From positions 1 to 37,103 of the IMG/VR virus record IMGVR_UViG_3300048576_000556: 37,103 bases of DNA. The stretch is one strand, 5' to 3'. The notes below the pieces were generated by a model, which was not told where the DNA came from, searched no databases, and saw nothing but the letters and a program-made list of their open reading frames with translations. This stretch comes from a virus. Taxonomy: Duplodnaviria; Caudoviricetes. Position numbers and translations under genes: made by a program. Numbering within the stretch: the stretch's first letter is position 1; each line of letters starts with the position of its first letter. Positions 1 through 37,103 of the stretch are shown piece by piece.

Positions 1-225
1 GGGTTTACGGTATGCACCTTATTGCATCGACTGTTTCCTTCAAGGCTTCTCGGCTTTAAGGCAACAGCTTTTATCTTACATAAATGCATATTGAAGTAGT
101 TTATCACAAACTCTCAACTTTCAGCTTACGAAGCCATGGAGTGAGATATAAGCTTCTGAACTATAAAATCTTCCATCTAGTACCAATTCAACTTTTGTGT
201 ACCACTGCTATGCAACCATTCGATT

Positions 226-3200
226 CTACCTTAAGTCAAAATAGCTAACATAATCCTCCGGCGCTTTTAGCATTATATAAAATCCCACCTCCGTAAAGTT
301 GTCCGGCACACCCTGAACGATATTCGCATTATCCTTAGCTTGAAAAGCAAAATGATACGCTTTAAATATTTCTCCGTTCCAATCAACAGGTGTATAGGTT
401 GTCGTTCTATTAATAATGTAGCACCCTTTTGTAAAAGTTTCCTCAGTGAAATATTCTCCGGCAGGATCAATTATAATCCAACCATCGCCTGCCGACACCA
501 CTTCGTAAACACTGTCATAATACCTTGTGCCGATTATCTCGATAATATCTCCTGTGGTATAATTGCAGCTGCATTTTATTTTAACATTACCATCAGTTTG
601 CAATTCGGTTGTCGAGTTTTCTTCTATATCTCCAAGAGCTACATCTATGGTTCTTATAAGAATGCTTTTTTCTCGTTCTGTTGAAAAGCCAGTTTCATAT
701 GAATCACTCTCCCGACAATGCAATTTATATTCAATAGGATCGGACTGCTCGGCATCAAAACATTCACAACACTTTGCAGCCAGTCTTAATTCGACATAAG
801 GTTTAATCCACTGCCATTCATCTGGATTGTTTATTGGTTTAATATCGGTATTTTGGATTGTTGCCTTAGCTTCAAATACATGCACCCTGCCATCCAGGCA
901 TAGTTTAACCTTATCAGTTGGATTATACGATTGGCCCCAAACCCAATAAGCTATCGCTTCCTTTTGCTCATCGGTCAAAATTTCATAGTACAATACATAT
1001 TTCATAAAGGCATAAGGATTGTATTCATGCGCTGGACGGTTTGGAACTGGCGGTTTATTGTCTAGTAGAAAACCTCTCGGCACATCTACATGATAAAATG
1101 TCGGCTGCATAAAGGATTGGGGTATTATTTCTAAATCAAGAACAATGATGGGTTTTTGATTCAGATCAACACCAAGGCCCATATCATTATCGCCGTACCA
1201 TGATGATGTACCCTCCCAACCATCCCGATAATTCCATTGTGTAGGTTCAAGGCTATACCAAGTTCCATAGGATGACAGACTTGCAACCATATACCTGATT
1301 CGTATATCGTTTGAATTTGTTGTTACTCTATTGCTAATCTCAAGTAAGCCTTTGGTGCTCTGACTTCCAACAAAATGCATATCATACTGGTCAAGCTGAT
1401 CTGTGAACGATAGTCTTATTAAGACATGTTCAGGCGGCTTAATCAATTTATAATTCCACTGGGCTTTGACAAACCATCCATACCATGAAGCTTCCGGGCT
1501 CTCAGGCCAATCTATATGTGTTTTACATTGTGCAATTCCGCCAACATCCTGATTAGCATATTTGCCTTCATCTAATTGTTTAAATCTGGAAACAGGGTTA
1601 TCAAGCCAATCTGGTGTTATATTTTTAAATGATTGTGCTGCACCAACTATCTCGCCGACACTATCGTATAAGCCGCCGCTTGCATAGACACATACAGTTT
1701 GACTTGATAATGATGGCGCAACTTCTTTATATGTGGCTAAGGTTAAAATATCATATAAATCAACTAAAACTTGCGGCTGCGGATAATAATGTATTTTATA
1801 AGTAATTGTACCATCTTCCGCTTTCTCCCAGAATGCACCCATACCATCGTGCCTCTCGCAAACTTCTTTTGACCAGCAGGCTAATGAATAATAGTTGCCA
1901 TCGCTATCTTTTAATGTGTCGCTGACAGTAATATACGTTACGTTTTCATCTTCATCGAATCTAACATCTAAAATATAAACCGACTTTATATTGCCTTTGA
2001 CTTCAACATTTATATTGTTACACAAATGAAGCATCCATCCGGCTTTTACATTGCTTGCCACATCAGAATTATTTTCTCGATTACCACTTACGGTAAAAGT
2101 ATAAATAGGAAGTACACCAAATTGCTGATTGTTTGCAGGTGTGTTTACAACATCAGTAATATCCTGCTTTGCATAGTAAGAAATCGCCCCATCATTTACT
2201 ATCGTACCCTTTCTATAAGCCATACCAGATTGCCAAGTTAATCCTTGAAGTTTGAAAGGTGTGACACCCATCGACTTATCATCAAAATGGCTCAACAGCG
2301 GCGTTGTATATGTTAGCGAACTGAACCACCTTTCTGGATATTCTGCATATCTGGGCAGAGTCGAAAAAGTATGTACACCATTACCAATATCCCATTGGAA
2401 TGTTGTCGGGCTATATGTTTGATGTAAATTAGGCGGCTCTCCTTTGCTGCCATCCCTGATAAATGGAGTATGCCGGCCTAAAGAATACTGCCATGTTTTG
2501 CGGAAAGTGCCTTCAGATTCGGTATAACAATTCCATCCTCTCAAACAGGTATCTGTGTCGGGGTAGTTATATAAATGACTATATTGCACACTTCCTTTTC
2601 CTACAGTAGTCATTGCAGCCCATCTGCAAATCTCCGCCGGAATAAACTGCAAACCAATCTGATATGCCCAATCATACCTGCCGAGTTCTGTTAGAAAATG
2701 TTCAAAACCGCTTTCATTATCGCCCCAGCAAGGATCATTGACATCAGGATAATCATGCCAATTGTCACATTCATTTTCACAGTAGCCGACATAACCATTT
2801 TCAGTGTATTTGTATAAACCGCTGTCAGAAGGATCATAATATATAGAGCCAACCGTCGGCTCTGCGGGTTTATTTGAAAAGAAAAATCTTCGCCAATTGC
2901 TTTTATATAAACTGCTTGCAGGTCTGCGCCAATGGGCTTGACTTAATATGATTTCAGCATAATTTTGCAGGCCGCACATACCATTAGAGCCGGCTTTGGG
3001 ATTTACGGTCCAGTTTCCAATATCCAATGGCGTATTAGCCAACATATCACCATTATTTGCATATTGATTGCCGGCAAACCAATGATTCCAGCCTGCTAAA
3101 ATTCCATAGGCATCAATCTGCGGGAAAGCATATTCATCACTAACAAGTACAGCATCCCATCTATCACATGTAAATACAGCACCAAGGGATTCTGGTTGTG

Positions 3201-4509
3201 TAATATAGCGCCTATTAAACGGCACCTTACATTTTCCATCTTTGGCCCAATATATACCAACTTGGCCCGACGGCTTGATTAATTCTTTTTCTTTATATGC
3301 ATATATAATAAGTTCATTCTGGTTTTGCGGATCAGTTTGAGTTGGAAATAAAGCTGATGAGCAGCAATTTATAAAATTTTCAACCCGTGCAATTTCAATA
3401 CCTTCTTCGCGATCAATTTCAATTTTGTAATCGAGGGTTTTACCGATAAAATTCTTGTCATAATCATGCAGATAGTTGCCGTAATCTGGTATAAGCTGCC
3501 ATGCACTTACTGTATTATGCAGCCATCCATCATTTACACGTTCCCATTCAATTGCCAAATCATCGCGCCTTTGCCAATATTCTGTATTGGATAATGCAAT
3601 ACCGGCAGGAACATCGTGCAAAGCCTGATAAACCGTAATACCATCGATATCTCTAACCAGCCAACCTTTCGGCCACGATACAGGTGACCATTCACTGCCG
3701 GCATATATGCCTGCATCTTTCGTAATATCGAGTCTTTCACCTGCCCATAGATGCGGAGGTGTTGACGTTAATTGTATCGCACGTTTTGCACGCCAGCCTC
3801 CCTGCCATGAAATATATTTATCCTTTTGATAACTTTGGTCTTTGACCCATGTATCATAATGGATTTTCGTCTCGCAGCGGCTTGTCGTATTATTGTAATA
3901 AGTTGCAGGCGGCCCATAATCAGAAAGACTCCAATATTCTGTATTGTATGTGCCATCAGTTTTTTTAGGTGCCTGGCCTGCAGGAACATTTTTTACGGCT
4001 GTATAAATATTGCCATCTTCGAGATAGAATTTTCTCACGCCCTGCAAATAGGAATGGCTTGAAACATATTTAGGGTCGGCATTGACCGTATCGAACAGAT
4101 AATATTCATTGCGGCTAAACTCTCTGGTATTTTTCCAGCGCAGCCAGCGGCCTGCATAAGTTTTAACCTGATCATTATTACCACTTTTTGTGCCCATACC
4201 ATGCGAGCGGTCAAACGTGGCAATTTCAAATAAGGCTATATACTTATTAGGAACATCTGTATCCTGCCAATAATCTAAATTAGCTTGGGTTCTAAAGAAA
4301 GGTAGTGCATATTGATTCCACTTAACTACGGCATTGTCATTTTCGGTGTCGTAGCTTCCGGGAAAGGAAAACGATTTTGCTATTAATATCTGGCGTAAAT
4401 CCTCAAAGAGTAGCGAAGATATAACAGGCTTGGCACCTCTGGCAATATCGGCTTTAAATTTCGTCCAATCAGCACGGAGCCAGTAATTCTGTAAAAGCTC
4501 TATACTCAT
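226..4509 (-). CDS. Large modular tail-tip / adsorption protein with CBM5/12-like Trp-Tyr modules
   Basis: 1427-aa ORF, last gene of the tail operon. Repeated motifs such as WQSGMAYRKGTIV, WGQSYNPTDKV and two VPAG...NTEYW repeats. Confidence 0.6.
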   Translation of the reverse strand: MSIELLQNYWLRADWTKFKADIARGAKPVISSLLFEDLRQILIAKSFSFPGSYDTENDNAVVKWNQYALPFFRTQANLDYWQDTDVPNKYIALFEIATFDRSHGMGTKSGNNDQVKTYAGRWLRWKNTREFSRNEYYLFDTVNADPKYVSSHSYLQGVRKFYLEDGNIYTAVKNVPAGQAPKKTDGTYNTEYWSLSDYGPPATYYNNTTSRCETKIHYDTWVKDQSYQKDKYISWQGGWRAKRAIQLTSTPPHLWAGERLDITKDAGIYAGSEWSPVSWPKGWLVRDIDGITVYQALHDVPAGIALSNTEYWQRRDDLAIEWERVNDGWLHNTVSAWQLIPDYGNYLHDYDKNFIGKTLDYKIEIDREEGIEIARVENFINCCSSALFPTQTDPQNQNELIIYAYKEKELIKPSGQVGIYWAKDGKCKVPFNRRYITQPESLGAVFTCDRWDAVLVSDEYAFPQIDAYGILAGWNHWFAGNQYANNGDMLANTPLDIGNWTVNPKAGSNGMCGLQNYAEIILSQAHWRRPASSLYKSNWRRFFFSNKPAEPTVGSIYYDPSDSGLYKYTENGYVGYCENECDNWHDYPDVNDPCWGDNESGFEHFLTELGRYDWAYQIGLQFIPAEICRWAAMTTVGKGSVQYSHLYNYPDTDTCLRGWNCYTESEGTFRKTWQYSLGRHTPFIRDGSKGEPPNLHQTYSPTTFQWDIGNGVHTFSTLPRYAEYPERWFSSLTYTTPLLSHFDDKSMGVTPFKLQGLTWQSGMAYRKGTIVNDGAISYYAKQDITDVVNTPANNQQFGVLPIYTFTVSGNRENNSDVASNVKAGWMLHLCNNINVEVKGNIKSVYILDVRFDEDENVTYITVSDTLKDSDGNYYSLACWSKEVCERHDGMGAFWEKAEDGTITYKIHYYPQPQVLVDLYDILTLATYKEVAPSLSSQTVCVYASGGLYDSVGEIVGAAQSFKNITPDWLDNPVSRFKQLDEGKYANQDVGGIAQCKTHIDWPESPEASWYGWFVKAQWNYKLIKPPEHVLIRLSFTDQLDQYDMHFVGSQSTKGLLEISNRVTTNSNDIRIRYMVASLSSYGTWYSLEPTQWNYRDGWEGTSSWYGDNDMGLGVDLNQKPIIVLDLEIIPQSFMQPTFYHVDVPRGFLLDNKPPVPNRPAHEYNPYAFMKYVLYYEILTDEQKEAIAYWVWGQSYNPTDKVKLCLDGRVHVFEAKATIQNTDIKPINNPDEWQWIKPYVELRLAAKCCECFDAEQSDPIEYKLHCRESDSYETGFSTEREKSILIRTIDVALGDIEENSTTELQTDGNVKIKCSCNYTTGDIIEIIGTRYYDSVYEVVSAGDGWIIIDPAGEYFTEETFTKGCYIINRTTTYTPVDWNGEIFKAYHFAFQAKDNANIVQGVPDNFTEVGFYIMLKAPEDYVSYFDLR

Positions 4510-5555
4510 TGAAATACCGCCATGACCTTGCCATCGACTATCGATATTGTTCTAATCTCAGGTTCACCTACCGGAAGCAGAGTTTCATCGAGATAATACC
4601 GTTTTGTTTGATCTGTTAATATGCGGCTTGTTATTCTTACCCTTGCCCCAACCGGAAAAACTGGTACACAATCTTTAACTAGAATCTCGAAATTATCTCC
4701 TTGTCCGGAACCAAGGGCATATTCAATCTTGATTTCTTCGCAAATATCCCAATCTGTCGCATTTGCATGCGGGGCAATCGATGGATATTGAATTTCTCCA
4801 ACCTTCTTTATATAGACTCTGTTATTATCAGGGTCAATTATCGGTGTGCCTGCAGTATATGGCGGATCATGATTTTCCTGCCATTGCTGGTAGTTACTCG
4901 AATCGAGCCTTACAATATAAAAACCATTGCCTACATATTCAGGCGATGTACTTGCAGCATATGGGTCTTGAAATGTCGGAGCAACAATGATCTTAGCCCA
5001 AATTGTAGTAGCAGTGCTTGTGCCGCCAGAGCCGCCGAACCTTACAATCGCAAGTTTAGTTCCTGTTCCTTGCTCTTTATATAAGATAACAGCTGCACCT
5101 GACGCAGAACTTTCAAGCTGGGTTATGTCACTGTCTTTAATATCAGCAAAACTATGCCCTTCATCTATTATATTAATCTGTACCGCTGTAACCCCTGCAA
5201 CATATGCCCTGCCTATGCAATCGATTCCGATAGGTTCTGCTGTAATTACAAATCTGCCGCTGGCGTGATCTGTTTTAGATGGAGTTACACCAGTTAAAAC
5301 GGTAATTTCTTTAAAGGTATTTGTTGTCGGATCGATTTGGCTGCCACCAATACCGAGAATATTTAATCTGTCAACCGCTGCACCAGTTGTATTTTTTACA
5401 TAAACCATATTTGCAGGCAGCGTTTTACCCGACTCTGTGGTTAAATTATTTTTTCGATTGATGTAGTCCTGTGCGGCATCGATCATGGCGTTATATGTAC
5501 GGGCGGGAATTTTTAATCTCTCACCATCGCGGACTTTTCTAAATGCATCACCCAT
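4506..5555 (-). CDS. Putative tail-tip / baseplate-hub protein
   Basis: 349 aa, overlaps both neighbours, Gly/Ser/Thr linker (GGSGGTST) between two domains; function from position only. Confidence 0.5.
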   Translation of the reverse strand: MGDAFRKVRDGERLKIPARTYNAMIDAAQDYINRKNNLTTESGKTLPANMVYVKNTTGAAVDRLNILGIGGSQIDPTTNTFKEITVLTGVTPSKTDHASGRFVITAEPIGIDCIGRAYVAGVTAVQINIIDEGHSFADIKDSDITQLESSASGAAVILYKEQGTGTKLAIVRFGGSGGTSTATTIWAKIIVAPTFQDPYAASTSPEYVGNGFYIVRLDSSNYQQWQENHDPPYTAGTPIIDPDNNRVYIKKVGEIQYPSIAPHANATDWDICEEIKIEYALGSGQGDNFEILVKDCVPVFPVGARVRITSRILTDQTKRYYLDETLLPVGEPEIRTISIVDGKVMAVFQ

Positions 5556-6382
5556 TAAGCACCTAACCCTAACGCGGCAAAATCGCCAGATTCATAAACT
5601 TGATGGACGTAAACAGCTTTTGGAATTTGAATGAGGCAGTTTTGGTCTGTACTTTTTTCGTATCTGACCCAAAGATACTCCCAGCCTTTTTTCTCAATGC
5701 CTGATATTGAACCGATCGTTATATTAGTTTTGTTCGGGCTTGCAGCAAATTTAAAATTGAGCTCGTAATCACCTGTTCTGCCATGCTTCGAACCCGATGC
5801 CCCCATGAACAATACTTCACCGGCCTCAAAACCATGCCAGGCTTGTGAATTTACCTTACTTGTCAATCTAAAAACGGATGTTTTAAATGCAGTGCTTATA
5901 AAATCGCGAGCAATGCGCTTTGTCTCATTAAAATTAAAAACAGGAACAATAATATCAACGCCATTGACTGAATTATCATCGACATTAATCGCTCCTTTAA
6001 AATCTGGAGGATTATCACCGTATGATCGAACAGTTAGCGGTGCGATTGTTTGAGTAATTTTCTGGCTGCCACCACCTGTATCAAAGCTGAATTCGATATC
6101 ATCAGTTTCTCGACTGTTGTAACCGTAATATACAGTGCCAATCCAGATATTATCAGCTATCTGTTCAACGTCGAAGCCGGCTCGTGGTATTAGGGCTGTG
6201 CCCCATTCTGTTGGGGAGTTTTCCTCAAGGCACAAGATGGCATCGCCATCGTCGCCTGGCTGATTGAATTGTTCCGGCGGTGTAGCTACATCAGGCATTA
6301 TAATATATTCAACCGTTGCGCTTCGGGTGTTGCCGCCGGTCCTTTTTCTGCCTGACCATCTTTCCTGGATACACAATGCCAT
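5555..6382 (-). CDS. Putative distal tail protein
   Basis: 275 aa, beta-rich, directly after the tape measure gene. Confidence 0.5.
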   Translation of the reverse strand: MALCIQERWSGRKRTGGNTRSATVEYIIMPDVATPPEQFNQPGDDGDAILCLEENSPTEWGTALIPRAGFDVEQIADNIWIGTVYYGYNSRETDDIEFSFDTGGGSQKITQTIAPLTVRSYGDNPPDFKGAINVDDNSVNGVDIIVPVFNFNETKRIARDFISTAFKTSVFRLTSKVNSQAWHGFEAGEVLFMGASGSKHGRTGDYELNFKFAASPNKTNITIGSISGIEKKGWEYLWVRYEKSTDQNCLIQIPKAVYVHQVYESGDFAALGLGA

Positions 6383-6384
6383 TG

Positions 6385-8457
6385 CTAATCCCCGAACTCT
6401 ACCTCATTGCCATCCATATTATCTGCCATTTCTTCTGTCGCCTCGGCTGTTCGAGTTGTGGCATCAGCAATTTTTTGCATAACGCCGCCTGCGCCAAGCT
6501 GACCCAGACCAAATGCACTGAAAGTCCCTGCTGTCGATGCCTTGGTTAAACCTGTATTAGCCTGCCAATCTTTTTGCTGCAGAGGTAACTTACCTTTAGG
6601 CTGCACAGGTTCTTTTGCTTTCGCAATCGCTGCATTAAATTCTTCTTTAGTTTTTGCCAGTTCATCTGCGGCTGCCTTTTTACCGGCATTGATGCCGTCA
6701 ATTGTATTTTGCAGACCTTCTTCTACATATTGGTTTGCTCCGGCAAGTCCTGAATCAAATTGCTCTTTTGCATGTTTTCGTTTTTCGCTACGAGCTTTTT
6801 CTATTTTCTGAATTTCTGTTTGTGTTTCTTCTTCAAGTTTGAGCCGTTTTGCGTTCGCCTCATTTTCGGCTTTTTCTTTTGCAGCATTTGCATTGTCATC
6901 GCGCTCTTGCTTATCACCTGCAAGCATATCATCGAGTTGCTTACGTGCTGAACCTTCATCGAAATTAGGATCAGATAATTTCTTCCACCAGATCCAGACA
7001 TTCATTAATTTCTTGGCAATCCAATCAATTGTATTTCCCCAGAATTGTTTGAAGCCTGCCCATGCTTTTTTAAAGACCTCAACCGTTGTTATCCACGCAC
7101 CTTCCAGAAATGCTCCTGATTTAACCCATGCCTTCTTTAAAAACGATAAAGTCTCAATCCATGCCACCTGAATTCCATAAACTGCCGCGTCCCAGCCAAC
7201 TGCAATTGAATAAACTGCTGAATACCATATTTCCATAATTGCCAGCTTTATGCTGTACCATATTCCGAGCATCCATTCTTTGGCCCTCAGCCATTCCATT
7301 TTTACAAACAGCCATGCAATACGAGCCGCTAATCCAATATCACCTTTTGCAAAAGCAGCCGCGATACCACCGATTGCGTTTGTTGCATCTTCTTTTAACG
7401 TATTAAAACATCCGCCTAACCAATTAAGCATCTTGCCGCCAAGTCCTGTCATCCAAAGCAGTGCACCAACACATAAACCTATTTGAATTATTAAAGTTCC
7501 AAGTGGCGAGAGCATTGCAGCCAAAACAGTACGCATAATCCCAAAGCCTCCTCGAACAACACCAAGCATCTTGCTGCATGCGATAAGAGTTTTACCGAAA
7601 AGCATAAATGCAGCGCCGCCTGCAACCAGAACAGTTCCAAGCCAAAGAATCATGGTTACAACGCCCCTGTGTTCTTTGATCCAGCGGGTTGCAAAGCCGA
7701 TTATTTCAATCATTTTATTTGCCCATTCTTTGAGCAAAGGAATGACAGCACTACCGATTGCAACAGTTAAGCCATTTTTGATGATGTACCAAAGTTTCTT
7801 AACTGTTTCGTGGAATTCTTCACCTGCCTGAACATCTTCATCGCTCATTACCGCACCAAGTCTTTGAAGTTCAGCCTTATATTCCCCGATTGCGCCGGCA
7901 CCTTTATTTAGCAGAGGTATTAGATTTGCACCTGCTTTTCCGAAGATTTTTAATGCAATAGTAATTCTTTCAGTTGGGTTTTCGATCGATGCAATTCTGT
8001 CTGCGATTAGCATAAAGAGTTCGTCAGGTGATTTATCCTTCAAATCAGCAGAGACAAGCCCAAGTTTCCCAAAGGCTTCTACCTGTGCTTTCGAGCCTTT
8101 ATTTAAAGCAGCCAGATTTTTATGCATAAAAATAAGTGTCTTACCAAGAGATTGCATACTGATGTCATTCTGGTTTGCGGCAAAACTAAGCCCTTGGAGG
8201 GAAGTTACACTTACACCTACAATTTGAGACAACCTTGCAATATCATCCGCGAAACTGCCGGCGTATTTAGCGGCAGCAATCAAGGGAGTAATAATAGCCG
8301 TTCCAAGGCCCATCATTTTCGTGCCGAAAGAAGAAATGGTATTACCCCATTTTTTTAAATCTGCTTGTGCACTGCGCAGGCCACGCATTAACGCACTTTT
8401 ATCTGCGAAGATCTCAACGTATGCACTGCCTGCTTTTATTGCACCAGAATTTGCCAC
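6385..8457 (-). CDS. Tail tape measure protein
   Basis: 690 aa, Ala/Gly-rich helical, N-terminal AGSAYVEI motif, hydrophobic centre with periodic Trp; follows the chaperone genes. Confidence 0.9.
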   Translation of the reverse strand: MANSGAIKAGSAYVEIFADKSALMRGLRSAQADLKKWGNTISSFGTKMMGLGTAIITPLIAAAKYAGSFADDIARLSQIVGVSVTSLQGLSFAANQNDISMQSLGKTLIFMHKNLAALNKGSKAQVEAFGKLGLVSADLKDKSPDELFMLIADRIASIENPTERITIALKIFGKAGANLIPLLNKGAGAIGEYKAELQRLGAVMSDEDVQAGEEFHETVKKLWYIIKNGLTVAIGSAVIPLLKEWANKMIEIIGFATRWIKEHRGVVTMILWLGTVLVAGGAAFMLFGKTLIACSKMLGVVRGGFGIMRTVLAAMLSPLGTLIIQIGLCVGALLWMTGLGGKMLNWLGGCFNTLKEDATNAIGGIAAAFAKGDIGLAARIAWLFVKMEWLRAKEWMLGIWYSIKLAIMEIWYSAVYSIAVGWDAAVYGIQVAWIETLSFLKKAWVKSGAFLEGAWITTVEVFKKAWAGFKQFWGNTIDWIAKKLMNVWIWWKKLSDPNFDEGSARKQLDDMLAGDKQERDDNANAAKEKAENEANAKRLKLEEETQTEIQKIEKARSEKRKHAKEQFDSGLAGANQYVEEGLQNTIDGINAGKKAAADELAKTKEEFNAAIAKAKEPVQPKGKLPLQQKDWQANTGLTKASTAGTFSAFGLGQLGAGGVMQKIADATTRTAEATEEMADNMDGNEVEFGD

Positions 8458-8460
8458 TTC

Positions 8461-8772
8461 TTACTTCCCTGTAAAAGCCTTCTTAAATAATGCTTTTGAC
8501 TTATCATCTTTTACTTCTATTACATTTTCTTTATGAGAATTTGTTTGCAGATATGGATTAAAATCGGCCGGCTTAAATACTTTTGCCTTTTTCGGATCAC
8601 GATTTATATTGCAAAGTAGTGCCATTAATGCAGAAATTCTGTTCCATTCCATCCGGTCACGCAGTTCAATCGCCTCCGACATCCACCAAAGTTCCCGCAG
8701 CGTAAGAGGCGAAGGATCAACCCCTACGAATCCTGCTAAGGTGTAAACTGTCCGCCAAATATTTCCGCCATC
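8461..8772 (-). CDS. Tail assembly chaperone, C-terminal (gpT-like) frame, probably reached by -1 frameshift
   Basis: The frame of ORF 8461..8682 stays open upstream (IWRTVYTLAGFVGVDPSPLTLRELWWMSE) and overlaps the upstream gene in the -1 frame. Confidence 0.7.
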   Translation of the reverse strand, partial: DGGNIWRTVYTLAGFVGVDPSPLTLRELWWMSEAIELRDRMEWNRISALMALLCNINRDPKKAKVFKPADFNPYLQTNSHKENVIEVKDDKSKALFKKAFTGK

Positions 8773-9182
8773 TTTTTCTCGACATCGATTTGCGATAGAT
8801 TGCTCGTTACCTTGTCGATTGCCAGATTTATCATCTTCTGCTGAGTCGCTGCCGCTTTGGCCCTGTCGGTCCGACCCCGCTTCTGGAAAAAATCGATCAG
8901 TTCATCATAGAAGGCATTTTGGGCAGCAAGTATTACATCACCGCCAAGAGATTGACCAAATTGGGAATCGGAAACTCCCAATGAATCAGCCTGCGGTTTT
9001 ATTAGGCAATAAATAATATCGCACAAAAGTATCTCATCTGTTCCGATTCGTGTTAGAAGTGGCGGATCACCTGCTTCAGGTTCCAGCAAGTTTATATTCA
9101 ATAAATCTCGCACTCGTTTTACGCTATCGATTGTAAGTGAAATCGTCCATATTCTTGATGCATTATCTGTAAATGTCTTCAT
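8736..9182 (-). CDS. Tail assembly chaperone (gpG-like)
   Basis: Lies between the tail tube and tape measure genes; start re-assigned to ATG 9182 (MKTFTD) with GGAG upstream. Confidence 0.75.
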   Translation of the reverse strand: MKTFTDNASRIWTISLTIDSVKRVRDLLNINLLEPEAGDPPLLTRIGTDEILLCDIIYCLIKPQADSLGVSDSQFGQSLGGDVILAAQNAFYDELIDFFQKRGRTDRAKAAATQQKMINLAIDKVTSNLSQIDVEKKMAEIFGGQFTP

Positions 9183-9183
9183 A

Positions 9184-9627
9184 TTATGCTCCTGCCACAT
9201 CAATCCATGCTATAAATTTGCTCATCTTTGCTGTTACATCGACGCTGATCGCTTCTTCAAGACCTTCTGCCCTGTCGAACTTGGTAATTGCAAAATTGCC
9301 ATGTGGTCCGCTTGCACCGTCCGCTTCCTTTGCATCGGTCAGACATGCCAGGCATATTGTTGTCGATGTCAGGAACGCTGTTTTAATAGCTGCAAATACA
9401 GTATCCGATGGTTTCCACTGCATCTTGAAATTAAGTTCGCATTCACGAAGTGTAGGCGCAGTCGCACGCCAGCCTGAATTAGCGCGAGTTGTCACATCTG
9501 CCTCGCCTGCAGAAAGAGACACAGTCAAATCCTTGACATTGCCAACTTCTGTCAAGGTAGCCAACTCTGCATCCTTTGCCCCCTGGTAAAGTTTTGCATT
9601 CATTCCTAAAATAAAATCTACTGCCAT
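9184..9627 (-). CDS. Major tail (tube) protein
   Basis: 147 aa, EADVTTR...GW tube-protein pattern; strong SD AGGAGG upstream. Confidence 0.8.
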   Translation of the reverse strand: MAVDFILGMNAKLYQGAKDAELATLTEVGNVKDLTVSLSAGEADVTTRANSGWRATAPTLRECELNFKMQWKPSDTVFAAIKTAFLTSTTICLACLTDAKEADGASGPHGNFAITKFDRAEGLEEAISVDVTAKMSKFIAWIDVAGA

Positions 9628-9642
9628 TTGAACCTCCTGAAG

Positions 9643-10095
9643 TTATTTATGAATACTATTTTTCCAAACCGCTGCCATCCTGGATTTGTTTACGGCTAAT
9701 GCCGGCCCCATATACGGTCTTGCAGCGATATGGATATTTTTATTTTTTATTTTTGTACTGCCGCTGTATTCGAGTGTGTGCGGCACATTTTTACCTTTTG
9801 CTCTGAGTGCAACTGGACCAACCACCACAGATCTGGCCTGCGGATCGAACGAATAATAAATATAGTTTCGAAGCAGGCCCGTATGACTTAGAGGCGGTTT
9901 GCCGGGTTTACTGACAGTTTTTCCATTGGGTGCTTTTTTTATAGACCTTCTTGCAGTAAGCCTGATCATACCGCCGATTCTGTTTAAGACTGTTCGAGTA
10001 GCAGAATCTACGGCAGCAATTACCTTTGGACTATCAAAGAACAAAGTTTTTACTTTGAATAGCGATTTACCAAATTCTGATACTGCTTTTGCCAT
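9643..10095 (-). CDS. HK97 gp10-like neck / tail completion protein
   Basis: Basic 150 aa with S.PG.PP..TG.LR, LEY and ARPYMGPA motifs. Confidence 0.75.
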   Translation of the reverse strand: MAKAVSEFGKSLFKVKTLFFDSPKVIAAVDSATRTVLNRIGGMIRLTARRSIKKAPNGKTVSKPGKPPLSHTGLLRNYIYYSFDPQARSVVVGPVALRAKGKNVPHTLEYSGSTKIKNKNIHIAARPYMGPALAVNKSRMAAVWKNSIHK

Positions 10096-10592
10096 TAGCT
10101 AAAATATCCAAAAAATACATCCGCCCTTGTTACATTAGTAAGAGTGATTATTTCTGCAGCGATCCACGCAATATCAAGTCCATCAAAACTTACCGTCGTC
10201 ATTAAATTATTGCCGCTATTTACAGCTTTAATATCTGTAGGCCAGCAAGAAGTTATTGCAGCTGAATCAGCATACCTTGTAAGGCTAGTTGGCTTGCCAG
10301 TTTGCGGGTCTTTATTGCAAACCATGGTACCAAGCGTAAATGTTATATCTCCGATAAGCTGGGCTGGGCCGCTATTTTCGTTTCTGCCACCCCAAAGACG
10401 AACGCCAACAACACCATTATCATTGCCACTTGCTGCAAGGATAAGTTCCAATCCTTTTATACTGCTTATATTTATACCGTGAGCATAAGGTGGTTTGCTG
10501 TCGAAGGTATTTGCGGCCATAGCAGGGTTATCAATTGCCTCTACCGATCTTAAAAGCTGCCAACCTGGCTCATTTCTTCTAAACTCATACAT
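10095..10592 (-). CDS. Hypothetical virion-associated protein
   Basis: 165-aa ORF coupled to the next gene; no family recognised. Confidence 0.55.
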   Translation of the reverse strand: MYEFRRNEPGWQLLRSVEAIDNPAMAANTFDSKPPYAHGINISSIKGLELILAASGNDNGVVGVRLWGGRNENSGPAQLIGDITFTLGTMVCNKDPQTGKPTSLTRYADSAAITSCWPTDIKAVNSGNNLMTTVSFDGLDIAWIAAEIITLTNVTRADVFFGYFS

Positions 10593-10603
10593 AAAATACT
10601 TTC

Positions 10604-11857
10604 TTAAATAAACCTGTTTAATCTTCTAAATGGACTTGCCGGAGCAAGTGTGCCAACAATATTTCCATGTTGAACGCCTTTTTTTACTAAATCTGCACCA
10701 AGTGCCAGTGGAAATCTTCTAGGCTGATTACCTGTGCCGTTGTCACTTGCATGGTATGTTTGGTAATAATTTGCCGATGTATTATCAACCAAGACTGCGC
10801 CGTTGTAGGCATTGCAAAATAGCGTATCTATAATATTGCCCTTTATTACTGCTGCGCCTATGCCCATCCAGCCGCTTGCATTAAAACCGTAAGAGCTTTC
10901 CGAAAGCCCGCCAATAAGCGATTCTGTAATGACAATATGATTTGCAGGAGCATTATATGAACATATGCCGCATCCGTATCCTGTACCACCCTGTACAGTC
11001 CTTGCGGTCAAATACGCATCGGCATTCATAATATGTATTCCGTTGTTGCCGTTATCGCCGCCAATGACTTGATCTGCTATGATGTAAACTTCAGAAGCTT
11101 CACAATATAAACCGCTTGCAAAACCTGAACCCTGACATATACCGTTTATAGATACATGATTTTCACCACCATAAATATAGATACCGTATCCGCCCAGTTC
11201 AGTACCGCCATATACATTGCCATTGATAATCAAATTTATTGAATAACCAGACAAAGTCACCGCAGAGCCCATTGAGCCTGTGAGATTGCCATTAATAATT
11301 ATTGTTGCACCATCAGCTTCGCAAAATACACCTTCACATACATCCGTGCTTGACCCTATCACATCGCCTGTAATACATACATAAGGTGAGCCGCCATACA
11401 TCATTTGAATACCAAAGCAGCCATCACCGATTACATTACCATTTACGGTAACATGTGCACTCGACTGGAAAACTAGCCCGGAATTACTGATGCCGCGAAT
11501 TGTACCTTCTATTTCCAGAGGAGTTGTTGCATCTGCCGGATCTTGAATTAATATGCAGGTATCTTCATCAGCAATTACATCACCGGTTATTTTTACAGCC
11601 CCTGTTGGATTACCGGCTATGTCCCGACCTTTGAATACAAAATTTCCACCAATACTGCCACCTATTTGAGTTACAGTTGTCAATTCTTTGCATGTAAAAC
11701 TGGTATTTATCCTTATATTGATTTTACCGTTGGCGAAAAGAACAGTCGTTCCATCGCATGTTGCAAAATCAACAGGTGTATTATTTGTCGGATGCGTATG
11801 CCACAAGCCGGCTGCATTTATATTTGTATTGCTACTATGTGCATACCAGATAGGCAT
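10604..11857 (-). CDS. Gly-rich beta-helix-like repeat protein
   Basis: 417 aa with about 10 imperfect repeats of the type IxINGNVxGGxxxGxGIxx. Confidence 0.6.
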   Translation of the reverse strand: MPIWYAHSSNTNINAAGLWHTHPTNNTPVDFATCDGTTVLFANGKINIRINTSFTCKELTTVTQIGGSIGGNFVFKGRDIAGNPTGAVKITGDVIADEDTCILIQDPADATTPLEIEGTIRGISNSGLVFQSSAHVTVNGNVIGDGCFGIQMMYGGSPYVCITGDVIGSSTDVCEGVFCEADGATIIINGNLTGSMGSAVTLSGYSINLIINGNVYGGTELGGYGIYIYGGENHVSINGICQGSGFASGLYCEASEVYIIADQVIGGDNGNNGIHIMNADAYLTARTVQGGTGYGCGICSYNAPANHIVITESLIGGLSESSYGFNASGWMGIGAAVIKGNIIDTLFCNAYNGAVLVDNTSANYYQTYHASDNGTGNQPRRFPLALGADLVKKGVQHGNIVGTLAPASPFRRLNRFI

Positions 11858-11859
11858 AG

Positions 11860-12162
11860 TTAAATAACCTTGCGAATAGAATTAATATTGCCAATCATCG
11901 TCACAAACTGATTGAACAGCAGGCCGATTTCCTGAGAGTACTGGACGATATCAGGTTCCAAGGCAAAGATGTTCGGGATATATACACTTTTAGTCTGCGA
12001 ATCCGCAGCCGACCAGTTACCTTGCTCGTCAACTTTAGCGCCACGAAGTGTAATTTGCGCAGATGTAGCGATCTGACCGCCTGAAATATTGGTATGCAGA
12101 ACAATACTTGGCGCATAAAGTGCATTTGGGACAACCGGCTCTTTGGTTAGAGGAAGTGGCAT
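11860..12162 (-). CDS. Hypothetical protein
   Basis: 100-aa ORF with AAGGA SD, tightly packed in the operon. Confidence 0.6.
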   Translation of the reverse strand: MPLPLTKEPVVPNALYAPSIVLHTNISGGQIATSAQITLRGAKVDEQGNWSAADSQTKSVYIPNIFALEPDIVQYSQEIGLLFNQFVTMIGNINSIRKVI

Positions 12163-12173
12163 AGGAAAATTCC

Positions 12174-12593
12174 TTAATTAATAATTTTAAAATTCAATGT
12201 AATAATGCTTGTAAAAACACTTGGCGGCTGGATATGCTCAACCGAATACAATGGGTCGATAGATTGCTTAAAACATACAGCGCCAATATCCTGGTACACT
12301 TTATTGCGGAAACTTTTGGCAATAGCCAATGCAAGTTCTGTCAAGGCTGTAACTTCCGCATCGTCAGGCGATTTAACCGCTTTTTGAATAGCGATATCGA
12401 TTTGATAATCGAATTCACTACTTGACCTGGTTGCAGTTGCGATATTTACAGCTTTAGGAACAACAGTTACACGCAAAGTTGATAAATCCTTCAATTCATA
12501 AAATGGAAATAGCGTCCTAATAGCAGTAAAAGGCAAAGTGAAACTGCCAGCATTTAAAGTCTGAACAATTTTTTCAGCTAACTGCAAAACCAT
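12174..12593 (-). CDS. Putative tail terminator / head-tail connector
   Basis: 139 aa, alpha/beta pattern like gpU-type terminators, position in the neck module. Confidence 0.6.
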   Translation of the reverse strand: MVLQLAEKIVQTLNAGSFTLPFTAIRTLFPFYELKDLSTLRVTVVPKAVNIATATRSSSEFDYQIDIAIQKAVKSPDDAEVTALTELALAIAKSFRNKVYQDIGAVCFKQSIDPLYSVEHIQPPSVFTSIITLNFKIIN

Positions 12594-12597
12594 TTTA

Positions 12598-12933
12598 TTA
12601 TTCTTCCTTTTTTATAGCAGCAAGGCCATTTGGATTATCAACTTTGAATGCATTTGCATCTAATAAACATGGCCGCTCGCGGCATACTGCACAAAAGGTC
12701 TGGATCGCATTTATCAATCGCTCTTCCTGGGAAGTTTTATCCTTGATCATTTTTTCAAGTGAAGCAACCAGGCAGTAATTGCTGTACATAAGATACGCCA
12801 CCAAAGCGAAACATAGACCCAATTCGCCATATTTCATAAACTCGTCGGCTACAGTTACAACTTCTGTAGAACTACTGCTTCCAAGCATCAGAAAAGGAAC
12901 CGCTGATATAGCTATCTTAGTTGTCAGTGACAT
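12598..12933 (-). CDS. Small membrane protein, holin-like candidate
   Basis: Hydrophobic segments IAISAVPFLMLG and LGLCFALVAYLMY followed by a charged helical tail. Confidence 0.4.
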   Translation of the reverse strand: MSLTTKIAISAVPFLMLGSSSSTEVVTVADEFMKYGELGLCFALVAYLMYSNYCLVASLEKMIKDKTSQEERLINAIQTFCAVCRERPCLLDANAFKVDNPNGLAAIKKEE

Positions 12934-12936
12934 AAT

Positions 12937-13290
12937 CTAAATTTCCTTTGTGTGAAGACGGATGATTTTTCCAAATGGATCGCTGTACCGCCAGCACCCA
13001 TCGTTAATAAATAACGCTTCATATACTTTTCCATCGACTTCGATCCGATCAGCTGCTTTTGGAACAGTTAATAATCCACCAATAATCAAATCAGCCGCAC
13101 AAAATAAAAAATCTGTTACCTGCCCGCCAATTTGAAAACCTGATTCATCTTCTATTTTGTAATCTGTCTTGCCAAAACTGGCGCAGATATTGACACTATC
13201 TGCGCCACGCTTGTAAATTACCATTTCAGATGCATGCGTTTTCAACTTATCAGCTAAAAACTCTATTCCTTTTTTCAGGAGATTAGTCAT
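12937..13290 (-). CDS. Head-closure protein (gpFII-like)
   Basis: PKAADRIEVDGKVYE and WRYSDP motifs; start re-assigned to ATG 13290 overlapping the upstream stop (TAATG). Confidence 0.7.
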   Translation of the reverse strand: MTNLLKKGIEFLADKLKTHASEMVIYKRGADSVNICASFGKTDYKIEDESGFQIGGQVTDFLFCAADLIIGGLLTVPKAADRIEVDGKVYEALFINDGCWRYSDPFGKIIRLHTKEI

Positions 13291-14027
13291 TACGCTTCCT
13301 GTGCCCATGTTCCGCGAATTGCCTTGATTCGATAGCCATCAATACCATCAGCAACAAATGTTATGAAGTCACCTTTCTTGGCTGTGGCCTTGGTATTGGA
13401 AAGCTTCTTGCCATCGCCGCCTGCTGCGATACCGAGACCGCCAAGGTTTTTATCACCTGCCTGGAAATCCACTTCAACTAGTGCACTGCCATCAGCCGCT
13501 GCATTCATAACCGTAAATTCCAGCCCCGCTGCTGTTGCCGGCAGTGTAATTACCGTATTATCTGCTGTGCAATCGTAGCAGGCTCCCGATTCTGTAACAC
13601 CAGCATTTGCACTTACAGCTTTGGTAATTCTTGCAGCACCCGCAAATGTCGGAATCCGAGAATCGAATTTATTCAATGCAACATAAACAAACTGATCCGC
13701 AGCTACAGCAGCGATTACTGCTGTGCCAAGAAGGACATCACCAGCCGCTTGTGCATCACCTCCGATTTGTGTGGCAGCTCCCGTCCCTGCAACACCGCCC
13801 TGCGGATCGCCGTCAGCATCGAACCAAACAGGAAGACCTGCCACAAAAGCTTCATTCTTTTTAGGAACTGCAAAGACACCTTGGACCGCTAGTGCACCTT
13901 TTGTGTTTGCCGGAATATCCAGCTTGGTGATACCGACAATACCTTTTTGGACCACGATAGTACCGGCTGCTACATCAACAGCCGGTGTGTAATCAATGGC
14001 TTTGCCATTTTGATAAAAATTAATCAT
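13290..14027 (-). CDS. DUF2190-family capsid decoration/cement protein with C-terminal extension
   Basis: N-terminal YQNGKAIDYTPAVDVAAG...GALAVQGVF pattern, directly after the capsid gene; about 120 extra residues (ITLPATAAGLEF). Confidence 0.8.
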   Translation of the reverse strand: MINFYQNGKAIDYTPAVDVAAGTIVVQKGIVGITKLDIPANTKGALAVQGVFAVPKKNEAFVAGLPVWFDADGDPQGGVAGTGAATQIGGDAQAAGDVLLGTAVIAAVAADQFVYVALNKFDSRIPTFAGAARITKAVSANAGVTESGACYDCTADNTVITLPATAAGLEFTVMNAAADGSALVEVDFQAGDKNLGGLGIAAGGDGKKLSNTKATAKKGDFITFVADGIDGYRIKAIRGTWAQEA

Positions 14028-14057
14028 TGGTTTTACTCCTATTTCAAAAAAATATTA

Positions 14058-15947
14058 TTATGCTTCGCCTTTAAACTTCACAGCGCCGCGATAATCCTGT
14101 TCACGAACACCGAAATCGATAAAGCCCCTGAACTGAATGCCGAGTGTGTTAAAATCGGCATCGGTCTTTTCAACTGTTGGCTGATCGATTCCGTTGAGGA
14201 ACGCAACTTCCAGGGCAGGAAGTCTATTGGGATCAGCAAACAGATACCATGCCTTTGAGCTATAGCCTGCAAACGATGAATTACTCAAATAGCTGCTCGA
14301 GACAACTTCATATTTACCAATATGAGGATTGGATGCAGGTTTACCCTTATTGGCCGTTGTAGTCTCATTCAAAGTCGGTGACTTCATCAATAAATCAGCT
14401 GGCACTCTGAGAGCGGTTGGTACCAGGATTAGTGATGGCTGAACACCAAGCGGTTTGCCGTTTGGTTTAGTTTGCTCGCCAAATACAACCTCGGCATCTG
14501 TCAATGAATCGACGCACAATGCCGTATCAGCGCCATCTTTGTAATTTTTATGAGCAGTAGAAAAAAAGCTCGATGGATTTGAAAGTAAAAGCCCCCATAC
14601 AGCATCAGCAATCGCTTCCGCTGCTCCCATACCAATTTGTCTGGGAACATCCGTAAATGCAGCCAGATCATCATTGATAATCATCTGGCGGGTAAGAGCA
14701 AACATGATACCATGAGTATCAGCTTTCTGACCGTATTTCTGCTCATCGATTTTACCATGCTTCAATTCGCCATCAGCGCCAACTTGCTCAAACTTAAAAC
14801 TTCCGGTCATCCGATAGCGGCTGTGTTCTTTAAAATCATTTACACTTGCGATCTTGCAGATCTTCCGCCACGAATCTTCGATATAATTGTATCCTTCCAA
14901 GAGCATTTTATTGGCTACATTGGAGAGTATTCCCGGCAGAGAAGCTGTACTGAAAGCTGCGGCAAGCCATGCTGAAGCATCACGCCGAAATCTTGGCAGC
15001 TGCATAGCACAAATCTGCTCACAGTACTCCTGAATACCGATACCACGGAGTTTTTCAGCAGCTTCCAAAGTCTGGTCATCGTAATATTTTTCGAGTCTTG
15101 AACCTGCAATACCTGAAGCCAACAATGCAACTGCCTCAAAAACCTTGGGAGTTGCCGTAATCTTCTGCGAAGAGACGATATTTACTGTAGGTCTTGATGC
15201 CCGAAGAACCTCAAGTTCGCATTTGCTCTGGTCCCAGCCTTCAGCAATCGCCTTTGCCTCGATATCATCATATTTACTGCCACAGATCTTTTTAATAGCA
15301 GCAATACGCGAAGTCTCTGCTGCGGCTGCTGCCCGGATATCTGCTGTTGTGCTTTCTGCGGTTACGGTTGTCTGTTCTTGCTTATTGTTTTCCTGATTTT
15401 CCATAGTTTGCTCCTGAAAATTTGCGGCAATAGTTGCCGATGTATTGTTATCTGCACCCAGGGTAACAAAACTTATTTCACCCAGGGTTGCTTTACGTGC
15501 TACATTTAATGGGCCGGTAAAATCCTTACCGTTTACATTTACATTTTGGCCTGCTTTAATGAATTCGACCTGATCAGCCCGTGCACCAATCGATGCCTGC
15601 CAGTTAAAACCTTTATCTGCCAAAGTAATAACGCGAGTTGCTCTGGGGGAATCACCAAGGATTTCGCCGACAGCGATTAAGTTATTTTCCAGAATGTCCA
15701 CATGATCGGTCTGGCCAAGCAGATCATCGATATCCTGGTTATGGCTGATAAATATCGGCCGCGATGAACTGCCTGTATTTAATCCCTGCAAATCAATAAC
15801 CACAGGATACTTCCAGCCTTCAAGCATCATGGGACCACCTGTATACGCCGTCATAGAGAAACGCCTGTTTTTGGGTTTTTCATTCTCACCAAGTGCCTGT
15901 GCTGCTTCGATTGAAAAGTTTGCCGTTAAATTTAGTTTATTCTTCAT
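14058..15947 (-). CDS. Fused prohead protease - scaffold - major capsid protein (Mu gpT-like capsid domain)
   Basis: N-terminal protease motifs (FISHN, WQASIGA, EISFVTLGAD), low-complexity linker, capsid domain with LTRQMIINDDL and DFGV...DYRG. Confidence 0.88.
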   Translation of the reverse strand: MKNKLNLTANFSIEAAQALGENEKPKNRRFSMTAYTGGPMMLEGWKYPVVIDLQGLNTGSSSRPIFISHNQDIDDLLGQTDHVDILENNLIAVGEILGDSPRATRVITLADKGFNWQASIGARADQVEFIKAGQNVNVNGKDFTGPLNVARKATLGEISFVTLGADNNTSATIAANFQEQTMENQENNKQEQTTVTAESTTADIRAAAAAETSRIAAIKKICGSKYDDIEAKAIAEGWDQSKCELEVLRASRPTVNIVSSQKITATPKVFEAVALLASGIAGSRLEKYYDDQTLEAAEKLRGIGIQEYCEQICAMQLPRFRRDASAWLAAAFSTASLPGILSNVANKMLLEGYNYIEDSWRKICKIASVNDFKEHSRYRMTGSFKFEQVGADGELKHGKIDEQKYGQKADTHGIMFALTRQMIINDDLAAFTDVPRQIGMGAAEAIADAVWGLLLSNPSSFFSTAHKNYKDGADTALCVDSLTDAEVVFGEQTKPNGKPLGVQPSLILVPTALRVPADLLMKSPTLNETTTANKGKPASNPHIGKYEVVSSSYLSNSSFAGYSSKAWYLFADPNRLPALEVAFLNGIDQPTVEKTDADFNTLGIQFRGFIDFGVREQDYRGAVKFKGEA

Positions 15948-17361
15948 CTTCGTCTTTCTCCAAAATTGAAGTTGTTGCCGTTTGTTGTGATATGCCTAAT
16001 TCGTCCATTAATTTTTTCTCGCGTGAGCGCTGTCGAAGTTCAACTTCCCAGTCTTTGCCTTGCTTTGCATATTCGTCCGCGAGCGTAGTTGTATGGTTAG
16101 CCAGTCTGATTTCCTGTGCCTTTGCTTCTTTAGCAGGATCGACGTGCTCTGTTCCATCCCAAAACCACTGATGGCAAGGCATCGTCCTAACAATAGTTCG
16201 CCAATTCAATGGCAAATAATCAGAGATGAGTATTGCTTCATTCAGCCATGCCTGTAAGATACGATCGAGTATCGCAAGTGCCATGTCCGCTTGATCCACC
16301 CTTATGCTCTTGTAATATGTTTGATGGTCGAGCCGGCCGGAGGCATAGTTGTATCCAGATGAATTACACGCCGCGATATTAAAAGGCATATTCAGACAGC
16401 GGGCGATTTCATTTAGGATCTGATTTTTAAATTCACCGTAAGTTGTAGTTGGCTGATGCGCTTCTATCTGCCCTAGTTTCCAGCCATCAGGAAGCGTTGT
16501 TGCCATCCTTTTCTCGAGTGCAACCACATCCATCGGCTCTAAATTAGCCGCTTCACCATTTGCAGGTGAATCGGTATATAAAACCGCTGCAAAATCAGCT
16601 GCAGTTTCGGCCGCGGCAATTACAGCAAGAGTATATCTTCGAAGCTGTGCAAATAATGGAAGTGCTGGTGTAATTTCAGGAATACCCCTGCTTTGACCGG
16701 GCCTATCTGCTCTGAACCAATGGATCATAGAATCAGCATCGATGGTGTTATATTCATAAAAGGCTGCATTCGAGAAAGAGCCTGGATGATTTTTTAAACA
16801 ATAATAACTGGATGGATTACCAAACTGGTCGAATTCAATGCCATCGACTAATGACTGCGTGTTAAGAAATTTTGACCATGGCGTAGTAATCTGGTCTGCT
16901 TCAATTAATCTCAAATCAAGTTTAACCGGAGAATTCAAATTCCTGTTTATAGAAAGAATCCCAAAAGCCTCACCATCGCTTGCTCTCGCCATTCGCATGG
17001 TACGAAGTTTCTGGGCAAGTTTGATTTGAGATGCCCAGTTCATAAATTCCGTTTCGATAATACCGTTGCCTAAGGTCTCATCAGTGAGCATCTGGAGCCT
17101 TGGCCCTGTGCCGACGACGTCGTTAGCAAGCGTAGAAACTATTCCGCGAGCGTAACTGTTATTAGCAACTTCATAGCGACTGCGATTTCGAAGAGTTTTG
17201 CGAACATCGGCGTTTGTTGCAGAATCAGCCGACAGAGAATCTGCATTCGCCCAGTGCCTCTGGTTGTCAGCTGTGGTCTGGGCAGCATCGAACCTGGCCC
17301 GCAGGATACGTCCTGCCGGCTGTAAAACTTTTTGCTTTTTATTTTTGCCGAAAAACCACAT
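15937..17361 (-). CDS. Portal protein, lambda family
   Basis: 474 aa with LRNRSRYEVANN, RPGQSRGIP, NYASGR and VDPAKE motifs. Confidence 0.92.
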   Translation of the reverse strand: MWFFGKNKKQKVLQPAGRILRARFDAAQTTADNQRHWANADSLSADSATNADVRKTLRNRSRYEVANNSYARGIVSTLANDVVGTGPRLQMLTDETLGNGIIETEFMNWASQIKLAQKLRTMRMARASDGEAFGILSINRNLNSPVKLDLRLIEADQITTPWSKFLNTQSLVDGIEFDQFGNPSSYYCLKNHPGSFSNAAFYEYNTIDADSMIHWFRADRPGQSRGIPEITPALPLFAQLRRYTLAVIAAAETAADFAAVLYTDSPANGEAANLEPMDVVALEKRMATTLPDGWKLGQIEAHQPTTTYGEFKNQILNEIARCLNMPFNIAACNSSGYNYASGRLDHQTYYKSIRVDQADMALAILDRILQAWLNEAILISDYLPLNWRTIVRTMPCHQWFWDGTEHVDPAKEAKAQEIRLANHTTTLADEYAKQGKDWEVELRQRSREKKLMDELGISQQTATTSILEKDEDEE

Positions 17362-17363
17362 AA

Positions 17364-17555
17364 TTAAACCGCTCCTGATGGAGATAGTTTTGAAAACTTA
17401 ATGCCGAGTCCTTTTTTCCGGCTGGCATTCTTACTTGCCAGATATTTATCCGCTGCTATCTGGTCAGCCAGTGAATGCTGCTCGACAGAGACTCCGTCGC
17501 TGGAAACTTTTGCTGGTTGCTGGGCATTATCCGAAATTTTCAAATCATTACTCAT
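17364..17555 (-). CDS. Head completion protein (gpW-like position)
   Basis: 63 aa (MSNDLK...DGVSVEQHSLADQIAADKYL) directly before the portal; the longer ORF call runs through the tRNA. Confidence 0.7.
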   Translation of the reverse strand: MSNDLKISDNAQQPAKVSSDGVSVEQHSLADQIAADKYLASKNASRKKGLGIKFSKLSPSGAV

Positions 17556-17557
17556 AA

Positions 17558-17629
17558 TTGCGGGAGAAGGATTCGAACCTTCATGTTCCAGGGCATGAGC
17601 CTGGTGAGCTACCATTGCTCTATCCCGCC
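17558..17629 (-). tRNA. tRNA-Met (CAT), initiator-like, no encoded CCA
   Basis: GGCGGGA-TA-GAGC AATGGTA GCTC-A-CCAGG CTCATGC CCTGG-AACAT-GAAGG TTCGAAT CCTTC-TCCCGCA-A: all four arms pair, with a 1:72 mismatch (G:A). Confidence 0.85.
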
Positions 17630-17654
17630 ATGAGCAACTAAATTCTGCGAGCGC

Positions 17655-17694
17655 AAAAAAATAAGCCGTCCGGGTGTTCGGCCCCGAACGGCTT
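17655..17694 (-). terminator. Intrinsic terminator / attenuator in the late leader
   Basis: 12-bp stem AAGCCGTTCGGG/CCCGGACGGCTT (one G-U), 8-nt loop, followed by ATTTTTTT. Confidence 0.75.
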
Positions 17695-17705
17695 TTATAT
17701 TTTTC

Positions 17706-17738
17706 TGGATTACCTGCGAGGATCAGTCGCAGTTACCC
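17706..17738 (-). other. Leader hairpin
   Basis: CTGCGA-CTGATCC-TCGCAG core stem-loop with an imperfect outer extension. Confidence 0.55.
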
Positions 17739-17761
17739 GCGTTATTTAGTTGTCGAGTTTG

Positions 17762-17829
17762 ATTATGACATGTGAATTTTGGTATTCAATAGTGATTTTG
17801 AAATATTTAAATAATGTTACACATATAGA
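17762..17829 (-). promoter_or_regulatory. Late promoter with upstream box
   Basis: -35 TTGAAT (17789-17784), 16-bp spacer ending TGT, -10 CATAAT (17767-17762); box TCTATATGTGTAACATT at 17829-17813. Confidence 0.7.
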
Positions 17830-17835
17830 TATAGT

Positions 17836-18003
17836 TCATTGTCCGAGCCTCTTTTCCCATGTCGTAAATCTTCGACCACATTTCTTGCATTCTCTTCTAC
17901 GCACCAGTTTCCCATCTGATGCGGGACGTGTATAGATCACTTGAAATTGCCGGCTGCCACATTTCTGACATTCAAATCCTTTTATTCTTTGCTTCGGAAT
18001 CAT
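17836..18003 (-). CDS. Zinc-ribbon protein (NrdR-N / Ogr-Delta-like), candidate late regulator
   Basis: 55 aa with CQKCGS...VIYTR...RRRECKKCGRRFTTWE; ATGA overlap with the terminase stop. Confidence 0.75.
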   Translation of the reverse strand: MIPKQRIKGFECQKCGSRQFQVIYTRPASDGKLVRRRECKKCGRRFTTWEKRLGQ

Positions 18004-20246
18004 TCCTTTGTCCTTTTCTGAATATCTGATAATTTGATTTTTTCCCTTTTCGTAAATGTTTTTACATTGTGCCCGCTTAAACTGCATCCACACATTGATG
18101 CAGCTACCGAGCATCCCACCATGCAATCAAACCAATGATTATCGAGGCCGCCAACTTTTGGTGACCATTGATAAACTACCCTGCCGTGCCCTTCGGTTCG
18201 TACCCAACTTTCAGAACCGGCGATATGCTGGGCGAACAATTCATGCTGATGATTGCTTTTGCCAAAGATTGTCAAACTGCCGTGATCCCCCGCTGCTACA
18301 AAGAACCTTTCATGAACAAATGTCTTCCAATAATTCGTATCAATGGCAACGTGCGTGAACTCTCCAGTTTTATTTATGTTGGGTATATACCAATGATGGC
18401 CGTGCCGCTCTCCCGGCTTTCGTTTGTAGGTTGACATTGGTTTATTTGCGGCTTTGATACCAACACCCTTTGAAGCCATAATCGTTCCGCCAAGTTTATG
18501 GCGGATATTTTCAACAATGCCCGGCATATAACCACTATCAATCAGGCACCGGTCAATTTTCATAACGCTGGTACCTCGGTTCCAGTCTCGATTAAGAAAA
18601 TCGCTGCAGAGTTTCTCTAATCCTGCTTGGATCGCACCTTCTTTTTCCATGCCGTGGTAAATATCCTGCAAACCAATTTGTGCTTTGCGAAGTGTAAATG
18701 ATGCCCTTCTCTGGTCTGGATATGTTCCATAGTCTACAACAAAGCCTGTAAAATCTTCTGACCATGCGCATACCACATAAAAAAGTAATTTATCATGCAC
18801 ATCGATGAACATCGTAAGGTACTGACAGCCCAACGGAACCTCATATCTTTTTCGGCCATTAGTTTTTTCCATAACCTGTTCGATTGTTAAAACCTGTTCA
18901 TCAGTTTGCTCTGCAACCGGATCGTTTTGATATTCGGCATAGAAGGCTGCCTCATCGCGAAGCATCAGGTTCATGGCATGCTGAATCGCAGATATTTCGT
19001 CTTCATTGTGACGCTGCGGCCATGCAACACTACTGCCGCTATCCATGGCGGCCCTATTTTGAATGTAAAATTCTGTTGCTTCTTTACCACCATTGCCGGA
19101 TCTGAGACTATCCGCCCGGATTTCTTCATACTTATCCCAAAGTTTCATATCTGTTGGGAACGCATAAACCATTTTCGTACACTGACCCTGCCATTCAGGA
19201 TTTTTATCTGGATCGAGAATCTGGTCAGCTAAATCATTGCAATAAATCTTTGTACAGGTAAGTAGTCCTGATATTTTTTTGCCAGGTCCTGCCATACCAA
19301 GCACATCACCATTTAATGTGCTCAATCTCTGGCCTGTTTGGTCAGCAGATTTGGCAGATTCTCTTGTTTGCGGATCATCTATTAAAACCAGATCAGGTCG
19401 AATGATCTTGCCATCCATGGTCGTATGTATCTGGCCGCGAATATTTGAATCCAGACTATCAACAGTAATTACAGAACCTGATGCGATGCTGCCTGCAATA
19501 GTTGGAATAACAATTTTATGTGTTCCCCATACTGGATATGTAAGCCTGCCTTCGTATCTTTGGCCACGTTGTTTATGGGCAGAATTTTCCAGGCACTGAA
19601 TTGGATAAATGATTTCAGGGAAATCTGCTAAAAGCAGACTATTGCCCAGCATAGCAGCCTGAACACTTTGAAAAAGATTAAGCGATTGCCGGGTGGCTGA
19701 ACCAATTAAACAAACATATTTCCTTGCGCCAATTAAAATTGCCCATATCGCGGCCGATCTTGTCAGAGCAGATTTACCGCTGCCTCTGGGCATTGCAAAT
19801 GCGAACAAACCTCCATTAAGAACCGATTGTTCTATTTTTGAAATTACCTTTAGATGGTCATCTGACCAGGTTAAATAAAATACATCAGAAAAGTAAGTCT
19901 CGCAAAAGAACCTGAAATCTTTGCACGCTTTTTCTCGGCGATCTTGATTTTCAATCGCTGGAATTTCGCCTATATCCTGAGCTTCTTTGCGTGCGGCATT
20001 TTTAGCGATTAGATCTTTTAATCTTGATTCCTCGACAGACTGTTTCTGCTGTTTTGGTTTTTCATATTCTTTTGCAAGCCATGAGACATAGCGCACAAGA
20101 TTTATATGTTTACCATCACCAATGCGGTATGCAGCAGAATTCATCTGCCAACGAAGTTGATTCTGGCTAAGCACATCGCCAAGCGGCGTTGCGTTCATCA
20201 ATCGAAGCAGCTGTATCTGCGATAATTTATTTACATCAATTGCCAT
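18000..20246 (-). CDS. Terminase large subunit (GpA-like)
   Basis: 748 aa, Walker A PRGSGKS, Walker B VLIDD, nuclease region FIDVH...NHWFDC. Confidence 0.9.
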   Translation of the reverse strand: MAIDVNKLSQIQLLRLMNATPLGDVLSQNQLRWQMNSAAYRIGDGKHINLVRYVSWLAKEYEKPKQQKQSVEESRLKDLIAKNAARKEAQDIGEIPAIENQDRREKACKDFRFFCETYFSDVFYLTWSDDHLKVISKIEQSVLNGGLFAFAMPRGSGKSALTRSAAIWAILIGARKYVCLIGSATRQSLNLFQSVQAAMLGNSLLLADFPEIIYPIQCLENSAHKQRGQRYEGRLTYPVWGTHKIVIPTIAGSIASGSVITVDSLDSNIRGQIHTTMDGKIIRPDLVLIDDPQTRESAKSADQTGQRLSTLNGDVLGMAGPGKKISGLLTCTKIYCNDLADQILDPDKNPEWQGQCTKMVYAFPTDMKLWDKYEEIRADSLRSGNGGKEATEFYIQNRAAMDSGSSVAWPQRHNEDEISAIQHAMNLMLRDEAAFYAEYQNDPVAEQTDEQVLTIEQVMEKTNGRKRYEVPLGCQYLTMFIDVHDKLLFYVVCAWSEDFTGFVVDYGTYPDQRRASFTLRKAQIGLQDIYHGMEKEGAIQAGLEKLCSDFLNRDWNRGTSVMKIDRCLIDSGYMPGIVENIRHKLGGTIMASKGVGIKAANKPMSTYKRKPGERHGHHWYIPNINKTGEFTHVAIDTNYWKTFVHERFFVAAGDHGSLTIFGKSNHQHELFAQHIAGSESWVRTEGHGRVVYQWSPKVGGLDNHWFDCMVGCSVAASMCGCSLSGHNVKTFTKREKIKLSDIQKRTKE

Positions 20247-20439
20247 TATTGATCCTGCGATTTAGCCATGCCGCGTAATTAACCAAATTAATTGTTCCGT
20301 CTGCCGCGACAGGCGCACCCTGCGTGATATGTTTCTGGACAATCTCAACTTGTAATCCAAGCATTTTTGCTGTTGTTTCGGGCGTTAATGCCGCCGGGTT
20401 TATCGAATTTTTAACATTTGTGTCATTTTGTGTGGTCAT
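20236..20439 (-). CDS. Small HTH-like protein, candidate terminase small subunit
   Basis: 67 aa, TAKMLG...GAPVAADGTINLVNYAAWL resembles the gpNu1-type wHTH; overlaps the TerL start. Confidence 0.55.
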   Translation of the reverse strand: MTTQNDTNVKNSINPAALTPETTAKMLGLQVEIVQKHITQGAPVAADGTINLVNYAAWLNRRINNGN

Positions 20440-20499
20440 AAAAATTCCATGTAATTACTTTAAAATAATGCATTTAATGAGTTGCTTTACCATTTTCAT

Positions 20500-21900
20500 T
20501 TAGATAACACATGCATGCCTTAAACGATAATTTTGAAAGGGTAAAAAAATGGCAAAAGAACAAACGGCAAAAGAAGCATATAGAGCAGCCAAGAATGACA
20601 TTGCGAATCTGCTTGATTGGTTCGATTGCGAGATGGGCAAAAATGAACCTAAAGAAATTGACTGGGCGGTGGTTGGCAGTCTCCAGAAAGTTCGATCCGA
20701 CCTGATTGAAGCACTGTCGTCACTTTCAGGATTCGAAGAAAAACAAATCAAAGAATCACTGGAAGAATCAAATGAAAGGACAGGCAAATGAAGATTGAAA
20801 TCACAAAAGGCAAATATAAAGGAATCCGAGGCAGAGTTGTTGGAGTTTATACCGATGGAAGATACGACATCAACGTTATCAAACCAAAATCTAATCAACC
20901 CAAAATCATGGTCATCAAAATTAACACTTGCAAGGAGATATAGAAAATGAGAGTTAAAACTATCACACTCGAAGGCGAAACGGGATTTACGGCAAAAATA
21001 ACCAGAAGCATTCCTACCGAGGGGCTTGAATGTATTCTCTGCGAACTCCTCGATCCAAAAGGAAAACGCGTCTCGGTTCATCATGTCTCTAAAAATGATA
21101 GAGAGGACCAGTTCTCGATGGCTCAATGTATTCAATACCATCTTGATGGATGCCGGGGAACCAATTCGATGATCCATAGCTATTTTAGATATATCATTTT
21201 TTTCGCAGATTAAGGAGGATTGATAATGAACGAAGCAGATATTCAAGAAATTATCACAGATGCCATAGCGGACCAGGATGAAATCACAAGAGTCCGGACA
21301 TTTGAAGAAGCCGGAGTTCTTACGACAAACAATGGACTTGTCATCCGAACAAGCGATGGCAGCGAGTTTCAAATTACTATAGTTCAAAGCAGATAGAAAA
21401 CTATTTTTGAAAGGAACATTACAATGAATAAAGAAGAAATCAAAATCAGTAAAGTTTACGCAATGAAGATCGGCAAGAATACCGTCGGTGTCCGTATCAT
21501 GAGCGAACATAAAGATGGTGGCTGGGTTGGTGTTAATGTCAATACCAGCAAGGAACTGATTATCAGATCCGCCGACAGGCTCATCGGCCTTTACCAAGTT
21601 AAGAAAAATAAATCTGCCCAAACTGAAAACAAAGAACCTGCCAAAGCTGAAACCATCAAACCATCCAAGCAAGGCGGCTTGACTGTCGCCGCCCAAATTC
21701 TTCAGGAAGCAGGACAACCTCTCAATTGTCAGGAGATCGTCAAGCAAATGCTGGAAAAAGGCATGTGGAAAACCGGTGGAAAAACCCCGGCCGCCACAAT
21801 CTATTCGGCAATCATCCGCGAGATCAAAGATAAAGGTCCCGAATCCCGATTCATCAAAACCGAGAAAGGTAAATTTACGGTTGCTAAATAGTAACGCCAT
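20500..21900 (-). CDS. Candidate antisense overlapping ORF (466 codons)
   Basis: SD GGAGGT 6 nt before an ATG that overlaps the methyltransferase stop (TAATG); open across five plus-strand genes; product resembles no known family. Confidence 0.4.
   Translation of the reverse strand: MALLFSNRKFTFLGFDESGFGTFIFDLADDCRIDCGGRGFSTGFPHAFFQHLLDDLLTIERLSCFLKNLGGDSQAALLGWFDGFSFGRFFVFSLGRFIFLNLVKADEPVGGSDNQFLAGIDINTNPATIFMFAHDTDTDGILADLHCVNFTDFDFFFIHCNVPFKNSFLSALNYSNLKLAAIACSDDKSIVCRKNSGFFKCPDSCDFILVRYGICDNFLNICFVHYQSSLICEKNDISKIAMDHRIGSPASIKMVLNTLSHRELVLSIIFRDMMNRDAFSFWIEEFAENTFKPLGRNASGYFCRKSRFAFECDSFNSHFLYLLASVNFDDHDFGLIRFWFDNVDVVSSIGINSNNSASDSFIFAFCDFNLHLPVLSFDSSSDSLICFSSNPESDDSASIRSDRTFWRLPTTAQSISLGSFLPISQSNQSSRFAMSFLAALYASFAVCSFAIFLPFQNYRLRHACVI
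20549..20791 (+). CDS. Hypothetical helical protein
   Basis: 80 aa, AAAGGG SD, ATGA overlap with the next gene. Confidence 0.75.
   Translation: MAKEQTAKEAYRAAKNDIANLLDWFDCEMGKNEPKEIDWAVVGSLQKVRSDLIEALSSLSGFEEKQIKESLEESNERTGK
20788..20943 (+). CDS. Small KOW/SH3-like protein (not in ORF track)
   Basis: 51 aa MKIEITKGKYKGIRGRVVGVYTDGRYDINVIKPKSNQPKIMVIKINTCKEI; AAAGGA SD; IxxGxYKGxxGxV motif. Confidence 0.7.
   Translation: MKIEITKGKYKGIRGRVVGVYTDGRYDINVIKPKSNQPKIMVIKINTCKEI
20947..21213 (+). CDS. Hypothetical protein
   Basis: 88 aa, AAGGAG SD. Confidence 0.75.
   Translation: MRVKTITLEGETGFTAKITRSIPTEGLECILCELLDPKGKRVSVHHVSKNDREDQFSMAQCIQYHLDGCRGTNSMIHSYFRYIIFFAD
21226..21396 (+). CDS. Small acidic phage protein (not in ORF track)
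   Basis: 56 aa MNEADIQ...RTFEEAGVLTTNNGLVIRTSDGSEFQITIVQSR; strong SD TAAGGAGG. Confidence 0.8.
   Translation: MNEADIQEIITDAIADQDEITRVRTFEEAGVLTTNNGLVIRTSDGSEFQITIVQSR
21424..21891 (+). CDS. HARE-HTH (HB1/ASXL/restriction endonuclease winged HTH) protein
   Basis: AAQILQEAGQPLNCQEIV...GKTPAATIYSAI...SRF...GKF signature. Confidence 0.85.
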   Translation: MNKEEIKISKVYAMKIGKNTVGVRIMSEHKDGGWVGVNVNTSKELIIRSADRLIGLYQVKKNKSAQTENKEPAKAETIKPSKQGGLTVAAQILQEAGQPLNCQEIVKQMLEKGMWKTGGKTPAATIYSAIIREIKDKGPESRFIKTEKGKFTVAK

Positions 21901-23120
21901 TACTTTACCTCCCCAACCCTGGCCTCTGCCGGGGTTTTATCGTTAGCTAATTTAGCTTTTTTGCCTGTGAATTGTTCCCATCTAGTTTTTATGACGTCAC
22001 AATACGCCGGATCAATCTCAACACCGTAACATTTCCGCCCTGTTTGCTCGCAAGCAATCAGTGTGCTGCCGCTGCCAAGGAATCCATCAAAAACAATCGC
22101 TCCCGGTATGGAACTATTGGTTATACCTTTTATGCACAGTTCCACAGGTTTCATAGTTGGGTGAAGTTTAGAATTGAGCGGACGATTGATTTCCCATACT
22201 TCTGTTTGGGTTCTATCATCGCCAAAGCTGCTTTTACCAAACCAGCCATAAAAACAAGGTTCATACATACGCTGATAATTTGCCGGCGTTAAAACAAGCT
22301 GCTGCTTTTTCCAAATAATTGTCGCAGACCAGTGGCAGCCCATCCCAACAAGCCATAGTCTCATTCTCATTCCCTCTGGTCCGGATGCACCCCACATGTA
22401 AATATCGCCAGTATTGAATTCCTGAAATATTTCATACATCTTGTGGCAGAAGATACTCCACTCGTCTGTGGACATAGAATCATTTTCAATTGAACGTATT
22501 TTATGGCGGGGATTCTTTGATGCACCATAATCGACATTATATGGAGGATCTGTGAAAATCAGGCCCGCCTTGTCGCCATCCATCAGTTTAATTACATCAT
22601 CACGGTTGGTACTATCGCCACATAATAATCTGTGTTCACCCAACAGCCAAAGATCACCAGGTTTTGTTATAGGTTCGGCCGGAGGTTCCGGTACATCTTC
22701 GGGGTCCGTAAGACCATCTTGTATCCCGGGATCGAGTATTTTGGCAAGCTCGTCACTGTCGAAACCAAGCAGTTCGAGATTAAAATCCATCGACTGCAAA
22801 TCTTTTAATTCGATTGGCAGCAGCTCATAATTCCATTCTGCTATTGTAGCTGTTTGATTATCCGCAATACGATATGCTTTAATCTGGGCTTCTGTCAGAT
22901 CCTGTGCAACATGTACAGGAACTTTTTCCAATCCAAGTCTCTGGGCCGCCTTATAGCGGGTATGACCGACGATTATTATCCCAGCTTTATCAACAACAAT
23001 GGGCTGTCGAAATCCAAATTCCTTCAAACTTGCCATAACTGCCTCAATGGCCTTGTCATTAATGCGAGGATTACTCTCGTATGGCTTTATATCTTCAATA
23101 CTGAATAATTCTATTTTCAT
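21900..23120 (-). CDS. ParB-like N-terminal domain fused to N6/N4 DNA methyltransferase
   Basis: PYESNPR...GFRQPIVVD...GHTR (ParBc); DPPY catalytic motif, HPTMKP and FLGSGS SAM-binding motif (beta order). Confidence 0.93.
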   Translation of the reverse strand: MKIELFSIEDIKPYESNPRINDKAIEAVMASLKEFGFRQPIVVDKAGIIIVGHTRYKAAQRLGLEKVPVHVAQDLTEAQIKAYRIADNQTATIAEWNYELLPIELKDLQSMDFNLELLGFDSDELAKILDPGIQDGLTDPEDVPEPPAEPITKPGDLWLLGEHRLLCGDSTNRDDVIKLMDGDKAGLIFTDPPYNVDYGASKNPRHKIRSIENDSMSTDEWSIFCHKMYEIFQEFNTGDIYMWGASGPEGMRMRLWLVGMGCHWSATIIWKKQQLVLTPANYQRMYEPCFYGWFGKSSFGDDRTQTEVWEINRPLNSKLHPTMKPVELCIKGITNSSIPGAIVFDGFLGSGSTLIACEQTGRKCYGVEIDPAYCDVIKTRWEQFTGKKAKLANDKTPAEARVGEVK

Positions 23121-23173
23121 AATAAAAACTCTTTCTAAAAAAATGTAGTTCGCGACCGAATGTCTTATTTACG

Positions 23174-23222
23174 CCGACCGTTCCCAGCGCCAATGCGGAG
23201 AATTATCTTTTTCCAAGTACCT
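23174..23222 (-). other. Candidate cos-like packaging site
   Basis: AGGTACT (resembles lambda cosQ GGGTCCT), then 30 nt later GC-rich GGGAACGGTCGG; intergenic, right after an HNH gene. Confidence 0.35.
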
Positions 23223-23225
23223 TTT

Positions 23226-23534
23226 TTATTTATTGCATTGTTTGTTTTCATTGTTGTCCTGTAAATTTTTGCTTTCTTGAAATTTCACAACGTCTCTGCA
23301 GACTGAAATAAATTCATCTACCGACATCGTTCCTTTTGCCAAATTCATTTTGTGATCAACAACCCATATATTTGAAATATCATGCGTTCCATTTCTTGAT
23401 AATGGAATGATATGATCCACCGAAGCTGTTTGCGGTGTTAATAGCCGTCCACTCAGAGCACATCTATATTTTTGATCTTCAAGAATCTTAAGAATTTGCG
23501 ATCCTGTTATTGATTTTGCCATATCTTGCTTCAA
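23226..23534 (-). CDS. HNH endonuclease
   Basis: CALSG...SVDHIIPLSRNGTHDISNIWVVDHKMNLAKG. Confidence 0.88.
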   Translation of the reverse strand: MKQDMAKSITGSQILKILEDQKYRCALSGRLLTPQTASVDHIIPLSRNGTHDISNIWVVDHKMNLAKGTMSVDEFISVCRDVVKFQESKNLQDNNENKQCNK

Positions 23535-23967
23535 TCCTTTTCTGCTGATTTTTAGAAATTTGAACCGCCCATCTCATCCAAGGCGATTGCAGGTACTTTC
23601 GAGATTCGTTGTAAGCTTGTTCAACTATCCTTAATGCAGCTTCGTTCCACGTTTTCGTATTCCAGTCATCAAGTTGCTTGCGTCCTTCTTTGGAGAGTTT
23701 ATCTTTACGACGTAGACGTAAAGCATGAGACATTGAATGAGCACGTTTAAACCAGAGGTCCTTTTGTAAGCTGAATGCAAAAAAATTTATTCTATGCATT
23801 TGTTGCTCTATAACTTGAGACCAATTCATTCTTTCAACAGTTAAATCATTAGGCATTCCTATTAGTTCACATTTGATTCTTCGAAGGTTGTGACCCCTTC
23901 GATCAATAAGCTGCAAATAATTTCCTTGAACTATTGCTGCAATTTTAACTGTCTTTATGATTAACAT
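23488..23967 (-). CDS. Hypothetical basic, Trp-rich protein
   Basis: ORF overlapping the HNH start; ATG 23967 preferred because GGAG lies 9 nt upstream. Confidence 0.6.
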   Translation of the reverse strand: MLIIKTVKIAAIVQGNYLQLIDRRGHNLRRIKCELIGMPNDLTVERMNWSQVIEQQMHRINFFAFSLQKDLWFKRAHSMSHALRLRRKDKLSKEGRKQLDDWNTKTWNEAALRIVEQAYNESRKYLQSPWMRWAVQISKNQQKRIEARYGKINNRIANS

Positions 23968-23980
23968 TTTATCCAACTCC

Positions 23981-24025
23981 CATAAGAGTCTGCCTGACAG
24001 TTATTCTTCCAGACAGACTCTTATG
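23981..24025. repeat. 16-bp inverted repeat (hairpin)
   Basis: CATAAGAGTCTGCCTG-N13-CAGACAGACTCTTATG, 15/16 match (G-U pair on the minus strand). Confidence 0.85.
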
Positions 24026-24034
24026 AATTCTACA

Positions 24035-24667
24035 TTACTGAACTATAGTTGTTTTTCTTGCTTCACCAATGTTCTGGTACAACTGTGTCTCAACCGCCTT
24101 CACTTCCGGCACAGTTGATTGCGAAACCTGTTTCATAGTCAGTTCAACACCCTGCTTATGCGCATCATACTTGGCAAGAGCTTCGGCTGCTTTTTGTGCA
24201 TTCTTTTTCGCCATTGCCGCTGCAAACGCTGCCGCTAGTCCCAGACCAACATCAATCAGCGGTGCATAAGGATTGAATGGTGAGCTCGCTGCATTTGCGG
24301 CCCTTGCTCCTTCAAGCACAGTTGTTAAACCATCCGAACCGCTGTACTGTGCATTTCTCAAAGCATCTGCAATCGCAACAGTTTTTCCCTGTACAGAGTC
24401 GATACCGCTTTGAAGCTTTTCGATAGTAGCCATGGTGTTGCTGTCAAAACTTCCATTTTGCTTTAGTGCATCAAGTGTTGCTTTGGTCTGCTGCTGGAAG
24501 TCATCAATCTGACTGCTAAGCTGCTGTGTCTGATCTGCCAGATTTCGAAGATCATCCGGCTGGACATTCGGCATTTGACAGCCGCCAATCCAGAGACCAA
24601 GGATCGTGACAATGATAATTGCTACAATCGCTAGATCCCATTTACTGATTTGTTTTAAAGATTTCAT
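24035..24667 (-). CDS. Predicted lipoprotein with coiled coil and second hydrophobic segment
   Basis: Signal peptide ending IGGC (Cys30), Gln-rich heptads, then PLIDVGLGLAAAFAAAMAKK; CAGGAG SD. Confidence 0.7.
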   Translation of the reverse strand: MKSLKQISKWDLAIVAIIIVTILGLWIGGCQMPNVQPDDLRNLADQTQQLSSQIDDFQQQTKATLDALKQNGSFDSNTMATIEKLQSGIDSVQGKTVAIADALRNAQYSGSDGLTTVLEGARAANAASSPFNPYAPLIDVGLGLAAAFAAAMAKKNAQKAAEALAKYDAHKQGVELTMKQVSQSTVPEVKAVETQLYQNIGEARKTTIVQ

Positions 24668-24691
24668 TTCCGTACTCCTGTAAAAAAATTG

Positions 24692-24883
24692 TTATTTACT
24701 TTCAGCAACGTTTGCTGATTTTTCTTTATAATTTATAAGTGGGCCATTGAGAACATTTTTGCTGCCACAACGAACGCAGGGTTTGACTACATTCAACTCT
24801 CTTCCGAAATACATCATTTGGCAATCCAGGCAGTAGTGAGCATAAAAATATTTTATTTCGTTTTTAATTATGGCTGTATTCAT
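24692..24883 (-). CDS. Small zinc-finger protein
   Basis: 63 aa, CLDC...CVRCGS. Confidence 0.65.
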   Translation of the reverse strand: MNTAIIKNEIKYFYAHYCLDCQMMYFGRELNVVKPCVRCGSKNVLNGPLINYKEKSANVAESK

Positions 24884-24931
24884 ATCTTTTTTTCTTTGTT
24901 ACTGTACTACCAGCAACATACCGGTATGTTT

Positions 24932-25180
24932 TTATTTGTTTGGCACTGGCTCAAATTCGCCGCACCAGTAATCCCCCACAACTCTTGGCCAATTACCAAA
25001 ACATTCATACTCACTTTTGTCTTTTCGAATAATGGTCTTGCCATGACGTGGAGGACGTCGTCGACATTCGCCCTCACCCGAAACGCCACACTCTGGTATT
25101 ACTTCATTGGGATCTGTTGGAAGTCCGGTATCATCGCGAGCAAAAAACCTGCAATTAAAGCATTCGATTTCAGTAGTCAT
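24932..25180 (-). CDS. Small Cys-rich phage protein
   Basis: Start re-assigned to MTTEIECFNCRFF (AAAGGA SD); GECRRRPP...WPRV...WCGEF pattern. Confidence 0.7.
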   Translation of the reverse strand: MTTEIECFNCRFFARDDTGLPTDPNEVIPECGVSGEGECRRRPPRHGKTIIRKDKSEYECFGNWPRVVGDYWCGEFEPVPNK

Positions 25181-25244
25181 TGTTTTGTGTCCTTTCTGTA
25201 AAAAATTATTTTTTTTCTCCGGCACTTCACCGGTTGTTTTTCTT

Positions 25245-25530
25245 GCTCGCGGAACCCTAAACTTGCGGGGGAAATGTGTGTGTTTCAGACACACCACATT
25301 CCCCCCTTTAGGGGGGTACTGCGTCAGTTCCGCGTGTAGTTCCAAAAATAATTTTCATAACTTTATGTTTTAAAAGAGCTTATCGTTTTTCATCTCGCGG
25401 AACTCAGACGCCGATTCCGACGCGTCTGGTTCCACGTCTGCGGCATATACTTAACTTGTGTCTTCATCACGAGTTAAGGTGGAACTATCATGGAACTCAG
25501 TTCCGGCCAGTTCCGCGTCAGTTCCGCATT
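25245..25530. repeat. Iteron-like GTTCC/GGAAC array plus C6-TTTA-G6 palindrome; candidate replication origin
   Basis: GCGTCAGTTCCGC at 25321 and 25515, further GTTCC/GGAAC copies in both orientations, CCCCCCTTTAGGGGGG at 25301-25316, AT-rich stretch near 25345-25390. Confidence 0.6.
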
Positions 25531-27688
25531 TAATTTTGCGAACATACCGCTCTGACACACCGGTTAATTGAGCAATATTTGCAATGTCCGCGTCAGGATT
25601 TCGCGCTAGTAATGCGGCTACCCATTGGCCTTTTTCACCGCTAAAACCTTCGCGAAATTTTGTGTATTGAACCCTGCTACCGGTATGGATTTTGACTGCA
25701 AGATTTTCATCGATGGCCGAGTCAACCATCGCTTTGCTCTTGCGTTCAGAGAGGTCATAATGCTGACTAGCCAGCCGTGCAATATCGCTCATCAAGCACG
25801 GGTCTTGACTGCCAATGCATGTGTCAACAAATTCATTGAGTATCACTTCTTTTTTAGATTCACGTTTCTTTTCTGCGCCAAGAAGTGCAGTCGGGTCAGC
25901 GGATGTATCCACTTCAAATAACGGATGTTGTTTCCGCAAAACCAATGATTCAAGCGGAGCCCACGACCGTACAGCCGCATCCATCACAATTTTGTCAGCA
26001 TCTTCATGCGGACGCAGGATGACGTGAGTATCGACCGCTCGAGATTGACTGCCGGCACCTGCGCCGACATCCGTGATGGATTTTTGAGATTGATTGCCCT
26101 TGCTGGTATGATGAATAAGGACAAATGCACAATTCAAATACATAGCAAGACAATCCAGACTATTGTACAAGCGGGCAATTGCACCGTTGTCGTTTTCATC
26201 TGTTTTGTCAGGCAGCGTACGGTAAAAGGCGTCGAGAATAATAACTTTATAGGTATTGGGCTTAAGCCGCCCAAAGTATTGGCCGAGCGCCATTAAATCT
26301 TTCAATTGACCGCGAAGAGATTTAATTTTCACTTGCTGGCTGAATAACTTAGGGTTTAGCTTCATTGCTTTAGCCAGTTCCATGTACCGATAGGTGAGAG
26401 TGTTGACATGCAGCTCATTATCGATAACCAGAACAGGTCCCTGCTCGACCTTGAATCCAAGCCAGTCCAGACCGGTAGCAATCGCAATTGACAGAGAATT
26501 GACCAACCATGATTTGCCTACTTTGGGTGCAGCGATAATATTCATCGTCTCACCCTCACGCAATAAACCATGAATGATTGGCGGATTGAGTCCATGAAAA
26601 TCGGTTATCAAATCACTGAGACAAACCGCATCATCCTGCCATTCTTCGGATTTGCTGGCCAAATCTTTGTTCACAATCCCTGATAAATCCACATCGCTGT
26701 TATCTTGCTCTCTTTGGCCATAGCCTTGCGAAGCCAGTGCTCGAGCCGCTTGACCAAAATCTCCGTTATGTTCCAAAAGCGTATAAACGCTGAATGGTGA
26801 ATAAGGCTTCTCTGCTTCAAACGGATTAGCATTGGTTGACCAGACATAGAAAACGCGATTTTTCAGCGTTGCTGACCAGCCCAGAGTTTTACCCGGCCTG
26901 CGCCAATATTCATTTTCACCTGCCTTGACACAGGTCCAGCCATGGGATTGCAATAGCGCCTTTACATCGCCGCGAGCGTTGTAATCATCGCCGGGACGAA
27001 GCCCGCTGTTAGTTAAGGTTGTTACAGGTTCGGGCACCGGTTCTGGTGTGGGTTCTGGGATAAATTCATTTAGAGACCACGCCGCTTCGAGCAAAATATC
27101 CCGCTCGCCAGAAGTTAAAACAGGTATTGCAGTAAACTCGCCCTGGATTAATTCATATCCGGCCGATGGTGCACATAGAAATAATCCACCTTCGCCGCGA
27201 GTTTCAATGAGCGTAAGAAGAATAAACCAATCGCCATCTTTATCCTTGCGGGGTTTATAGTTTTTGCCGCAGACCTCAGCTTCAGCTTCCGAGGGAACTG
27301 TCACTTTCTGCTGCGCTAATTTCATATTACCGCATATTTCAGTCTCGCAGCGGTAAATGACATGGAGGCCCCCTGACTGTGATCTTTCAATCACCAATTT
27401 ATCAATCAGGCCGGGTGACTGGCTTTGTACAAGATCGTACCACCGCTGGTACGCCTGTGCTTGCAGGTCGAAATCTATCATTTCAAGATTGCCAGAAACC
27501 TTGCCCGCCACAATGCAAATACCGTTGTTGGAACCACTAAACCAGGATTGCAGTTCCGAATCATAAGGAAGACGCTGCTGGTATTGTTTCCAGCCTGACA
27601 GTGCTGCAAATTTCAATTGGACATTTGCCGGTAAAACACAAAGACCTGCCTGAAGGTAACCTAATGATATTTCTTTAATATTGTGCAT
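25451..27688 (-). CDS. Bifunctional primase-polymerase fused to AAA_25 / RepA-like helicase
   Basis: GLCVLPA...WKQYQ, MIDFD, SGGLHVIY and ETRGEGG prim-pol motifs; Walker A APKVGKS, IILD, LIHHTSKG. Confidence 0.9.
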   Translation of the reverse strand: MHNIKEISLGYLQAGLCVLPANVQLKFAALSGWKQYQQRLPYDSELQSWFSGSNNGICIVAGKVSGNLEMIDFDLQAQAYQRWYDLVQSQSPGLIDKLVIERSQSGGLHVIYRCETEICGNMKLAQQKVTVPSEAEAEVCGKNYKPRKDKDGDWFILLTLIETRGEGGLFLCAPSAGYELIQGEFTAIPVLTSGERDILLEAAWSLNEFIPEPTPEPVPEPVTTLTNSGLRPGDDYNARGDVKALLQSHGWTCVKAGENEYWRRPGKTLGWSATLKNRVFYVWSTNANPFEAEKPYSPFSVYTLLEHNGDFGQAARALASQGYGQREQDNSDVDLSGIVNKDLASKSEEWQDDAVCLSDLITDFHGLNPPIIHGLLREGETMNIIAAPKVGKSWLVNSLSIAIATGLDWLGFKVEQGPVLVIDNELHVNTLTYRYMELAKAMKLNPKLFSQQVKIKSLRGQLKDLMALGQYFGRLKPNTYKVIILDAFYRTLPDKTDENDNGAIARLYNSLDCLAMYLNCAFVLIHHTSKGNQSQKSITDVGAGAGSQSRAVDTHVILRPHEDADKIVMDAAVRSWAPLESLVLRKQHPLFEVDTSADPTALLGAEKKRESKKEVILNEFVDTCIGSQDPCLMSDIARLASQHYDLSERKSKAMVDSAIDENLAVKIHTGSRVQYTKFREGFSGEKGQWVAALLARNPDADIANIAQLTGVSERYVRKIKCGTDAELAGTEFHDSSTLTRDEDTS

Positions 27689-27700
27689 GCTGTCTCCTGA

Positions 27701-29377
27701 TCAAAATGGAATAGAATCATCAGCCTGGATGTAATCAGGATCAGTCTTATCAAACTGCCAATCTTCAATTTCCGGATTTTCGAATTGGTAACTGACTATT
27801 TTTTCAAACTTGTCACCGGGAACTTTTTTAACGATTATTTTTATAGGCTCTTTTAATCTGCCATCCTGTGCGAAAAATACAGCCATATCGGATTTTTCCG
27901 GCATGTCTTCAGCGGATCTTTGTCTCCACCAGTCTTCAGCCTTGAAATGTGCAAAACCCGTGTGTTCAAAACAGATCCATTCAGAGATATATCTTTCCAA
28001 GCCTACTTTATATTGAACTCGCATGCTCTTAGGTGCGTTTTCGTCAGCGTTCCTTTTGGTATGAACGTTATAAAGCACCTCAAGAACATCATATTCTTCA
28101 ACAATTGGATCTCCAGAAAGGATGTTTTCAGAGCTTGCCTTCGAATCATGTTTTGGTTTTTCAGGTTCTGGAAAATCGTAACCACAGGCTGGACATTTAG
28201 AATATGCCGCATGAACAATTTCAAAACACACCGGGCATTCTTTTGCCGGTGCCCTGCCATTGCCTTTAGAAAATGCCTGATTTATTTTCAGACAATCAAT
28301 AGGGCCATGGCGAAGAATATTGCCGCCAAAATCGAGCACCAGACAATCTTCTTTACCTTCTGCAATCCTGCTCCCTCTTCCTACCATTTGAACGTAAAGA
28401 CCTGTACTCATAGTTGGCCTGAGCATCGCAATGCAATCAATGTGGGGTGCGTCAAAGCCGGTTGTCAGAACATTTACGTTACATAAATATTTCAGTGCCC
28501 CGCTGCGGAAATCATCAATCATCTTCTTTCGCCAGCCATCGGGACTATCACCTGAAACAAAACCGCAATCAATATTGTGCTCTTGCTGGAATATCTTTTG
28601 AATGTGTTTGCCGTGTTCCACTCCTGCTGCAAAAATGAGAACCGCTTTTCGATCATGCGTATATTCGAGTATTTCAGAACATGCGGCTTTGACGCGGGTT
28701 TCAGTATCCATCAATTCTTCTATTTCATTGACGATGAATTCACCGCCTCTGATATGGAGACTGCTTGTATCAATATGTGTTTTTGATGCCTTGCTGCGCA
28801 AGGGTGAAAGGTATCTATCTCGAATAAGCTCTTTAATTCCTGCTTCGTAGCAGATTTCATTTAAGATATTGTCAGGCCCACATATCATACCTGTGCCGGT
28901 TCGATATGGTGTGGCGGTCAAACCAAGTAATCTGACATTGGGATTAACGATCTTTGCATCCTGCAAAAACGATCGGTACCTGCCTTCACCATCGGCCGGC
29001 AAAAGGTGTGCCTCATCAATTATGATTAAATCGAATGGTTCGAATTCAAATGCCATTTTATAAATAGATTGTATCGATGCTGCAATAACAGGCTGGTGCA
29101 TATCTCTCTGTTTTAATCCGGCAGAATAAATTCCTACAAAATTATCGCCGAGGAAGTGTTTTATTTTTCCGGCATTCTGCTCGATAAGTTCCTGCACATA
29201 CGCAAGGACTAAAACTCTTCCTTGCCAAAGTGAAACTGCATCGCTGCATATTTGAGCCAGAACAACGCTTTTGCCTGAACCTGTCGGCAGCACGATACAG
29301 CTGTTACCATCGCGTTCTTTTAAATATTTATAGCAGGCATCAACCGCCTGCTTTTGGTATCCACGAAGCTCTATCAT
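27701..29377 (-). CDS. SF2 DEAH helicase (YejH/RadD-like) with zinc finger
   Basis: LRGYQ, PTGSGKS, DEAH, TATP, QMVGRGSR, CPVC...CPAC. Confidence 0.93.
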   Translation of the reverse strand: MIELRGYQKQAVDACYKYLKERDGNSCIVLPTGSGKSVVLAQICSDAVSLWQGRVLVLAYVQELIEQNAGKIKHFLGDNFVGIYSAGLKQRDMHQPVIAASIQSIYKMAFEFEPFDLIIIDEAHLLPADGEGRYRSFLQDAKIVNPNVRLLGLTATPYRTGTGMICGPDNILNEICYEAGIKELIRDRYLSPLRSKASKTHIDTSSLHIRGGEFIVNEIEELMDTETRVKAACSEILEYTHDRKAVLIFAAGVEHGKHIQKIFQQEHNIDCGFVSGDSPDGWRKKMIDDFRSGALKYLCNVNVLTTGFDAPHIDCIAMLRPTMSTGLYVQMVGRGSRIAEGKEDCLVLDFGGNILRHGPIDCLKINQAFSKGNGRAPAKECPVCFEIVHAAYSKCPACGYDFPEPEKPKHDSKASSENILSGDPIVEEYDVLEVLYNVHTKRNADENAPKSMRVQYKVGLERYISEWICFEHTGFAHFKAEDWWRQRSAEDMPEKSDMAVFFAQDGRLKEPIKIIVKKVPGDKFEKIVSYQFENPEIEDWQFDKTDPDYIQADDSIPF

Positions 29378-29726
29378 TGATTTTCCTTATCGTTACAATT
29401 GTTTTGCCATACTTGACTGGTTCTTTCATAACGGTTGTCAGATGTTTAATCTGGCAATCGTTATAAAAGGCCATTCCTTTTTCCAAGGCATCCAGAAGCG
29501 GTTTTTGAATATTGTCGATATCACGCTTTCGTTTGTCCGGAGGGTATGCCCGGACTTTCATTGCGAGCATACCCATCATCGGACTAACTTTTGCTGCCAT
29601 AAGAGCCTTGCAAACACGATTGCGAAACATCATGCCTTCGCGCCCTATGAACGTCCTGTTCCCCCGCCGCCTGAAATAATGATTAATACTTGGCGGATAT
29701 GGCAGCTCTATCGTCAGCGTTTCCAG
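29340..29726 (-). CDS. rusA: RusA-family Holliday junction resolvase
   Basis: PPDKRKRDIDN...LLDAL motif; the conserved N-terminus LPYPPSINHY lies upstream of the called ATG; probable CTG start at 29726. Confidence 0.85.
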   Translation of the reverse strand: METLTIELPYPPSINHYFRRRGNRTFIGREGMMFRNRVCKALMAAKVSPMMGMLAMKVRAYPPDKRKRDIDNIQKPLLDALEKGMAFYNDCQIKHLTTVMKEPVKYGKTIVTIRKINDRASWIPKAGG

Positions 29727-30169
29727 GGTGCAATTCCTTTCGCAGCTGGACTGCTGTTTTGAACAGGAGCAGTTTCTTTTGCTGAATAACCTTTTATTTC
29801 ATTAGCCAGTTCATCTGTATCATTGCGTTTTTTGAGTTTGACATTGATCATCAGCGGAAGATTATGAAGTTCCGCTGAATCTTTCGGAGTCATTACGCCG
29901 ACCGCTTTGCATATTGCAGCAAGCTGGCCGCGTGAAATCTTGGCGGTAGTTTCGTTGGCATGTTCCAAATTCAATCTGGCCCACAGGAGCCTGTTTTTGT
30001 ACTGCCCATCGATAACCTGGAATGTCAATTCCAGGTAATTACCATTTCCATTCTTTGTCGGTTTAAATTCCGAGTTGGTTATAACCGCCAAATATTTTGC
30101 TGCCGGGATCGGATCAAAATCGGCTACCGGTTCTACATTGTTTGCGTTAAAGCCATTAAGATTAGCCAT
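29714..30169 (-). CDS. DUF669-family ssDNA-binding-like protein
   Basis: FDPIPAAKY...YLELTFQVIDGQYKNRLLW, C-terminal PW; follows the Sak4-like ATPase. Confidence 0.8.
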   Translation of the reverse strand: MANLNGFNANNVEPVADFDPIPAAKYLAVITNSEFKPTKNGNGNYLELTFQVIDGQYKNRLLWARLNLEHANETTAKISRGQLAAICKAVGVMTPKDSAELHNLPLMINVKLKKRNDTDELANEIKGYSAKETAPVQNSSPAAKGIAPWKR

Positions 30170-30956
30170 TGCTTAAGTCTCCTATAGTTTGAGGTTGATT
30201 GTTATTATTTAGTGCGTTTATAAATGCATCCCATGAAAGAGGGATTTCATATGGAAGGTTGTAGCGGTTCTTGGCAATGCAAGATGGACCGCCGACGGTG
30301 CGAATTAATCGCTCACCGCCATCTTTGCCAAGTCCGACAGCTATCGTTCGCTCTTTTCCAAAACCTATATTTTCGGATTCAGTTCGGAATTTTCGTGTTG
30401 CAAATAAAACCGCATCAGCCCATTCCGTAAGTAATGCTGTCGCATGTTTGTGCATACGCGGTGTATATCTGTCATAAGCACTGGATTCCGGATCTTCGAA
30501 CCGCTCCACGCGCGAATGTGCGACAAGGATTGTTGCCATATGCCTTTCGGTTCGCAGTGAATCCAAGGCATCTACAATCTGACGCCAGAAACCAAGTGCA
30601 GCGATATAACCTTTTCCGAAACCGCCATCAACTTTTTCGATCGTGCTTGCACCGGAAAGTCGGCACAGTTCATCCCAGATAAGCTGCTCCAACCAATCGC
30701 ACGAATCAATAATTACGGTTTGATAATTATGTTGTTCTATAGCTAATGCTGATAGATAGCCTTCCACATCGCTGTATTTTTTAGCCATGGGAAAACTTGC
30801 GCAATCAATTTCATTTAATCCATCCTCGGTTGGTATGAAGATTGGATTTGGAGCCTGCGCTGCAAATGTGCTTTTGCCGATCCCTTCTGTGCCATAAAGA
30901 AGTATTCGCGGCGGCGATGATTGCTTGCCTGTTCTGATTTGTTCTAACACTGACAT
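30162..30956 (-). CDS. AAA_24 / Sak4-like ATPase
   Basis: YGTEGIGKST, VIIDS, GFGKGY, ILVAH, AKNR; start re-assigned to MSVLEQ with AAAGGA SD. Confidence 0.85.
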   Translation of the reverse strand: MSVLEQIRTGKQSSPPRILLYGTEGIGKSTFAAQAPNPIFIPTEDGLNEIDCASFPMAKKYSDVEGYLSALAIEQHNYQTVIIDSCDWLEQLIWDELCRLSGASTIEKVDGGFGKGYIAALGFWRQIVDALDSLRTERHMATILVAHSRVERFEDPESSAYDRYTPRMHKHATALLTEWADAVLFATRKFRTESENIGFGKERTIAVGLGKDGGERLIRTVGGPSCIAKNRYNLPYEIPLSWDAFINALNNNNQPQTIGDLSNG

Positions 30957-30978
30957 ATTACTTGTTTCCTTTCTATAA

Positions 30979-31476
30979 TTAGAGTTTTGTTGATTTTTCG
31001 ATTTGTTCTTGAGATGTTTCATCAAGTGAAATTTCACTTGGTACCGCCCCCGGTATCTGGTCATCCTGATCGCTTATAGCCAGTCTGCTTCGCTCGGCCA
31101 TCTCATCCAATGTTTGTTGACATGAGGTGTAAAAGTGCAGTTTATTTCTGCTGGCAGATTTAGCAACGTAATCAGATGCTATTGTTCGCGCCCTACGAAA
31201 GCCAAACTTTCTAAATTCTGCTACAACATCCGGCATCAAGCCGTATTGCCAGCCGTCAAGCATATCTCTATAACCTTCAAACCATTTGGATACGGTATTG
31301 TTGGTGGGCATTTTCAGTCTTGCACACATCAATGCTTTTTGTGCAGCCTCAATACCATCTCTTTTTAAAATAGTGTCTACTTTTCCAAGCAATATTCTGG
31401 CCTTTCGCAGTTTTTCAACCTCTTGCGCAAGCCTTTTTTCGGATTTGTTTGGTTTTACTTTTTCCTGTACTTCCAT
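30979..31476 (-). CDS. Hypothetical protein, first gene of the replication operon
   Basis: 165 aa, AGGAG SD. Confidence 0.65.
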   Translation of the reverse strand: MEVQEKVKPNKSEKRLAQEVEKLRKARILLGKVDTILKRDGIEAAQKALMCARLKMPTNNTVSKWFEGYRDMLDGWQYGLMPDVVAEFRKFGFRRARTIASDYVAKSASRNKLHFYTSCQQTLDEMAERSRLAISDQDDQIPGAVPSEISLDETSQEQIEKSTKL

Positions 31477-31538
31477 TTGAACGCTCCTATTAAATGATTC
31501 TTATTTTTTGTAATTTATTGTTTTCTATAAACCACAAA

Positions 31539-31633
31539 GCGGATAGGGGCGGATTATTGCGGATGTGTTAAAAACCTCATTTTTAAGCTAAAAACAAAAA
31601 AGCGGATTTTTTTAAAAATCCGCTTTTATCCGC
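31539..31633. promoter_or_regulatory. Array of six GCGGAT boxes
   Basis: Direct copies at 31539, 31549, 31559 and 31602; inverted copies at 31618 and 31628. Confidence 0.75.
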
Positions 31634-31663
31634 TTTTGTAAAAAATTAACTTTAAAATAGTGG

Positions 31664-32443
31664 CTACAAATCTTCTCTTTGTACTATATTTCTGCTGCAG
31701 CGACCGCTGCGTGGAGTGTTTTTGTGTGTTTGATGAAATTTACGACCGGCGCGTACATAACGCTGCCATGTCTCAAATGCGGGTAAATCGTAATCTCTAG
31801 GTCCCTCTTCCTTTAAAAACACGTATGCCTCTCGATCGGTAATCTGATGGCCTATTTTAGATTCACTATAAGCGAAACTTTGATATGCAGATTCAACGGA
31901 AATTGGTAATTGGCACTTTTCTTTAGCCTCGATTTGCTCAGATGATAATTTGATTTCATCCGGCACTACATGAGACACCTTATTAAATCGCGTTTGATTA
32001 GGTTCAATATCAGGTTCTACTACGTTCCTTAATGCTGCTTTATATCTTCTATCTAAACGAACCATTATTTTATTTAAGAACCTTCTTGCTAAATCTAGAA
32101 GCCGTTCTTCCTCAAGCACTATAATTTTAGAAGGAGCTATTCCCAAGTACCGATCACTTGTATAGAGTGCACCTATTGTATTTCGATCCAATCCATAGAT
32201 AATATGATGAAATTCATCTAACGATATTTCACATTCAATTTTTAATTTCTGGGATATTGATTTAATGATAGGCCAGAATTGTACTAAATTTTCATATAAT
32301 TTATCTTGCCTATAAAAATAGTCGGAATTTGAGGGAATATTTTTGTTATCATTTAAATAGCAAAAATCACTGTAAATTTCATTGAAGACTTTATATTCAT
32401 CTTCTGTAAAAACAGGCTCTACGACCCTATCTTCCATAAACAA
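31664..32443 (-). CDS. Putative DNA-binding regulator (C-terminal HTH-like domain)
   Basis: 259 aa; C-terminal TDREAYVFL...LPAFETWQRYVRAGRK helices and a basic tail; divergent from the repressors. Confidence 0.55.
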   Translation of the reverse strand: MFMEDRVVEPVFTEDEYKVFNEIYSDFCYLNDNKNIPSNSDYFYRQDKLYENLVQFWPIIKSISQKLKIECEISLDEFHHIIYGLDRNTIGALYTSDRYLGIAPSKIIVLEEERLLDLARRFLNKIMVRLDRRYKAALRNVVEPDIEPNQTRFNKVSHVVPDEIKLSSEQIEAKEKCQLPISVESAYQSFAYSESKIGHQITDREAYVFLKEEGPRDYDLPAFETWQRYVRAGRKFHQTHKNTPRSGRCSRNIVQREDL

Positions 32444-32681
32444 TTACTCCATAAATGCAAAATCAAATAGTTAATTAAAACTTCAATCCATTTGCAGCAA
32501 TCTATGAGTCCATTCATGATTTTGGCTTGTGGTTTGACATACCAGAAATCTTTTCTGGCCTAGGTCGTGTCGGCCTTGCAAGAAAAAAATATATTATTTC
32601 ATTTTTATTTTTGCAAGAGCAAAAACATTAAATAACAATAAATCTGATAGTTTATGCAAAAGTCTCATTCGTTTGGATTAG

Positions 32682-32726
32682 ATGAAATGAATTTTCATTG
32701 ACCATTTTCAAATTACAATATATTGT
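32682..32726 (+). promoter_or_regulatory. Repressor promoter with palindromic operator candidates
   Basis: TTGACC (32698)-17 bp-TATTGT (32721); palindromes ATGAAA-N5-TTTCAT (32682-32698) and ACAATATATTGT (32715-32726). Confidence 0.5.
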
Positions 32727-32735
32727 TCATAAACT

Positions 32736-33347
32736 ATGAAACCACTAACAAACAATCAGAAGAAAATCCTAAGTTATATCGAACGTAGTTTTGCTAAGAA
32801 TATTTGCCCAAGTCAACATGAAATGGCTGATCATTTTGGTGTTACTCAGAATGCAATTTGCCAATATATAAACAGCCTGAAGCTAAAAGGATATCTGGAA
32901 GGATACAGCCCTCATAGAGGTCTGAGGTTCACTAAAGAATACGAGGCCGCTAAAGAAAAGGGTACAGGTCTGCCACTTATAGGCAGAATTGCAGCAGGTG
33001 TTCCTATCTTAGCCGAAGAAAACATCACAGACTATATAGATGTGGGAAATATTATAAAAAAACCGCACAAGGATGCTTATATTCTGCAAATTGTCGGTGA
33101 CAGCATGATTGAGGACAGCATCAATGATGGCGACTATGTGATTGTCAAGCCGCAACGTACGATTGAGAACGGCCAAATTGGTGTAGCACTTATCGAAGAT
33201 GAGGCAACAGTAAAAAGAATATATTTTAAAGCCGAAAAGCTGATTCTAAAACCATCAAATCCAAAATATAAGGAAATGGTCTATACACGCGACGATGAAA
33301 ATGTCCGCATTGCAGGGATAGTGATTGGGAGTTTTAGAAGATTTTAA
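32736..33347 (+). CDS. lexA: LexA-family repressor, copy 1 (cleavable)
   Basis: N-terminal wHTH, GRIAAGVPILA cleavage loop, GDSM (Ser) and EATVKR (Lys). Confidence 0.9.
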   Translation: MKPLTNNQKKILSYIERSFAKNICPSQHEMADHFGVTQNAICQYINSLKLKGYLEGYSPHRGLRFTKEYEAAKEKGTGLPLIGRIAAGVPILAEENITDYIDVGNIIKKPHKDAYILQIVGDSMIEDSINDGDYVIVKPQRTIENGQIGVALIEDEATVKRIYFKAEKLILKPSNPKYKEMVYTRDDENVRIAGIVIGSFRRF

Positions 33348-33416
33348 TTAGACTATAGTAATTAATAGTTGGAGAAAAATTAATCACCATAATATGAAAA
33401 AATTAAACAAATAACC

Positions 33417-33998
33417 ATGCTTCATTACGTTGAACGTAATCTTGCTAATAAAGTTTATCCAACTCAAAAGGAAATGGCAGAACATTTCGGAGTATCTCAG
33501 CATGTGATTTATCAACGCTTAAACAGTTTACGAAAAAAAGGATATCTGGAGAATTGCAGTTTTCGCAGGGGTACATATCTTTCTAAAGAATACCTTGCTT
33601 CAAAAGAAAAATCAGTCGGTTTGCCGATTCTTGGCAGAGTTGTGACACGTACCCCAATTTTAGCTGAAAAAAACATTACCGGGTATATGGATCTAAACAG
33701 CTTTATTAAAAAAGCACATAAGAATGCATTCATTTTAAAGACCGTAGGTGATAGCATGTTTAATGATAACGTCAATAGCGGTGATTACGTTATCGTCAAA
33801 CCACAGAGCACCGTCGAAAATGGTCAAATTGGTGTGGCTGTTATTGAAAATGAGGCAACCGTAAAGAGAATATTTATAAAGGCTGGCAAAATAATATTAA
33901 AACCAGCCAACCGTAAATACAAAGAAATGGTCTATAAACGCGATGATGAAAATGTCTCCATTATAGGCATAGTCATCGGGTGTTTTAGAAGATTTTAG
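33417..33998 (+). CDS. LexA-family repressor, copy 2 (cleavage site lost, N-terminus shortened)
   Basis: Colinear paralog of copy 1; GRVVTRTPILA replaces GRIAAGVPILA; GDSM and EATVKR retained. Confidence 0.85.
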   Translation: MLHYVERNLANKVYPTQKEMAEHFGVSQHVIYQRLNSLRKKGYLENCSFRRGTYLSKEYLASKEKSVGLPILGRVVTRTPILAEKNITGYMDLNSFIKKAHKNAFILKTVGDSMFNDNVNSGDYVIVKPQSTVENGQIGVAVIENEATVKRIFIKAGKIILKPANRKYKEMVYKRDDENVSIIGIVIGCFRRF

Positions 33999-34021
33999 TT
34001 CTGAGAAATTTATTAAGATTA

Positions 34022-34222
34022 CTATTTCCTCAGTCCGATCTTTTTAAGGTATTTAGAGCTTTTCTTTAAGCCCAGGTTCGATGCCTTAGCTTCAACGGAT
34101 TTAGGTTTCCTATTTAACTTTTTAGCAACATCTTTTGTGCTGGTGTTAGGATAAATCTTCTTTAAAATGCTAGTTTCTTCTTTGGTAAATACGCCAGTTA
34201 CAAGTTTTTTCTTTGCCATCAT
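34022..34222 (-). CDS. Small basic Myb/SANT-like HTH protein
   Basis: FTKEETSILKKIYP...VAKKLNRKPKSVEAKASNLGL; AAGGAG SD. Confidence 0.65.
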   Translation of the reverse strand: MMAKKKLVTGVFTKEETSILKKIYPNTSTKDVAKKLNRKPKSVEAKASNLGLKKSSKYLKKIGLRK

Positions 34223-34278
34223 AATCTCCTTTCAATAACCATCTATATTTGTTTGCCAACTTAAAAAATACCAACCTT

Positions 34279-34791
34279 TTATGATATTTCAAGGGCTGGT
34301 CTGATTTCTGTTTCAAAAGCTTTTTTTATTGAAGAAAGTTTCCATTGAATAACAGATTTCTTTTGCTCAAGGATTGTGTTTAATTCTTTTTTAACTGCTG
34401 CAACAACCTCATCAGGAGTTCCAACTGCTTTTCTGATGAGTTCCGTCATACTGACACTATTCCTGCTTCTACTTGTACTTGCATTACAGAAACTACAGGA
34501 TGATACAGTATTGGCTTGATCGATGCTTTTCGCCATATTTTCAAGCGATTCGGCTGATAGTTCTGGATACTTCCTCGATAATGCTTCTGTAATTTGATAC
34601 AAATAACCCCCTTGAGATTCACCAATAAGGTGTTCAACGGTCATTTGTCTCCACAGGTCGAAATCCACTTTTCCTTTTGTTCCACATCCGCATAATTGAC
34701 AAACGCATCCTGACCGAATATGCACTGAAGCAGCATAACCAAACAAAGATTGGCAATTTCTGTGATCGTATATTTCATTCATCAATAACAA
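34279..34791 (-). CDS. Zinc-binding HNH-like nuclease
   Basis: CQLCG...TVEHLIGESQGG...NTVSSCSFCN. Confidence 0.65.
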   Translation of the reverse strand: MLLMNEIYDHRNCQSLFGYAASVHIRSGCVCQLCGCGTKGKVDFDLWRQMTVEHLIGESQGGYLYQITEALSRKYPELSAESLENMAKSIDQANTVSSCSFCNASTSRSRNSVSMTELIRKAVGTPDEVVAAVKKELNTILEQKKSVIQWKLSSIKKAFETEIRPALEIS

Positions 34792-34872
34792 ATCCTTTAA
34801 TTAATCTCAAGCAGTTTAGCTGAGGCATATAATTTTGTCTATTTTAAAATGCACTAGAGCTAAGCCGCGAGA

Positions 34873-35184
34873 CTATGTAGTCAACAGCAAGTTCCTGACT
34901 TTATACGCCCTTCTATAAATTGTTTCCATTGAGACTTTAAAAAAGTCTTCACACTCTTTATTAAGAATACCGTGGATACCACAGGGCCTTTGATACAGAT
35001 TAGAAAGTGCATATATGATTCCGCCAGCCCAGCCTCCAGACTTGCCCTGCATTGGAATTTTAAGAGCATCAAATCTCTTTACTATACGATTAACTTCATT
35101 ATGCAATTTAGGGTTTGGGTATGCTTTGAAAAAAGCTGCTAAAAGTTGCTGACAGGTTGGCTCCTTGTTCTCGTTCATTTGCAC
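34873..35184 (-). CDS. Small helical protein (DUF6398 / TFIIB-cyclin-like pattern)
   Basis: GKSGGWAGGIIYAL...FFKVSMETIYRR. Confidence 0.5.
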   Translation of the reverse strand: MQMNENKEPTCQQLLAAFFKAYPNPKLHNEVNRIVKRFDALKIPMQGKSGGWAGGIIYALSNLYQRPCGIHGILNKECEDFFKVSMETIYRRAYKVRNLLLTT

Positions 35185-35251
35185 TTATTATAACTATGTT
35201 TATTGTAAAGTCAATCTACCATTCTATGCCAATCAAAGTAAATGTTTTATA

Positions 35252-35326
35252 AAAATGTTCTACATATGGAACATTTTCATTTTAGCGTTTCAATTGAGTT
35301 GAATACCAAAACAGGTTTGCTACAAC
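35252..35326 (+). promoter_or_regulatory. xis/int promoter with palindromic upstream box
   Basis: AAAATGTTC-N8-GAACATTTT (35252-35277); TTGAATACCAAAA at 35299; TGC-TACAAC at the -10 position. Confidence 0.6.
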
Positions 35327-35355
35327 AACTATATAAAACCAAATTAAGGAGTAAC

Positions 35356-35580
35356 ATGGAACAGCAAGAAGCAAAATTAACGAAGAAAATTGAAGTTATG
35401 CCTGAATTGATTGACATTAATTTCATAGCACAAATGCTCAAATGTTCAACACGGCATGTAAGGCGACTGGTGAATGCACGCAGAATTCCCAAGCCTATTA
35501 AGCTTGGTGCATTATTACGCTGGATAAAAGCGGATATTGACCGCTGGTTTATTGAGGGATGCCCCAGTTGCCGCAAATAA
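35356..35580 (+). CDS. Excisionase / AlpA-like HTH protein
   Basis: IAQMLKCSTRHVRRLV...IPKPIKLGALLRW; start re-assigned to ATG 35356 after TAAGGAG. Confidence 0.85.
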   Translation: MEQQEAKLTKKIEVMPELIDINFIAQMLKCSTRHVRRLVNARRIPKPIKLGALLRWIKADIDRWFIEGCPSCRK

Positions 35581-35654
35581 CAAAAATTTACAGAATTAAC
35601 TTGATGTATTCCAAAAATTAGTGCTCATGTGTCACAGCTTGAAAGGACTAAGTT

Positions 35655-37103
35655 ATGGCAACAATATATCGCAAAACTTATACGCAGCACTTGCCGCAGA
35701 ATACCCAAATTGTGGAACGCAACGGCAAGAAAATGGCAATGTGGATAGATGGTAAAGGAAAGAAACATTTTGATGAAATTACAACTGGCAACAAGGGCCA
35801 GATAAAAATTATTCGTTACAGCCCGGTTTATTTAGCGCAATACAGGAATGCCGCAGGCGAAATGATATATGAATCCACTGGTTGCCGGGATGAACAGGCT
35901 GCAAGGCATGTACTGACTGAGCTGGTAAAAAGAGAAGAATTTATTAAAGCGGGCATATTATCGAACCAGCAATGTCGCACTGCCGATTATGCAAAGCTAT
36001 CACTGAAAGAACATACTGAATCATATCTCGAACATCTTCAGGCAAAAACTATAAGAGGCAAACGCGTATCGGTTGCACATAGGATAAACGTAAAAGGACA
36101 ATTGGAGAAATTAATAAATGATTGTAAATTTAAAAGGCTAATAGATATCACCCGCGACACTCTGGAAAAATGGATGAACCGCTCGGAGGCCGCCGGCATG
36201 GGAGCACGAACAAGAAACACGTATCGTGCGGCAGTTGTCGGATTTTGTAATTGGTGCGTTGAGACTGATAGGATGGCAACTAATCCACTGTCAAGGCTTT
36301 GTGCTGCCGATGAACACGCCGACAGACGTAGAACTAGAAGAGCGTTAACCGAAGAAGAATTGAGCAGACTCTTTACCGCTGCCCTGCTTCGCCCTCTCGC
36401 TGAATATGGTCGCAAATCTCTTCCCTTGCCCGCTGAAGAAAAAAAGGGTCGTAAGACTTGGCAGAAAGAATCATTTATTTTTGAAAGGCTTCAGGAATTT
36501 GCTGAAAAAGGCAAAGAAGTTTTAAAAGATAAACCGCAATTAATAAAAAATCTCCAGTGGCTCGGCTACGAACGTTCATTAGTTTACAAAGTTCTCGCAC
36601 TAACAGGTCTTCGCAAAGGTGAGCTTGCAAGTATTACCATTGGTCAGGTTTGGCTTGAAGGTAAGCAGCCATATCTGGAACTGAAAGCCAAAGATGAAAA
36701 AGCCGGACGAGGTGCACAAATACCACTGCGAAAGGATCTGGCCGAGGAAATAAAATCTTTTATGAGAAAAAAATCGGTGAAAACATTACAACTCGATACA
36801 CCACTATTTTACATACCCAAAGACTTCATAAAAATATTCGATCGCGACCATATTGCTGCCGGCATATCAAAATACGATGATCGTGGCAGAACGCTTGATA
36901 TTCATGCACTGCGTCACACGTTTGGTACACACTTGAGCAAGGCAGGCGTAGCACCCCGCGTTGCCCAGGCCGCAATGAGGCATTCATCGATCGATCTGAC
37001 AATGAATATTTATACAGACCCGACACTTTTGGATGTTGCCGGAGCCATAAATGCCCTGCCGAAGTTTACAGCTTCGCAATCAAACAGTGCCAAGATAGCG
37101 TAA
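35655..37103 (+). CDS. int: Tyrosine recombinase / integrase
   Basis: TGLRKGE (R), HALRHT (HxxR), MRHS (H), NIYT (Y). Confidence 0.95.
   Translation: MATIYRKTYTQHLPQNTQIVERNGKKMAMWIDGKGKKHFDEITTGNKGQIKIIRYSPVYLAQYRNAAGEMIYESTGCRDEQAARHVLTELVKREEFIKAGILSNQQCRTADYAKLSLKEHTESYLEHLQAKTIRGKRVSVAHRINVKGQLEKLINDCKFKRLIDITRDTLEKWMNRSEAAGMGARTRNTYRAAVVGFCNWCVETDRMATNPLSRLCAADEHADRRRTRRALTEEELSRLFTAALLRPLAEYGRKSLPLPAEEKKGRKTWQKESFIFERLQEFAEKGKEVLKDKPQLIKNLQWLGYERSLVYKVLALTGLRKGELASITIGQVWLEGKQPYLELKAKDEKAGRGAQIPLRKDLAEEIKSFMRKKSVKTLQLDTPLFYIPKDFIKIFDRDHIAAGISKYDDRGRTLDIHALRHTFGTHLSKAGVAPRVAQAAMRHSSIDLTMNIYTDPTLLDVAGAINALPKFTASQSNSAKIA

Follow-up and report, generated by a model that had tools for sequence, protein, structure and literature searches.

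Gene content and setting of the locus

The window analysed here, by which we mean the whole 37,103-nucleotide stretch of IMG/VR record IMGVR_UViG_3300048576_000556, comes from a 37-kb temperate phage that encodes an integrase, repressors and replication proteins and has its lambda-type head-tail genes on the minus strand. In one protein scan of 80 loci, the relatives of this phage were nearly all from Planctomycetota, with the closest found in Phycisphaerae-type genomes, and its host is hence likely a Planctomycete bacterium. The two CI/LexA-like repressor genes lie in tandem on the plus strand (32736-33998).

On the minus strand, the gene for the terminase large subunit (terL, 18000..20246; PHROG 38 and 15) precedes a lambda-type portal gene (15937..17361; PF05136, E 1e-56; phrog_21), which has its own SD (AGGAG upstream). 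TerL has a long N-terminal extension without a family match, and its stop codon is overlapped by a 55-aa ORF (17836..18003, minus) for an NrdR-like zinc ribbon (PF22811, E 3.5e-14), which we regard as a candidate late regulator. A protease-major capsid fusion gene (phrog_4523) occupies 14058-15947 on the same strand. Between terL and the portal gene lies a non-coding cassette consisting, in order, of a palindromic site, a sigma70-like promoter, a structured leader of about 120 nt with a terminator-like hairpin, and a tRNA gene. The cassette is followed by a 63-aa ORF (17364..17555, minus), with 2 nt between its end and the portal gene.

The initial annotation called this ORF gpW-like, gpW being a head-completion protein. 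The name is supported by its position, a small gene between terminase and lambda-type portal as in the lambda gpW family, and by its predicted topology (helix, two strands, helix, forming a helix-hairpin-helix; pLDDT 73), but not by sequence homology, as the protein matches no Pfam or PHROG family and no solved structure. The top Foldseek rows for the predicted model are lambda portal-adaptor chains of 65-67 aa at non-significant values (8xow_W, E 0.69; 8k38_M, E 0.98), and the gpW NMR structure 2l6q gave a Foldseek E of 6.6 (VIA best Z 3.7). The same annotation described the start of this gene as the first structural start codon. It does belong to the first gene behind the predicted internal late promoter, but not to the first late gene, since terL and the zinc-ribbon ORF, on this strand too, come before it. 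Within what appears to be an internal late transcription unit, the tRNA is the last element that does not code for protein.

An initiator-type tRNA gene abutting a start codon

ARAGORN predicts a single tRNA-Met(cat) in the window, at 17557-17630 on the minus strand, and Rfam model RF00005 matches 17629-17558 over its full length (59.6 bits, E 1.3e-10); from these and the sequence we place the gene at 17558..17629. Its D, anticodon and T stems are perfectly paired. The acceptor stem opens with a G1.A72 mismatch, followed by G2-C71, C3-G70 and G4-C69, and the discriminator A73 lies at 17558. The anticodon stem consists of A29-U41, G30-C40 and G31-C39 below a CUCAUGC loop (with G37 and C38), and no CCA is encoded. 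The cloverleaf as first described, with its 1:72 mismatch, G2-C71, C3-G70, A73, two of three anticodon-stem G-C pairs, G37-C38 and missing CCA, is thus fully borne out, and A11:U24 can be added as a further initiator mark that had been overlooked.

According to PMC9976931, an unpaired 1:72, A73, G2-C71, C3-G70, G4-C69 and R11:Y24 mark a tRNA for initiation and formylation. The window tRNA carries all of these on a CAU cloverleaf, although its mismatch is G1.A72 where the canonical initiator has C1.A72. Of the three consecutive G-C pairs expected at 29-31/39-41, it keeps G30-C40 and G31-C39 and has A29-U41 in place of the other. Since alphaproteobacteria and some mycoplasmas naturally have A29-U41, and the variant can sustain E. 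coli (PMC5389676), we provisionally class the gene, on its sequence, as a variant initiator-type tRNA. Elongator tRNA-Met and tRNA-Ile2 (CAU) are excluded, as it has neither a paired 1-72 nor Y11:R24; three other CAU tRNAs of the host group (L867, L870, L890) have G1-C72.

Behind the discriminator come only two nucleotides, TT (17556..17557, minus, corresponding to tRNA positions 74-75), and then directly the ATG of the gpW-like gene (17555-17553). No SD motif is present in the 16 nt preceding this ATG, confirming the earlier description of the junction. SD motifs are absent from many genes of the window. An ATG 2 nt past the tRNA is found at the gpW-like gene in 25 of 62 distinct cases among relatives (see below), compared with none of 468 control tRNA genes. 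Counting only an ATG that opens a frame of at least 40 aa, these controls comprise 0/282 other viral, 0/156 metagenomic and 0/30 host tRNA genes. Among the 282 other viral tRNA genes, no general excess of ATG at 2 nt behind phage tRNAs was seen.

An 83-aa in-frame ORF begins at 17615, at an AUG in the D loop of the tRNA, and gene callers will extend the gpW-like gene into the tRNA because of it. It could be argued that translation starts inside the tRNA, either at this AUG or through a 14-codon frame that runs from the anticodon AUG to a stop overlapping the gpW-like start, or that the uncut tRNA fold gates translation of the gene. An open in-frame upstream ATG is indeed present in 15/26 of the relatives with a short spacer, and a stop overlapping the start in 12/26. 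However, 11 of the short-spacer cases lack the first feature and 14 the second, close sisters included, and both starts would lie inside a stable cloverleaf, which makes such explanations very improbable.

Predicted promoter and leader RNA upstream of the tRNA

The predicted promoter is a sigma70-like site with a TG-extended -10 (17762..17789, minus) and a predicted start near 17754; the search gave 4 sites in the 1-kb region against 2.0 expected in shuffled sequences. Among the 37 leader loci found in relatives, TAnnnT lies 3-8 nt before the leader in 18, and in 17 of these at 6-7 nt. Upstream, at a fixed distance before the promoter, is an imperfect 16-bp palindrome (17816..17831), which has a match with at most three mismatches in 34/37 leader loci; in most of them the match ends 60-64 nt upstream of the leader. 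It is likely a regulator site. For both promoter types the palindrome keeps a constant distance upstream, and it adjoins the zinc-ribbon ORF fused to the terL stop, making the two a candidate pair of site and regulator. A second, closely matching copy lies at 35257-35272, near an excisionase-like gene.

No promoter was found inside the tRNA 3' end or between the tRNA and the gpW-like gene. With a promoter-like site upstream of the tRNA and none between it and the gene, the two may share one precursor RNA, although a terminator-like hairpin precedes the tRNA.

The leader itself (17635..17754, minus) folds into a closing stem, a small hairpin with a CUGAUCC loop (17732-17714) and a long hairpin followed by a U-run (17694-17654). 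In an alignment of 29 sequences (28 of the 37 extracted leaders and the window), 11 of 20 predicted pairs show compensatory changes, and no Rfam family matches the leader at its gathering score or anywhere near it. A pattern scan with the leader hairpin returned mostly unrelated matches, with at least three leader marks in 9/105. In 5/37 loci the leader is present without a tRNA. Because the leader and its terminator-like hairpin are found both in front of a tRNA and without one, transcription of the head operon probably depends on antitermination.

In four loci (L583, L821, L511, L127), gpW or the tRNA is preceded by another kind of leader, whose terminator-like hairpin differs, suggesting that leader, tRNA and spacer are separate modules. 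A hairpin with a CUGAUC loop followed by a terminator-like hairpin was also observed in five phages without a gpW gene of this type (L317, L334, L350, L369, L393). Locus L411 (2697-3003) holds a natural cassette replacement: the leader is intact and the tRNA decayed, and a second palindrome-promoter-SD unit follows before gpW. In this one case, the decay affects about 33/72 positions of the tRNA and about 9/120 of the leader.

Presence and spacing of the tRNA among relatives

Related loci were collected in three protein scans of 80 loci each, and five DNA scans added further loci. A gpW profile matched 337 of the 849 loci, giving 231 distinct loci in which a start could be assigned and 120 nt of preceding sequence was available. 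The tRNA is present in 68 of these, 62 of them distinct in tRNA plus spacer. The initial annotation held that its processing hypothesis would be refuted by relatives without the tRNA, or with variable spacing and a normal SD. Both kinds exist, which goes part of the way towards that refutation: 160 of the 186 relatives fetched by protein alone lack the tRNA, and 36/62 tRNA-bearing cases have an SD. Yet 25 of 27 SD-less cases keep exactly 2 nt (the other two have 3 nt and 5 nt). Judging from this distribution, the cassette tRNA is optional and the arrangement dispensable.

The tRNA could in principle be a leftover integration target or a captured host gene without any role, given that the phage has an integrase and most relatives lack the tRNA. 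We find this barely credible, as the tRNA is full length, lies far from the integrase, differs from the host initiator by 17 substitutions and a 2-nt gap, and has covarying stems.

The spacers fall into discrete classes. Among the 62 distinct cases, the spacer is 2 nt in 25, 3 nt in one (L172), 10-16 nt in 33 and 51-64 nt in three, with none of 4-9 nt. In the subset fetched by protein (186), it is 2-3 nt in 19, 4-9 nt in none and at least 10 nt in seven. All 36 spacers of at least 10 nt carry an SD motif, while none of the 26 short spacers can. By the same rule, the motif is missing in 50 of the 163 tRNA-free loci, some of these because of the stretch searched for an SD, compared with 0/36 long spacers behind a tRNA. 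SD-less leaders are thus tolerated at the gpW gene, though none was seen behind a tRNA with a long spacer. A counter-example to the strict 2-nt rule is a distant phage found in three copies (L763), which has the same gene order, a 5-nt spacer and no usable SD. Two loci outside the 62-case set have longer spacers, one of 13 nt with an SD (L758) and one of about 26 nt behind a tRNA with a damaged T arm (L492).

Loci with the tRNA and close relatives lacking it are intermixed on a 192-row FastTree (18 changes). A gpW+portal tree was built from 57 of the 62 rows (the five without a portal sequence were left out). Seven changes between the two spacer classes are needed on it, five of them forced by starred branches. 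Taking out four long rows still leaves six changes, and the hypothesis that all 2-nt cases form one clade is rejected (p-AU 2e-29). On this tree the 2-nt form would need at least 5-7 switches. Sister pairs share the tRNA body and differ in spacer class, and the class switches on the protein tree could reflect recombination of the cassette end rather than separate origins.

The start codon is ATG in 26/26 short cases, but since this is also true of 34/36 SD-class starts, it is not specific to the short class. A bias towards A/T in codon 2 (11/12 GC-rich short cases vs 11/36) is not significant on independent pairs (p 0.25). The predicted cost of opening the region from -15 to +13 in the uncut RNA has a median of 13.5 kcal/mol in the 2-nt class vs 9.9 kcal/mol in the SD class.

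A pattern search of 401 genomes of the host phylum gave two matches, both at loci already in the set, and annotated phage records gave 26 generic tRNA-Met matches, none covering the cassette. When the 163 tRNA-free loci were searched with a profile for decayed tRNAs, L492 was the only hit and the L411 remnant escaped detection, which means that the count of decayed copies is too low. Two phages (L830, L839) have an elongator-type tRNA-Met with C1-G72 and an encoded CCA in the same slot before gpW, with an SD spacer. In two others (L578, L492; both SD-class), a 20-nt palindromic insert interrupts the variable or T arm of the tRNA.

tRNA 3' processing in the host group

Trailers released by tRNase Z carry a 5' phosphate. 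A 5'-monophosphate end could speed decay. In host-group genome G002, 27 of the 30 best-scoring tRNA genes (best 30 of 54 matches) lack an encoded CCA; 3' maturation in the host group must therefore be endonucleolytic or equivalent. A Thermotoga-type tRNase Z-like protein of 284-321 aa (L849-L853) is encoded in 5/5 host-group genomes tested, each of which has a 2-nt locus. Among solved structures, it is related only to rice RNase ZS1 (E 3e-38) and to the tRNase Z of T. maritima (E 4e-17). By the criteria given in PMC3161902, it has the TM-type motifs HxHxDH, an EGxSxxG-like start, a KL-motif arm, xExT and HxH; it scores below the NCBIfam RNase Z cut-off, and its motif I differs from that of T. 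maritima. The plant-like TM-type tRNase Z of this host group may be missed in annotation. The host group, judged from genomes that hold relatives of the phage, therefore combines two ingredients of tRNA punctuation, unencoded CCA and a putative 3' endonuclease.

Most tRNase Zs cut after N73, while the wild-type T. maritima enzyme cuts a 74GUG76 precursor between GU and G, i.e. after N75 (PMC1540738, Table 1). A cut after N75 on a non-CCA trailer would expose the AUG exactly, which would explain why the spacer is 2 rather than 0. However, where most tRNA genes of a host lack CCA, its enzyme may well cleave after N73. U75 occurs in 24/30 host trailers and is therefore no special signal.

Conservation of the tRNA and its possible functions

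The initiator of the host group is canonical in 4/5 genomes, with a CUCAUAA loop and three G-C pairs. Among the phage cassettes, CAU is kept in a 7-nt loop on a covarying stem in 54/62 cases, and no plain single-base anticodon change was seen in the other eight. G30-C40, reported as the pair that matters most (PMC5389676), is present in 54/54 intact anticodon arms, compared with 7/54 for all three G-C pairs. The 1:72 mismatch is kept across the family while its bases change, and the stems covary across lineages. Loop positions 32, 33, 37 and 38 are variable: A37-A38 is found in 6/54 gene-linked loops vs 70/78 metagenomic and 55/74 other viral CAU tRNAs, the comparison tRNAs having been picked by one D-arm pattern. 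As CAU and G30-C40 are kept while loop positions 37 and 38 vary, the released tRNA is probably functional as well.

Not every copy fits this picture. In five cases, three in the 2-nt class (L107, L465, L457) and two in the SD class (L846, L536), the anticodon arm is wrecked and the acceptor, D and T arms, the part that RNase Z reads (PMC3790967), are intact; this is partly a matter of ascertainment, as the search patterns favour intact D and T arms. Since it occurs in the SD class too, the wrecked arm is not specific to short spacers. These copies, together with the variable loop and the scarcity of the full set of G-C pairs, are what one would expect if the tRNA were purely a processing tag acting in cis (a t-element), cut out and never charged or used. 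For the family as a whole this is improbable given the retention of CAU, the 7-nt loop, the covarying stem, G30-C40 and the 1:72 mismatch, though it may hold for just the few wrecked copies.

VapC toxins cut near positions 38-39. Mutation of the anticodon loop has been proposed as a way for phage tRNAs to evade host nucleases (PMC10264068), and the first sign of such a tRNA, an anticodon kept in a loop altered relative to that of the host, is seen here. This invites the opposite explanation, in which the tRNA is solely a spare initiator acting in trans that escapes host nucleases, the 2-nt spacing results from compaction or recombination, and gpW is translated from uncut RNA independently of an SD. 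The rarity of A37-A38 in the gene-linked loops compared with the other CAU tRNAs and with the CUCAUAA loop of the host would fit, as would the initiator-like tRNAs with G37 that lie away from start codons in unrelated phages. It would leave unexplained the 2-nt spacing in 25/27 SD-less cases across lineages, as well as the five wrecked anticodon arms on intact bodies, and enterobacterial phages, at least, generally did without a tRNA-fMet gene where this tRNA is a VapC target (PMC10264068). We therefore consider it unlikely that the tRNA acts in trans alone. The role in trans is itself compatible with punctuation; the part that competes is the claim that the spacing is incidental. The initiator-like tRNA-Met genes with G37 (L160-L278) sit in tRNA clusters of these unrelated phages, many with an encoded CCA, and may represent a signature shared among phages.

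The initial annotation offered cis-processing and an altered-loop tRNA as alternatives. Since CAU and G30-C40 are kept and loop positions 37 and 38 have diverged from the host, both are probably true in part.

A model for the head-operon transcript

The explanation we favour, and consider reasonably probable from these sequence comparisons, is tRNA punctuation: a tRNase Z cut would yield both a near-leaderless head-operon message and a usable initiator tRNA. The elements follow one another in the order promoter-like site, leader, tRNA, NU, AUG, with no SD. A single transcript would start at the promoter near 17754 and, late in infection, read through the terminator-like hairpin of the leader. 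RNase P would cut at 17629, and the Thermotoga-type tRNase Z would cut after N73, leaving a 2-nt leader, or after N75, leaving none. This second cut would strip away the acceptor stem, which in the uncut RNA would block the ribosome site, and let 70S ribosomes start at the AUG, with downstream genes using their own SD; as the portal gene has one, only gpW would depend on the tRNA-cut route. The matured tRNA would then be charged and formylated, adding to the initiator pool and so favouring leaderless initiation. According to PMC9031893, this mode of initiation depends on an AUG with a 5' phosphate, becomes less efficient the farther the AUG lies from the end, and increases strongly with initiator tRNA. 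In sister phages, the same start would be served by a tRNA with an SD spacer, or without a tRNA.

The cis reading of the initial annotation, that tRNA 3' processing creates an almost leaderless head mRNA, gains from the 2-nt spacing in 25/27 SD-less cases, the at least 5-7 switches, and the CCA-less tRNAs and tRNase Z of the host group. Further points in favour are the higher opening cost of the uncut 2-nt junctions, the three 2-nt copies that have lost the anticodon arm but kept the arms read by RNase Z, and the single case of L411, where the tRNA has decayed once a second promoter-SD unit stands between it and the gene. The cis reading has to be narrowed, however, to one optional solution rather than a requirement of the family. 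A bolder version is that the locus forms a self-feeding unit, in which tRNase Z cuts exactly at the AUG to give a perfectly leaderless message plus an initiator tRNA, the altered loop may keep the unit running when the host initiator is destroyed, and punctuation evolved repeatedly from SD-led forms. This we put forward tentatively, as a rather doubtful extension of the punctuation model.

Comparison with known systems

Our searches of an open-access library found no report of tRNA punctuation in a phage or bacterium, or of this cassette. If the model is correct, a phage tRNA does more than meet codon demand or evade nucleases, the position at which TM-type tRNase Z cleaves takes on biological meaning, and the findings bear on the origin of leaderless initiation from processing.

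Transfer RNA genes between a promoter or terminator leader and protein genes are known from E. coli metY-nusA-infB and from lambdoid pR'-tR' leaders, such as that of 933W with its tRNA genes. To our knowledge, the next gene in metY-nusA-infB and in the 933W late leader has an ordinary leader and no abutting start.

The window tRNA has the CAU anticodon, 1:72 mismatch, A73, G2-C71, C3-G70, G4-C69, R11:Y24 and G30-C40 in common with bacterial initiator tRNA-fMet, including the A29-U41 variants that occur naturally (PMC5389676, PMC9976931). It differs in G1.A72 (not C1.A72), G37-C38 (not A37-A38) and a shorter D loop, and also departs from the canonical initiator of its host group. With the nuclease-evading phage tRNAs discussed in PMC10264068 it shares a kept anticodon with changed neighbouring loop bases, a candidate likeness, but the present phages encode an fMet-like tRNA, which the enterobacterial phages considered there mostly avoided.

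Bacterial leaderless mRNAs, such as lambda cI and the contested MazF-made messages (PMC9031893, PMC4929434), likewise have an AUG at or near a phosphorylated 5' end, use 70S ribosomes and are boosted by initiator tRNA. The ends described there come from a promoter at the AUG or from a toxin cut, whereas here a housekeeping tRNA maturase would make the end.

The closest parallel is the tRNA punctuation of animal and fungal mitochondria, together with plant t-elements (PMC3790967), where a CCA-less tRNA also abuts a coding sequence and 3' processing sets the mRNA 5' end, as it would here. The present case, known from its sequence, differs in its bacterial host, its place at one site of a phage late operon, a short TM-type rather than long-form tRNase Z, and the existence of SD-led sister forms. 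Punctuation has been described for mitochondria; here, one orthologous gpW gene occurs in three natural states (no tRNA, tRNA with SD, and tRNA with 2 nt) with repeated switches between them, providing ready-made controls.

Follow-up and report, generated by a model that had tools for sequence, protein, structure and literature searches.

Genes of a reverse-oriented cassette ahead of the terminase genes share one codon register in a Planctomycetota prophage family, possibly to keep an antisense frame open for ribosomes

Introduction

How is a transcript carried to the packaging genes of a phage when a block of genes facing the other way lies in between? The window (the whole stretch of DNA analysed, 37,103 nucleotides of virus record IMGVR_UViG_3300048576_000556) raises this question with a cassette of five plus-strand genes between a methyltransferase gene and the terminase genes, which are on the minus strand. 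Opposite-direction genes between co-oriented genes are the hallmark of non-contiguous operons, and passages of PMC11034616 treat it as a puzzle that transcription must persist across the untranslated antisense regions of such operons. The features discussed are as follows.

18000..20246, minus strand: terminase large subunit (TerL), gpA type (PF20454, E 1e-12)
20236..20439, minus strand: TerS-like ORF, 67 aa, overlapping the TerL start, with homologues at the same place
20455..20499, minus strand: mini-ORF of 14 codons, directly after the bridge stop
20500..21900, minus strand: bridge ORF of 466 codons, running antisense to the entire five-gene cassette
20504..20531, plus strand: weak candidate cassette promoter (9/12 match), with the bridge stop just past it
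20549..20791, plus strand: cassette gene 1, 80 aa, no assigned function, out of register
20788..20943, plus strand: cassette gene 2, 51 aa, no assigned function, in register (family of 12, all in register)
20947..21213, plus strand: cassette gene 3, 88 aa, no assigned function, in register
21226..21396, plus strand: cassette gene 4, 56 aa, no assigned function, in register (family of 38, all in register)
21424..21891, plus strand: cassette gene 5, HARE-HTH protein (PF05066, E 2e-16), in register
21900..23120, minus strand: ParB-N / N6_N4 DNA methyltransferase (PF02195, PF01555), whose TAA overlaps the bridge ATG
21907..21912, minus strand: Shine-Dalgarno (SD) motif GGAGGT of the bridge ORF, within the methyltransferase 3' end
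21915..21936, plus strand: intrinsic terminator predicted for the cassette transcript, with a 9-bp stem and a T tract found only on the plus strand

The TerS-like ORF matches no Pfam or PHROG family, and its name is a positional label only.

The antisense frame in the window

Read from the sequence, the bridge ORF begins with GGAGGT, a spacing of 6 nt and an ATG whose A is the final base of the methyltransferase TAA, giving the overlap TAATG, and it stops 60 nt ahead of the TerS-like ATG at 20439. The remaining two minus-strand frames over 20440-21960 contain 23 and 51 stops. The four genes starting at 20788, 20947, 21226 and 21424 match the register of the bridge exactly and use TCA for none of their 18 serines and TTA or CTA for none of their 15 leucines, whereas gene 1 (20549), thrown out of register by its 4-nt overlap with gene 2, uses TCA for four of seven serines and TTA or CTA for none of seven leucines. 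The family to which gene 1 apparently corresponds is in register in 29 of 42 cases. For comparison, 18 other long genes of the window have TCA at 113 of 515 serines and TTA or CTA at 204 of 657 leucines. An earlier sequence-only reading of this DNA had described the 466-codon frame, its start and stop, the serine and leucine counts of the in-register genes and the TCA count of gene 1, all of which agree with our re-reading, and had proposed a codon-shuffling null. When synonymous codons of the five cassette genes were drawn according to the phage's own codon usage, the frame stayed open in 0 of 20,000 resamplings, with a mean of 9.3 stops. About 8.6 of these expected stops come from the four in-register genes, so that gene 1 contributes little; the analytic probability of an open frame over the four is 4.4e-5.

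The product of the frame had been said to resemble no folded family, and our searches likewise returned no Pfam or PHROG match and zero homologues among 6,823 candidates of 256-816 aa. Its structure predicted from the single sequence, without an alignment, has a mean pLDDT of 36.8 and is uninformative. Frameshifting or readthrough from the methyltransferase was considered and rejected, as the bridge frame has its own SD motif and start; an A-run precedes the methyltransferase stop in loci L002-L004 and is absent from the window.

The open frame in related prophages

We compared 163 dereplicated related loci, the window included, with GC contents of 0.41-0.72; these loci are mutually related and were chosen via one cassette gene. 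The makeup of the cassette varies widely, with 114 compositions among 149 loci. Nevertheless, 152 of the 163 keep the antisense register free of stops up to a point between -140 and +70 nt of the TerS start: 21 of 21 loci with a GC content below 0.5, 16 of 21 between 0.5 and 0.6, and 115 of 121 above 0.6. If each locus had the antisense-stop rate of its own TerL, and ignoring the register requirement, 0.14, 1.0 and 29.7 open loci would be expected in the three groups. When TerL is clustered at 80%, bridged loci form the majority in 35 of 38 clusters; at 70%, they do so in 13 of 13. Homologues thus do not show the frequent stops in this frame that the sequence-only reading had named as telling against it; they keep an SD-led, start-coupled open frame across very different cassettes. 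The frame stops early in 11 of the 163 loci, which are covered solely by lenient relay chains. We do not count the relay-chain test, passed by 137 of 142 loci, as support because 14 of 38 control loci pass it too.

In this large Planctomycetota prophage family, the backwards cassette genes ahead of the packaging genes are nearly all in one codon register. Adjacent cassette genes share it in 475 of 546 pairs; the corresponding figures are 102 of 390 for lytic pairs and 16 of 97 for pairs in cassettes similarly placed in other phages. The cassette spacers, though of many lengths, are nearly all multiples of 3. The HARE-HTH genes of the 163 loci, chosen by homology alone, use TCA for 1 of 1,271 serines and TTA or CTA for 1 of 1,394 leucines (for TerL in bridged loci of low GC, the counts are 106 of 451 and 124 of 578); before dereplication, 206 of the 207 TerL loci with this gene have it on the reverse strand. 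Of 87 other gene families, 78 are mostly in register as well, among them amidoligase, glutamine amidotransferase, Fic, MazE and DUF7678/4314. An out-of-register Fic gene (L083, L247) is covered by an open frame of its own, 436-441 codons long, that ends on the start of the next bridge, and in L017, which lacks a cassette, the methyltransferase is coupled directly to TerS.

Could codon usage, GC content or shared ancestry have produced the open frame without any selection on it? Exact antisense frames contain few stops at high GC, where 8 of 121 TerL genes are fully open in this frame, and the relatedness of the loci and their choice via a single gene point the same way. However, all low-GC loci are open where 0.14 were expected, control cassettes of similar GC are closed, and the register, spacer and SD signals are left unaccounted for; a shadow of codon usage should be as open as is typical of the genome and lack start signals and register, which is not what we see. 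We regard this explanation as very improbable. A readthrough polyprotein of the cassette genes was also rejected, as it leaves the loss of TCA, TTA and CTA unexplained.

Tests for selection on the encoded protein

A true overlapping gene, encoding a protein with a function of its own, would account for the SD-led start and the depletion of stops, and the low-GC loci provide further indications: fourfold-site saturation is slightly lower in the cassette genes than in the methyltransferase (0.78-0.82 versus 0.87-0.89), antisense changes are milder (BLOSUM -0.52 versus -0.81/-0.88), and 18 of 96 columns are nearly fixed among 11 amidoligases. These values hint weakly at a slight residue constraint on the product at low GC. 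However, the bridge varies from 172 to 1,827 codons across the many cassette compositions, its product is without family or homologue, and mean antisense residue conservation is 0.48 both in the bridge and in the TerL shadow. Variability of fourfold sites at conserved columns is 0.88 of expectation (0.89-0.91 in controls), and at high GC it is the controls that show the milder antisense changes (-1.01/-1.09, versus -1.19 in the bridge frame), so that purifying selection or reduced synonymous variation is control-like at high GC and faintly signalled at low GC. An overlapping gene is therefore quite improbable in our estimation. Given the range of lengths and a residue conservation no better than that of a control shadow, selection would seem to act on an open, initiated frame and not on the protein sequence.

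The antisense genes olg1 and olg2 of Pseudomonas aeruginosa, as presented in passages of PMC8850804, are similar in being long antisense ORFs with stop depletion beyond codon-shuffling nulls, and the bridge shares with them a length beyond the null, stop depletion across homologues and translation start signals. However, olg1 and olg2 lie within a single mother gene, are taxonomically narrow and are constrained at both synonymous and non-synonymous sites. The bridge extends across many exchangeable genes with their spacers, with a tenfold range of length and no clear residue constraint. Two signals that are usually merged in calling an overlapping gene functional are separated here: stop depletion and start signals are strong, and residue constraint is not detected. 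The bridge may represent an ORF selected for the act of translation alone.

Proposed translation and possible function of the bridge

The best explanation, and on balance a probable one, is that the frame is translated as a ribosome escort, which would prevent Rho polarity and hand ribosomes on to the terminase genes. One transcript would run from the methyltransferase to TerS and TerL, and ribosomes would re-initiate on the bridge frame at the methyltransferase stop and translate it into a disposable polypeptide. Their cover on the lytic transcript would keep Rho from ending the RNA inside the backwards cassette, and they would be handed to TerS where the bridge stop overlaps its start. A gene could then stay in the cassette only if it is in register and without TCA, TTA and CTA, or if it comes with a second coupled bridge. 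The sequence-only reading had proposed such a ribosome bridge, and all of its sequence-level predictions have held; avoidance of Rho, the purpose it assigned to the bridge, is something that we, too, infer.

In 91 of 138 loci the bridge start is coupled, lying at +2 or -1 relative to the stop of the upstream gene, and an SD motif is present at 81 of these 91 coupled starts compared with 181 of 1,820 background positions. At the other end, the bridge stop lies at -8 or beyond, relative to the TerS start, in 90 of 152 loci and overlaps an in-frame TerS start in 38 of 152. In 20 of 21 loci of the low-GC group, to which the window belongs, it falls 21-86 nt before TerS. Of the 62 loci whose bridge stop lies upstream, only 14 have an SD motif for TerS; it is therefore conceivable that TerS has a promoter of its own in the AT-rich junction. 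Relay to TerS via the mini-ORF was rejected since this ORF is not conserved: an ATG beside the bridge stop is missing from 10 of 21 low-GC loci.

The main alternative is that translation mainly silences the cassette, with the ribosome-coupled lytic polymerase winning head-on collisions and sweeping the cassette promoter upon induction. The bridge does continue beyond the start of the first cassette gene and enters the promoter region (in the window, its stop is 49 nt beyond the ATG of gene 1), and some cassettes carry toxin- or defence-like genes (Fic, MazE). The candidate promoter by itself is not significant, because 16 promoter-like sites were found where shuffles give 9.2 +/- 3.6. Portions of two studies add to the case for silencing: a longer antisense ORF caused more interference in a synthetic system (10.1101/2020.09.23.310730), and prophages of S. 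aureus silence a defence gene through non-contiguous operons and collisions (PMC11087260). However, for most cassette genes no harmful function is known, and stops that reach the TerS start region, or overlap the start itself, extend farther than silencing requires. We consider silencing as the main function unlikely, though it is compatible with ribosome escort; the two differ in which output is selected.

Translation might also guard the lytic mRNA after transcription, with ribosomes stripping off annealed cassette mRNA and blocking cleavage upstream of terS by RNase III or single-strand nucleases. This would produce the same sequence pattern, and transcription would run on both strands across 1.4 kb, given the predicted cassette terminator (fold z -2.79; 0 of 200 shuffles equally stable). 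Against it, the effect in phage 80alpha persisted without RNase III according to a legend in PMC11087260, and collisions were dominant in the synthetic system in the sections of 10.1101/2020.09.23.310730 on this point; both concern different hosts. We consider RNA protection improbable. From sequence, escape from Rho would look no different from cassette interference, coupling to TerS or RNA protection.

A broader proposal could well be true, although we stop short of calling it probable: a sequence-free 'ribosome bridge', a translated antisense frame under selection for openness alone, may have replaced protein antitermination in this phage family, forcing dozens of horizontally exchanged genes into register, purging three codons, securing terminase, silencing the cassette on induction and, in some lineages, tagging the junk product for degradation. 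No antiterminator of the Q, N or NusG-like families was found among the window proteins and upstream cluster representatives scanned.

Comparison with known systems

Our search of the literature returned no natural precedent for such a bridge, and no cultured phage or plasmid has this TerL over 80% of its length, leaving no named experimental model. The non-contiguous operons of S. aureus and phage 80alpha (PMC11034616, PMC11087260) likewise nest one or more opposite-strand genes; these have their own transcription signals, for which the window offers a predicted terminator and a weak candidate promoter, and in prophages the operons are tied to the switch between lysogeny and lysis. The passages of these papers on the operons describe no bridging ORF, whereas here an open, SD-led frame, recognized in DNA sequence, spans the antisense region; it may offer a natural answer to how RNA polymerase gets across kilobases of antisense DNA that is not translated (the puzzle of PMC11034616). 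In parts of 10.1101/2020.09.23.310730, an ORF extended antisense through a gene in a synthetic E. coli construct raised the processivity of RNA polymerase, and synonymous stops abolished the effect. In this engineered ribosome-protected transcriptional interference, too, an antisense ORF keeps the polymerase coupled against Rho and represses the opposing gene; it is synthetic, with one reporter in E. coli, whereas the bridge is natural, covers 1-11 called genes and is conserved over a phage family. A common register, missing TCA, TTA and CTA codons and a coupled start provide a signature for predicting such operons computationally.

The Rho-shielding uORFs tnaC, speFL and cruR, as covered in portions of PMC12360218, are alike in that a ribosome on the ORF blocks Rho and downstream genes are transcribed. 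They are short leader peptides that stall conditionally, whereas the bridge is hundreds of codons long, operon-internal and antisense to genes, and lacks a conserved peptide. Host MAGs encode the factors needed, Rho above the cut-off in three of five and NusG in all five. Some observations weigh against ribosome escort. A bridge is not the sole solution, as the similarly placed cassettes of other gpA-type phages are open in 1 of 38 cases, that of AcaML1 not being open. Where a reverse AbiEii gene follows TerL, as a second site of this kind, only 5 of 11 loci keep the frame free of stops. The bridge region is pyrimidine-rich in all GC groups, and C exceeds G, as expected of Rho loading sites, only at low GC (C-over-G skew of 1.07 for the bridge versus 0.80 for TerL; 0.97 versus 0.97 at high GC).

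The Locus and Its Host

The window encodes an integrase, two LexA-like repressors, replication genes, an HNH protein, a ParB-methyltransferase, a gpA-type terminase and a lambda-family portal and capsid, and represents a temperate phage, on a record of 37 kb. Its long genes (32443 to 226) all lie on the minus strand, with the exception of five small plus-strand genes, to which the bridge, a minus-strand ORF of 466 codons, is antisense:

20549-21891, plus strand: five small genes (the cassette)
21915-21936: predicted cassette terminator, inside the methyltransferase 3' end and directly adjoining the Shine-Dalgarno (SD) site of the bridge

Among the matches listed, the nearest relatives of the terminase (85-96%) are found in Planctomycetes/Phycisphaerae MAGs, and the remoter ones mainly in Phycisphaerae and Planctomycetia; because these relatives sit in planctomycete MAGs, the host of the phage is probably a planctomycete. 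The two repressors are similar peptidase S24 proteins in tandem (32736-33347 and 33417-33998). An NrdR-type zinc-ribbon ORF (17836-18126) overlaps the end of the terminase large subunit gene (TerL), and a gap of 220 nt then separates it from the head genes; the two are a candidate late activator and operon boundary.

Conservation of the Open Frame

From at least 354 loci plus the window, 291 contained the TerL N-terminus. Dereplicating these at 95% reduced them to 243, of which 169 have a HARE-HTH cassette gene, and removal of one same-strand HARE-HTH match and five loci without a TerS match gave 163. This set is a sample conditioned on one cassette gene. The sequence-only reading had expected the frame to stay open in homologues despite different cassettes, and this is what we find: cassette contents differ widely, and in 152 of the 163 loci, window included, the frame antisense to the HARE-HTH gene meets its next stop within -140 to +70 nt of the TerS-like start. 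The frame is open in 21/21 loci below 50% GC (0.14 expected from each locus's own TerL), in 16/21 at 50-60% (1.0 expected from TerL) and in 115/121 above 60% (29.7 expected from TerL). Loci from named genomes are bridged in 41 of 44 cases, and bridged majorities occur in 83/94, 35/38 and 13/13 TerL clusters at 90%, 80% and 70% identity, respectively. The codon-shuffling null model that had been proposed gave the same answer, as synonymous resampling of the window's cassette genes regained an open frame in 0 of 20,000 trials. The open frame is thus real, conserved and beyond composition, and its origin by chance is extremely unlikely. Seven family members that lack a HARE-HTH gene (L021, L058, L062, L284, L289, L290, L295) likewise have a chain of long lytic-strand ORFs between the methyltransferase stop and TerS, which may represent bridges or just ordinary genes.

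The 653 called cassette genes fall into 88 families, with 114 compositions in 149 loci; identified families include amidoligase, glutamine amidotransferase, Fic, MazE, DUF7678, DUF4314 and DUF6900. Cassettes this varied, with recognizable families, show that the reverse genes are real. Neighboring cassette genes share a register in 475/546 pairs (160 loci, bridged and unbridged) versus 102/390 lytic pairs, and 78 of the 87 families other than HARE-HTH are mostly in register. Spacers are mostly 3, 12, 15, 18, 24, 27, 30 nt and longer, and overlaps of 4 nt or 1 nt are seldom seen (14 pairs). Register counts depend on our small custom hexamer/SD caller, which overlooks some real genes (e.g., window gene 3, and the HARE-HTH gene itself in three loci); open-frame counts are independent of it. 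Across all 163 loci the HARE-HTH genes use TCA for 1 of 1,271 Ser and TTA/CTA for 1 of 1,394 Leu, and other A-ending fourfold codons are equally frequent in cassette genes and controls. Rechecking the window bore out everything first stated about its frame, start, register and codon counts.

Start, End and Product of the Bridge

The bridge start codon overlaps the stop of the upstream gene at +2 or -1 in 91 of the 138 bridged loci for which an upstream gene was called. These coupled starts (70 ATG, 17 GTG, 4 TTG) carry an SD motif in 81/91 cases versus 10% of background positions. In several uncoupled loci the SD-led start lies a few bases further on, or the caller overlooked an intervening lytic-strand ORF. 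The Fic gene of L083 and L247 is out of register, and an open frame of its own runs across it and stops on the SD-led start of the main bridge. The antisense register of Fic genes at the methyltransferase stop was stop-free in all four loci examined (L083:1780-3092; L247, oriented 4298-5625; L272; L274), three of which have, about 30-45 nt into the Fic 3' end, an SD-like word and a start codon. The bridge stop overlaps an in-frame TerS start in 38/152 loci, lies at -8 or beyond in 90/152 and at least 90 nt upstream in 7/152; in cassette-less L017 the methyltransferase stop itself overlaps the TerS-like start.

One could assume that the bridge is an overlapping gene with a functional protein. 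However, coupled bridges vary from 172 to 1,827 codons (n=91), and fourfold-site variation at conserved HARE-HTH columns is 0.88 of expectation versus 0.91 for TerL, 0.89 for the methyltransferase and 0.91 for TerS. Antisense residue conservation averages 0.48, identical to the TerL shadow, and at high GC the saturation of low-identity pairs is 0.94 versus 0.92. In favor of a protein, low-GC cassette genes are slightly less saturated than the methyltransferase (0.78-0.82 versus 0.87-0.89) and show milder antisense changes, and a small set of amidoligases has 18/96 columns close to fixation. All of these measures are tree-free pairwise counts. Weak constraint on bridge residues is therefore possible, but the bridge does not qualify as a protein-coding overlapping gene, and a functional product is very unlikely. 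Selection favors an initiated open frame whose sequence is of little or no account.

A C-terminal Ala-Ala can act as a ClpXP degron. It ends 18/152 bridge products (e.g., L070, L075, L081, L083, L084, L102, L151, L272), about ten times background, although not that of the window. At high-GC loci the counts are 16/112 for bridges versus 1/102 for TerL, 2/112 for TerS, 6/102 for methyltransferases and 4/529 for cassette genes, and these ends are spread over about 10 of 99 end clusters. They possibly represent a degradation tag or a by-product of SD spacing.

A Proposed Ribosome Escort and Its Alternatives

The reading we lean toward builds on the original proposal, in which one transcript would span the cassette to the terminase genes and ribosomes translating the bridge frame would escort lytic transcription against polarity; in our reading these ribosomes would also hand on to TerS. 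It is favored because untranslated antisense transcription is suppressed by Rho across studied bacteria (PMC12360218), host MAGs encode Rho and NusG, and an engineered antisense ORF increases processivity and interference, both reversed by synonymous stops (10.1101/2020.09.23.310730). Against it we count the 11 unbridged loci, a C>G skew in the bridge region at low GC only, and the possibility that TerS has its own promoter in the AT-rich junction of the low-GC group (window included), where the bridge stops 21-86 nt short of TerS in 20/21 loci. Alternatively, bridge translation might silence the cassette, which we consider unlikely, or protect the RNA, which is quite improbable. The core common to these three readings taken jointly, that translation itself is the function, is very probably correct. 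Host MAGs also contain a second Rho-like ORF (G001:C120, G002:C67, G004:C200, G005:C2) in which the first 40-50 profile positions are missing and whose score falls short of the TIGR00767 cut-off.

The locus would work much as a non-contiguous operon does, with a Rho-shielding ORF running across it; it differs from leader-peptide attenuators, among which the bridge does not qualify. The untranslated antisense stretch is named as the intriguing aspect of such operons in PMC11034616. In the largely open-access literature searched, including this and the other papers compared (10.1101/2020.09.23.310730, PMC11087260, PMC7457138, PMC12360218, PMC8850804), we came across no naturally occurring antisense ORF that forms such a bridge.

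Control Phages and a Second Reverse Insert

As controls we used DUF6900-bearing reverse cassettes of other phages (GC 0.58-0.65; neighbors match Pseudomonadota records), flanked by a methyltransferase and, downstream, a long ORF that we treated as the terminase. Only 1/38 is open, the longest frame covering a median 31% of the stretch, whereas by a similar measure it covers at least 95% in 85/142 of the planctomycete-type set; gene pairs in control cassettes share a register in 16/97 cases. Acidithiobacillus phage AcaML1 has the same architecture without a continuous antisense frame. Since nearly all of these cassettes are unbridged, the bridge is lineage-specific, and phages of other lineages solve the problem, or sidestep it, by different means. 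In AcaML1 an unannotated DUF6900 homologue (L438:6504-6980) is encoded antisense to the 5' portion of the gene annotated as small terminase. DUF6362, a candidate antiterminator, is found upstream of the methyltransferase in unbridged controls (L384:12837-13232 and six other loci) and does not appear in the list of the 30 largest upstream clusters of the bridged family.

Some members carry a reverse AbiEi/AbiEii toxin-antitoxin pair between TerL and portal (L059, L274, L324, L341, L439-L449). Its AbiEii antisense register is stop-free in 5/11 loci (with two near-duplicates among them) and interrupted by 1-6 stops in the rest, which we count against ribosome escort. Apparent relay ORFs occur at this insert in L274 and L324, and the site after TerL may be an operon boundary.
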